Shown: positions 1 through 64,000 of the stretch, one piece after another
Layout of the letters: each line of letters starts with the position of its first letter
Numbering within the stretch: position 1 is the stretch's first letter
From: Babesia bigemina
Taxonomy: Eukaryota
Direction: 5' to 3'
Assembly: GCF_000981445.1 (NCBI RefSeq)
Contig: NC_027218.1
Coordinates: 2,604,001-2,668,000 of the forward strand
DNA length: 64,000 nucleotides
Notes under the pieces: generated by a model
What the model was told of the DNA's origin: nothing
The model's database searches: none
What the model saw: only the letters and a program-made list of their open reading frames with translations
Translations under genes and position numbers: made by a program

Positions 1-267
1 CACATCACTCAATTATGTAGTGAGAAAGGAAGAGTGATAACTTGGAAATATGTGATAACGTTTCGCCCTCATATCAGCCCTTATCAGCGTCTGCACTACT
101 TATACACGACATAGACAACAGCGGACAAAGCGGCAAAAGCAGCACAGAATTTACCACATCCTGCCATAAGCTAATGCTGTCTCTGGAGACACAAACCAAC
201 ATAACGACCAACATGTACTGACAATTAAAGTGTGCCATTGCCAAATGGGTTACCAAATCCTAGCTAC

Positions 268-3111
268 TCATTCCTTGGAGTAATAGTTCTCAATCTGTAT
301 GGTAGACAGGACGATACCCTTAACGGTCACGCAGCGGCACTCCAAGGGCGGCATTTCGCGCAGCGTTTCTCCTGGTCCCATTTGCGAACCGTCGAACCGC
401 AAAATAACGAAGTGGTTGGACTGTGACGCTACTAACGAATTGCTGATGTTGTTTAGGTTGGTCACGTCTCCGTCCACGTAAACTTGGTTGAAGCAATCCG
501 GTGGATCCAGGACGTAGGGTGCTGGGCAGTAGAATGCCGCTTCCTTAGCAGCGTGGAGGTCTATATTGCAACCGATTTCTTGTCCGTTCTCAGCGTAGAT
601 TGTGGGTGTCTCAGGCTTGAACAATCCAGCAGACTCGTATGTAACGCCGCAGCCTTGCATGTATGGGTCGGTGGTCTCCACTAGCACTTGAACAACATTC
701 CACGTGTATCCTGTCGACAGTCCCATTATATTGTTAATGGGTTGCAGCGAACGGTCTGAACTGATCGCACTACCAGCAATTTCAGTAACGTCAGATTGTT
801 CGGGTTTCTTACCGCATACGAACGTCATGGGCACGTATTGTCTTTTCATGACATCTTTTGATACCAATACAGCGCCTCTACTCAATTTAATCTTCAATTC
901 ATTGACGCCCGCAGCTGTAGGCACCGATGCGACGTTCAAGTCCCCCGGATTGCTAGCAATGGAAAAGCTATGTGGCACTCTAACGAGCTCGTCTCCGTAA
1001 GGCGTATTCTTGATGGTGTAATGAAAAAGCGTAGATTGCTTTGGAAACCAAGACGTTTGTACATCATTATCATTCCCTACGTCCTCTTCGTCTATGATTA
1101 TGTCATCAGTACCAGCACAATACAAGACCAAATATGCCCCTGCATATACTGGAATGGAACTCGATGTTACGTCGTATAGCATAAGTCGATCTCGTGAGGT
1201 GGATCCCTCACTTGATAATCCAACCTCTTGCCAAGGTAGCAACATATAAGGAAGCACCACGTTGCGTCCGTCCTTATGGCGTACTCTATAATAACGATAA
1301 TCATCATAGTATGATTCCAAAGTAAGCCTGCTTTTTTCGAACCCACGTTGGTCGACACATATGCAGGCATAGGTTACGGCTCCATCGTCTAAATCAAGCG
1401 CGAAAACCTGGAATCCTCGAATAGTGAACGGCCCTGAACTTCGCACAGAATCGGGTAATAGCGCAATTTCATTGGAATGGAGATCGTATAATTCGGATGC
1501 GCAATTACTTGGCAAAAGCTCTTCGTCGGGCCTACAGCGGATCCCAGCATCCCAAACGCCAAGTCGCGAACGTTGAATGCATTGGTACGTTTCCCCAATA
1601 CCGTTTCCCATATATTTCGCTGAGCAATGTTTGAAGCTGATAACCGGATCAAACAAACTAGGCACCTCCCGGTCGCAACCAACGATACAGTACTCATGGG
1701 TAAAGGCGAAAGAGACATTGATGATCGCGCGTATCGGACCTAAGTTATATTTGTCTGTCGGTCTCAATAACCAATGAAACAAAAATGAGTTCACCCCTCT
1801 TCTTAAGGTGAGTGGTTTGTCTGCGTGGTACTTTAGCGTTACTACTCCCTGGGGTATCTGTGAAATATCTAGTTCAAGAGCATCACCAGCTAGGGCTCTA
1901 TTATACAATACCACATCGTAAATAGAAGCCTGATAGGTGTTTATATTTTGTTGCAGAAAATCCAAGTTCTGTGGTCGGAATTCAGTTTTGAACAAATACC
2001 TCGGTGGATTCCGCAAAACCGTAACAGCTTTAGAATCCTCTACATGTTCAATTGGGAACCGTATGGTCAGTATGCTGCCGGGATGAAGTAGCACAGAACA
2101 CCACGGACCACGAATTGCTGCCGTATGGTTGCGGAAAACCTTGCTGGTTATGTCGCATACGTGTTCTTTTTTCGAACGGATCTCTATCCTTGCCTTCACG
2201 TGACCTGTCTCAGCATCTATGCACCTGCATTCGCCTTTGAATGCGGGTAACGCCAAGCCATCGAAATACTGCACTAAAACCCATGGCTTATAGGTATTAA
2301 AGTGTCGATAAGAATATGGTAGAGGATCAATTATAGATTTGTCATTTTCATCCAAGAGAGACCTAAAACAATCACTAGGTTCAAGTCGACCCTCGCAAAC
2401 AAATCCAATACGCGCATTTGACATATAATCCGCCACACATGAACGGGTGCCAGTGGAGGTATCCTCACTAACCACGTTGTCCGGTGCAAAAAGCAGTGAG
2501 GGGCGACTCCCACAGCCTTGAAGCGGGAGATATGAGAGGCCTCTGTACATGTACACCACTCCCAATCCGTATCCCAGCTTTCTTATTTCACCTGTCAACG
2601 TGCCGCCGTGATTCCACGCAAATGTTTTTTTGGGGCGAATCACATTGAGGAGGTCAAGCTCTTCTTTAAGCGTATCACTCATAACTAGGTCTCGTGGACC
2701 ACAGATGAATACCAGCCGATCATCGGTGACAACAAACAGTTGTCGAGCTAACACGTCAAAGTGCAATTCCGTTTGCGACGGGTACGATTCTATCCTGAAG
2801 AGTTCATTCTCGGCTTCAGAGCGCACTACTTCGTAAAGCGGAACAGAGCGCAGTGCACCATTGCGACTTACGTAAGTGGTGAGGTGAGCATGCTCATCCG
2901 GCGTAGGTTGAGGGTGCCAAACATATTCTATACCATTCACTTCTCGTGGACATATAATAGGACTATAAGGAAACTGATTGAAATCCGTCGAGCAGGTGAT
3001 GAGAGGATAGTATGTCAGTGTTCTGTCCGGATCATTGAAATCACATATTGCTGCACGACTATATGCGATAGTCTGTAGAATGATCGCGCAGAAAGCCAAG
3101 GGATACTTCAT
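268..3111 (-). CDS. Secreted multi-domain 6-Cys (s48/45)-like protein, 947 aa
   Basis: Intronless ORF with N-terminal signal peptide (MKYPLAFCAIILQTIAYSRA). Three repeated Cys-patterned modules (GC...C...C...P.[D/N]C...C.C), e.g. YMQGCGV...GCNID...FYCPAPYVLDPPDCF...ECRC. No obvious C-terminal hydrophobic GPI signal. Confidence 0.7.
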   Translation of the reverse strand: MKYPLAFCAIILQTIAYSRAAICDFNDPDRTLTYYPLITCSTDFNQFPYSPIICPREVNGIEYVWHPQPTPDEHAHLTTYVSRNGALRSVPLYEVVRSEAENELFRIESYPSQTELHFDVLARQLFVVTDDRLVFICGPRDLVMSDTLKEELDLLNVIRPKKTFAWNHGGTLTGEIRKLGYGLGVVYMYRGLSYLPLQGCGSRPSLLFAPDNVVSEDTSTGTRSCVADYMSNARIGFVCEGRLEPSDCFRSLLDENDKSIIDPLPYSYRHFNTYKPWVLVQYFDGLALPAFKGECRCIDAETGHVKARIEIRSKKEHVCDITSKVFRNHTAAIRGPWCSVLLHPGSILTIRFPIEHVEDSKAVTVLRNPPRYLFKTEFRPQNLDFLQQNINTYQASIYDVVLYNRALAGDALELDISQIPQGVVTLKYHADKPLTLRRGVNSFLFHWLLRPTDKYNLGPIRAIINVSFAFTHEYCIVGCDREVPSLFDPVISFKHCSAKYMGNGIGETYQCIQRSRLGVWDAGIRCRPDEELLPSNCASELYDLHSNEIALLPDSVRSSGPFTIRGFQVFALDLDDGAVTYACICVDQRGFEKSRLTLESYYDDYRYYRVRHKDGRNVVLPYMLLPWQEVGLSSEGSTSRDRLMLYDVTSSSIPVYAGAYLVLYCAGTDDIIIDEEDVGNDNDVQTSWFPKQSTLFHYTIKNTPYGDELVRVPHSFSIASNPGDLNVASVPTAAGVNELKIKLSRGAVLVSKDVMKRQYVPMTFVCGKKPEQSDVTEIAGSAISSDRSLQPINNIMGLSTGYTWNVVQVLVETTDPYMQGCGVTYESAGLFKPETPTIYAENGQEIGCNIDLHAAKEAAFYCPAPYVLDPPDCFNQVYVDGDVTNLNNISNSLVASQSNHFVILRFDGSQMGPGETLREMPPLECRCVTVKGIVLSTIQIENYYSKE

Positions 3112-3996
3112 GATGAAAAATTTCGAGTTTATGATTTTTTATCATAAGTTGGATGGCAAGTGGAACGCATAGATAAGTTATTAGCCAAAATATGCCCCAA
3201 GAATATATTCTAACGGCATAAACTAAAACAATTTGTTGTTCGCCATATGAAAGTACACACAACACCACAGCAGCAGCTAGCTGTTCTGCTGCCTAGGAAA
3301 TTTCCCCAGCAAGTCTTAAGGGGAGCAACAAGGAATATGGCCAATGAATACGAGATGGGCTTTAAAATTCCTGTTTACAAAAATATCGTTGCGACACTTT
3401 CGAGTTATAAGAGGATGTTTGAACTGCATTTATATATACGGATATTTCTCACTGGATACGTGTCTTTAATGGCCTTTTGCTATTTGGGCCAGTAGTGCTT
3501 GCGTAGTCGTTGTAGGATTTTGGCTCTCATAAGATGAATTTAGCTGCCTGCAAATGATATTAACTTCTGGGACGTTTATGCAGATTTACTTCTATAAAAT
3601 ATTTGAACCATGAACAACATTTAATTCAAATACCCATAGGAGGCACCACATACACAGACCGCACAATGAACTAACCTTGTTCACCAACTGATCGAAACGG
3701 TTTATATTGCTATTGTATTTTATGAACCCCAGCAGGCCGAGTTCGGAGTATGGAGGCATGGCGGCTCCGTGTTCAATGCGATGTTGCTTCAGCTGCGCAT
3801 CCGTAAAACCAGATGTTGGAGAGCATAACGAATACCGAGACAAGGAGGTGCTTCTGCTCTGCAGAGGAGAATCGCTATGCTCCGAAGTGGTCGAGTTGCG
3901 AGCGCTCTTCGCGTTTGACGTCGCACCTACGATGGAGGACCAGTTGGATGCGGAGCACCGCTGACAGCAATCTCACAAGACGTTCTTACGCCTTAG

Positions 3997-5070
3997 GCGT
4001 TCCTGACCGACGACTGGAACTCCACCTTCGAGACTCATCTCTTCGACCCGTGCAACCTGTGCCACAAGAGCAGAGTGATGATGGGATTCAGGATGGAGGA
4101 TTTGCCTGAGAAGTCACAAAATGGTGGCACAATTTCCAGCATCCTCTCTCCCAGCTGCGCCGGCGATGACCCCTTGTTGACCTTGTCCTCCTACCTAAAC
4201 TGCCTCACCAGGCGGACGCCGCGCACCACCGGGGAGCTTGTGTCGTACTTCCATCATTTTGGCATGGAGTTGCACAATTATGCGTCAAAGTCATTGTCTC
4301 CACTGGGCTCATCCCTCTCCACTCCACATCCCGACTGCCCCGACTGGGACCATCTCAAGAACTCGGACCTCCAAGCTGTCAGTGGCATCCGAGGCTCCGA
4401 GTCCCTCATATCCAAACACAACTCCAGCCACGACAATGACCATCCCCGTACCCTGTCCACACTGGTCGGCTGCGGTAGTGACCCTGACAACTGCCTTCCG
4501 CATTGCTCGCCCATCACCTACCGGGCATATGCCCTGTACTCCCAGACCTTCTCCCACACCTACCTCAGCTGGACGGTGTACCTGCCGGACTTACTGCGGG
4601 AGTCACTCGAAAAACTACATTATGATCTCAAGAAGCATGCTTATGCCAAGTGCCCGTCCCTCCACCTGTGTTCCACTGCCCCGCCCCTCCTCTACTTACA
4701 CGGGTTCACGCCGCCGGAGGTGGGATCGCAGCCGAAGCTCACGTGCTCTGATATCATTTCTAAGCTGAAGGAAATTGTCAACGGTGGGCCTATCGCATCA
4801 CTCATGACCGCCATGGACAATTTCCTCTACGGCATCCGGGAGCCATTCATCTTCACACTCGTGGCACTGTGGTCTCTCGCATTCCTCATCTTCGCCAACA
4901 CGATGGTATACCGCCTGGACATACTCCACATCCGATCACACCTTATCCGCACCAAGGCGTCTCACCGTCTCGACGTCAAGGCCTTACTCACGAAAGGCCG
5001 GAAGATGCTCTCACTTTACAAGGACGTCGACTATTTCGACGAGGACCCCATTGGTCAACTTGTTCTTTAA
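3997..5070 (+). pseudogene. 5'-truncated ves/VESA1-like gene (C-terminal domain, TM and tail only)
   Basis: The frame of ORF 4075-5070 extends back to AFLTDDWNSTFETHLFDPCNLCHKSRV, directly after an in-frame TAG at 3994-3996. It is highly similar to the last ~355 aa of the 21747-26711 protein, and both end KDVDYFDEDPIGQLVL. No long upstream ORF. Confidence 0.7.
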
Positions 5071-5254
5071 TAATCATTACCTCATTCATCTAGTCATTAC
5101 TTGCCGTGTGATGGATCGCACTACAGCACTAGTGGTTAGTTGTTACTGCGACCTTTACGGCACCGTGGTGAGAGAAAAGCGTGACTGCTTCCAGGCACAA
5201 CTATGCACATGTAGCCCAATTAAGAGACAACTGAATCAGGTAAGCTGAGTTGTG

Positions 5255-7200
5255 AGTTACCTGTGAGAGATGCCTACGGCATCTCGCCTGGCCAGTGCTG
5301 TAAAACTGGGTGATTGGTCATCAACGTAGGCCACTGAATAGGACCACATTAAGTCACTTATATCGTATGTTATGAGTGGTTGACATGGTATCATCGCGTG
5401 CGCCTCTATTCAGTGTCACCGGGACTGTGACGTGATGGCCAATGGACGGCGAGGTTGTGACATTGATGGTAATAGTGCAAATGAGAGAGATGCTGATGAG
5501 GCAGTGTAGCTCACTCGGTCACTCATTAAAATACAAATGTGACAACAATTATAATTGGCACTTCCAACGTCATACTGTCCTTGATGGATGGAGTTGACTG
5601 CGCAACTGCTACCGGTTGACCTGCATGCCACGGTCAGGATGGTATCAACATGCTTTAGCTTGGTTGTACTTCAGTTGTGGTAGCTGCATAGTAGTGATGT
5701 GACTGGCGGTGCTTCGGATGGCGGTCACCCGGTTGGTTATGGAGCCGATGAGAGACGGCGTCAGTGTTGGAGGCTGAAGTAAGTGTTTCATGGTTTTGTA
5801 GGTTGAGGGGGAGTGCCCTTGGCTGAACTGAGTGGTTTATGTTTGCAGGTTGAGGGGACTGGGAGGGGAAAGGGAAGATGTCGGGGTTTAGTTGGCGACA
5901 GTGTACGTGTGGTAAGAATTGTAGTTATCCTAATTGTTATTGTTGTCCTTGGTGTTGTGTTGAGTGTACCAAACGTGTTGACAGTTGCGGTGGATGTTGG
6001 TTAAATCGCTTTAAGCGCCAAAATAACAGCGATCCCACCTACAAATGCGGCACTGAGGAATGTAAGATTGAATGTCCTGACTTTACCAAATGTCCGTGTA
6101 AATGTTGTAAAAAGAAATGTGAAGCGGCGGGTGACACCTGCAAAGCCCCCGGTCCACAGCTTTCCCTTTCTTCCTCCGGTCCTCAGTCTGAGTCCGTCAG
6201 TCAAGCGCTGTCGTCCGGTCCTCCCGCTGAAGAAAGTTCCTCTGGCGTCTCTGATACAGAAAATCCCCCCGGTGCTTCCTTTTCCCCTAACCCCCAAGCC
6301 ATCGCCGCCGTCATCGTTGCCATGATCGTCGGCATCATCCTGCTCGACCTGTGCATCTTCCGCTTCCCGGTGGGCCGCAACATCCGCGATTTCCTCGTCC
6401 GCAAGATACCCTTCTGCATCGCGTTCTACAGCTAAACTATGCAATTCGTTAGCGCAAACATCGTATTCTATATCCCTATGATCAGTTAACTGCCAACTAC
6501 ATCTAATATGCTAGACAATATAATGATCGCGTTGATGACCAAGCACATGAGCAGTGAGGTGACCTATCACCTGATCAATGCCGTGACCTACCACCTGACC
6601 AGAGTGATGACCCTAACGTCAACCTTAATTTCGTCAATGCGTTGTCACGTTGGATACTTGTGAGAGTTGGCTACGTCATCTCACTGTGAAGCTGAGTAAT
6701 TGGCTACCGAAGTAGGCAGCTTCTGAGTGCCATGCTAGATGAGTAATTGTGTAATTCCAGGGTTACTAGTTGAGATGACAGCAATAGGATCCACCGGGTT
6801 GTGACGTGATGGCCAATTGATGGCGAGGTTGTGACATTGATGGTAATAGTGCAAATGAGAAACACGATAACTAAGTAATCTGGTTCACTTAGGCACTCAT
6901 TATGACAGAAATGTTACAGCAGTCTTAGTCACTGCCAACGTTGCACGGTCCGTGATGGATAGAGTCGACTGCGCAACTGCTACCGGTTGAACTGCATGCC
7001 AGTGCTAGGATACCGTCCACATGCGTTAACTCGGTCGTAGTTTTGTTTTGATAGTTACAAAGTCGTTATGTGACTTACTGTGCTCTGGAAGGCCCTCACC
7101 TGGCTGGTTGTGGAGCCGATGGGAGACGGCAGTGTCTGGCTGAAGTATGTGTTTCATGGTTTGGGCAGGTTGATGAGGGGTGAGGGAAGGGAAGATGAGT
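5255..7200 (+). repeat. Tandemly duplicated upstream module preceding the Cys-rich genes (~5255-5877 and ~6655-7194)
   Basis: Shared blocks such as gtgacgtgatggccaat..ggcgaggttgtgacattgatggtaatagtgcaaatgaga and gactgcgcaactgctaccggttga.ctgcatgcca occur at ~5425-5630 and ~6800-7000. A third copy is on the minus strand at ~21180-21400. Confidence 0.8.
5878..6435 (+). CDS. Small Cys/Lys-rich protein with C-terminal TM (family member A1), 185 aa
   Basis: Cys-dense N-terminal half (CYCCPWCCVEC, CPCKCCKKKC), Ser/Pro linker, TM AIAAVIVAMIVGIILLDLCIF, basic tail. C-terminus nearly identical to 20394-20948. Confidence 0.8.
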   Translation: MSGFSWRQCTCGKNCSYPNCYCCPWCCVECTKRVDSCGGCWLNRFKRQNNSDPTYKCGTEECKIECPDFTKCPCKCCKKKCEAAGDTCKAPGPQLSLSSSGPQSESVSQALSSGPPAEESSSGVSDTENPPGASFSPNPQAIAAVIVAMIVGIILLDLCIFRFPVGRNIRDFLVRKIPFCIAFYS

Positions 7201-7593
7201 GAAGAGTGTATTTGCCGTGAAGGCGTTGTAAAGTGTGAGAGCAGTACTTGTATATGCTGTCTCTCATGTTGTGAAGTATGCGAGACACAACGTTGCACGC
7301 AATGTGCCGTGACGAAGTTACCCAGCGTACGCGAACTTAAATGTATGCGTGAAAACTGTGAAAAGGTATGTAAACCGAAGCGGGGCGATACTTGTGAGTG
7401 TGGATGTTGTGGTAACGAATATATACGCAGTGATAGCGTTGCCCTTAATTCCCCTAGCACAGGCTCTTCCGAAAGTGTCACTGTTCCCCTAATAATCGTT
7501 TTCGTCATGCTAATAATCATCGTCATAGGCGTTATGAGCGTCTTTCGCATTCGGCCGTTTCACAAGGTTCGCGATTGTTTCTCCCGCAGATGA
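7195..7593 (+). CDS. Small Cys/Lys-rich protein with C-terminal TM (family member B1), 132 aa
   Basis: ATG at 7195 in the family context gggaagATG. CICCLSCCEVC...CECGCC, TM LIIVFVMLIIIVIGVMSVF, tail RIRPFHKVRD shared with 29956-30444. Confidence 0.75.
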   Translation: MSEECICREGVVKCESSTCICCLSCCEVCETQRCTQCAVTKLPSVRELKCMRENCEKVCKPKRGDTCECGCCGNEYIRSDSVALNSPSTGSSESVTVPLIIVFVMLIIIVIGVMSVFRIRPFHKVRDCFSRR

Positions 7594-8107
7594 ACGGTTT
7601 CCATAGCACCCATCAATCAACTCCGCCGATTTGTATTATCGCACATAGGACACCTTACTTTAGACTAACGGCACAATGCTCATCTGATAACGTATTCTCG
7701 ATCGTTTCATAATTACTCATCGTAAGGTGCCCGGTGAGACGTTCACGAATGAAGTGGAAACAGCACCGAATGCGCATTGGCATATTGAATGGGCTTGACC
7801 ACGGTGACACGTTGTGATACGGCCGTTTCTACACGCTCTACGTCTGCTCGAACAAAATATCATATCCCTACGTGTAATATTATTCACCATTGATGAGCGT
7901 CACATCGAGCCCAGTGCCTAGCTCACTCAGCTACCCAGCACCAACCTAATATCGCATGTAGTGAACGTTCTCATTGCCCAATTTGTGTTGTAGCACCTTT
8001 TATGCTAAGGTTTAGCGGAATCAGCAGGCGCCATCGGTTGACTGTGAAAGTGAGTGGTAGGCCATCCACTTTGGCAGAGTAGCATCAGAGACGTGGCAAG
8101 TAGTTAC

Positions 8108-8950
8108 CTATTGTGCGATTGCATGGCAAACTATAGGCATGGGCATTGCCTGTGCCGCGTTCATTCCTCCATAGAGGGATATATTTTCGTTTAGCATTCG
8201 ACAAATTGCACGGCTACTTAAATGGCTGCAAGACTCCATACAAGTGACCTCTCGCAGCTTCAGCTTATTAGATATTGCAGTTTGCATGTTAAAAAACACA
8301 CATGGCGCTATTGTCCACACGTCGATGGCATGTACGCACTGCCGTTTTCATCCCACGATGAGAAGCGAATGGGAGAACAGGTTGTACCAGGCGCAACGAC
8401 AGCAACAATGTGAAGCCACCAGCCAATAGGCACCGAGAATTCCACAACTGGAGCTTATGAGGCTACACAATGAGATGCCAAAGATCATAACCGCAGCAAT
8501 CGGGGAATACAGAAGGCTACACAAAGAGAAGATGGACAAGGATGAGCAAAGTAAACGCGTATAACTTATGCCAAATAAAATCGCCAGAACACGCACATTA
8601 AAATATGTATATACGTAAATTTTATACACACCGATGAAAAGAACGATTAAAAAGGCGCCACGGATATCTACACAGTATGGGCACCCAGCGCGAGCCGCAG
8701 ATAAAACCGAAACTTAGGGGTGTGTATTCTCCGCCGCTGGCACATAAACAAATCCTACTATAACACTGATGACACGGTACAATGTTTGAACGTATTTTAG
8801 CTGTACGGGCGTACTCCTTGGTCATGCAAACGTGGGGATTGGTCTCTGGACTCCGGCACAGTAACGATCCAGTCCTTGCCCATAATACACATTTGATTTC
8901 TGGAAGACCGAGATTTGTGGGCAGATAAAACGGCGTTGAGTTCGCCCATA
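8108..8950 (-). CDS. Hypothetical multi-exon multi-pass membrane protein (boundaries uncertain)
   Basis: Successive hydrophobic segments on the minus strand (IRGAFLIVLFIG, LLCSSLSIFSLCSLLYSPIAAVMIFGISLCSLISSSCGILGAYW). Exon structure not fully resolved. Confidence 0.3.
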
Positions 8951-9403
8951 GTGACGGGATCCGCCGCCCTGCGCCCAAATCCTTCTGCTTGTTTCGTCGA
9001 ACATAGCAGTCTCACGTGCCGCCGAAGTCAAATCAAAGGCACACTCATTTATAATTAAATTGAGATGCAATTTTATCACCATCGGGAAATTCGATAGCTA
9101 GCATCGCTATCCTTCGACAGTCTCTCGACCGCAGGATTATTTACGACCACGTCATTTCGTTCCTCCTCGTAGGTGTGTTTCGGCAGTGTGTTCTTCATTT
9201 TCGAGTCACATCGTGCTGTAGATTAGGACATGTATATATACTGCAAAGTTGCGTCAAGAGAAGGCTGATTTGCAGGGATTGTATTATTCACCATCGGCAT
9301 GATACATGTGCAAGGTTTTGCCGTGATATAACAAATTCAGGAGTCTGTGCTGGATATATATCCGGAAGTTTGAGGCCTCTTTGTAGCGATCAATTAGTTA
9401 AAG

Positions 9404-10246
9404 ATGGCAGCGGAGTCCGGGAGTGCGATAGGCAGTGGAGGTGGAAGTGTCAGCAGCCAGAGGATCAAGATCGTTCTTCTTGGCGAGCAAAACACGGGGA
9501 AAACGTCTATTGTGACGCGTTTTGTGTATGACCACTTCGTACCGGCTTATGCTGCCACCATAGGTATTGACTTCCTTTCCAAAGTCGTTACCGTCAATGG
9601 CAAGACCATGCGTTTGCAGTTGTGGGACACTGCCGGCCAGGAGCGCTTCCGTACGCTGATGCCTAGCTACATTCGCGACTCTAGCGCCGCCATTGTCGTC
9701 TACGACATCACTAGCCGCGAGTCCTTTGACAAGGTGGGCGACTGGATCAAGGACATTAAGGAGTTGCGTGGTGACAAGGCGGTCATCGTACTAGTTGGTA
9801 ACAAGACCGACCTGCTCGACAAGAGGAAGGTATCCTACGACGAGGGTGAAGAGCAGGCTAAGAAGTTTGGATGCCTGTTCTGCGAGACCAGTGCCAAGAA
9901 TGGCGACAACATCAACGATCTATTCAACCCGATAGCTACTGAGCTTCTCAAGAACATGGAACCGGTGCCCGTGAATGACAAACGTAAGTTTTTTGCACCT
10001 TGGCACATGTTGCACGTACGATCTACGCATCGATTGATCCTTCGGCAACCCATGTAGTGTGTACGATTGTGATTGTCGGTCTCGTTGGGCCGCCTCTGCG
10101 ATGTTACATATTTATACACCCGAACCTTTAACAATTATGCAGTCGTTGACATCGACTTGAAGGCCAGCAACGAGGAGGCTCCCAACAATTGCGCCGACCG
10201 TACCAAGAACACCTACCTGACCATTACGAAGAGGTGTACCGGCTGA
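9404..10246 (+). CDS. RAB6: Rab6 GTPase (exons 9404-9983, 10143-10246)
   Basis: GEQNTGKTS, YAATIGIDFLSK, RLQLWDTAGQERFRTLMPSYIRDSS, NKTD and ETSAK motifs. GT-AG intron gtaagt...tatgcag; second exon reads VDIDLKASNEEAPNNCADRTKNTYLTITKRCTG*. Confidence 0.93.
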
Positions 10247-10297
10247 AGTACCGAAATTTCGCGCCGTCATATGACGGTCTAAATTCTGAAATCGTAG

Positions 10298-11198
10298 ATG
10301 CTTTTTCGTTTGTTGTACACCGCCGTCTTGGTTGCGCGTTGGAGCGTGTTTGCTTCGGCCGGTGCGGTCGCGCGGCCGTCCCGCGCCTTCATTTTGGCAG
10401 CAGGCCGTGATCTTCCACCCTGTACAAGGTTGAGACACCGTCAAGGAGGCGCATCATTCGGTGGCGTGGCGGTTAGGAAGGCTGAACGCCCTTTTGAAAT
10501 ACGTTCTTTGAATAGCGATACCGCCTCCATCTTGGACAGGAGTTCGAATGCGTTGTACGAGACGCTTTCCCAAGGCAGCTATGCCTCTCCCGTTGAGTGT
10601 CTGGCAGCATCGGCTGCATATGTGTTGCCTTTGATGGACGCGGTGGAGGTAGGTCGTTGCATGTAAGCTTATCATCTGCCATTAGAATTTTGGGGGGGTT
10701 GTTAAACCGCACGTTCCTCCTTTGGCGCAAGATGCTCTACAGGGTATTCACCGATTATCGCAATTCTACACACAAGTGCCTTTTCTTTCCTACACGATGT
10801 CGACACTGATCTACTCCAGCTTAGTGAAGAAGAACCAGTTGAATACGTCGTACTTTGTTCGTTACCACTTCCTCCAGGTATTTGAATAATGAGTTAACGC
10901 TAACTTTCTTCAGTCTCTAATTTTATCGTCTTTCCAAAATGCGCTTGCTATGTTTTACTTCAAGCTGCTTCCCATAGACGCCTCGTCGCAGGACTTCGTA
11001 TCCGTTGTTTGTATGATGTCCGCAGTGATGAGCTCATTTGGAGCCGTGTTCTACTGCGTTTTCCATGCGATAATTGGACGTTTCGCTGCGCTTCCCATAA
11101 TTTCGGATGCCGTGCAGCTGCACATCGGAGAGATACCCTCTAACGAGATTTTGAAGAGGCGCACCACAGATACGGATTCGGCTATTGCAATGCGCTGA
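10298..11198 (+). CDS. TIC20: Apicoplast Tic20-like inner-membrane translocon protein (3 exons)
   Basis: Signal peptide plus Arg-rich transit-like leader. Tic20/Ycf60-type motifs ECLAASAAYVLPLMDAVE, YFVRYHFLQSLIL and GRFAALPIISDAVQLHI. Two short GT-AG introns (~10649-10686, ~10878-10913) keep the frame open. Confidence 0.8.
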
Positions 11199-11482
11199 AT
11201 ATGCATAAATGCGGTGCTACGCGACAAGGTACAGCGCAGCTGCGTATGTGTTGATTGTGGAAACCATACGTAACCTATAATGCTTCTTAACCACCTGAAC
11301 AACAAGCATCAATATATCTAAAACCGATTTTGAATTAAGCCGTATACTGTTGGGTAACTGTGGAATGCGTCGCACCAACGCGGTGGAAACAAACTGCATA
11401 CTCGTACCTAGGCTTTTTTGTGAGTTGGCAATAAGACCAACATGCGACGTGATATCCGCCAGTAACACAATTCGGCGCGTTA

Positions 11483-12340
11483 TTACGCTGTAGTAATCGG
11501 TTGCAGAAGCGTCATAATTTCGGCAGTTGACTTTATTTTGACAATGTCGCCGCCTTCGGGTCTGTTTGCCGCATCGTCACCGTTTTCGTCGCCTTCGAAG
11601 GCGAAGTGCATTACATTTGCGACTTTACCCAGAATAGTCTGTACGACAGTCGCATCCGATTCCATATGCAGCAGTGGTTGAAGTTGCCTAGTCATGGATG
11701 CACGCCCAGCGCTTGTGGTGGAGAAGAGCACCCTCTGCGATGACGTAAAAAACTAAGAGTGTCCGGGACTCACATGTTTTAACAGCTGTTCTCCAAAACT
11801 ACCGGCCATTTCCATGGCATCCAGTACAGTTGCGATAGTCTCTTGATTAGGCACCTGTCGCATATTGTGGGCATTGTAAAGTTGAATCGCCTAACCTGCA
11901 CGAACAGGTAGAGCTGGAACTTGGTGCCTAAGGGTATTAGTGGTGCTAGGTGCTCTTGAATGATTTCATAGGTCCCCTTCTTAAATACAAGCTGCATGAT
12001 ATAGTGCGCCTCCACATGTGAGCCTACGTCGTTTATAAATATCGACAGCGACGGTTTTAAAACGGTCCTGTATGGCGGTTGCATAATCTGTGTAATACTG
12101 TCGCACCTTTTCTCTTCAGTCTCGACTGGCGGTGCCCTTCTCGTGCGCCATAATTGTGAAGGTCTGAAATAGAGCGCACAAAATGCTAATAGCAGAGACG
12201 TTATGCCTGCGTACGAATGTATTGTTATATTGGGGTGATTTGTGCACGTTTTCTGTGGCCTACTGTAGCGTACCGAAGAGTATTGTGGCAAAAACTATGC
12301 CTTGGTCAAATGCCGCATCTGCTGCAGGACTCGTCTTCAT
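11483..12340 (-). CDS. PEX22: PEX22-like (plant-type) N-terminally anchored protein (4 exons)
   Basis: Hand-spliced product starts MKTSPAADAAFDQGIVFATILFGITSLLLAFCALYF (TM). It later reads LYLFVQVPNQETIATVLDAMEMAGGFGEQLLKHRVLFSTTSAGRASMTRQLQPLLHME, resembling the plant PEX22 KVLFCST..GR.SFVRQLEP.WHID motif. Confidence 0.7.
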
Positions 12341-12744
12341 GACTCCATATATCAATATGCGATTCCCGGATTAGTTTGCCGTATTCATCGGTGCATCATA
12401 TGGATGCTACCTCCCGTGATGCCGACAGCGGCTCCCGATGTGTAGACAGGTAAACCTAATATATGTCCGAGGGCAACGACCCGTCCGTTTCGATATGACT
12501 ACACCGACATTTATACTGAGTTGTATCCCACTATTTCGGGCTTATTGCGTTGCCGCGCAACATTTCCCAAACAGCACGATGTGCCACACTAATGTGGACA
12601 CACCCAGCCGCATTTGTTAACAATTTGCAACTCGATTGTCTAAATTTGAGCTTTAAATGCACTTGGTAAAATTACAAGGCATTTAACGTACTATGTGTAC
12701 ATGAATGAGCGCGGAATTCGCAATTGTGTGTTTGCTCATGGGTG

Positions 12745-13260
12745 ATGTCGTTTTTACGTTTCTCAGTGTTGATTGCGTTTCTGCTGCCATTCGTTGACGG
12801 CAATTTAGCACTTCGTGCCGTAGTGCAGGTGATTTGTATGCGTCGTAGACGGCCCAAGTGTCAATTTCGGCAACAAACGCACGTGTGTACCAGGGTGCAG
12901 TTGACGTGCTCCCACCAATAACGACATCAGCACACATCCAATCGTTTTATGCACGGGCAGTTTTGGAATCACGGCCGCTGCTCGATTTAACACAAATTTA
13001 TATTTTTTATTTGTATCAAACCGTCATACTGGGCCGTCACTCGTCGCATACTGATGTGCATACAGGTTTCACGCATCTGTTGTCCAGATTCATTGCGCCT
13101 CGGAATGTTGAATGCGCTTTGATACACTGGCTTAGCGACACTGTTCCGCACGTTTTTCGGATTCTGCTATTCTAATTTTTGGTTTACTCCGACTTAGCGG
13201 CGTTGCCTTTCGGTCTAACGCCTCAACAATACGAAAATCTGGGCGTATATCGGATGCGTT
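12745..13260 (+). CDS. Possible small secreted hypothetical protein (multi-exon, 3' end unresolved)
   Basis: MSFLRFSVLIAFLLPFVDG is signal-peptide-like and is followed by a GT-AG intron into an open frame (GAVDVLPPITTSAH...). Confidence 0.25.
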
Positions 13261-13427
13261 AGAAGGTATATAGTGATTCTATCAATACAAAACAATTGGT
13301 TCCCGAACCATCTGATTGTTTTGAGTTGCCTGTTTTGGAGTCTGCATATACATCTGCCTTACGGTATAATTTTGGCATATTGGATAATGTTATAGGGTCT
13401 GGATAAACAGTCGTTGTAAATAACAAA

Positions 13428-14551
13428 ATGAAGTCTTTCTTGTTCTCTCTGTTCGCATTTTCCGGTGCACTGTTGGCACTGCTATTGGTTGGGGCGGAGA
13501 AGGTGAACGATGCTCCGCTGGTGTCGCACAAACCGCCAACAGGCAATTCTTTGTTGACTAACACATCTGAGTGTGCGACTCTACATGGAAACGGTTTGCG
13601 CGTTTGCAGTACCGTCTTCGCTGTTGATGGGGAGTTAGACGGCAAGCGTTGCGATGAAGCCGCTTGCAAGTTACAATGTTGCCACGCTGCCAAGCAGTGC
13701 CAGCAATCGCACTACTTATCGCTGACCAGCGAGGAGTGCATCTATTCGCAACTGCAGCAACGAATGGGGAGGTGTTGTGTTGTGGGAAAATCCACTGGTG
13801 GTAAGTGTTCTTGCTATACATCTTGTTTGCATCGTTTAGATTATAACGTAATAATTGCGTAACGAGTATGCGGTTACATACTTACCATATGCGTATGGAA
13901 CCGTATACTTCTATTTTGCCTGACTCCGGATCCGCAATTGGATTCTGTCGGCTGGCTGTGGTGCACAAGTACCGGTAGATGGATGCCAATTTCATCTTTC
14001 AAGCTATTTGCATATTGCTAAACCTATGTCTAATCACGTGCAGCAACAATGGTCTATGCCGGAGGAGCGGTAGTGGGCATGATTATCGTCAGCGGCCTTT
14101 ACTTCATCGTGTCGATGGGATCGTAAGTGATGTTACATATAAAGCGTCCGCCGGGATGCTGGTGTTGCGCTATCACGCGTTGTACACTGCATTAGGCAGA
14201 CGTTGCTCACTGATTCAAGTGTGTGTATGCCTCTCATCGCAATCCTTTTCCCGGATAACTGGACTGTTATGGGTGTCGCAGTCCGGTGTCATCGGTGAAA
14301 AGTTTTGCCAGCGAGCAGGAGTGTATTTGTCTACACATATTGTCGGCATGTGTGTTCTAGTGCCTCATTTTTGTCTACTTCTGCTCGCATACGCTCATCA
14401 CTGTTTCAGACACAAGAAGGTGATAAAGGGCGAGAAGCCAACAGATGACGAAGAGGGGGAAGATGGCAAATTGTACGAAACTAAAACGCCTCATATGGAC
14501 GTAAACCAGCTCATTGCTACCGACGGCGACGATGTCTTCTGGGAGGACTGA
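13428..14551 (+). CDS. Type I membrane protein with 10-Cys ectodomain and TRAP-like acidic Trp tail, 197 aa (exons 13428-13800, 14044-14122, 14410-14551)
   Basis: Signal peptide MKSFLFSLFAFSGALLALLLVGA. Both introns are gtaagt...cag with compatible phases. TM VYAGGAVVGMIIVSGLYFIV; tail ...DDEEGEDGKLYETK...DGDDVFWED*. Confidence 0.8.
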
Positions 14552-14885
14552 GGGATCTGGCGCGTGGTTCCATGCATGTTAGCGTGGCTCACGGCGGCGC
14601 GCAGACGCCCTTTTATATTAAACATATTTAAGTATTATAATGTAGCATTGGTATAGCCCACACAGTTTCGTCAGCATGTCGTCATACGGTTTTAAGGCTC
14701 CTGCGATGTCGCGCGAGGTCATCGCAGAGCTCGAGCGCAAATACAAACAAGGTTCGTCCTGCGTACTGTTTCGTGTGTCGCCAATTTGTGTCACATCTCG
14801 ATCGGTGCCGTGAATCGCTGTCAGTTGAAATAATTAAGCCGGTGTGGCTCTTTACGGCGCGATTTCGCCTTTCGGTCATACCGCT

Positions 14886-15511
14886 ATGAAACCATTGAAT
14901 GCGCGCGCACCGAGTCAAAATGGAGCGTGTACACAACCTATGATATATTTGGGGTGTGGTTGGTCATATGATATTATGCTTCACGTGATGTGTTTGTTAA
15001 TAGGTACCTTTGTCGGCCCTGTGCGGCCATCTACATCGATATACGTGATGTCTAAGCTCTTTGCGTGACTGATTGTGACCGTTATGGCATCTTTTAATCA
15101 TTTGCAGCTACACCGGTCCGCGAAGGTGTGGTGAAGGTGCCCCCCAAGGAGGTCGACGTTTGCGGCGTCTCCAGCCCGGATCAGCACGCGATTCATATTG
15201 CGACACCACCCAAACAACCCGACACTGATACAGATAAACCCGTAGACAAGTCCGCCATTTTGGAAAAGCTGACGGCCAACACTCCGAACTTGTCACCGGG
15301 CTTCAGGTTGATCGCCGACGCCAAGGTTTGCCTAAAGGTAAGTAGTTTGGCTTGTTGTTGCTCCACACGCGCTGGATCGGCAGTGCAAGTGTTGCGCATT
15401 GTGTAATTAATTACTGTGTTGAGTGCTAGTTGTCTCTTATTTTCCTTTGGTCATAATTAACTGCAGGGCAACAACCAGAGCCCCGACGCGCTTCACCGTC
15501 GTGGAGTGTAG
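14886..15511 (+). CDS. Hypothetical protein, multi-exon (start uncertain)
   Basis: Clear internal exon ~15108-15337 (TPVREGVVKVPPKEVDVC...ADAKVCLK) bounded by ttgcag and gtaagt. Last exon GNNQSPDALHRRGV* ends at 15511. Confidence 0.4.
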
Positions 15512-15517
15512 ATGCGA

Positions 15518-16311
15518 TTACACGGTTTTGATTATAGCGGCACAGAGGTCCTGTCTGCAGGCGATGATATCACTGCGATATGACTGCACGCGCAAAAATG
15601 ACATTGTGGCAGCCAGTGGGCATACTTCGCCACCGTTAGGAAACGGGCACGTTATGTACACAAGATGTCACCGTATATTGTGGCAACACACAGAACACCA
15701 CAATGTGTATAATGTTGTCATTGTGCACGTAATCGTGTGCATTTGTGAGCTTACCCGAGCACTGCCTTGGCTTTTATCCAGGGGTCGGTGGATCCTTGTG
15801 CCTCTGCCAGCAGCTCCTGCAGTACTTGAGTGGCCCGGTCCTTGTCAATTTGGTCGACTGGCACAGCCTCTACTGCTGACACCTCCGCTACACTGTCGCC
15901 GTCTACGCTTGATATTTTGAAGAATCCAGACGACAGGAAATACTTGGCAACTTCGCCGGTATCTCCGCAAACAACCGACACAACGCCGGGTTTAAGGTTG
16001 CTGAGCATGGCAGAGTGGCCCTTTGTGACCGTGAAGTATCCCTCAGAGCCTGCGCGCGGGTAAGTTGCTTTAAAACAAGTCACGAGAGCGCCATTGCGGT
16101 GCGACACGACAATAGCTGGATGTACTGCGTATGACATTTAATCTCAATCACTCTCGCTATGCAGCATTTCCTTCCTACCTGGCAAAGTGGCCTGCTTCAC
16201 GACCTTTTTGCTCACGAGCGTTGTATGCGGTGTCATGAGCGAGAAAACCAGATTCCCGCTACCTGCCGTGTTGGCAGCATGTCTGAGAATTCTGGAGAAT
16301 TGAACCACCAT
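15518..16311 (-). CDS. ATP5F1D: Mitochondrial ATP synthase F1 delta subunit (3 exons)
   Basis: Presequence-like MVVQFSRILRH, then LVFSLMTPHTTL..VKQATLPG|SEGYFTVTKGHSAMLSNLKPGVV..KYFLSSGF..AEVSAVEAVPVDQID. Last exon GQDLCAAIIKTV*. Confidence 0.9.
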
Positions 16312-16867
16312 TTTGGTCTGTTATAGGTAATGACTGGTGGTCGCTACGGCGTGACCGGCAGCTGCTACATATGTGCGAGCATCGCTTTACCTTTGAGAAT
16401 GCCACACCTCTCGGCAGCGGTGATTTCAATAGTCGTTAGCATAAATCGCTACTTAATGAGCGTACAAACGGTAAAAACTTTTATGTGCCTTAAGTGTGTA
16501 GCTAGACATGGCAGTTGCCGAGAGAGGCAGTAAGCTAAGAGATGTATAGTGTCAAGAACTTCTTTCTTGCTGTTATCAACTGTACATAGTTATTAGACAG
16601 CAATTACCCACGAGTTACAGTTACAATGATTGGCGAATCAAATTTACAGGCGCGACATATTCCAAGCACGCATTGACTGGGAATAACCCTGCTAGACTAT
16701 TCGATGCCGAACTATAGCACGAATGCATTCTAACGTTTCCACGGCATGAGATTGGTATTGTGTAACAGGCAATGATACCGCGGTGCGCCCGGTGATCGAT
16801 CACCATGGGATGGGGGCCGAGCTCATTATTCGTTTTTTTCCGCATCGCAACACCGGAAGATACACAA

Positions 16868-17870
16868 ATGAGGAGAGTTTTTTTAAAACGCGCCTACCGG
16901 TAAGTGATTGTGTAGTCTGATTTATCGTTTCGTGCTTTGCGGTGTCGAGAATCCAGGAGCATCGAGATGGGCATCACCGCTTCTGGCTTTAGCGGTTGGA
17001 TGTCTGCTATCCAAGCGATTCGACGCCAATATGCGATAGTTTTTGTCTGTATATGAGGGCTAAAAGTCGTGTTATGTTGCATATTACTGTCACTTTTGTA
17101 GTCCAGCGTTAACCTTTTCTCAGCGAGGCGGTGAGCTGGTTTGGCTCTGAAAACTATCGCAAGGCGTTTAAATGCGCGCCCCGTGTGTCTGTGCTGCAGT
17201 CAGACTATCGCTCAATCAGGTTTGTTTTGTTTTCTTGCAGTTCATACCCTACAGGAGCCCGTTGCTGATGCGCATGGGGACCCTTGACGAGGTTCGCGAG
17301 GCCCTGCGGCTGAAAATCGGCGGTCAGCAGTCGTTGTGGGACAACTGCCTGGGCCTCACTGGTGTGGGTGAGTTCTGTGGTTTGGAGGCCGTCTGTTTTG
17401 GCGATCATATTGGGGGCAAGATTTCAGTACAAGGCATGAATGTCTGTTTTGATATACAATGCTCCAGCTCAACCTAGTGAGTCGGCAGGCGTTTTCTGAG
17501 CTGTGGCACTGCGGTCGTAATTTTCGTGCACTGATAGGGGCAGCGCCAATTTATTCCTGAGCTTAGTTAATGGTCGTATGCATCGCACATGGGCTATACG
17601 CATTTTTAGCCTGCAACAGCGACATGTAGCATCCTCCGTTGTCGTTTGCCTCACAGGCGTGCATATTGTTGTGTCGCTATGCCTTCATTAGATTCTTTCG
17701 TTGCGTTACATACTGCGCCGCAGATGTTTCTTCCCTCGAAGACTACGTCCGGAAGTGCCTCGACTCCTACACATGTATGATGCCATTACTACAACAGTTT
17801 TGTTGGCTAAACTTGAGAATCCACGAGGTTACCCATGTCATTGCTTTGCAGCCGCATGGTCGACCATATT
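16868..17870 (+). CDS. Hypothetical multi-exon protein (boundaries uncertain)
   Basis: Series of short exon-like segments between GT-AG pairs (MRRVFLKRAYR|SIEMGITASGFSGW...; FIPYRSPLLMRMGTLDEVREALRLKIGGQQSLWDNC; DVSSLEDYVRKCLDSY). Confidence 0.35.
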
Positions 17871-19239
17871 AAACAGCTCAACCATCATGCTACAAGTAAC
17901 ACGCAAAAGGGAGACCATTACGTTGGATATTAAAGTCTGAAGCCTGTCAAACAACTGCAAACCCGGTGCAATACAGTTTTGCGCTGCTATTTACGAGGTA
18001 GGTATTGTTCAGTGCTGCTGCCTATATGCGATAGTAAAGTTTTGCGGCGTTTTTTGCTGATGTAATTTTGCTGCCTCACTTCCGTGTCGTTTTGTGTAGT
18101 AATCGCTGAATTCAATGATTTCATCGCCATAATATTAATTACACTTTAGTTTTAGATACACCACTTAAGAACATTTGGCTAGTCGCATTAGCGTCACCAA
18201 GGTTTACAGTAGTGTCTAAAAAACTGCTTCGTAATTTTTTAGTTGGCGTTCCCACGTGTATCAGCGCTTAAATGCTCTATTGCACCTCTGTTTGTTGATG
18301 TCTGGCATTGGAATGTCCGTAAGGCGGCACGTGTTACGTGATGTTGGTGACAGAAACATGGATACCGAACAATTACCGTGATACATCCTATATGCATAAC
18401 GCCTTACTGCCTGATCCATTATGGTTTGAATTATGCTAACAAGTTTTACGTATCACGAATTTAAGTAACCTGGGGTGGGGCCAAGTAATTTGACTTCATG
18501 TTATATTTGGTTGAGACATTTTCTTATGAGTTCAGTATCATCATTATTATGTTCGCTCATCTTACAGTGTACTATGTGGCTACGTGCCTTGGGCCGGTTT
18601 TCGTGTTTGCGGGGCTAACGCCTCACGCTGATACTGGTTGCGGGTTCCACGTCGGTCCATTGCCGGTCGTCACTGGTGCCATCCATGCGGGCATCCATCC
18701 AGTTTGGGCTTGAGGGTCTTCTACGGAATCGTAGTCTTCTTTCGGCTTCATATCCCTCATCACTATTTTATGTGTTTCTTGGATCACTACCTGTTGGATG
18801 TGAATAATGTTATGCATTGCGCATTATACGTGGGATTACCGGATTCCGCATACTTCGTTAATGCTGGGTTCTATCTCACTGAGTCGGTCCACGGAGAAAC
18901 GACATTGCTGCGTTGCTCTACAGCTCCACGTACAACAGCCCAGCTGCCCTAATGTGATACAGCACTATTAAAATGCACGGGTTTGGGTATTAACAACTGA
19001 GTCACAGTGCAAGAGGTAAAAAGCGTATCTGGCTGAGGGCACCCAACATCCGTGCACTATGGGGTTACACTGAGTAGGAATACCATCACTGACCATTAAT
19101 GTTTATAATCTGTGTTGCATTGCTGTGTCAGTACTAAGTACTGTATGCGCAACCATTTCCTAAGATAAACCGCCAATATTTACATCAGATGTCACATGGC
19201 TACACCAAGGCTACGTGGACTAGGTTAGGGTATTACATG

Positions 19240-19497
19240 TTAGTGAAGCGAGGGCTTGGTTCCAGCGAACGCATCGTATAGTTGGTCCAATACTGTCATG
19301 AGGCTTTGTTTGTGGACTTTCGCGCAGATGTAAAGAACCAAGAAAACGAGGGCTGCTAAGCCGATAATGCTGAAAAACACGATGCAACCGTAAACCGCTA
19401 TAGTATGCATACAACACTTACACGTACAACCAATTTTGCAACACTTTTGTGGTTGGTCACACGGTTTTCCGGTCCTATTACATTCACATGAACTCAT
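19240..19497 (-). CDS. Very small Cys/Lys-rich TM protein (family member C), 85 aa
   Basis: MSSCECNRTGKPCDQPQKCCKIGCTCKCC followed by TM IAVYGCIVFFSIIGLAALVFLVLYIC. Same architecture and tandem position as the other members; start context aagATG. Confidence 0.6.
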   Translation of the reverse strand: MSSCECNRTGKPCDQPQKCCKIGCTCKCCMHTIAVYGCIVFFSIIGLAALVFLVLYICAKVHKQSLMTVLDQLYDAFAGTKPSLH

Positions 19498-20393
19498 CTT
19501 TTCTAGAGATCACTTAACAACCACTCTGCACAGCTATGAACAACGAACCTCACGACTCTAACACTCTCAGCAACTGACGATACACAGTGACCATACCCCC
19601 ACCTTTACCCTGCCCTCCGCCTTATGCTGGGGTGACCGTCAATCTAGACATCACAACGCTGACACGCCAAAAACAAACCCTACCGCATGCGTTCATAAGA
19701 AATGTCTAGGTTGTGATTTAGTAATACAGCAACTAGCAACGTAGTATCCACGCAAGGCTCCAAGTCTACGGAACATCTGCTTCGTTCCACCCTGGGTATT
19801 GTGATGTCACCAGCTGACCTAAGTCGCTTGCTTGATGTTTTTATTGCCACAATGCTGCCACTGATCACGCCACATTACAGCACCATCTCACTCACATGTT
19901 ACCTGCTAACCGAACAGATGGCCCGTCACGTCACATGGTACATCACTCATCAGGTGACGGCCTGGACTACCAGCGGATAAGTTCCACTATTCGCTTGAGA
20001 TGAGGTAGACAACCCCAACAAAGTAGCTAGTACGACGCCATGCCAGCAGATTCTCATTAACTGAATCTTGCGGGTTAGGTGACGCTATACCAGAGGAGAG
20101 GGATGCGCGGTGCCTGAGGCGCAGGTTTTGCATCCGTGCTCAAACTCCTTATTGCAAGCACCATCGTCTGTGTGCTTACGATGCACAAGTCACAAATCGT
20201 CAAGCAATATGAAAATGATGACGATGACGATAACTGCGGCGACGGCGGAGTAGGGCGGATGTTATGGTCACCTCGCTGCTCATGTGATTGGTCATCAACG
20301 CAATCATTACTCTGTCTAGACATTAGATGTAGTTAGCAATTAAGTGATCATAGGGATATAGAATACGATGTTTGCGCTAACCAATTGCTGATC

Positions 20394-20948
20394 TCAGCTG
20401 TAGAACGCGATGCAGAAGGGTATCTTGCGTACGAGGAAATCGCGGATGTTGCGGCCCACCGGAAAGCGGAAGATGCACAGGTCGAGCAGGATGATGGCGA
20501 CGATGATGGCAACGATGACGGCGGCGATGGCTTGGGGGTTAGAGGGGGAATTGCTTTCTTGGATGTGATCTTCGGAAATGAACGGTTGCGGTTGACTGAA
20601 AGAATCAGACTCAGCATGGGAGGAATCAGGGGGAAGCTGTGGAGCAGGGGGAGCGGGGGGACTGCACTTGTCAGCCTGCTCTGCACATTTCTTTTTACAA
20701 CATGTACATTTACATTTGGTAAAGTCGGGACATGGCTTTTTTTTCTGCGCATCACATCCCGAGGGATGACAGTCATTCTTATTTCGGTGTTTTTCAAAAT
20801 TTAGGAAACACGCAGTACAACTGTCGTAACCTTTTTTATTACATTCTATACAACACCACGGACAGCAATAACAAGCCGTAAATGTTAGACATCCATAATC
20901 ACACACATCACACGGAGCACCGGACATCCACGTCCTCCCCCCCGTCAT
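20394..20948 (-). CDS. Small Cys/Lys-rich protein with C-terminal TM (family member A2), 184 aa
   Basis: CYCCPWCCIEC, CPDFTKCKCTCCKKKC; C-terminus NPQAIAAVIVAIIVAIILLDLCIFRFPVGRNIRDFLVRKIPFCIAFYS near-identical to A1. Confidence 0.8.
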   Translation of the reverse strand: MTGGRTWMSGAPCDVCDYGCLTFTACYCCPWCCIECNKKGYDSCTACFLNFEKHRNKNDCHPSGCDAQKKKPCPDFTKCKCTCCKKKCAEQADKCSPPAPPAPQLPPDSSHAESDSFSQPQPFISEDHIQESNSPSNPQAIAAVIVAIIVAIILLDLCIFRFPVGRNIRDFLVRKIPFCIAFYS

Positions 20949-20977
20949 CTTCCCGCTCTCCTCCCAGTCCCCTCAAC

Positions 20978-21013
20978 CTGCTAGCATATCAATCACCTAA
21001 GCAACGCACTCAC
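20978..21013 (-). other. Putative 36-nt 5'UTR intron of Cys-rich gene A2
   Basis: gtgagtgcgttgcttaggtgattgatatgctagcag, nearly identical to 29897-29932 and followed by gttgaggggactgggagg..gaagATG. Confidence 0.55.
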
Positions 21014-21746
21014 CAACCTACTATGTACCACTCACCTCAGCAAAGGACACTGAGGCCGTCTCCCATCGGCGTTACGGTAGCACCCAGTCAACCGCCATTT
21101 TGAGCACCGCGTGTTACATATAAACTATGCAGACACCACCACGTACCTGCTACCGAGGTAGAGCTTGTGGAAGGTATCCTGGCCGTGGCATGCAGGTCAA
21201 CCGGTGTCAGTCGTTGAGTCAACCCCATCCATCACAGACCGTACAACGTTGGCGGCGCCGACAACCGCTGTAACATTTGTGTCTTAATGAATGCCTATGT
21301 GAGGCACATTGCTTGGTAAATCCGTTTATCATTTACTCTGTTACCATCAATGCCACGTAACCACGCCGTCCACCGGCCATCACGTCACAGTCCCGGTGAC
21401 ACTGAATAGAGATGCACGCGATAATACCATGTCAACCAATCATAACAGACAATTGAAGCGACCTAATGTGGTCGTACTCAGTCGCCTAGGTTGATGACCA
21501 ATCACCCAGTTATACATCACTGGCCAGGCGAGATGCCGTAGACATCTCTCACAGGTAACTCACAACTCAGCTTACCGTATTCAGCCATCTCTTAAGTGGG
21601 CTACATGTGCATAGTTGTGCCTGGCAGCAGTCACGCTTTTCTCTCACCACGGTGCCATAGATGCTGCAGTAACACAACTAACCACTAGTGCTGTAGTGCG
21701 ATCCATCACACGGCAAGTAATGACTACATTAATGTGGTAATGATTA

Positions 21747-24700
21747 TTAAAGAACAAGTTGACCAATAGGGTCCTCGTCGAAGTAGTCGACGTCTTTGTA
21801 TAGTGAAAGCATCTTCCGGCCTTTCGTGAGTAAGGCCTTGACGTCGATGTGGTGGGAAGCTTTAGTGCGAATAAGGTGTGATCGGATGTGGAGCACGTCC
21901 AGACGGTATAGCATCGTGTTGGCGAAGACGAGGAATGCGAGAGACCACATCGCGACGACGGTGAAGATGAATGGCTCCCGGATGCCGTAGAGGAAGTTGT
22001 CCATGCAGGTCATGAGATCTGCGATAGGCTTGCCGGTGATCACATCCTTAAGCTCACAAATGACATCTGAACATGTGAGTGACACCTGCGATCCCACCTC
22101 CGGCGGCGTGATCCCGTGTAGGTAGAGGAGGGGCAGTGCAGTGGAACACAGGTTGAGGGCTGAACACTTGCTGCTGCCACGATGTTTTTGCAAATCGTAG
22201 TACAGCTTTTGAAGTGACTCATGCAATCTGTTCGGCAGGTACACCGTCCAGCTGAGGTAGGTGTGGGCGAAGCTCTGGGAGTACAGGGCGTAGGCCCGGT
22301 AGGTGATGGGCGAGCAATGTTGAGGGCAGCTGTCGGGGTCACTGCCGCAGCCTACCAGTGTGGACAGGGTATGGGGATGGTCTTTGTCGTGGTTGTGATT
22401 GGAGATGGAGTTGAGGGACTCGGCGCCTCGGATGCGACGGACAGCGTCCAAGTCGTGGCGACCAAGATGGTCCCAGTCAGGGTAGTCGGCATGTGACTTG
22501 GTGATGGCAGTGCCTAGTGAGGAAAGTGCTTTCTGATCATAATTGTGCAACTCGATGCCGAAATTATGGAAGAAGGAAAGAAGCTCCCCGGTGGTGCGCG
22601 GCGTCCGCCTGGTGAGGCAGTTGAGGTAGGACGACAATGTGAGCAAGGGGTCACTGCCGCCGCAGCTGGGAGTGAGGATGGAGGAAATGGTGTTGCCAGT
22701 TTGTGAATCATTAGGCAAATCATCCTTCTTGAATCCCATCCTCACCCTGCTCTTGTGGCAGAGGTTGCACGGGTCGAAGAGGTGCGTCTTGAAGTCGCAG
22801 TCCCAGCTGTCAGTCAGGAAGGACTGGAGGGGGGACTTGGAAGCAGTGATGTCGCTGCCGTACTCATCATTTTTCCAACCACCACTTAGTTTATTCCGAT
22901 TACACTGCGACTTCAGGAATTGCAACTGGTGGTGGCAGGCGTACACGTAGTCACGCAGCTGACAGAGGAGACAGGCGGGGTCGGGGGAATAATGAAACTT
23001 ACTATATACTGATTCAAAGTCGGTGGGAGACCAGGCGTTTTTGGAATTCATACGCATTATGCCATTGAGTACGTGTGCTGAGTAGAGACAAGCCTCGGTA
23101 AGGGTGTCGGCGATATGAGATGCGGACAAGGAGGATAGATCCCCGTTGACCTGGAGGGCATACTTAGGGTAGAATGTATCGCCGTTGATTTCATTGAGTA
23201 TATTTTCCATGTGCCTCTCCATTTTGGCAATAAGTCCGTACGCATTGAGACCGACCAGCCAGAAGAGCATGGCCTTGACGTTGGTGGGAGGCGGTAGATG
23301 GTCGGAGTATGGTAAAGGGGGGAGGGTTGATGAGGTGGCAGAATCATAGACGTAATTCCATGGATTGTTGCACATGTTGGGGTTAGGATCCATAGTAAAT
23401 CCGTAATTCTTAAAAACACCTAAATAGTTGGAATGATCGGTGTCTGAATTAGGATCCATGTTTGGAATTGCATAATCTGGCAAGGCAGGTTCTATTGAAT
23501 TTGATGGCGTCTGAGAATTACCTAATTCTTTAAATCCGTATATAATTCTGGAATAATGCGGTTTTTCGATTTCTAAATGGATTGTTGGATGCGGAGGCAT
23601 CGCAGTGTCAAAACCGCCATTGGGCATCGGTAACAGCTGGTTGGATTTCGGAATGGGTGCTCCAGTGACCATTGGTAATGTCGATACCGTCGAATGATCA
23701 GGTGATTCCAGGAGATTAAAGGCAGTCTTGGAAAAAAGTGGTACACCAGTTACGGCTTCGGCAGCCTCTCGTTGTCTTCGGTATTCTACTTCTTTAAAGT
23801 AATTTATGGCATCAAGGGTTCTTTTTATCTCTTGTTGATGCTCTTCCTGTGAGTTATTAATTTTTTCATTTTGTTCTTGATAATGTTGTTCCCACTGCTT
23901 CTGCTTATCCCGCTGTATATTCGTAGCTTGGTCGTACGCCTGTAATTGCACATATCGCTCATGTTCATGTTTACTGGGAGACTCATGCTTAATCTCTTCA
24001 CCATCGAGGTAGTCAACACCAACAACGGGTTCACCGTCGAAACCTGTAGTTATTAATTTTTGTCTTTCTTCCTCTTCTAGAAGGGTTTTAATCTCCTGTA
24101 ACACTTTATTTTCCGAATTTTTCACTTCCTCAACTGATTTTAGGATGTCGTTGGCCTGCATATTGACGTATGCCTGGTGATCTACCTTTTCTTTGATAAG
24201 TTGTCTTTCATCATGAGCTTGAAGTCTGGTTTGCCTATTTTTTTCTTCTTCGTCGAACGACGTATCCGGAATTGCAACACCATCCATTGTCACATCAAAC
24301 GGATCTGAAATGGCATAACCGTCAAGACTATTCAACGGATTGTATCCTCTAGAGATATCATAATCCGCATATGTTGCAGGGTGATTCCCCTTTCCACTCC
24401 ACCTAGGTCGCTGAGGAGTTTGAGGTAATACACCAGGATGATGGCTGTTAGGTTGAAGCGAAAGACCAGGGGAATTAAGACCGCTCGCATTTTGAAGTGC
24501 GGAATGATCTTGCGTTTGTATATTTGGCAGTGTCGGTTGTCCAAATGTTTCTCGTATGTTTTTTTCTTGTACATCCTGCCATATATTATGCAGCTTTTCA
24601 TTTAATGATTGTATCTTTTCTTCCATGTTTTTAGCAGCTTTGTCGTTTCGTTCAGCTTGTTTCTTAAATATATGTGCATTGTTTTTCAACAATTGTCCGT

Positions 24701-26711
24701 AATGTTCCAAAAGTTGTTGTTGGGGAGATAATGTTTTTACCTTTTCTACACCCCCTCCAGCTCCACCGCCACTTTGACCAACACCCAGAGCCGAATCGGC
24801 AATAGCAGATACAGCAGAACTGTCACCTGCACCTGGATGCGTACCTTGAACGCTTCGTTGAGCAGCGCCAGAAGCACCCGCCTGCCCACCCAGGCCCTTA
24901 TCACTACTGGAACCAGGGACACCAGTTGACTGAGGGCCTGGAGATTGAGCAGTTGGAGGTTGATGAGACGCAGGGACTTGAGCGCCAGCAAGCTGTTGAC
25001 TTGTAAGACTACCGCCATTTGTACCTTTACTCGTATCACCTTGCTGACCAGCGCCAGAAAGGCCCTGACCACCATTGTTACCAGATCCACCAGATGACGC
25101 AGTGCCTGGTGATGGAGCACCTGGAGTCTGAGGATGCCCAGTTGATGAAGATCCACCAACCTTTAGACCCGCACCACCACCGCCATTTGCACTCCCACCC
25201 CCGCCACTGGGCTGACTAGGGGAGGCAGGGGCTGCAGGAGTAATGGGAGGAGGGGCGTGAGGTGAGGTCACAGGCGAATCTAGAGATGCAGTCTGTTGGG
25301 ATTTAACAGTTGGTTTCCCTGGTGAAGCGGCAGGCTCTGGAGACACTGAACCACCAGGCCCTTTCTTGCCTCGATCACCTTGAGACCCTGGCGCTCCTGC
25401 ACTACCGGTAGGCGGAGATGAAGATGTGCCGACAGATGAAGTTCCAGGTTTTGCTCCACTTTGACTAGTATTTTGATTTGTACTTCCTCCAGCATTCTTA
25501 GCTTGGGGCTTCGTAACCTCAGTTTTGGTGGCCACGGGCTTTGCAGCCTCCGTTTTAGTGGCTTCGGTTTTGGTGACAAGGGGTTGACATGAGTTTCTGT
25601 ATGTTCCATCCAAAATATCTTTAAGCTTTCCCAGCAGTCCATCTAGCTGGCGGAACATTTGAAGTATTCGATCCCATTTATTTAAATTCGGAGGCTTGTG
25701 CCACACGTTCCATTTGCTCCCGTCAAAAATGAACCCATGGGTATAGAGGTGATCCTTGGCAAATGATCGAAGTGTAGATATATCAGCAGTATGAGGTATC
25801 ATGTCTTTCAATACGTTTGCAGCAGCCGGCAAATTCCCACTAAACCACTTCGCGGCCTCAGTAGCTAATTTAACATGCTCTTTAGGTATGCTAGCTCTAC
25901 CCGTAAAAGAAAATCCTGCTCCCGTCAGCGTATCGATGTGTTCTTTCAGAAGTTGACAATGACTTTTTAAATCTTGCCAACATATTGTGCGTCCAAGTCC
26001 CTTCTCTAACGCCGTTTTAAACGCCCCGCCGTCAAGTTCCGTCCTCTTGGTAACCAACTGGCAAAATGTGTACACCAGAAGTACAGTGTTCCCAGTGTTG
26101 AAGGTATTCCACTCTTTTCCCAAAGTTGTCAATATAACATTTCGAAAATGATCATGCACTCCCTTTCCTCTACCATCACGCTCCTTATTCAAAATTTTTT
26201 TTAAATCCTCTACTAGTCTGCTACCCTGTACATTATTAAGCTCTCCGGCACTGAATCCTCCGGCAAGAATGTTATTCCTATTAGTCAAAAACGTTTGAAA
26301 ATCTCCGGACTTGATGGACTTTGTAGCCCATCCCCCACCTCCAACATTGCTAAACGCTTCGTCCACGTGGTACTGTATGAAAGAAAGCGCAGCAAGCAAC
26401 TTAGGAGTGCATTCTAAAAGAGCTTCGAGAATATGCTTTCGATCACGTGTTGTTACTTTATAAGTGCCCAGCATCGTAACTTCCGCAGATAATGTTTTAT
26501 ATAGCAGCGAGACATTTGCAAGAAATTTAAAAAATTCCTTTTGCAATGGGCCTTTAAGTCCGGACATTTGCGGAAAATAAGGCGTCAATCTTTGAACAAA
26601 CTCAGTTACCACATCTTTCTTTGGACCTCCACCGTTATTCAACCACTCAAAGAACTCAAAGCAGTGCTTAAGAGTGGTGAGCCGAATTTTCGCCATCCTT
26701 TCCACTTCCAA
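21747..26711 (-). CDS. ves/VESA1-like variant erythrocyte surface antigen, 1654 aa
   Basis: ves-type N-terminus (LTTLKHCFEFFEWL..GGGGW), central G/S/P/Q low-complexity and Q/E/K coiled-coil region, and a conserved Cys-containing C-terminal domain. TM FIFTVVAMWSLAFLVF with tail YRLDVLHIRSHL..SHHIDVKALL. No signal peptide. Confidence 0.85.
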   Translation of the reverse strand: MEVERMAKIRLTTLKHCFEFFEWLNNGGGPKKDVVTEFVQRLTPYFPQMSGLKGPLQKEFFKFLANVSLLYKTLSAEVTMLGTYKVTTRDRKHILEALLECTPKLLAALSFIQYHVDEAFSNVGGGGWATKSIKSGDFQTFLTNRNNILAGGFSAGELNNVQGSRLVEDLKKILNKERDGRGKGVHDHFRNVILTTLGKEWNTFNTGNTVLLVYTFCQLVTKRTELDGGAFKTALEKGLGRTICWQDLKSHCQLLKEHIDTLTGAGFSFTGRASIPKEHVKLATEAAKWFSGNLPAAANVLKDMIPHTADISTLRSFAKDHLYTHGFIFDGSKWNVWHKPPNLNKWDRILQMFRQLDGLLGKLKDILDGTYRNSCQPLVTKTEATKTEAAKPVATKTEVTKPQAKNAGGSTNQNTSQSGAKPGTSSVGTSSSPPTGSAGAPGSQGDRGKKGPGGSVSPEPAASPGKPTVKSQQTASLDSPVTSPHAPPPITPAAPASPSQPSGGGGSANGGGGAGLKVGGSSSTGHPQTPGAPSPGTASSGGSGNNGGQGLSGAGQQGDTSKGTNGGSLTSQQLAGAQVPASHQPPTAQSPGPQSTGVPGSSSDKGLGGQAGASGAAQRSVQGTHPGAGDSSAVSAIADSALGVGQSGGGAGGGVEKVKTLSPQQQLLEHYGQLLKNNAHIFKKQAERNDKAAKNMEEKIQSLNEKLHNIWQDVQEKNIRETFGQPTLPNIQTQDHSALQNASGLNSPGLSLQPNSHHPGVLPQTPQRPRWSGKGNHPATYADYDISRGYNPLNSLDGYAISDPFDVTMDGVAIPDTSFDEEEKNRQTRLQAHDERQLIKEKVDHQAYVNMQANDILKSVEEVKNSENKVLQEIKTLLEEEERQKLITTGFDGEPVVGVDYLDGEEIKHESPSKHEHERYVQLQAYDQATNIQRDKQKQWEQHYQEQNEKINNSQEEHQQEIKRTLDAINYFKEVEYRRQREAAEAVTGVPLFSKTAFNLLESPDHSTVSTLPMVTGAPIPKSNQLLPMPNGGFDTAMPPHPTIHLEIEKPHYSRIIYGFKELGNSQTPSNSIEPALPDYAIPNMDPNSDTDHSNYLGVFKNYGFTMDPNPNMCNNPWNYVYDSATSSTLPPLPYSDHLPPPTNVKAMLFWLVGLNAYGLIAKMERHMENILNEINGDTFYPKYALQVNGDLSSLSASHIADTLTEACLYSAHVLNGIMRMNSKNAWSPTDFESVYSKFHYSPDPACLLCQLRDYVYACHHQLQFLKSQCNRNKLSGGWKNDEYGSDITASKSPLQSFLTDSWDCDFKTHLFDPCNLCHKSRVRMGFKKDDLPNDSQTGNTISSILTPSCGGSDPLLTLSSYLNCLTRRTPRTTGELLSFFHNFGIELHNYDQKALSSLGTAITKSHADYPDWDHLGRHDLDAVRRIRGAESLNSISNHNHDKDHPHTLSTLVGCGSDPDSCPQHCSPITYRAYALYSQSFAHTYLSWTVYLPNRLHESLQKLYYDLQKHRGSSKCSALNLCSTALPLLYLHGITPPEVGSQVSLTCSDVICELKDVITGKPIADLMTCMDNFLYGIREPFIFTVVAMWSLAFLVFANTMLYRLDVLHIRSHLIRTKASHHIDVKALLTKGRKMLSLYKDVDYFDEDPIGQLVL

Positions 26712-28082
26712 TGATTCAATAAGCTAATTCTACAGAACAGCAAAGTTGGCATTCAGATTATGTTGACCAGGACACAGCAAGGGGGTCAGAGCTCTGTCGC
26801 TATTCCCCTTACTAAACACCCTATCCAATCCATTTAGTGCACTAGGTGAAAAGGCTACAAAGCGCCAAGCTGAGTGGCAGAGGTATGTCACGGCGCAAAA
26901 GCCTAACACGACAAGCGTGGAACCGCAGCCAATCACTTGTCCACTCCGCCCTCGTAGACAACATGACAGACTGAAACGATACCACCATCCCACCTACCTG
27001 AGAAGGGAAGGCAGCACGTCTATGTATTTGGCAAGATTGTATCGTGACTGGCATGAACGGCTGGAGCACGGAGCACTCCATGAGGGTTCCGGGCGGAATA
27101 TAGGATGCCTACCCTCACCCCGCATTGTCACGCCTCTGCAGCGTCTCACATCGGCGTTTTGCGAACATTAGGGCACCCACAATGCAGCGTGCCTCTGTCG
27201 CCCGGATAGACACCAGTGCCTCATTTTAGCATCACCCCAATGGCCACTTGAGATTGCGGACATTACCCCACTTTGCCCTGGCCAAACGAGGTGCATATTA
27301 TATATTGCTGCATCAATCGATGCACGAAGTTTTTGCATTCCAATGCTACATCTGTTCGTAATATTGTCACAGCGACAACGTCGCCCACTATACCCCCTCA
27401 CTCACAGTCCAGCAGCATTGCACCATAATACAGATGACGTTGCCAACTTCAGCTAAGGACTTAGCTCACTCACTAAGTAGACAATCCATTGGCAGTAGTC
27501 CCATTATTAAGACATTCGTGATGTTTAGACTAAATCACTATTGCTGCTAACTCTTCACATGCCGACCACATTGCTCTCACCCCGTATTGAGCTGAGGGGC
27601 ATAGAGAGTGTTTCACTGGCTTTCGCCACTCACCCCATTTTCCAAATCTTGGTCATCGTCATCTGATTCTGAGCTTCTCACTATGAAGCATTGTCTGATA
27701 TCCTCCTACCATGCCATCAGGCCGTGAGCTAGTGGCTTAGTCCGATGGTGCCGAGGATCCAACGCTTTGAAATTGTTGGAATGCCTCACTGCGACGTTAC
27801 ATATCATTTGATTATGCGCATCGTATATACAATGATCGGGTAACGATACCTTTTTAGGATATTCCTCCGGTTGGCTGACCTGGCTAGGCAGTTACTGCCG
27901 GTAATTGCTAAAGAAAATTGGACTACCGAAACCCATATCTAGACTTCACCAAGTGTTCATTGTTATGTGTAAGTTACGTTGCCGATGTTTCAGTTTGTGA
28001 GCAATTGAGCTAGCCACTGTATCCCATCTTCTCACTTTAGAAGTGCAAAATGTAGAGCAAATGCGTAACGGTACGTAAATAG

Positions 28083-28365
28083 ATTTCACCTCATTACAAC
28101 GCTAACGGAGTACTACGCCACTCATACACGACTTAGATAACAGCGGACAAAGCAGCCAAATCAGCACCAGCATTTACCGCATTCTGCCATAAGCTAATGC
28201 CACCATTAAAGACAAACCAACAGCTCGACCAACACGAACTATGACAATTAAATTGCCTAATCGAAATACGAGTTACCAAATGTGAGTTCAGTATTACTTG
28301 GCGTAGTAATCCTCGATCTGTTTTGTGGAGAGAACGACGCCCTTGATAGTGACGCAGCGACACTC
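28083..28365 (-). pseudogene. 3'-terminal remnant and 3' flank of a 6-Cys-like paralogue
   Basis: ECRCVTIKGVVLSTKQIEDYYAK* matches the end of 268-3111 (ECRCVTVKGIVLSTIQIENYYSKE). About 200 nt of flank (28083-28293) matches ~60-267 in the same orientation. No long ORF upstream. Confidence 0.8.
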
Positions 28366-29896
28366 TGCCCTATCAGGAGACACCTCTCTGCAACTCAAGA
28401 CATACAACAAACGGGACATAATACAAGCACAGTTACAAAAGACTAGTATCACTAGTCTGGAAATGAAAACAACAAACAAAAAAATCTGGTGAAGCTGAAG
28501 ACGTGCAAGATGCGGATTTCGAAGGAGCTGGTGAAGCTCAGAGGGAGGCGTTCACGTAACAAATAAGATACGATCTGGTATTTCTGTGATAGGGTATGTG
28601 ATTCCTGGATATTATTACCACTTATTGAATTGCCCTTGTTGCCGGACAGGGTGGATGCGAACACACGGCACCAATAGCGTTCGGCAACGAACCGACGTGG
28701 ATCCCGCATCGCATACGAAAAGGGTGCACGTAATAAGTTACTAACAGGTGCAAAAGGGGTTGCGAAATAAACGTCAGGCGTAGAATACTGTTTAACTTGA
28801 AACAGCCTTAACCTCATAATGACGGTGCTTGCCATGCCGACAGCATTCTGTGTCACTACAGCTCCTTGGAAGCTGTGCGTGTAGTAGTAACTTCAGCCAA
28901 TGAAGTGAAATGCCAACACGTCTTGATGTGCCTTCGAGTTGCTATCTGTAATGCAAAACATTTGAAGGCGTCAGATGCTTGTTTGTATACAAGCTCACAA
29001 TTTAGAAAACCTGCAACGCCCATAACATCCAACATTAAATAACGTGTAGTACCTAGCCTTAATATTCAGTAGCTCCAGTAATGTTGATGAGCAATGTCCG
29101 GCAGTCCATGTCAAGCCACGCTAGACACGGGGGCAGGTCATACAAAGACACCTTAATGCGATGGTTATATATAAAGCATGCATGATAATATGCTTTGTTG
29201 TGATGCAGTGACTCAAATTGGCAATTGCGAAGTGTAAGCTTCTAGCTAATAGCGGATTCAGTAACAGCCCACATAATGATGGGATGGGCAACAACAACAG
29301 CTCGAAATCTTCATATTGGGATGACAATCAATAATACGATGGCAAACATGTTGAGAAGTGGTGAGTCGCCGAAGCAGGTGAACAGCGTTCGAAAAAACTC
29401 AGTTCAACGTGGGGTTTGACACCATCACGGTTGGGATTTGCATCTCAGTGTAACATTGAGTGATAAGGATTAACGACAAAACGTTATGTGAGACGCTATG
29501 CATAGTATTGTTATCATTTCTAAGTTGAGAAAACAAAAATTGCCTACTGAAGTGAGACGCCGTTTTTTGGGTAGCATAATATGCGTGCCGGACGACAGGT
29601 GGGGCCAATAATCCAGCAGCATCGCAATCATTTTAATGATCCATCACGAATGCAACATGGACAGTGATTAATACAGTGCGTCCATTTCTTTTGGAGTCTA
29701 AGAACCTGCAATACATTTGCTCAGGTATATGTGAGGCAAGGTAAGCATTCTACATATACCCCCCCTATGGGACTGGTATCTCTGTACTGCATGACACGCG
29801 GCTGTGGTATGGCTGCCGGCAGACGGGTGTCGGTAGCTTGGCCCTGCGGGAACAGATTGGCGGTTATAGCGGTAAGGGTGCGTATTCGTGTAGTTG

Positions 29897-29932
29897 GTGA
29901 GTGCGTTGCTTAAGTGACTGATATTTTAGCAG
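29897..29932 (+). other. Putative 36-nt 5'UTR intron of Cys-rich gene B2
   Basis: gtgagtgcgttgcttaagtgactgatattttagcag. An in-frame TGA lies between the acceptor and the ATG at 29956, so the upstream exon is non-coding. Confidence 0.55.
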
Positions 29933-29955
29933 GTTGAGGGGACTGGGAGGGGAAG

Positions 29956-30444
29956 ATGTCTTATGAAGGGAAGTTGTGCCCGAAATGTAATAATGAATGT
30001 CGATCGCTGCAGGTGTGTAATTGTTGCTTCTGGTGTTGTATAGAATGCCGAGATAATGATTGCACATACTGTAAAAACTTCTATTATGAGCGCGAAACAG
30101 GCACCTTAAGCGACCACTGCCAACCACCGGAATGTAAGAAACAATGTAATAAGTGTAAGAAGCCAAACTGTGAATGTCCATGTTGCCGACTGAGACGCTC
30201 TAAATTCGCTCCATCGCAATCCACCTATTCTGACACTACGCAATATGTAACATCTGAGCAAACTTATTCTTCTGCGCGGTCGTTCGCCCATGACAGCTAC
30301 TCCCCCAACGTCCTTCCCATCATCATCGCCGTCGTCGCCCTCATCATCTCCGTATGCGTCATGATCGGCTTCCGCATTCGACCGTTCCACAGGGTCCGCG
30401 ATTTCTGCGCCCGAAAAATGAACGGTTTGCGGAGGACTCATTGA
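29956..30444 (+). CDS. Small Cys/Lys-rich protein with C-terminal TM (family member B2), 162 aa
   Basis: CNCCFWCCIEC..CKKQCNKCKKPNCECPCC, Ser/Thr/Tyr linker, TM VLPIIIAVVALIISVCVMIGF, tail RIRPFHRVRDFC. The 3' flank resembles that of 7195-7593. Confidence 0.8.
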   Translation: MSYEGKLCPKCNNECRSLQVCNCCFWCCIECRDNDCTYCKNFYYERETGTLSDHCQPPECKKQCNKCKKPNCECPCCRLRRSKFAPSQSTYSDTTQYVTSEQTYSSARSFAHDSYSPNVLPIIIAVVALIISVCVMIGFRIRPFHRVRDFCARKMNGLRRTH

Positions 30445-31592
30445 TAAGCTCCAACAATTTCAATTATCGCACTTATAACCCATCACTTTGGACTAATGGC
30501 GCAATGCTTTTTTGATAACGTATTCTCGATCGTTACATAATTACGCATCGTAAGACACGCAGCTATACGTTCACGGATTATGTCATGACATAGCATCCGA
30601 TGCGCAATGACCAGTTAAACGGGACCTATCAAGACGAGATCTTGGACGCTTTCCACATGCGCTCGCACAGTATATCATTTATACACGTGTGTTTGATTGC
30701 TGCCTGGATGACGCCAGTGCCTATCTACCTAACCACATAACAGCAAGCTCGTAGACAATGTAGTTGACGTGTCATGTTTTCGACCCACCTTTTTATTATT
30801 CTGCATCACCGTGTTATATACCTGCATTAAGAATTTGGCGATACCATACGACGACGCGTTCCAATGCCACAATCCAATTATCTTTCATAAATCCAACGAG
30901 CCCATACAGTTTTCATACAGCGATATAACATTTCTCACCAATACACTAATTATATGCAGGAACAACACTTACAATTTGTGCGTAGGTTACTACCACATCA
31001 CAACCGAAGATGAATAGATAAAGCTAAGATGTCGCTGTAACCCAAACACCCAACATGAGTTTTGTTTCTTGATGAAACACATCATTATAAAACCTTAGTA
31101 GAATCCACCGAAGTTACTAATCCAAAATTAGTCTCTGCTCAGCATAACCTCACAGACACGCCAAGCCAGTTAGTTACGCCATGATCAATATATCTGTTCG
31201 GCTTAGTATATTTAGCCAATTCCTCGAAAAGGGAGCGTTGTCGCTTATATATGGAACAATCAAATGATACTTTTGATTTCATCTGTCAGATTGTATATTC
31301 TGTGTTGTGGCTGCGCATGATTCGCGCTGGTTTTAGGGATTAGACGGATGACGAAATGAATGACTACAGTACATAAATTATGACCTATTAACGCATGATA
31401 TACTGTTACAACAACTTGCTACTTTTTATACGTGCGTTAATTTAAGTTTATAGTGCCCTGTTTACAGTGGTGTGTCATCTTCACCAATCATGATTAGTCA
31501 CAGCGTATTGCCTCCGGAACGATTTAGTTGCACTAATGACGCGCCAATATGGTGAAAAGTAGTCAAACCATATACTCTAAAAGACGCGTATC

Positions 31593-32307
31593 ATGAGTAA
31601 CATTTTTCACCACCCTGCAGTAGAGCAGCAGCCTTCCACTGCGCGGAACATGGAATCCAGCAGCGAATCCGTACCACACATTTGCATCTGCCATTACCTT
31701 TTTGTTTCGTTTTACAATGGTGTCGTTCAAAAACCGGTTTATGTCTGTAAACTCGTGGGTTCAGGGGTGTGTTCGTTATTACACATCAGGAACCAGCACG
31801 CGAAGCTGCGGCGCCAACTGGACAGGCTGCATCGGCAAATCGCAAAGGAAATAAAACTTGTATGTGTGTTGCAAATGCATCCCTCTAAGCAGTTGCAGCG
31901 TGTCAAGGTGGCCCGCAACGAGCTGGCGCAATGCGACTATTCGCGTGTGCTCTCAAATGCCAAGAATGCCCTCGTGGTGGGCGTGCTGTAAAACACCTCT
32001 TATTTTCACAGACCTATAGCACCGCTATTATCAACGGCGCAACTCGCGGCACGGAATCCGTTTCTGTAACAGGTAGTGTTGACCGTCCTTTATGCAGCCT
32101 GTGTTAGACAAGTCACTGGCAAAGCAGAAGGTCCTCTGTTCCCAGAGCGAGAAGAAAAGCCGCTCATCAACTTTCAAGAAGGAAGAATCTGAATTCAACA
32201 ACTTCATCAATGGATTAATCCGGCGAGTGGACAAGTGTGCCGAGGTCCATCGGAAGGCCGATACTTACGACGAGGACATTCTCGATGCCCTATGTGCCAC
32301 AAAGTGA
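31593..32307 (+). CDS. Hypothetical multi-exon coiled-coil protein
   Basis: Helical, charged segments (NQHAKLRRQLDRLHRQIAKE; KKEESEFNNFINGLIRRVDKCAEVHRKADTYDEDILDALC). Splice structure not resolved. Confidence 0.4.
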
Positions 32308-32718
32308 AACACAATATTCGAATGTACTAAACTTTTAATTTTTACTGCACCTATAACGCTACTGGTGTGACTTAACAGGCCGCGGTTACGCGTTGCACTC
32401 CGGTCACGTTGGAAGGCAGCGCACGCTTTGCGACAATTTTCAATACCTTCCAATCGCAAAATATACATTTTATTAAACTTATGTTTTCTGAGGCACTTAA
32501 AGTCTATCGTCAGCCTCGGGATTGCAGTATATTGCCATGGATACCTTCCGAACATTTTGACCGCACTTTTTACCTCATTTTGGGCTTCGTTGGTGGAATC
32601 CTTGTGCCACAGCGAATATTGGCGCTGTGCATACGGTGTGTTGTTCTTCGGTGATTCCAGCCGCCTAAGTTAGCTCGGTTATATCGGCCCTGTAGGATAC
32701 CGTAGCTGCTCCACCACC

Positions 32719-35490
32719 ATGAAGAAGAAGGTGACGTCCGATATCCGGTCGCTCGTGGAGCACGCCGTGGAAACAGGAGAGCGCTGCCTGTTCGTAATTG
32801 TGGGCGACAAGGGCCGTTTGCAGGTGTCCAACTTGCACTACTTGCACCAGCGCGTTTCTGGTAACAAGGCCAAGGTGCTATGGTGCTACAAGAAAAACCT
32901 GGAGATGTCGTCGCACCATCGCAAGCGTCACAAGATGCAGAAGAAGCTTGCATACAAAGGTTTGTACGATGAGGCGACTGAGGACCCCTACGAGCTGTTC
33001 CTCCGTACCACGGAAATTCGCTACTGCTACTACAAGGAGTCCCAAAAGGTTCTTGGTCAAACATTTGGCTTCCTCGTACTCCAGGTATGTATAGTGTTGT
33101 TGGTTAATCCCATTTTCCGTAATTTGCGTAATGGCTTTATGAACGCCCATAGACAACTTAACATTTCTGTAGGACTTCGAGGCGCTAACTCCAAACGTGC
33201 TATGCCGCACAGTTGAGACTGTACAGGGTGGAGGCATTATAATCCTGCTGTTACACACGATGTCATCCCTGAACCAGCTATACGAGATTTCTATGGACAT
33301 CCACGCCAAGCTCGTAAGCCACGGCCACAGCACTATCGAGCCAAGATTTGTGAAGCGTTTCATCTATTCGTTGGCCAGTGCGCGCAACACAATCGTCGTT
33401 GACGACGAACTTAACGTGCTGCCGATAGCCAAGATGACGCTGTCAGATTTGACTAAGTCGCGAAGCGATAAGAAGTTGAGCAAACTGCAGCTCTCTCTGA
33501 GCTCGAGTGAAGAGGACGCCCTGGAAATGAAGATTTTGACAAAGATTTCCACACTGTGTATCAAGCATGGCCAGTTGAAGGCTCTGATAACGCTGTTCAA
33601 TGCAGTTTCAAAGGGCGCCGAGATCCAGCAGCGTCTTAACATAACAACGATCTTAAGCGCTCGTGGTAGGGGCAAGAGTGCGACCATCGGGTTGTTCCTA
33701 TCATCGGCTTTGAACATGGGGTTCCGCAACATCCTGATCGTTGCCCCCGCCGTGGAAAATGTACAGACGCTATACAGCTTTTTGGAGAGCGGCTTGCAGT
33801 TGCTGGGCACGCCCGACAACTCCAAGGTGGTCGTGTCACGGAAAGACGGTTACGTGGAGTGCTTGACGCTCACCGTGAGGGGAAGCACATGCGTGAAGTT
33901 TGTAGAGTCGAGCACCATCGACCCTAAAGTGGGCGCCAACAACTACCTGTTCGACATACTGATCATTGAGGAGGCTGCGTCCATCCCTCTGCCAATCGTG
34001 GAATCATTATGCAAAAAAGGCATAGTCATAATTTCGTCCACAGTGGGCGGTTACGAGGGCACTGGCCGTTCGTTGAGCTTGAAGCTGATTGAGCGTTTCC
34101 GTAACACGATCCCGGACGCGCTCACCGAGATAACGCTGAAGGAGCCCATCCGTTACAGCAAAAACGACTCCATTGAGAACTGGCTCAACGGGGTGCTGTG
34201 TTTGGGCACCCCTGTGGATGATCCGAAGGAACGCACGACGTTACCACCTCCAAACAAGTGCCAACTGTATTTGGTGAACCGCGACGTGCTGTTTTCGTAC
34301 CATTCCAAGGCCGAGTCCTTTTTGAACTCCATCACGGCGGTGTTGTCGTCATCGCATTACCGCAACTCCCCGGACGACCTGCTGCTGCTGAGCGATGCGC
34401 CCGCTCACAAGCTGTTTGTGCTTATGGCCCCGGGTTTGGAGTCGGAGGACCAGGATTCCGTATCCGCGCTGGAGAGCCGCGTTTTTTGCGTGCTGCACGT
34501 AGCCATTGAAGGCAGAATAAGCAAGCTGGTCGCGAAGGAGGCAGTAGCGCAGGGCACCACCAAGAAGAGCGGCGACCTGATTCCGTGGACCCTGACTCAG
34601 AACTTCTGCAGCGAGGACTTTTGTCAGCTGCTCGGCGTTCGCATAGTGCGCATCGCAGTGCCCCAGGCGCTGCAGAATATGGGATACGGATCGGAATGCC
34701 TCTCTCAGTTCATCAGCTGCGTCAATGGTGCGGTGAACCAGGTTCCCGCAAGTGATTCCCTGCTGGTGCCCGTGGATCCTGCCGCAGCCCTTGAGGATGG
34801 TGCCGAAAAGGTCGACTATGTTGGCACGTGCTTTGGATTAAACTCTCAGCTGCTCAAATACTGGATTAAACAATCGTTCAAGCCAGTTTACTGTAGACAG
34901 GTACCGAACGAGGCGACTGGCGAGTTTTCCATTATTTTGCTGCGCGCTACCGATAATGCCGCATCGGCATCCGAATCTGACGGAGCGCAGAAAGAATGGC
35001 TGAGCGAGTTCTGCTCCGACTTCTCAAGGCGCCTGCTCGGGCTATCTGGTTCGTGCTGGCGATCGCTGCCCGCCACTTTGGTGCTCATGCTGCTGACGGC
35101 CTCGAGTGAGCACATCAAGGCGCACGACGACAAGACGCTTCTAGAGGTGGTTAGTTGAATTATACATCATATAATTACGCACAGTTTACTTCTTTCGATT
35201 TGGGTCGGCTTGAGCGCTACTCTGCACAGCTTGCAGAGTTCACGTTGGTTACGGACCTGCTGCCCATAATGTGCCGCTTCGTGTTCGAGAAAAAAGTGGA
35301 CATCTCGCTGTCCTACCTGCAGTGCGCCATACTGCTCGGTATCGGCTGCCAGGGCAAATCCCCGATGGCTCTATCGCAGGAGCTCAACATGCCGCTCAAC
35401 CAGACTATGGCGCTGCTCCATAAGAGTGTGAGCAAGTTCTCCAAGAAGCTGAGTCAGCTGGAGAAGGAACAGGTCGCTAATTCTCTTTGA
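32719..35490 (+). CDS. NAT10: RNA cytidine acetyltransferase NAT10/Kre33 (exons 32719-33084, 33173-~35149, 35185-35490)
   Basis: MKKKV..IRSL, VLWCYKK, LQ|DFEALTPNVLCRTVETVQGGG, ARGRGKSA, GYEGTGRSLSLKL, SSHYRNSPDDLLLLSDAPAH, GDLIPW, RIVRIAV..MGYGS. Confidence 0.95.
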
Positions 35491-36724
35491 GTGCTGCCTT
35501 CTTTTTCGCGTTGCTTTGGTTGACATAATCTAGCCACAATATGGCGTCCGCCTCCCACTCCTTGAGGCGCGCCTCCAGCTTGTTGATTGTGCTTTGCTGC
35601 TGTTGTATGACGTCGTCCTTCCTCTTGACCAGCTTTTGCGTTTCTGCGTCCTTGCGGTACAAGGCAGTCACAAGCGCCTCCAGTGTGTTCGTCCCCGATT
35701 GCCGCAGAACCCCGTCCTCAGCAGGCCGGTCCGTCGGTGTCAGCTTGAGTAGCGGCATCTGCGATAAAAGCTGTGCCTGGTCTTGCAGCAACTGCTGGTA
35801 CCTGTCCTGGTGCGCCTTGATTATACCGTTGAGATCCTGCTTTTCCGCTTCGAAGTTCTGTTCCACCGTTTTCTTCTGCTTCTGCAGGCGCTGGTTCTCT
35901 GACTTCAGGTACTCGATTTGCTTGCGCAACGCTGATGTTTCGGCAGCTGACTCCTCCTTGGTGGCTTTAAGCTGCTCCACCAACGAATCCAGCGTCTTAG
36001 CGTTGGGCTTCACCTCTCCCTTGATGACGTTTTCGAACTGTGTGAGGAAGTCGATCTGCTTCTGCATCGCCTGTATCTCAAGCTCGTGCTTTGACTCCGC
36101 CTTGAGGTAAATGTCGGCCATCTCCTCAAAGAGCAGCGCGAGGTTGTTGTCAGGCCCGAATGCATCGCATATCACGGAGTATATGGCGTCCATGATCTGC
36201 TCACAGTTTTGCCCGAACTCCTTGACATCGAGTGTCTTTATCGCCTCCAGCGCAGCTGCATACGCATTCGCCGCCTCCGAGTTACTCTCAGCGGTCTCCA
36301 TCTGCGACATGAGTTGTCTGTTTTGTTCTCTGAGCTGCTCCACTTGTTGCTCCAGTGACTCGCGCTGCCTCCCCTCCGCTCCAAGTTTGAGGCTAAGCTG
36401 CTGCACATTTTCGACCAGGTCCTTTATACTTGTGTGTTTGCTCTGCACACACTCGTCGTTAGGGCCATCGAGCGCTGGGATGGTTTCCGATTCTGCGGTC
36501 GAGACCCTGTCTTGGTCCTGCTCCCTGCCCGTGTACCGCTTGACCTGCGCGCTATCGTCGAGGGCGTTCTTCGCCCACTCGACATCGTCTGCGCTGATAA
36601 CGCCGAACAAGTACTCCTTGTTCCTGTTCTTGTCCTGCGGCGTGTGTTTTGCGCGATGTGTATGTCCTACCCTCGCGGCTGCCTTGCGCCTGGCGGCGAC
36701 CACCTCGCTAAAGGCGCTGCACAT
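35477..36724 (-). CDS. Coiled-coil hypothetical protein (~400 aa; may be joined to the upstream LRR ORF)
   Basis: Long ORF with heptad-rich Q/E/K helices; probable in-frame 36-nt intron near the 5' end. Confidence 0.7.
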   Translation of the reverse strand: MCSAFSEVVAARRKAAARVGHTHRAKHTPQDKNRNKEYLFGVISADDVEWAKNALDDSAQVKRYTGREQDQDRVSTAESETIPALDGPNDECVQSKHTSIKDLVENVQQLSLKLGAEGRQRESLEQQVEQLREQNRQLMSQMETAESNSEAANAYAAALEAIKTLDVKEFGQNCEQIMDAIYSVICDAFGPDNNLALLFEEMADIYLKAESKHELEIQAMQKQIDFLTQFENVIKGEVKPNAKTLDSLVEQLKATKEESAAETSALRKQIEYLKSENQRLQKQKKTVEQNFEAEKQDLNGIIKAHQDRYQQLLQDQAQLLSQMPLLKLTPTDRPAEDGVLRQSGTNTLEALVTALYRKDAETQKLVKRKDDVIQQQQSTINKLEARLKEWEADAILWLDYVNQSNAKKKAALKEN

Positions 36725-36781
36725 TCTATTCGGGTCTAGGGGGAGTCAACATTCAAACATTGTTGGTTACTACTGGATGGT

Positions 36782-38020
36782 TCAGGCCGCCGAGTCGGTC
36801 GGCCTTACAATGGTGTCGGGCATGGCAAAGTGAGAGGAGAGGTCGCGTTCAATCCTTTCCGCCCACGCAGCCTCGATAACTCTACGACCGCCTCTAACCA
36901 TAGAGATGTGTTGATTGTCGTCGACAGGGTATGCTTTGCCGCGAATGAATGACTTGGGTGAGTGTGTGTCGTCATCCTGGTCGGTCGAGGTGTCTAACGC
37001 GTTGATGGATAGCGGTGAGTTCGTCTCGCTTCCGCTTCCCAGTGTCGACGACACCGCGGTGTCTGCGCGTCCCTTGAAACCATGTTTGTCGGCTTCGCTG
37101 AGGTCCACCATGGTCGTGATTGTTTCGATGTGCTGCCTAGGGCAGTGGGTGCGTACTACGAAATGCGCGGCGTCCAAGCGTATATCCGAGTAATCCCTAG
37201 GCGTTTTGAGTTCCCTGGGCAGTTGATCTCCAGCGAACCTGAAATCTGCAAACTCCGATTCGTATTCCACGAACTCCTTCTGCAACAGTTTCCCGAGGTC
37301 GATGGGTCCGACCTTAACAACCCGGGGGTGGTTGAGTGTGATATGCCCCGGTACAACAAGTTCCGCCTCTTTATCCTGTTCCACCAGATCCATGAGACGA
37401 TGTTCATTAGTGATATGGCATTCTTGTAGGAAAATCCGCGGCCCGCTCCCGAACGGGATACGCAAAATCGCCTCCGCATCTACGCTGACGTTTCCCGTCA
37501 GGTCGAGCAGAGTGATTCCCGAGAAAGCCGACAACCCCGAAATTTCGGAGATTCGGTTGTTTGCCAACAGCAAACATTCCACAGTGGCCGCTGTGTCAGG
37601 CTCTGCCAGCACGCAGGTGATGTCGTTTGCCTCCAAATCCAGGAGGCTATACTCCGCGGTATTCACGACGGTTATAGGGTAATCAACTTCGTCAGCCGTC
37701 GCCAGCACAGTCGCCTCTCCCGCTTTCCGCAGGCACACAGTCTTGAAACGGTTGCTCCTGAGCTTGACGGTGCGCAGGCTGCCCATTTTCCATAGCGGCT
37801 TGAACGCGTTGATATTGTTGTTGCTCGCGTCTAACACCCGGAGATTTACAAATCTCTCCAGCCCTTCAAGTGATTTGAGCCCACACATCTGCACATGTAG
37901 TTCTCTGACATCGCCGAACGAGAGTCCAACTCCGTCCATGCTCTTGGCAACTGCCGAATCCCACAGGGAGTACAGCGACTGTCCACTAAGGTCCAAAATC
38001 ATCTTCGCTAGATTCAACAC
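36782..38020 (-). CDS. Leucine-rich repeat protein (SDS22-like repeats)
   Basis: LKSLEGLERFVNLRVLDASNNNI, LRTVKLRSNRF, LLDLEANDI, LLLANNRISEISGLSAFSGITLLDLTGN. Start codon uncertain. Confidence 0.75.
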   Translation of the reverse strand: MLNLAKMILDLSGQSLYSLWDSAVAKSMDGVGLSFGDVRELHVQMCGLKSLEGLERFVNLRVLDASNNNINAFKPLWKMGSLRTVKLRSNRFKTVCLRKAGEATVLATADEVDYPITVVNTAEYSLLDLEANDITCVLAEPDTAATVECLLLANNRISEISGLSAFSGITLLDLTGNVSVDAEAILRIPFGSGPRIFLQECHITNEHRLMDLVEQDKEAELVVPGHITLNHPRVVKVGPIDLGKLLQKEFVEYESEFADFRFAGDQLPRELKTPRDYSDIRLDAAHFVVRTHCPRQHIETITTMVDLSEADKHGFKGRADTAVSSTLGSGSETNSPLSINALDTSTDQDDDTHSPKSFIRGKAYPVDDNQHISMVRGGRRVIEAAWAERIERDLSSHFAMPDTIVRPTDSAA

Positions 38021-39163
38021 ACAACAATTCCTCTATTAATTCACGATTTGGCGTCAACCGCTACGGTATCGACCGACCCTTCGTTACAGCTACGCTCTCT
38101 GCGTAGATACACGCGAACGCGCCTCTTGCAAGCGCGTAAGATAAACACCTATTTTACCACCGTGATCCGTATAACTTGTGACCAAACACCCGCCTTAATC
38201 GCGCTTTAGTTACGTGCGTGCACGCAAGTAACCTACACGGCCGCTTAATAACCGTTTCTTTTCGCGCCCTGCACAGAATACAGAGCCAAAAGCTATGAGA
38301 AATATTTAACAATGCGCGATCACAGTAGACCGCGCTAATTTATAATGCAGTACGCGGGGGTCCGTGCCCCCCCGGCGGCAACATCATATGCATAAAATGC
38401 GGCTCCCATAGTTGCCAACTGTTCTGTCTACGCAACCGAGACGCTTCGTAATATTCATAGATGTCTTCTACGCATCTACAGTCATGACTGTGTTTGTATG
38501 TTTGTGCTTATGTGCGTTTTGCTAAGGTATGCGCGCTGCGATTGCGGGGGTGACTTCCACACATTTATAGGTTATTGCCATCAATTTGTGTCACATGCCG
38601 CATTTTGAACTACACAATGCGCGATTTGTCGGCGGTAAGCAATTGTGCGCGTATTTAGACATCGGCTTACCCCTGGTCATATGTGCAGTGCTTTGGCGGC
38701 CCGGATCACGCACACACCACAATTCCAGCTGACAACAGTCCATGTATGTTCAATCTACTCTTGACTCATAGCGTGTGTGTTATCGAAAGCGGTTTAAGAT
38801 CTATTTCGCACCGCTGGGTCGTTGCTGTTTGTCGCATTTGCTCAAAGGGGATTATTTAAGGGATGCCCAGTCACTGTACAGTATACAGATACGCCGTAAC
38901 CCGTGTATTATATGGCAGCGGTGTGCGTCAAAGCGGTTAGCTCATAAGGGCGTGCCCTGCCTGCTGCCACGACTTCCCAGGCAGCGCGCTTCGGTATAGC
39001 ACTGGCAGGCTCAAGCAAGGTGATCGGTACCTCGCTACAACACAACAATTAATACTAACTTAATTTCCCCCCAAATCTCTACTACATCCGAACTCCTCGC
39101 GGTGGTCGTCCCCACCCGGATTCCACGCCTGAGTTCACTTCCCAGTTTATGTCGTCCTTCAAG

Positions 39164-41013
39164 ATGGCAAGCGGGACGCAGACGTATAATTTTAAGGTGG
39201 GTGAGGCTCGCGTAAAGCGTTTTAACGATGTATTCAGGGTATCACCACGATCCCTACGGCCACGGCGCTGCTGGACACCGTGCTATCGGAGACCCAGCGC
39301 CGTACGCCGACGGAGGTCCACAAGCAGTTCAAGATATCCCGTATTCGGAAGTTCTACATGCGCAAGGTGAAGTATGTGCAGCAGGCGTTCCGAGACCGGC
39401 TTCAACGCATCCTGAGCCAGTTGCCTCAGTTGGACGTAGGTGTTTCGTGGCTTGATTTTCACTTTGGTTAGGACATCCACCCATTCTACAGCGACCTGTT
39501 CAATGTGCTGTACGACCGTGACCACTACAAGCTCGCGTTGGGTCACTGCAATGCAGCTCGTCGTCACCTTGACAAAATCGCAAAGGAGCACGTAGGCCTG
39601 ATCAAGTTTGCGATCTCCGCATATCGGTGTAAGTCGCTGAAGGTCGCCGGCCTGGGTCGCATGGCCAAGGTAATCCGCAAGCTGGCTGGGAGTTTAAAGT
39701 ACCTGGAGGATGTGAGGCAGCACATGTCCCGTCTCCCCTCGATCAACCCCTACACGAGGACCCTGTTGCTGACCGGTTACCCAAATGTGGGTAAATCCAG
39801 CTTCATGAACAAGGTTAGCAAGGCCAACGTGGACGTGCAGCCGTACAGTTTCACGACTAAGAGTCTGTACGTGGGCCACTTCGACCACGACTACCTGCGT
39901 TGGCAGGTGATCGATACCCCCGGTCTGTTGGACCACCCCCTGGACGAGCGCAACACTATCGAGATGACGGCCATTACTGCGCTGGCGCACATATACTGCG
40001 CAGTGCTGTTCTTCATCGATGTCAGCGAATCCTGCGGTTACTCGATCGAGCAGCAGGTTGCGCTCTTCGAGTCCATCCGTCCCCTGTTTAAGGACAAGCC
40101 CACATTGGTGGTGTTGAACAAGATCGATTTGGGCCCATTTGATATGAATCGCATGGTTAGTTTGGAAGGTTTACGGTGGGTGAAGGTGTCTGCCCTGACT
40201 GGTGAGAACGTGGACGACGCCAAGATTGCCGCCTGCAGGCTGCTGCTCGAGTCGCGTTTGGAGAAGAAGCTGAGCCAGGCTCCGCAGAGTGCGGTGCTTA
40301 AGTTGGCTTACGTGACCAACGTTACTCCCAACCCGGCCCGTCCCCCAACTGAGCGTCCTGAACACGCCGGTTCCGGGGAGGTCGAGACCGAGAAGCAACT
40401 GGAGGCTATGGGCGGAGGTCCCGGTGTGTACTCCGTGGACCAACGCAAGCATCACATATTGGCTGATGACGACTGGAAATACGACGAGGTCCCCGAGATC
40501 TACCGAGGACGTAATGTGGTCGACTACGCCTATCCCGGTAACGAGGAGACCTTGCGCCGGCTGGAGAAGGAAGAGGAGCTGCTTCTGCGCCAACTCGCGG
40601 ACGACACCATCGACGACGAATGGGAGGATCTTGCCGAACGTGAGGCTGAAATGCACTCTCGCATTCGCCAGGTGAAGTTCGAGAACTCGCTGAAGCGCAA
40701 GAAGGGCGGCCCAGTGCTGAACGAGACTATAAAGGTCAAGAAGATGCGAAGCAAGGGCAAGGACCGCATCAAGTTGCACCAGCGTGCTTCTCGTCTCGCG
40801 CCCATGCCCATTGACACGATTGAGGGTAAGCTCGAGGAGGCCAAGAGCCGCCAGAGGCAGGGCCAGGGCGAATCCGTGTCCTTCTCTCGCCCCAAGGCAC
40901 GCGTGAAGGTTCCTAAGGGCACGTTCAGCGAGCACGACCGCACCATAGCGGTGAAGCGCCCGAAGCACATGTTCACCGGCAAGCGCACGTTGGGTAAAAC
41001 ATCCCGTCGTTGA
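39164..41013 (+). CDS. NOG1: Nucleolar GTP-binding protein 1 (3 exons)
   Basis: [86 protein letters not shown]-terminal [17 protein letters not shown]. Confidence 0.95.
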
Positions 41014-42211
41014 TGCTTGCCTACCAACTTTCGGTCTAATGCAGATTTGGCTTTTACGGCCATATATTGTCTCGTTTACTCAGAGTACTGTCGTAACTTG
41101 AGGGTCAAACGATGTTTCCCCGCATGTTGTAACGTCACCACGTACCGGCGTCTACGTGCCTGTTGGCGGCAGTGCCATTTGATGACGGCGACGTGCATGG
41201 TTGTGGGCGCATGGTTCTGGATAACAGTAGGCGTCACGTAGTGAATGTACTGGGCGGCATAATGCGCCAACTGCTACCCAGATCCTTCATAGCTGAGGTT
41301 CCAAGTGTCTATGTCTCAGGAAACCGATCATACTGCACACACCCAGCCACTTGGACGTCATATGTGCGTTAGGTGACTAATGACGTCTAGTAGTGACATT
41401 TCAGATGCGCTGCGACCAATAAAACACCAGGGTGTGTGTGTAAACGTACAAACGCAGATAACACATGTGGTCATGCACCGCAAACAGGGTATGCACTAAA
41501 TATATGTTTGGTATAGTAATGATATTCAACAGAATGTACACATCAGATAGTTCCGGGGATTTTGCTTCAACATCGGCTTATTAGCAGCGTAACTTGCGTC
41601 TGTGTCCATGTTTGTAACGAGACCTTGTGCCATCTACTCTGCCTTCTTAAATAGCTGCGACACTCCTTCAATACACTGGGCATAATTGCATCGTAAAACA
41701 CTCACAACCAACTCTACTTCCAATCGGTATCCCGAAACCAAACTCTATGACGCATATTACGGTGACCGGGATGATAATGGAGCATATTAAGCCAAAAACG
41801 CAAGAAACCAGCTTCTTGGTGGCGCTCATCTTAGCAACTCTAACTGGCTTGTACTATAAGCTATGTGTAAGTAAAATATGAATAACTTAGAGACACTAAC
41901 TTGGTGGTTAGCGTATCCCGGACGTATTAACTAGTCGTCTAGTGATTCCAGTAGGCCTGGTTGATAAAATTTTTTATTACAAACACACGTCTACAGCTGA
42001 CTACTGTGATGTCTCTGTGGCCTGTTTAGTGGGACTAGTGCGGCAACTGGGACAGCAGGTGGCACTACTGTCGCGAATGAGCGCAGAATTTTCCCTGCTG
42101 CTATGGCACCGGCTGCTCAAGCTTCCAGGGCACATTTCTCTATTCACAGGCTACTCTGACACGCTTTTGCATCATTTGTGTACAATTTATAGCATCTAGA
42201 CAGCTAGGTGT

Positions 42212-45200
42212 CTATGAAGCCGGCATGAGTTCGTCTAGCATTCTGAGGCTCTTGGCCAGCGCTTCGTCGGAGCACGGTATCAACATGATCACTTTTCTGA
42301 GTTCCTCACGATTTTTGATGTGAGGCAGCTCCTTCTTGACCGTCTGAAGTTCGTCCGGAGGCGCGAATGCGATCGCCCGGATGAACTTGGACATCTCGGT
42401 GTCAGCAGCATACACGCCATCTCTGGTCAATAGCCGTTGCCGGACGTTATTCAGCGCGGCTGCGCCAATTTCCTCGCCAACTATGATCCTGGCCTCGCGC
42501 AATTCTTCCGGCGTCAAGGTGAGAACGCGTCTGGACAGGTTGACTATCCCTTGCAGGGAGTCAAAGTTCTCCTCCCCTCCTTCGAAGTGTAGTGCGAAGA
42601 AGTCCTCCAGAGGGTACGTGAATACCCTTGTTTCCGCCTTGTCCTCTCCGAGGTTGATGCAATCGTTGATGATATTGATGAACCAGTGTATGCGTCTGGA
42701 CCTCTCAAACGGTATGAACTTGTTGAAGTCCTGGCCCCGGAGTATGGTGACCAGTTTCTTCATAGCTTCAAGTCCGCTTTCCGGGTCATACCACTCACGT
42801 ATGCGGATGCCTACATGCGTTTTGTATATCTCCTCCACCTCCTTTGGGCCCAGCTCGTATGCCCTGTGCAGGTGCTCGACTTCGTTGAGTGATTCCAGGC
42901 AGAGTTCCTCGTTGCTGAACTTCTGCAGGAACCTGTGATAAAACTTCCTGCCTAGTCGGTTGAGCACTTCCCTCCTCGTATCCTTGATGAGTCCGTATAC
43001 GGCGCACTGCTCGTCCAGTTTTTCCTGGTCCACCTTGCCATGCACGTCTACATGCGATATAATGAAGGCCCCCATGATTTCCTCCATGATGGCGCTGTTT
43101 TGGGCCCTGATTGAGAAGCGCATCCTGCGTTTTCCGTCTGCCATGTACATCACCCCTAGCCTCTTGAATTCGTCGATTATGAATTCACACATGTCCAGGA
43201 ACTGCCGACCTGGTGTGCGTTTCATCATCAATTTGTTCGCCTCCACTATGAGGTAGTCGTACTCGGTCTTACGGAGTATCATGTCGAACGGCGTTTCCTG
43301 TATGAGCAGTTCCTTGGCTAGCGGCATCAGCTCCTCCTCTACGGCCTTCGGCCAGTCCTGCGGCGAACGCTTCATCACGGCTCCGCAATGCAGGTCGAGC
43401 GCATGCTGCGAACAATGCCAAACACATATCTAACCACTTACCGAGAAGCATTTGGTATGTATTTCCGCGATCTTTTGCGGCGTGAGCTTGAAGAACGCTT
43501 GTATCTTTTTTATGTTCTCCAATTCCAGCTCGGACGGCACCTTCGACGAGTACAGATACGTTATCCTATTGTACACTGATGGGTCGAAAGGATTGAAATA
43601 GTGGTCCTCGACGTCACCGATGTCATCCTCGATGTGTTCCACGTAAGCTCCGGTACGCTTCAGCAGATCTTCTTCGTAGGCAACGGCGCATACATTCTGG
43701 GCCATCTCCTCGTCGCAGTCCAATTCCCGGCACCAATCGACGTTCGACCCCAAGCTGCACAGGATATGACGTTACGCAACGGCACGCATTGCTTACCTGT
43801 CCTTCTGCCTCAGCCGCTGTCTTGCGTATAGTCGACGCCAGTGCTCATCACTCTTCTCCACTAGCCTGCACACGATGTAGTGAACGCGTATTCCACCTAC
43901 TTCTTCAAAAACGGGAAGATTGTCAGCACAGTCTTGATGTCTTCTTCATTTACGGCTCTCTTGCGGTAGCAATACACCACCCAACATGCGTAGGCCAACC
44001 GGCTGTCAATTATAGGGCGGTCAAGGGCGTGCGGGTCCTCGGGAAACTTGTAGTCGGGTTCATATTCCAATTCCTTGGGCCTTTCTCCAATGTGAAACTC
44101 GTTCGGTACGCATTCCAGCCGGGGGTCGAGTTCTCCCCTCTCGACCATCCTCGAGAGCTCCATCTGCAGCGGAATGGGCGTCAAGCTATCCTCGCCTGTA
44201 ATTTTTAGAGGTTCCACGTTTTTCAAGTCGGCCTCCCATTCTTCCTCGAGCTGTTTCCACTCCGACTTTTGGGGCGGTGGGTCGAGCATCTCCCAGTCGG
44301 CGTTCTCAATTTTGGCCACTTCCCCCGTACCCAGGATTTGGTGCCTGCCAAGTTTATAGTCAATGTACTGAAGGTTGTGCCTGAAAGCGCGCTCAAGCCT
44401 GTACCACAGCTTGCAGTCGATGGTGTCCGCAGCTGCATTTACTACGGCATTCCTGCCCCGCAGCAGCGAACTCATGTATTTTTCGACGAGGTTCCAATTA
44501 AGTTTGTTCCTGGCATTAATCATTTCCTTTTTGGCCTCTGACGCCGTTTTCTTGATAACGTCGCATATAGCGTTTACAAAAACTAGGTCTCTGCACCTAT
44601 AGCGCTGCATTATCTCCCTTATCTGGTCTGGCGTCACCGCAGTGAGGTCCCACGTCGCCAGTTCGTCTTTGAGGTCCTGGTACATGGCCACACTGCACGC
44701 ATCGAGCGTCACTTGCTCGGATATATTGGCCACCCTCGCCATCTCCAGCACCTCATCGTGGTTCAGTGCTTTGTTCTCGTGCAATTTCTGGGTGAGGTAA
44801 AACATCGCTTCGTTTTTGATTTCCTCAGTATGCTTTTTCGCTATATGGAACCCCTGTATCATTTCCTCCAGGTTACCGGTCTGGTTTCGGATCTCAGCAG
44901 CAATGAATTCCACGCATTGCTGCTTGAGGAACTGGGTATACTTCGGCAGCAGCCACTCCTCTCTGACGTGCAACGCCATGGAGAGCGCTTTGAGCATCTC
45001 CAATTTGTACCCAACCTTATGGGCCAAATCGGTTACTGCGTCCCTGGCTTGCTGCAGCTCAATTTGCATCCGGAGGTGTTTCTCTTCATCACTTTCGCCG
45101 AGGAACTCGTTGTGAGTGTCCACGCCGTATTCCCTCTCCAGCGTTATCCTTTTGAACTTGCCGCCGATCTGGTCGAGTTCCCTTGCGAACTTTTCAATGT

Positions 45201-47391
45201 CGTCAAGTGTCGACGTCGCCATGGGCTCGTCCTTGAGGTTGTCCCACGCATCATCTGACACGTCGAACTCCTTGAGAGCCCTTACGAATTCCTTGTACTT
45301 GTCGATCTCTTCGTCCGACTTCCGTTTGAAATTCTGGATACCACCGAACGCCTGCAGAACGAACGTTGTGAACAGCATGGCAGTGCGCTCGAATTTCGCC
45401 ACGTCAGGCATAGGTATCCCCAATTCTTTGCACCCTTCTTCGTACAGGTCCGTATAGTCATCATCTGAAAACTCCGGATCACCTGAGATTTGCCTGCCCA
45501 GAACTTCGTCCCCCTCAGCGCACGGCAGGTCGTTCGATGTGGCGAGGTCGCACGCTGCAAAGTATATCACTCGGTATACGGATGCGCCACATATCGGCAA
45601 GCATATTTCTGCAACCCGTCCTAATTGCTTAGCCAGCAGGTTCCATGTCTTTATACCTTTCCCTTCCCTGGCCAACCGCATCGCCCTGCTGAACGCTGTG
45701 AGCGTGCAGTGTATGGTGAACTTTTCCAACCCCTTCACGACATCGTCCTTCGGAACCAGCCCGCTGTACGCTGCGTTGATTACGGCTCGCGGGTCCTCGA
45801 ATGCGTTGTCAACAAGGTTTTTGAGGGCCACGTTGAACAAGTCTCCCTTCACCGTCATGTCCCTCGACAACCCAGCTAGAGTGGCGCCTGCCAGAGCAAC
45901 AGAGCACGCCTTGGGACCAACGATGCCGTGCACCAAATTCTGCGCAGCGATCCCGCCTACCAGTCCGGCGACACCACCAATTGCGCTCGCCAGCAGCCCG
46001 CCGAAAGCGGCGCCGGTAGCACAGCTTATCGCCGGCACCCCGATGAACCTGTAGTAGAAGTTTGGCGGCATGAGGTTCATGCCGGGCCCGTACTCCTCCC
46101 TCATGAGGTCTGGCAGCGAATCTGCCGGCACCGCCTTGTCTTCCGGGTACCATACGTTGTATATATCCAGAAAACTTTGATCATCAACCGGCCACTTGAG
46201 GTCCGGATACGTGTTCACGAAGTGTTTGTATGCCTCTCCCTGTGCCCTTTTGAGGTTTTCTGAGTCCATGTACAAGTCTTGGTCTGTGTGTTCGCGGTCG
46301 GGGTGGAGGTCGATGAACAGGATCGGCGGTTTGTATATGCGGTGTATGATCGTCAATATCCGTCTGGCGTTTTCCGGGTTCCGTTTCGCCAAATCGGCAA
46401 CGTGGTCGTAATACGGCAACCCTAAATAGCCCCTCAGCGCGTTCTCAGTTAGTGGCGTGATCTCCATATTGGGGTCTTTGAGCTCTATGCCAAATGGCCA
46501 CTTGCTCTTTACGTTACCTTCCTTCTTCCCTCGGATATACTGCATCAGTTTTCTCAGCCCCAGAGCCTCCACCAGAGTTTGTATGAACGATTTCGGCTTC
46601 TGCCGCATATTAAACATCTCCCTGAGCATGGCGGATGCAAGTTCATGTTTGATGGTTGGAGGTGGCTCTAATCCCAGCCTTTTGCAAATCTCTATGTCGT
46701 CATCGGTCGTTTCCTTTTCCTCCAGAATCTTGTCTACAAGCTGCATCATGCAGTCCCTTGCGTTGGGTTTGCGTCCCCAGTACCTGAGCAACACGTCACT
46801 GAGCGGGTGCGCCTCATCTTCGTCCTCTTTCGCATCGTCGGGGTACACTCGGTCGAGCATATCCCTAATTCGTTCAAGTTCGTCTGGCGGCAAATCTATG
46901 GGTTTTGGTTTTTCGAGGAAAGGGTTCTCAAAATGATCCTTTGCTTGCAGACGACTATTGGTACGTCCACCCCAGGCACCTGTGCTAGATTTGTCGGTGG
47001 CGGCACGTTTTCGCGCCATGTGTTGTTCCACTCGAGGCTCCACATTCATGTGACCCACAAACGTAGCCTCATGATTGCTGCTTCGCATTTTGCGCCTACC
47101 GGCTGACTGTGCTCTGTGCGATACTCCGGGGCGAATATCTCCGCATGCCACCTCACTGCGATTCCGCCGCAGTGTCCCTGAGGTCTGATAAGTGCCCGAA
47201 GTATTACATGTTGTGTTCACCAGGCAACCGAGACTCCGTTGAAGTCGCGGCGCAGCCTTGTTTATCGAGCTCAGCGCACCATCAGTCACATGTCGATGCT
47301 TCACATGCGTTTTGTGAAGAGCTTCCGCCGGAAACAGTGCTGCGATACAGACCGAGCACAGTATCACACATACTGTGATGTGCCCAGTCAT
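42212..47391 (-). CDS. Large probably apicoplast-targeted membrane protein, Tic110-like architecture, 1688 aa (exons 47391-43901, 43865-43797, 43754-43442, 43405-42212)
   Basis: Three GT-AG introns (35, 42, 36 nt) join the ORFs in frame. Signal peptide plus long basic, acid-poor leader, a Gly/Ala-rich hydrophobic hairpin at ~aa 450-510, then a long predicted alpha-helical region. Gene model confident; family assignment tentative. Confidence 0.8.
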
Positions 47392-47840
47392 GCTCTCGGC
47401 TCATCCCGTGGCCGATGGAACTGTGTACCTACGGCGTCGGCAGCAACTGCGATGACGAAACTTGCGATTCCGCGGCCATCTTCTCGTGATTCCTCGACAA
47501 TTGGACGTCTACTAAGATATAGTATCACTTATCCGCTCCCAGAGCGCTTTACGAACGACCTTTCGGCGCCGAAGAAGTTCGGTTTAGCTGCAAGTTACGT
47601 CTACGAGAAGCTACGTTTCGCGGATTCCTTTGACAATCCTTACTAATATCCTCTTCTTTCGACCTCTCTATATACGTTTTGATGATTTACGCGCTATGAG
47701 GTTGTCGTGCTCAGCAATAAACGCCCGGCATCATGCTGCCTTCCGCAGTGTCGCGTACTTGGAATCTTCGTCACACATTCGGCGCCATACGAGCTCAAGA
47801 CTGGTACAATGCCCAAGGCAACCATATAATTACTGCCACC

Positions 47841-48298
47841 ATGTCAGCTGGTACTTCGCAGGGCACTCTGGACGTTGACGACCGCATTGCTCAGACAGGG
47901 TGCGAAGCGCAGTACCGGCGCCTGGAGGACTGCCTGGACCGGCACGACAGGTATGCTCAGGTGACATATAGCACAGCACGTTTCAATATACATGGATGTG
48001 TGTTATCAACAATCGTCAAATGTGTCCTATTTTTGCACATTTGTGACTTCATCGCTTCGTCGTAACTACGTGTTTTACTGGGACCGTGATGAAGCTTCTT
48101 CTCCTTTCTCATGGCTGTCGCAGAGTGTGGAAGCAATGCCAGTCTGATCTCCACGAGTTCGGGCGTTGCATGAAGTCTAACAATACCGGCACGGGTGATG
48201 CGCCTGTTCAGCCTGCAGTGAAACGCTTCTCGATCAGGCATTTGTGGCCGTGCAACCCCAGCCCTGACTCCGGAACTGGTGGCGTGAACACAAAGTAG
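47841..48298 (+). CDS. COA4: Twin CX9C protein, COA4/CHCHD8-like (exons 47841-47950, 48124-48298)
   Basis: DVDDRIAQTGCEAQYRRLEDCLDRHDR|VWKQCQSDLHEFGRCM, giving two exact CX9C motifs. Confidence 0.75.
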
Positions 48299-48314
48299 CT
48301 ACGGCGTTGCGGCT

Positions 48315-48755
48315 TCACTCCATCTTGACTATCATCAGGTAGTTGTCGTCGAGCTCTGGCTGCTCCTTGAGCTGCTTCAGCGTGTCTTCGGAGGGCTGCT
48401 CGGCAAACTTCTTGTTCAGCGCGATGATTTCCAGCGTCGCCGGCGACATGAAGTCAAACATCGTCTTTGCAGACTCCACACTTAATAGAAACTCGTCCTT
48501 CTGCACCTTGTTCTGTTTGGTGAAGTCGATGAACGACAGATCCTTGAGCGCCTCCATTTTGTCTTTCGCGAACGCCAGGTAGTAGCGGCCGGTTTCTCCC
48601 GGCACTGGCTTGAGTACGTATCCGCTGTCCGCGATGGCCGCGCCGGCAGAAGTCGCGACGTGCCTAACGCCGCCGGTCGCGCCGAGCGCCTGCCTGGCAA
48701 CTCCGGCCCTCACCGCCCTGGCCTGGCCTACGAGCGGGGCTATCAACTTATCCAT
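48315..48755 (-). CDS. GCSH: Glycine cleavage system H protein-like lipoyl carrier, mitochondrial
   Basis: Arg/Ala-rich presequence; LKDLSFIDF, SVESAKTMFDFMSP (lipoyl-Lys motif VES.K) and PELDDNYLMIVK resemble H-protein. Confidence 0.7.
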   Translation of the reverse strand: MDKLIAPLVGQARAVRAGVARQALGATGGVRHVATSAGAAIADSGYVLKPVPGETGRYYLAFAKDKMEALKDLSFIDFTKQNKVQKDEFLLSVESAKTMFDFMSPATLEIIALNKKFAEQPSEDTLKQLKEQPELDDNYLMIVKME

Positions 48756-48819
48756 TGTACGAATTGGCAATATAATAATGGGCTACATCTAATCGAAAGA
48801 TTAATGTGGTTTGTGCTGC

Positions 48820-49319
48820 TTATACGGTGGCGGGTCCGGTCTTCTTCTTGGCCGGGGGCTGGGTGCCAGAGCGGAAGCCGTTCTTGAACCTCCTCGGCAT
48901 GGTCTTAAGGTGGCGGCACCTGCGAGTGAATGTGCAAGGGTTCGGTCGGGCTCGGCACATCGCGCCATGTTGAGCTGAGACTCACCTGCCTGTGCCCGTG
49001 GTTCGCCTGCGGACGGCCTTGAACGACCAGTTGTAGCGCCTCGTTTTCTTGTCAGGGTAGCCTGAACGGGTGTTAGTGTGTGTTTGGTGACGCGTCGTCT
49101 GGCTACGGGGGAGTCCGCTCATCCCGAACTTTGTACCCCGCCACCGCGGTTCCGCGGAGTTTCGGGCGGCACACCGGCTCCTTTCTTTTATCACTTACCG
49201 CACGAGCCGCATCTCTTCTTCTGGTTGTGGAAGGCGCGATTGCCGCAGCGGCGGCACAGTATGTGGGTCTTGCCGTTGCGGAGACCGAACGACCCCGTAC
49301 CCTTGCCACATTTACCCAT
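48820..49319 (-). CDS. RPL37: 60S ribosomal protein L37 (3 exons)
   Basis: [78 protein letters not shown]. Confidence 0.95.
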
Positions 49320-49677
49320 TTTGCACCGCTTTGCGTTTATATAATGCTAAAGTAGCGATTTTGTAATTTGTTTCACGCGGCGGTGGAGTTTCCGGCGGTG
49401 GCGCGCAGTCCACCCCATGGCGAGTGTCGTTTCTAGGTCAGGCAGAACCGCCCAGTTACCGGGGCCGCCGCGCAAACTTAGACAAGTGTGTTTTGTCGGA
49501 GCCTTATCACGTGTAATGGTGCCACACCGGTTGCGAATTATTACACCTCACCTTGGCCGCAGTCGGCCCGGCGCCGACGCCACCTGCCGGCGTCGCCTCT
49601 GCACAGATGGCCGTGGCCGTCTTTCGCATATACGACCCGCATAGGGGTTACACTTAATGCTTAGGTTCATTCAGCGG

Positions 49678-51613
49678 CTACACTGAGATGGGAAGCGAGA
49701 CTATGAGCGAACTCTTTTCGCACTTCTGCTTCTTGCCGCGTGACTTAAGGAGGCTCGCGGTGAAGCTGAGCAGGCTCTGAAGGTTGTGGTTTTCCTCTGA
49801 GCAGGGTTCCACGAGTTCCTGTAGCCTCGTGACCCACTCCGGCTTGAGTTTGTCCGCTTTCTGCATATGGAACAGCTTGGCATCCAGCAGGATGTTCATG
49901 AATGCGATGATGCGCTTGTAGCAGTGGATTTGATGGTCGCCGAACATGTCGATGTTGTCGAGCATGTAGAACAGCTTTTCAACGATTTCCGCGCACTTTT
50001 CCTCGGAGACCTGCTTTCGTATGGCCGCTATCATCTCGTTCTGGTCGCCCTTGGTGTGCTGTATGAGCACCTTCAGCAGCTCCGTGTTCTCGACGATGAT
50101 CTTCACAGCCTCCTTTTCCTGGGGGCATTAGTGCGTGCGTTGTTATAAACATACGGGTATGTATATGGACCTCAGGCACTCGATTGCGCACGACTCCAGC
50201 TTGTTCTTCATGATGTGGTCGACGAGTTGGGTGTTGATGGCGACCTTCCCCGTGCGAATGAGCATCGATAGTTCCTCTGCGGCAAGGTTAAAGTGGTTAT
50301 ATGAAATAACTACGCGTGTACAACGCACAACACGAGTGCCGACGTGAGAGCATCCAAAACAGCACAAACGTCCACGCGACGACAGCGTTGCAACCAAGCT
50401 TGCGTCACACCGCAGTCACGTAACTCCCACACTCAGCCGTACGTATTTTGGCACGTCCATCGCCACCTCGCCGCGCCAAAGCACAACGTGGAGCAACATA
50501 GTTACCCAGATAATGCCGTCATAAATCCCACGATGACACGGCAACATACCTTCTGGCCTATGCACCTCCAACTTGTTGTTAAAGAGTACGGGCACTCGCG
50601 ACGATATTGGCGGCTTGAAATGGACCAGCACCAGGCCAGATTCGCCGGCCCGCAGAAGCACTGCCACGCGCTTGCCAACTCCGTCGACCTGAGCATGCTT
50701 GCAGGTCGTGCAACCAGACACCACCTACCGTCAGGATCTCGCTGCAGTCCGATTGCAGCGGGATCTTCTTTTCCACACGCTCGCCCTTCACTACGTTGTG
50801 GTACACGACTTTCATGGAGTGGTCGGCGGCTTCAACCTCCATGACGCGTTCCTGCCCCAGGAGCCTCAGCGTGGTGGTGGAACCCAGTGCGATGTTGAGG
50901 TGCCTGACCAGCACCATGGCGCAATACAGCCGGTAGTACTTCAGCACGCTCCATTTGCCGTCGCAGCCTATCAGGAAGTGCTTGTCCGACCCGATGGCGC
51001 GCGTCATTTTGCCTGTTTTGGCCTGGCGGAAGAGGTCGTTCCTGAGTAGGGTCAGGTGCCCATTCCGAACCGCGACGAGCGCGATTTTGACGTCCTTGCC
51101 CTCGTTGACGTAGGTCAGACAGAAGACGCCCTCGTCGACGAAATCCGCGAAGAGGATCTCGCAGTCGCACTTGCCGACGTAGACCTCGAGCGACAGCGTG
51201 CGCTCGCCGATCTGCAGCTGTAGCATTTTGCGCGTACGGCAAATGAGCACGTGCAGCAACTCCTGTTCGCCCATCATGTGGACATGTAGCAGGCGCTTGG
51301 ACATCTTCAGCTCCTTCACGGCCCCCGCCTGGTCAACCAGGTAGAGCCGGTTCCTGGCCGCCAGGGCGAGCGCCTTGTCGTACGTGGATGCCATGCGGCA
51401 CCTGTACTGGAATTCGAATTCTCGAACGCATTTTAGTTGCTCCTGCGGCCAATGTGGTTGTATGTGCGCGCAGCTTACGTTGAACGCGAGCTGGATTTTG
51501 TCGTTGGAGAAGAAGTACTCGCCGCCGCTCCGTGCGATGAACTGCGCGCCCTCCGGCAGCGCGTCCGACTTCATAGCGTACTCTACGCCATGATGCTGCG
51601 ATCCTGGCGCCAT
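49678..51613 (-). CDS. Multi-exon protein, NOL11/Utp8-like
   Basis: Beta-strand-rich N-terminal half; helical C-terminus with [35 protein letters not shown] and terminal [10 protein letters not shown], recalling the NOL11 C-terminal pattern. Confidence 0.5.
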
Positions 51614-51710
51614 GGTTGAGACTGGCGCGCTCGACGGCCGCGGCCGCGCGCCCCCATGGAATCCCGCCGTCGCGCGCCGTTCCGCTCGCCCACTCGCGAC
51701 CTTGTACACG

Positions 51711-52003
51711 ATGATCGTCCCGATTCGCTGCTTCACCTGCGGCAAGGTGATAGGGCACCTCTGGGAGCGCTGGCTGGAGATGCTCAAGCAGAACGTGAGC
51801 GAGGGGTGGGTGTAAGAAGGCTCCGTGCCAAAGTTTCGCAGCGACGCCTTGGACCGCCTGGACCTGACGCGCTACTGCTGCCGCCGCATGATTCTGACGC
51901 ACGTGGACCTCATTGAGAAGCTGCTCGTCTACAACAGTGGGTTTGGGTGTGTTGGCGCTGACGCCGTTCAGTCTACGACAAGCGGAACCAGGAGCACATC
52001 TGA
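51711..52003 (+). CDS. RPB10: RNA polymerase I/II/III subunit RPABC5 (3 exons)
   Basis: [58 protein letters not shown]. Confidence 0.95.
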
Positions 52004-52178
52004 CTGCCGTTTGCTAATCGCATACAACATTTACATGTGGGAACAGTCTAGCCCGGTCCATACGGGCTTTTAGGCGGCGCAGCCTGATGGCGGCGGCGCA
52101 CTTTCCCTCCCCGCCGCCGCAGCTGCGAAGCACCGGACACTAATCGCTTGAATATTATACACGTGTTTGCTAGGGGTC

Positions 52179-54803
52179 TCAGACCTCCCCGTAGTATGAC
52201 TTGAAGTATTCGTCGTACAGGCGGTTCGCGGTGCTCGCGACCTGGGTGGATTCGGTGGGCATGACGTTGGCGTAGATGGCCGGGAGGTTTTTGGGGGTGA
52301 TGGCGACCACGGCCTGCGCGGCGTCCGAGGCGTGGTGGAGCCTGACTTCCGGGATGTCGTCGAGGTCCAGGTCCTTGATGAGGACGTCGACCTCGTTCTG
52401 GCCGTTGGTGAACACGACGGCGTCGAGCCTGATGCCGCCAGCCAGCATCCACGGCACGTAGTACGAGATGGTGTCGTTGTTCTCGGCGATCTCGACCACG
52501 TCGTCCCTGGTTCCCTTGAAGCTGATATCGATTTCGAGCGGCCTCTTGGGGACCTCGGTGAGGCTGCGCGCCTCGAGGTTCGCCGTCAGCAGCTTCGCCT
52601 TCCGACCGGCCGTGCCGATGTCGCCGACATACATGAGAATTTCGGTAATCTTGCCGTTCACCACCTCGGCGGTGGTGTTCAGCACCCTGCAGAGGTTGGA
52701 CCCGCCGTCCGGAATGAGGAGCCTTCCGTCGTACCTGACGTCTCCGATCCTGTGGTTGACGGCGAACTCGGGCTTGATGCGGTAGTAGCTGTTGTTGCCG
52801 TCCTGGACCTTGACGACCTGATCGGCAGCCTTCGCCTCGGGGGCCAAGTCAATCGTGACCGGCTTGCTCCTCATGCGCACGAAGGTTATCTCTCCGTCGA
52901 CCACCCTGCTGCGGAAGGCCTCCACGACGCTGTCGCCCTCCTCGGTGAACGACCTCACCACGATGTAGGACATGAAGTACTCCTCGGCGACGTAGACCTC
53001 CCTCATCTTGAAGTACCTGTTGTACGGCACGAGCGTGGTGTCGCCGAAGGTGACCGCGCCCATGGTGATGTTGAACAGGTCCTTGCACACGTAGATCTTG
53101 ACGAACTTGCCGAGGGTGTCCCTGCAGAAAACTTCCGGCAACGCGTCGTTGAACACGTCGGTTATCTTCAGCACGTGCGGCTGCTTGTGCCTCTCGACGA
53201 ACAGCATGGTGTCATCCCCGAGGAAACCCTGGCGGAGCACGTACTTGGTGTGGAACCTGACGCTTTCGTTCATCTGCTCGGTGACGAGCAGCTCGTTGAA
53301 GTCGTACAGGAACTCCGTCGAGATCGCGTTGCTCTGGTTCGGAGCGACAATGGTGTTTTTGTACTTGATGGACCCGATCTTCATGTTGGGCAGGGCGGCC
53401 GCGACATGGAACTTGCCCTTCTCCAAACGCGTGACCCTGAAGTTGGGGTCGTTCGCGTTCAGCTGGGTGAGCTCGAACTGCACAGGCTTGGGCCTGTGGA
53501 GCCATACGCCGTCCTTGTTGGTGACGTAGGTGACATTGGTGGGCTGGTCCTTGTTGGTCTGGGTCTCCACAGTGGTGTACTCGTCAACGACGGTGATCCT
53601 TCTTGAGAGCACGACATACGGCACTTTGTCGGGGTCCTCCAAAAAGCTCTTGCCAACGAGCGTCTTGTTCATGTAAGTGACCGCGCCGATGGTGTAAAGG
53701 AGGTTGTTGGGCGCGGGGATCGTGTACACCTTGCCGTTCCTGTCACTGGTGACCTGGATGCGCTCATCGATGTTGGTGTTTGTCAGCTCCAAGTTGATGA
53801 CTTCCGGCTTGTACGGGGTGTAGTTGCGGCCGTCGGACGAGCGGTAGAGCTCCGCCTCGAAGAGACCGTTCAGCAGCCTGGCGTACACGGTGAGGTAGTG
53901 AGTGCCCTCCACGACTTGCATTTTCAGCTGCACACAGCGGGCGTGGTTGCCCATGTACACCACGCCCTTCTGGTCCAGGATGTCCACCACCCTGTAATCG
54001 GGGTCACTGCAACCGTCGAAGAAGACGCAGTTCTCGCCGCAGGTCGACAGGATCTGGCAGTACTCCGTCCTGTAGTCCTTAGACAGGTCGATGTACAGGG
54101 AGCCGTGGTCCAGGGTGCGGTACATGCAGTCCTTCCAGGCGACGGGCAGGAAGGACGTCTTGAAACTGTTTCCCACGTTCGGCGTGGTAAACACGTGCCA
54201 GATGTTGTTGCTGAATTCCGCGTACCGGAAGAAAACCTCGTCATCCTGCTCCAGAAGCACCTTGTCGCCGCATACGATGGATCCCATGCGCCTTCCGGGT
54301 TTGGGCAGGAGGCGCGCCATGGTGTTGTCCGCGCGCATCGGCTCTTGCACGAACGACTCGAAGCTTTTACCGCATATGTCCAAATCATCGAATCCCCCCG
54401 AGTACTCCTCGTATTCGCCGGTAGTGGTCTTCACAAGCTTCTGCCTGTTGGGAATGCCGAGGAAGATGGTCTCGACTTCCACAATGTAGATGTAGCCGTC
54501 CTTTTCGACGGCCGGCTTCAGGTCGGTGTTTACATATTCATTTTCCAACAAACGCTGCACGCTAACCCTTCTGTTGGTGACGCCGGTCTCCGGTATTTTC
54601 GAGATCTCCTGGCCGCTGTTGGACACGGTGCCGATGCACTTGCCACTCTTGGTGACGATGGTGAACCTGGAGCCCGACTCATTTCTGACGTAGTAGGTGC
54701 TCTCCGGGATGGAAATGTCCACAGGAACAAACTCCAGGCACTTCTGAGCTGCCGCTGACGCTGCAAACGCCGCAAGGGCCGCGATGCAACCTAGAACGTT
54801 CAT
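52179..54803 (-). CDS. Secreted protein with tandem FAINT (DUF529)-like repeats, 874 aa
   Basis: Signal peptide MNVLGCIAALAAFAASAAA. ~100-aa repeats starting P(V/L).(I/L)D(I/L) and containing (I/M)G.V.YxxxxL(V/I), e.g. YTIGAVTYMNKTLV, MKIGSIKYKNTIV, HRIGDVRYDGRLLI. No TM. Confidence 0.65.
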   Translation of the reverse strand: MNVLGCIAALAAFAASAAAQKCLEFVPVDISIPESTYYVRNESGSRFTIVTKSGKCIGTVSNSGQEISKIPETGVTNRRVSVQRLLENEYVNTDLKPAVEKDGYIYIVEVETIFLGIPNRQKLVKTTTGEYEEYSGGFDDLDICGKSFESFVQEPMRADNTMARLLPKPGRRMGSIVCGDKVLLEQDDEVFFRYAEFSNNIWHVFTTPNVGNSFKTSFLPVAWKDCMYRTLDHGSLYIDLSKDYRTEYCQILSTCGENCVFFDGCSDPDYRVVDILDQKGVVYMGNHARCVQLKMQVVEGTHYLTVYARLLNGLFEAELYRSSDGRNYTPYKPEVINLELTNTNIDERIQVTSDRNGKVYTIPAPNNLLYTIGAVTYMNKTLVGKSFLEDPDKVPYVVLSRRITVVDEYTTVETQTNKDQPTNVTYVTNKDGVWLHRPKPVQFELTQLNANDPNFRVTRLEKGKFHVAAALPNMKIGSIKYKNTIVAPNQSNAISTEFLYDFNELLVTEQMNESVRFHTKYVLRQGFLGDDTMLFVERHKQPHVLKITDVFNDALPEVFCRDTLGKFVKIYVCKDLFNITMGAVTFGDTTLVPYNRYFKMREVYVAEEYFMSYIVVRSFTEEGDSVVEAFRSRVVDGEITFVRMRSKPVTIDLAPEAKAADQVVKVQDGNNSYYRIKPEFAVNHRIGDVRYDGRLLIPDGGSNLCRVLNTTAEVVNGKITEILMYVGDIGTAGRKAKLLTANLEARSLTEVPKRPLEIDISFKGTRDDVVEIAENNDTISYYVPWMLAGGIRLDAVVFTNGQNEVDVLIKDLDLDDIPEVRLHHASDAAQAVVAITPKNLPAIYANVMPTESTQVASTANRLYDEYFKSYYGEV

Positions 54804-54830
54804 CTTCGTCCACAGTACCTTTCAACGAGC

Positions 54831-56090
54831 TCAGTGCTTGCTCATGATGTCACGTTTTGCGTGTAATGCGCGCTGCTCCCTCCGTCGCCTTCCGCGCCCG
54901 GATTCGCGCTCTCCGGCTGGCGCTCGCTGCGTGCTTGACCGAATGCGGTGTGGTAGAGGTCGGAGTCGCGGAGTATCGCCCGCCAGACTTCGGTAGCACG
55001 GCTGCACAAATTGCACGGTATAATTGCGAAAATACCTGTCCGACTGTTGGATATGCTGCAGGCATGTGAGGACGCGGCTCCGCAGCAGGGCGTCAACGTC
55101 CACGCCCGCCATGTGCATACCCCAGGCGGCCCGAAACAAGGCTTCTCCCTGCAAGTGTGTTTCAGAACTCTCGGAGTGTGATTCGTACCGAGCAGTCCTG
55201 GCTCATACCGGCCTCGATGCGCCGGAACAGGGCGGCGTCGGTGTGTCCATGTCGCGCGAACGCGAGTGCCGCGGTGCCGCGTCCTGCTCTACATTGGAAA
55301 CGTGCAGTGGTCTGCGCACCTATATCGTCCAGAGTGTGGTCCGTGTCGCAGAATTTCGGCTGCATGTAGGCTGCGAGGTCCCTATCGGCGAGGCCAGCGC
55401 GGCTGAGGTGCCAGAGCGTCGCTACCACGTCTGCTGCTGCGGGGACGTGTCCGGAGCGCCTTTCGGCACACCTACCTGACATTTGCCACAGAACGTTGGG
55501 GACGTGGTCGGCCATAGCGCGAAAGAGCTGCTGCTGGGTGTTGTGTTTGATCCTCCTCGACAGGATGTGCAGGGCATCCACTAGTCCCTTCTTGTCAAGC
55601 TCCTGCGTGCGGTGCCTGAGTAGCGGCGCCGCAACGACGTACACGCCTGCGTCTTATGCATGGCAGCGAATGGCGTCTTACCCGTGTCCTTGTTTGATTC
55701 GTGGAAGGCCCTGAGCACGTGCACGGTGTCTACTGCGCTCATGATCGGCATTGACGCCTTGAAGCGCTTGCTGAACACCGTCCAGAACGCTTTGGACTTC
55801 TGTTGGGTCTGGCTCGCCGCGCCGGTCCGTTTCTCTTCCCATTCGAGCAGCGGCACCTTACTGGTGTTTGATGCTCCTTCGAGTCGCAGCACCTCGTCAG
55901 CCGTTTTCCGAAGCGTTTTGGCGTCGGCCATGCAGAGCACCTTTCCGAAGTCGTGCTTGATGGGCTTGAGCCTGAACCTGATGTGCCGTGCTGGCCCGTC
56001 CTGAGTGACCACAGAAAGTTCCTTGCAGCTGGCGTGGCCGGGGCCGCGCAGTACCCCGGTCAGCCTGAGCATTGCCTGCCGGATTTGCAT
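54831..56090 (-). CDS. Mitochondrial helical-repeat (HPR/OPR-like) protein, multi-exon
   Basis: Presequence-like start; repeated units MSAVDTVHVLRAF..DTG.Y, MSAADVVATLWHLSRAGLADRDL, AALAFARHGHTDAALFRRIE. Confidence 0.55.
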
Positions 56091-56217
56091 TTTGCAATAA
56101 CGAGTGATTTATTCGGCGTAATAGACTTTGTTACGCTCGAATCGCAGGTTGTCTGCGTATATATCCTCATGCGATGGTAGAGGTGGCGTTACACCACGGG
56201 TTAGCGTAGGAAGCAAA

Positions 56218-56900
56218 CTAGTCACTTCCCTCGTAGCAGCTCGAATAAGTACCAGCAACAATAGGTTCAGCACGGCAGATAAGCTGTGTACAAAGCTGTG
56301 CCGTCTTTATTCTCATATTGGGATGGAGCGCCAAAATGTCAGCCTCGCTCTCGAGATGACTGCGAATGGCACTCCTGGCGCAGCGATCGATTCGATAGGG
56401 TACACGCCCAGTAGGCTGAAGTCGGTTCTGCACACAATTTAAGCTCGTGATGAGCGCCCATTACCTCGCTAGGTAATCCAGCAGCGGGTTCCCGCGTTGC
56501 TTGAGTGCAGTGAGGAACAGGCGGTGTACGTCCAGTCCAGCGGGCTGCCTGGACGCCAGAAAAAAGAGGTGCGGACTCCGGGAGTCGTACAGGCCGTACA
56601 CAACCCTCCCAGCACGCTCCAGGGGCAGCGAATCCGGATTTAGCGAATCTTGGTTAAAACCCCTCTTGGCCCTGTCTTGTCTAACCTCCGCAGCTGCACG
56701 GCGTTACAACACTCCCGTCGCGGCACATCGGCCAGCCTTCCTAGGCCGGCTGTAGTTCCATCTCAGTTACACCTACCTATGGTGCGCAGCCGCCTAACAT
56801 GTGGCGGGAACAGCTCCGGATTCCGCTCCGCCTGCAGCAACGCCTGGCTGAGCGAGCGAACTTCTTTTGCGACTGCCTCTAGAGCCCCGCCAACGGTCAT
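56218..56900 (-). CDS. Hypothetical multi-exon protein (3' end uncertain)
   Basis: First exon MTVGGALEAVAKEVRSLSQALLQAERNPELFPPHVRRLRTI followed by several ~36-nt GT-AG intron candidates; divergent from BUD32. Confidence 0.35.
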
Positions 56901-57032
56901 GTCAAATATGAACTGCGTTTTCGTCGCGCAACGAATGCGATGTGTGTACACGATCGACCGTTGTCGCGTGTCTGTTGTTGATGTGCGGCTGGGCGTACGG
57001 CACATCGGCTCCCGCATTCACAACTTATCGCA

Positions 57033-57770
57033 ATGGAATCTAGCGACCAAGGCGCTCTTATTGCTCAGGGAGCAGAGGCGGTGTGTGTTAGACAATCTCG
57101 TTATATCATGTGCAGCGTGTGACTCGCATACTCTACCTGGGACGCAACGCGGTGCTGAAAACCAGACTCTCCAAGCAGTACCGGCACCCCGAGCTGGACG
57201 ACGCTCTGAATAGCAAGAGGATAGTCGCGGAGTGCCGCGCGGTGGCCAGGCTGCGGCGCCACGGCATTTACGTGCCGCTGGTATACCTGGTGGACGTGAA
57301 GAATCGCCAAATAGTCTACGAGTTCATAAAGGGGCAGACCGTGCTGGACGCGCTTAAGGAGTCACACCAGGATATCTGTGAAGACGTGTTGAAGCGTGTC
57401 GGGGTTGCAGTTGCGAAGATGCATGACGTCAACATCGTGCATGGCGACCTGACGACGAGGAACATGCTACGCACCGAGAGCGGCGAGATTTGTCTAATCG
57501 ACTTCGGCCTCAGTTATGTGTCAACTCTTGCAGAGGTGGGTGCTTGTTGCGTGTGAGTCACGCTGCTCAGGACAAGGGCGTTGACCTGTACGTGTTGGAG
57601 CGCTGCTGCGACGCCAACGAGGTTAGTTCCCTACACTCTCAACCGCCAATCCGTGACAGTTCGAGCTGTTCTTGAACGCCTACAAGCAGCAAAGCAGGTC
57701 CGCCGCAGCCACGATAGCCAAGCTGGCGGAGGTGCGCCTTCGTGGCCGCAAGCGTGACCAATCAGGTTGA
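57033..57770 (+). CDS. BUD32: KEOPS complex kinase Bud32/PRPK (4 exons)
   Basis: LIAQGAEA|, KQYRHPELD, IVHGDLTTRN, LIDFGLS, E|DKGVDLYVLER, C-terminal EVRLRGRKR. Confidence 0.93.
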
Positions 57771-57911
57771 CAACCCGGCCAACGTGGCAGTACCAGGTTA
57801 CTCTGTATTATTGCGTGTAGCCTTATAGAGTGTCCAGCTATGTGGCGTGCTAAACTTGGCTGAATAGGAGCCGCTGCGCCGCTTGCGAATATACGTATGG
57901 ACTACGCAACT

Positions 57912-58905
57912 TTAAGGTTTGAGTTTGCGCTTTTGCACTATTTTTGCGATGTCGTCGGCAATTTCCTTCACGTTGGCGTTTTTGCCGTAGAACTCGAGGA
58001 ATTCGCCGTTCTCGTCGAGCAGGTAGTGGATGATGGAGTGGTCGATCATGTAGTCCTGCTCGGTGGCGGTGATGCCTTGGTTGTAGTACACCCTGAACTT
58101 CTTAGCCACGTCCCGGATCGATTCCTGGTGCCAACGTCACGCCATAACACGATTCACGCTTACATGTGTGCCTGTCAACGCGACCAGCCTCGGGTGGTAC
58201 TCCTTGGCGTACTCCGCCAGCTTCTCCACGGAGTCGCGCTTGGGGTCCACTGCGCCGAAATGTGTTGGCGCCATATAGCCGCTTACCAGTGATGAACAAC
58301 GGTTGCACAACGTTGCCGAAGCGTTTTTCTGCAAGCGCATTTAACGATTCAGCGTCCTTAATGTCTAACCGAGAATCTCCGTCACCTGGGTCTGCTTATG
58401 CATTTCCACCGGGCATATGTCCGGGCAGTTCGCGAAGCCTGCGTTGCGTTAGTGCGGCGTTGAATGATGGTATCGGGGCTCGGTTGGCGCTATGGCGTGA
58501 CGATGCGAAGCCACTTACCGAAGTACAATAGCACCAGCTTCCCGCGGAAGTCTGACAACGACCGTTCCTTCCCAGTCTGGTCGGTTAGCGTAAAAGGACC
58601 GCCGAGCTGCGGCTTCCCGTAGCGCTCTTCCTGGACGATGGCTGCGCAGTTGATGTCGTTCGATGCGCCGCGCCGTACCTCGCTGTCTGGAACGCTTCGC
58701 GTCGAAGAGCGCGTAGACACCCACGGCGGCGCAGCCGCAGACGACCGCGCTACGGGTCACGTTTTTGAAAATCCCCTATGTGTGTTCAAAACAGCGCATC
58801 CTCGCCTACCCTGCTCTGAGGTGTGCCTCGCAGCGAGGAGAAGGCACGGCCGTTCGGCCGCGCAACCGCAGCCAGCAACCGCCTCTGCACATTCGCGATA
58901 ATCAT
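57912..58905 (-). CDS. SCO1: SCO1/SenC copper chaperone, multi-exon
   Basis: [41 protein letters not shown] (CxxxC), [32 protein letters not shown]. Confidence 0.92.
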
Positions 58906-58933
58906 TTGTACATGTTAGACTAAGTTATCAAAA

Positions 58934-61365
58934 TTACTGGGCGTCTTGGTCCGCCGGCTGCTCCTCCGCGGGCTCGTTCTGCGCGGGTTCAGCTTCCTCG
59001 GCCTTCTGGCTGGCGGCCATCTCCTCCTCCTTGCGGCGCTCACTTTGCACGCGCATCCTGCGGCAGAACTCGTCGATTTCGGAGTTTATCTGCCTGAGCT
59101 CGGTCTGCAGTTGCTCCATGGTGAACAGCGGCTCAGCGTGGCGGGGCATCGCCTTCTCCTCCTCCGCCTGCTGCCTTACCTTGGCTTCAAAGGCCTGGAT
59201 CTTCTGCGCGAACTCCAGGCGCTCTTCTTCGGGCGCGCCGTACCACATGGGACCGTCCTCGCAGCACATGCTGTGCCTGGACTGCAGGCCCGAGAGGAAA
59301 ACGTCCAACTCGTTCTCCTTCGCCTTCTGGATGCCGTACAGGCGCTCAATTGGCTCCCAGTCGGACTGCATGCGCTTGAGCGAGTCCTGAAGCACCTCCA
59401 AAGAGGCCTCGTAGTTGTCATACAGCCAGTTGCTCCACTTGTTCAGCTCCTCGTTGATGGTGCCCACGAACTCGGGCGCCACGTATTCGCGGTGCGAGCC
59501 CTGCATTTTCTCCTTGACGCTGTATATGAGCGTTTCGAAGTCGTTGAGGGTGCGCAGGCGTTGGTTTTCGATGGAGTCCTGCGCTTTGGCCTCGGCTTCG
59601 GCCTGCGCGTAGGCCTCGACGGTGAACGCGGAGGACCTCGGCATGGTCACGAACTCGTGCCCCTCGACGGCAGTGAAGAAGAACACGCCGTTCTCGTCGA
59701 ACACCGCAGACACGGTGGTCACGCCCTGCTCCTCGGTGGGCTGCACCTGCTTGACGATTTGTATGGCCCCCAGGAAGTAGGCGTCGGAGGGGTCCTTCGG
59801 GTCTCCCAGCGACGCTATGAGGATGGCGGGCGCAGTTACCGCCAGCTTGGCAGCGATCGGGGTTGACTTGGAGCTGTTTGCGGGCAGGATCTCGACGGTT
59901 TCAGCGCTGGCCATCTGGCTGATGTCGCCTCCCGGGATGCAGGCCAGCGACAGCGGCCTCGTTATGCGCTCCACCACGTGGTACTTCCTCACGCGGTAGC
60001 TGATGCTCCTCATGGCGGCGTCGAGCACACAGCCGCGGGCAACGCACTCGTCGGAGTTGAGCGTGCGCGAGAGCTGCTTGCCGAAGATGTCGCTGATGGT
60101 CTTCTGCACGCACGGGATGCGAGTGACACCTCCCGCGATCTCGACGCACGAAATGTCCTCGACGGCCTTCCCGCACAAGTTGACGCACTCCATGAGCATT
60201 TCCGTGATGTTAGGCAGGAACTCCTGCTTGCACATCTCCTCGAAGTCATCACGCTTGATGTTGCCCTGCAGGTCGTTGTCCTCCATGAGGCACTCGGCCG
60301 AGTAGCCGCTCTCCGAATTAGCCGATAGGACACGCTTGGTCTTGATGGCCACAGCCTCGAGCTTGAGCCTGATCTTCCTGTTGTCGAGCGGGTTGCACCC
60401 GTACTTCCTCTCGAAGCCATCGGCCATGTGCTTCATGAGCATGTGGTCGAGGTTGCGGCCACCCAGGTTCTGCCTCGAGACCTTGGACAGGATCTCGACG
60501 TGGTTCTGGTAGAAATCGCAGACCGCCGCGGAGGCGTGCGAGTGGCCGATCATTACAATGGCCACGGTGGTGGGCTTCTCGTCCGACAGCTGCTTGACCC
60601 TGTACACACCGTAGTCGAGGGCCATGGCGGTGCACTCGTCCAGGACGTTCAGGCACGACAGCCCCGCGGCCATCGCGGCCACTTTCAGCGCCTCCTTCTG
60701 CACCTCCGAATACCAGCCCGGGCAGGCCAGCACCACCTCCCTGCAGGGGCCCTTGGTGTAGTTGTCGGCCATCTCCGAGAGGAAGGAAATGTAGCCCGCC
60801 AGGACCTTGGTGACCTCGTAGGGCTCACTGGAAATGGCAACGTTGTATCCGGCGTAGCCGTTAGAGCAAATGGAAATGCCGTTCGGGCTGAAGAAGTCGT
60901 CCATGGCGCTCACCTCCAGCTCGGGGTCGCCGCCCATGGTCTTGCCGAGCAGGCTCATCATGTTTCTGCACGAGTTGCGGCAGTTGGAGATCATTTGGGG
61001 CGTCGCCTGGTCGCCGAAGAGCCTCCTCTTCTGCGTGTAGCTCGCACATACTCTGCACCACCATTAGTCGCTGCACAAGGAAAAAGTGAATACGAGCTCT
61101 TGGCAGGCACGTAACACAGCAACGCGAGCGTTGAAAAGCACCAACAGCCGATGCATACGTTAGCACCGCCATTGGCAAAGCCATCTGCGCAATGTCACGC
61201 GTCAGCTCTGCATACACCTCGTTTTTCAGCCGCAGATAGAACGGTGCGTGTAACTTACGGAGTATATCTCTGCGAAACCTCGTTAAGCACGATGTCTATG
61301 GCCCCTTTGGCGATTGTGGCGACCGTGGCGGATCCATCGCCGATGTCTATTCCAAGGACTGGCAT
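58934..61365 (-). CDS. HSP110: Cytosolic HSP110 (Sse1/HSPA4-like Hsp70 family), 2 exons
   Basis: MPVLGIDIG..GAIDIVLNEVSQRYTP|..KRRLFGD, ALDYGVYR, LGGRNLD, GGVTRIP, LSRTLNSDECVARGC, NDFETLIY, WLYD; no EEVD terminus. Confidence 0.9.
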
Positions 61366-62433
61366 TGTGTGTCGGTAATCTACCACAGAGGCTTAGGCGC
61401 GGGATCTGCAGGGTGACGTGCGGCCGGCGGCGAGTGTAACCTCTCGCAGCTAAATTTCCGCTGAATAATCAATCTGACTACCACCGAATTTTTTTCTCGA
61501 CGTCAAGGAGTAGACTGATGGCTAATGAGTAGGGACACACTCAGAATATCGCGAGTAGCAGTGGGGGTGGACACATAACTATTTCGACATTCGATGATAG
61601 CGCATTTCCGGCGTTCTGCAGAAGTTGACAGTGGCACTCCCAAATGATCCACGTAAGTGCACCTGCTTTCCAGCATTTAAATCGGTGCCTCGCGTTATCC
61701 TTTCCCTATCCTCGCGCGAGTCGCTTGCCCCGCAATAAACCACCAAATTGTGGCGCAGAGTACAGATTCTACGGTTCAAATGCTCACATGTGCTTTACTT
61801 GTTGACTGTAGGCGCAATACGGGGAACCTTGGTGTGGAATCCACGTAGTTTCAGCATTACGGCTACTGATGCTTTGGCGATGGCCAACTAAATGTACCGA
61901 TCAGTGTGCTGCACACACTTAGCTTTTAATGTTACAGAGTGTCGTAACACCGGCGAGGTGTGGCTAGAGTCGCTGCGGCGATGCGCTGGGTGCATTTCGC
62001 CGTGCGGGTGTGATTCTACGTCTACACATGCTGCATCAACGTTTCCCGAATACCGGCGTTATTATCACCCAAGCGGCGCCAATAATATTTACGAAGCGCT
62101 CTCCGGCAGCTTTACACGCTGTGACGTACGGCTCACGCCCGGCCGGGGATTGGCGACACACACGCCTTCCGTTTCGAGGATTCCACGGAGTCGATACGCG
62201 TTTCACTTGCAGTAAATACGCTAATGTCGCCGCAAGGGCACCCGTGGCTAATGTGTAACTCGTTTTGGACCCTTTGCTCTATTTGTCCCCTCCCCCCCTT
62301 GCCCCCCGACAGTGTGCTTATTTGTCACCTCATGGGTTATAGGGCAGCGCCGGGATTCTAGTCACTAACAAAAAAAGCGACGACAGGGTAACACCTTTCT
62401 TGTGAACGTATTACAGCAGTTTTTTTATTCACG
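61366..62433. promoter_or_regulatory. Divergent intergenic region between HSP110 and HSP90 with G/C-run (G-box-like) motifs
   Basis: Head-to-head ATGs at 61365 and 62434; gtggggg at ~61561, acggggaa at ~61819, and C-runs at ~62287-62307. Confidence 0.4.
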
Positions 62434-64000
62434 ATGGCGACGGAGGGTCAGGAGACCTACGCGTTCAACGCCGACATTTCACAGTTGCTGAGTAAGTGAC
62501 CTCACACGAGCTAGCCAGTGAAGCCGCTGTGTTCGCAGCATATATTTGTTCGGTGTCTAGCGCAAATACAGGCGCTTATCGCGCTCGTTTTGCGCTGGAA
62601 TCCACGGCGTCGTTGCAGTTGTTGTGTGCGCCTGTGTGTTAGCGGCCCACATACCCGCGCAGGTTTGATTATCAACGCCTTCTACAGCAACAAGGAGATC
62701 TTCCTCCGTGAACTCATCAGTAACGCCAGCGATGCCTTGGAGAAGATCCGCTATGAGGCCATCAAGGACCCCAAGCAGGTGGAGGACTTCCCCGAGTACC
62801 AGATCAGCCTGTCCGTCGACAAGGCTAACAAGACGTTGACCATCGAGGACACTGGTATCGGTATGACCAAGGCCGACCTCATCAACAACTTGGGTACCAT
62901 CGCCAAGTCCGGTACCAAGGCCTTCATGGAGGCCATCCAGGCCGGCGCCGACATGTCTATGATCGGTCAGTTCGGTGTCGGTTTCTACTCGGCCTACCTG
63001 GTCGCCGACAAGGTCACCGTTGTGTCAAAGAACAACAACGACGACCAGTACATGTGGGAATCCAGCGCCAGCGGCCACTTCACCGTCACCAAGGACGAGT
63101 CCGGCGAGCAGCTGAAGCGTGGCACCCGCCTCATCCTCCACTTGAAGGATGACCAGACCGAGTACCTTGAGGAGCGCCGCCTCAAGGACCTCGTGAAGAA
63201 GCACAGCGAGTTCATCTCGTTCCCCATCCGCCTGTCGGTTGAGAAGACCACCGAGACTGAGGTCACCGACGACGAGGCCGAGCCCGCCGCCGACTCCGAG
63301 ACCAAGGAGGAGAAGATCAAGGATGTGACCGACGAGGTCGAGAAGGAAGGCGAGGAGGACAAGGATGGTGAGGATAAGGAGGGCGAAAAGAGCGCCGAGA
63401 AGAAGAAGCGCAAGGTCACCTCCGTCACCCGCGAGTGGGAGATGTTGAACAAGCAGAAGCCCATCTGGATGCGCCTGCCCACCGAGGTCACCCACGAGGA
63501 GTACGCCAGCTTCTACAAGAACCTGTGCAACGACTGGGAGGACCACTTGGCCGTCAAGCACTTCAGCGTCGAGGGTCAGCTTGAGTTCAAGGCGCTGCTG
63601 TTCATCCCCAAGCGCGCCCCCTTCGACATGTTCGAGAGCCGCAAGAAGAAGAACAACATCAAGTTGTACGTGCGCCGTGTGTTCATCATGGACGACTGCG
63701 AGGAGCTCATCCCTGAGTGGCTCGGTTTCGTGAAGGGTGTCGTCGACTCCGAGGACCTTCCCCTCAACATCAGTCGTGAGATTCTCCAGCAGAACAAGAT
63801 CCTTAAGGTCATCCGCAAGAACCTCGTCAAGAAGTGCCTTGAGCTCTTCGCCGAGCTCACCGAGAAGAAGGAGGACTTCAAGAAGTTCTACGAGCAGTTC
63901 AGCAAGAACCTGAAGTTGGGTATCCACGAGGACAACGCTAACCGCACCAAGGTATGTTCAGCTGCAATACGACGTTGCATGGGTTATTGTGGTGTTTGTG
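62434..64000 (+). CDS. HSP90: Cytosolic HSP90, 5' part (exons 62434-62491, 62663-63951; continues beyond window)
   Basis: [63 protein letters not shown], charged linker, [25 protein letters not shown]. Confidence 0.97.

What the first reader, a model, noticed from the sequence alone, without database searches (positions are those of the whole stretch)
42212..47391. Candidate apicoplast Tic110-like translocon scaffold
Seen: the spliced 1688-aa protein has a bipartite-looking leader (signal peptide plus ~120 basic residues). It then has a Gly/Ala-rich hydrophobic hairpin (IGVPAISCATGAAFGGLLASAIGGVAGLVGGIAAQ...ACSVALAGATLAGL) followed by ALKNLVDNAFEDPRAV. After that come >1100 aa of helical sequence with recurring 'L...(F/Y/L).L...(E/K)...(I/A)' units (IQAFFKLTPQKIAEIH, LHRAYELGPKEVEEIY, LSRRVLTLTPEELREAR, FHIAKKHTEEIK). 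Known: plastid Tic110 has two N-proximal TM helices followed by a large stromal helical-repeat domain, and to my knowledge Tic110 is generally described as not identified in apicomplexans. Inference: this may be a highly diverged Tic110 with an N-terminal extension. A Tic20-like gene lies in the same window.
Basis: partly seen in the sequence, partly recalled or inferred. Interest (0 to 1): 0.85.

Follow-up and report, generated by a model that had tools for sequence, protein, structure and literature searches.

The report
Likely hidden Tic110 in piroplasm parasites
This Babesia gene, shared by Babesia and Theileria species, likely encodes a very diverged Tic110, a plastid protein-import scaffold that reviews describe as missing from apicomplexan parasites, so the apicoplast import machine may be less reduced than thought.

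The parts
43901..47391 (-). Exon 1 (aa 1-1164)
   Evidence: colinear with orthologues
43866..43900 (-). Intron 1, 35 nt, GT-AG
   Evidence: joint in a contig of run X1
43797..43865 (-). Exon 2
   Evidence: matches orthologues
43755..43796 (-). Intron 2, 42 nt, GT-AG
   Evidence: joint in X1
43442..43754 (-). Exon 3; start of the C-terminal helical repeats
43406..43441 (-). Intron 3, 36 nt, GT-AG
   Evidence: joint in X1 and X2
42212..43405 (-). Exon 4 (aa 1292-1688 and stop); holds both stretches that match Tic110
47317..47391 (-). Predicted signal peptide (aa 1-25)
   Evidence: hydropathy; present in 9 of 13 distinct family genes examined
46942..47316 (-). Basic, poorly conserved leader (aa 26-150), predicted apicoplast transit peptide
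   Evidence: 22 K/R against 7 D/E; unaligned across orthologues
46057..46884 (-). Conserved helical N-terminal extension (aa 170-445), no known homologue
   Evidence: conserved from B. microti to Theileria; helical in the model; no credible Pfam hit
45856..46053 (-). Hydrophobic helix hairpin (aa 447-512), predicted membrane anchor like Tic110 TM1-TM2
   Evidence: weaker in T. parva and T. orientalis
43903..45855 (-). Middle helical body (aa 513-1163) with a coil-rich, lower-confidence stretch near aa 1010-1130; homology to Tic110 not shown
42824..43186 (-). Main match to C. merolae Tic110 (aa 1365-1485 against 4BM5 chain residues 33-159), includes the position of the L-x-x-L-x-x-x-L-G motif
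42359..42553 (-). Second, colinear but individually non-significant match to Tic110 (aa 1576-1640 against chain residues 232-295)

Best explanation
The gene encodes a likely piroplasmid Tic110: a protein predicted to be imported into the apicoplast, likely anchored in the innermost membrane by a helix hairpin, with a long helical-repeat rod that would face the stroma and act as the scaffold that catches incoming transit peptides and recruits chaperone motors. Shown: gene model, family-wide conservation in piroplasmids, leader composition, and sequence homology of the C-terminal ~330 aa to red-algal Tic110. Predicted: all-helical rod and hairpin. Inferred from plant and red-algal Tic110 (PMC3823011): apicoplast location, topology with both flanks of the hairpin in the stroma, hand-over from the Tic20 channel, binding of ClpC/Hsp93-type chaperones. 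The ~275-aa N-terminal extension would be an added stromal module of unknown partner.
For: C-terminal profile A8 (7 sequences, 492 positions): 4bm5_A is the only hit at E<=10 among 177,635 PDB sequences, E=0.005, bias 0.3 in each stretch, two colinear stretches. They start 323 and 112 aa from the window protein's C-terminus against 315 and 116 aa in CmTic110. Two full-length broad profiles also list 4bm5_A (E 0.38, 3 hits in all; E 0.17, 5 hits in all). The match includes chain residues 33-66, upstream of the stretch (67-175) that the bacterial repeat profile matches, which fits descent from plastid Tic110 better than a generic repeat. ESM Atlas with the B. bovis C-terminal protein: the three best feature hits are clusters whose only listed family is PF16940 (cosine 0.79-0.80; 17-52% of members carry it) and the first structure row is 'Protein TIC110' (TM 0.35); lead level only. 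A8 scores 7 of 10 bacterial PF16940-matching proteins above the best of 1,010 shuffled or reversed controls (3.0-10.7 bits against 2.5), and profile-profile E is 0.0014-0.007 at two separate repeat pairs against 0.32 for reversed controls. Architecture leader - hairpin - helical rod matches PMC3823011. Tic110 is present in chrompodellids and basal apicomplexans (PMC7617431 Data S1), so retention in piroplasmids needs no new origin.
Confidence: 0.75

Rival explanations
1. A Tic110-derived apicoplast protein with a changed job: the C-terminal rod descends from Tic110, but the new N-terminal and middle parts, or a fusion, have moved it to another role such as membrane organisation or proteostasis, outside the import channel.
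For: Homology is shown only for the last third; aa 170-1163 match nothing. The family is 500-900 aa longer than Chromera Tic110 (1174 aa, PMC3971594) and evolves fast (B. microti 19% identical to B. bovis). Plant work places Tic110 outside the 1-MDa Tic20 complex (PMC3823011).
Against: The order leader - hairpin - helical rod - Tic110-type C-terminus and the stromal length (about 1175 aa against about 946 in CmTic110) are those of a whole Tic110; one family member per piroplasmid species was found.
Confidence: 0.12
2. A helical-repeat protein related to Tic110 only through the widespread Tic110/TerB-type repeat that also occurs in bacteria, not an orthologue of plastid Tic110.
For: Bacterial proteins carry the same repeat and hit 4BM5 far more strongly (E 3.6e-13) without being translocon parts; Atlas structure rows include bacterial PF16940/TerB clusters.
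Against: The piroplasmid match extends into a non-repeat linker that the bacterial profile does not cover and keeps C-terminal register; A8 found 0 of 401 sampled bacterial genomes at E<=0.001 although 10 of them hold the repeat; the bipartite-type leader points to the plastid.
Confidence: 0.07
3. An unrelated secreted or organellar helical protein specific to piroplasmids; the Tic110 match is chance among helical repeats.
Against: Tic110 was named before the search, and no other of 177,635 sequences, many of them helical repeats, scored at E<=10; the Atlas independently returned Tic110 clusters first; the register from the C-terminus agrees within 8 residues.
Confidence: 0.06

Closest known systems
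Cyanidioschyzon merolae Tic110 (CmTic110C, PDB 4BM5; PMC3823011)
   Same: C-terminal helical-repeat domain homologous by profile (E=0.005, same register); N-terminal targeting leader, two-helix hydrophobic anchor, long all-helical soluble part.
   Different: 1688 against 1218 aa; ~275-aa conserved domain between leader and hairpin; signal peptide in front (secondary plastid); L-x-x-L-x-x-x-L-G motif degenerate; middle part not alignable with the tools at hand.
Tic110 of chrompodellids and basal apicomplexans (Chromera, Vitrella, Piridium, Rhytidocystis, Selenidium; PMC7617431 Data S1, PMC3971594)
   Same: Expected closest orthologues by lineage. The Selenidium label carries the range 1-5079, which would be 1693 codons, close to 1688 aa (my reading of a tree label).
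   Different: Not compared directly: these sequences could not be fetched. They were found by ordinary homology searches, the piroplasmid family was not.
Pfam PF16940 (Tic110) and bacterial proteins with Tic110-type repeats, often with a dodecin-like part
   Same: Two repeat pairs of the C-terminal domain match the bacterial repeat profile above controls.
   Different: No member reaches any PF16940 hit in hmmscan; the bacterial proteins are 170-410 aa; no dodecin-like part was found in the piroplasmid family.
Apicoplast Tic20, Tic22, Toc75 (PMC6115763)
   Same: Same predicted pathway, inner two apicoplast membranes.
   Different: Unrelated in sequence; no interaction was tested.

Membership tests
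Tic110 | Sequence homology of the C-terminal stromal domain to a bona fide Tic110 | tested here: met
   Only PDB hit, E=0.005, two colinear stretches; supported
Tic110 | N-terminal plastid-targeting leader | tested here: met
   By composition only: signal stretch plus basic leader; signal stretch in 9 of 13 genes, basic leader in 8 of those 9. No targeting predictor or experiment
Tic110 | Two N-proximal transmembrane helices (TM1-TM2) | tested here: inconclusive
   Hydrophobic helix pair at aa 447-512 in Babesia, pLDDT 54-74; ~300 aa behind the leader; weak in T. parva and T. orientalis
Tic110 | Large all-helical, HEAT-like repeat rod after the anchor | tested here: met
   Predicted models, pLDDT 85 (B. 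bovis C-terminal 511 aa) and 74.5 (window aa 170-1163), almost all helix
Tic110 | Specific fold match to the solved CmTic110C structure | tested here: inconclusive
Tic110 | L-x-x-L-x-x-x-L-G motif in the C-terminal half | tested here: inconclusive
   Aligned position keeps L and G; strict form there in 1 of 12 proteins (T. orientalis), degenerate in the window protein at aa 1421-1430
Tic110 | Homology of the region between hairpin and C-terminal domain | tested here: inconclusive
   Best E 0.025-0.1 against proxies; no eukaryotic full-length Tic110 sequence was available
Tic110 | Restricted to plastid-bearing lineages (absent from Cryptosporidium) | tested here: inconclusive
   Only piroplasmids found, but the search barely reached B. 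microti (E 6.4e-5), so absences elsewhere mean nothing
Tic110 | Inner-membrane location; binds transit peptides and ClpC/Hsp93 | not testable with these tools
   Needs tagging, fractionation and pull-down
Pfam PF16940 model (as an annotation class) | Score above the 27-bit cut-off | tested here: not met
   No hit listed for any member or fragment; not filed under the Pfam family

The most novel reading that the evidence does not exclude
Tic110 was never lost from the medically important apicomplexans: it survives as a long, fast-evolving 'hypothetical protein' with an added N-terminal domain, and Plasmodium and Toxoplasma have equally hidden orthologues that the piroplasmid profile can bridge to. 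The apicoplast would then import proteins with a Tic20 channel plus a Tic110-ClpC scaffold-motor like other red-lineage plastids.
Probability: 0.45. Interest if true: 0.85.

Novelty: new variant of a known kind. Interest (0 to 1): 0.72.

Why it matters
Two reviews state that apicomplexans have no identified Tic110 (PMC6115763), and one uses that absence as an argument in the debate over which protein is the TIC channel (PMC10063809). A Tic110 in Babesia and Theileria would remove that argument for at least one core apicomplexan order, name a missing component that links the apicoplast import channel to a stromal chaperone, and give a concrete gene to tag and knock down (B. bovis BBOV_III004330, T. 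parva TpMuguga_02g00233, B. microti BmR1_04g08426). It also gives a stepping-stone profile for finding the Plasmodium and Toxoplasma counterparts. Tic110 is essential in plants (PMC3823011), so it would be a candidate essential apicoplast gene.

Tried and rejected
Pfam scans of the window exons, fragments and orthologues: no Tic110, nothing above any cut-off that is credible. phmmer of exon 1, exon 4 and B. microti, and the Babesia-only profile, against PDB sequences: 4BM5 not listed. Word-index searches returned Babesia only (6 of 7,990 and 7 of 7,989 candidates). One search covered only proteins of 3860-5000 aa and is uninformative. ESM Atlas with B. ovata aa 310-1561: no usable hit. Foldseek against PDB: no match at E<=0.001 for either model, 4bm5 not among the rows shown. 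Internal repeat search by sub-profiles: no cross-hits. P0014 (Omnitrophota, 4544 aa, E 2.5e-11 from 15 summed stretches of a tandem repeat) was dropped as a repeat artefact and left out of all alignments. Sin3 PAH match of the N-terminal extension (E 0.06-0.08) not accepted. Source names 'ABC transporter', 'arginine N-methyltransferase 6-like' and 'enoyl-CoA hydratase' rejected: no such domain in Pfam scans (the B. caballi protein was not scanned). Tic20 neighbourhood rejected as evidence: 31 kb apart in a gene-dense eukaryote chromosome. No run on record as RNA was listed as a holder. A8 against 401 bacterial genomes: none. No complex prediction was run. No genome is held for this window, so paralogues in this genome were not searched.
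Full report
The observation. The window is piroplasm DNA: the protein is 89% identical to a Babesia ovata protein, so the source is a close Babesia (B. bigemina is my inference). The gene lies on the minus strand in four exons (47391-43901, 43865-43797, 43754-43442, 43405-42212) with GT-AG introns of 35, 42 and 36 nt and gives 1688 aa. One assembled contig of run X1 joins across all three introns, and X2 across the third (RNA status is a guess by the tool). The claimed repeats are too diverged to find each other.

The family. Word-index searches gave Babesia only. A full HMMER pass of a Babesia profile (hairpin to near the C-terminus) over 1.84 billion representatives gave 8 hits at E<=0.001: 7 piroplasmid, 1 bacterial tandem-repeat artefact that I dropped. 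Cluster look-up names them as B. sp. Xinjiang, B. bovis BBOV_III004330, B. duncani, T. equi, T. parva TpMuguga_02g00233, T. orientalis and B. microti BmR1_04g08426, all hypothetical or uncharacterised. The family therefore spans the piroplasmids. It evolves fast: B. microti is 19% identical to B. bovis and was reached at only E 6.4e-5, so the lack of Plasmodium, Toxoplasma or Cryptosporidium hits says nothing. A hydrophobic N-terminal stretch is present in 9 of 13 distinct genes; the four without it are probably 5'-truncated models (inference).

The sequence test. Single sequences and the Babesia-only profile do not find 4BM5 among PDB sequences. Once Theileria and B. microti are added, it appears: E 0.38 (3 hits in all) and 0.17 (5 hits in all) with full-length profiles, and E 0.005 as the only hit at E<=10 among 177,635 sequences with the C-terminal profile. 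The two stretches are colinear, profile 166-286 against chain 33-159 and 381-445 against 232-295 (the second scores only 0.5 bits alone). In the window protein they begin at aa 1365 and 1576, that is 323 and 112 aa from the end, against 315 and 116 in CmTic110. The first stretch contains the position of the Tic110 L-x-x-L-x-x-x-L-G motif named in PMC3823011; it is strict there in T. orientalis only, of 12 proteins. This was the fourth profile tried, but the target had been named in advance.

Independent lines. The ESM Atlas, given P0025, returned Tic110 clusters as its three best feature hits (0.79-0.80; PF16940 in 52, 17 and 28% of members) and 'Protein TIC110' as first structure row (TM 0.35); by the tool's own scale these are leads. 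To get a second reference I searched 401 bacterial genomes with PF16940; 10 matched. Their profile hits 4BM5 at E 3.6e-13 over chain residues 67-175, a positive control for the repeat. The piroplasmid C-terminal profile scores 7 of these 10 proteins above the best of 1,010 shuffled or reversed controls, and two separate repeat pairs align profile to profile at E 0.0014-0.007 against 0.32 for reversed controls. So the C-terminal domain is built of Tic110-type repeats. Because the piroplasmid match also covers chain residues 33-66, outside the bacterial match, and keeps C-terminal register, descent from plastid Tic110 is the better reading. The same comparisons give nothing significant for aa 170-1163 (best E 0.025), and Pfam PF16940 never hits a family member.

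How it most likely works. Signal peptide and basic leader would take it through the secretory route into the apicoplast (inferred from the standard bipartite scheme, own knowledge and PMC9847631 passages). The hairpin would anchor it in the innermost membrane with the N-terminal extension and the ~1175-aa rod both in the stroma. By analogy with plant and red-algal Tic110 (PMC3823011), the rod would bind transit peptides leaving the Tic20 channel and recruit ClpC/Hsp93-type chaperones; the apicoplast genome encodes ClpC (PMC3064897 passage). None of these functional steps was tested. The hairpin is convincing in Babesia but weak in T. parva and T. orientalis. The Tic20-like gene in the window is real but 31 kb away and adds nothing.

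What is known. PMC6115763 (passages) says no Tic110 homologues are identified in apicomplexans; PMC10063809 (passages) says it is absent from apicoplasts. PMC3971594 (passages) reports a 1174-aa Chromera Tic110 and very low conservation. PMC7617431 (passages; supplement search; Data S1 parts 14-15, machine-read tree labels) has Vitrella, Piridium, Chromera, two Rhytidocystis and Selenidium in its Tic110 tree, but no Babesia, Theileria, Plasmodium or Toxoplasma although those proteomes are in its data table. So Tic110 is known from basal apicomplexans and, in what I could read, not from piroplasmids. Searches: (listings; six gene ids, 0 papers in main text), passages of PMC13369866, PMC5823475, PMC13673260, PMC9847631 and supplements of PMC9847631 and PMC6733595 gave no such report. 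Subscription journals, bioRxiv supplements and VEuPathDB comments were not visible and could hold one. PMC3823011 was read as parts 1-3 of 6. The scan's own index had no matching note.

Verdict. Real gene; C-terminal homology to Tic110 about 0.9; working Tic110 of the apicoplast inner membrane 0.75. It is a new, extended variant of a known protein in a group where it was thought missing. Interest 0.72, higher if Plasmodium and Toxoplasma prove to have it.

Noticed in passing
window 10298-11198 (+): Three-exon, 275-aa gene with a signal-like start and a weak Pfam TIC20 match in exon 3 (E 0.009-0.019, below cut-off); likely the Babesia Tic20.
   Followed up: partly
window 41668-41829 (-), intron 41861-41900: Small hydrophobic 53-codon ORF downstream of the gene; a 40-nt minus-strand intron upstream of it is joined in contigs of all three runs laid. 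Identity not determined.
   Followed up: no
window 21747-26723 (-): 1658-codon open frame with no Pfam hit at E<=0.01.
   Followed up: no
window 268-3138 (-): 956-codon frame with s48/45 (6-Cys) domain matches.
   Followed up: no
L121-L130: 10 of 401 genomes drawn from the phylum of G001 (reached through a Gemmatimonadaceae locus) encode proteins with Tic110-type repeats; their joint profile also matches dodecins and hits red-algal Tic110 at E 3.6e-13. A possible lead to the bacterial relatives of Tic110.
   Followed up: partly
P0003, P0007, P0009 (orthologues): Public names (ABC transporter, arginine N-methyltransferase 6-like, enoyl-CoA hydratase) look wrong; the B. caballi model runs about 540 aa past the family's end, probably a gene-model error.
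   Followed up: partly
window 46057-46884 (-): The conserved N-terminal extension gives a weak match to the Sin3 PAH domain (E 0.06-0.08); probably chance, but the domain has no other lead.
   Followed up: no
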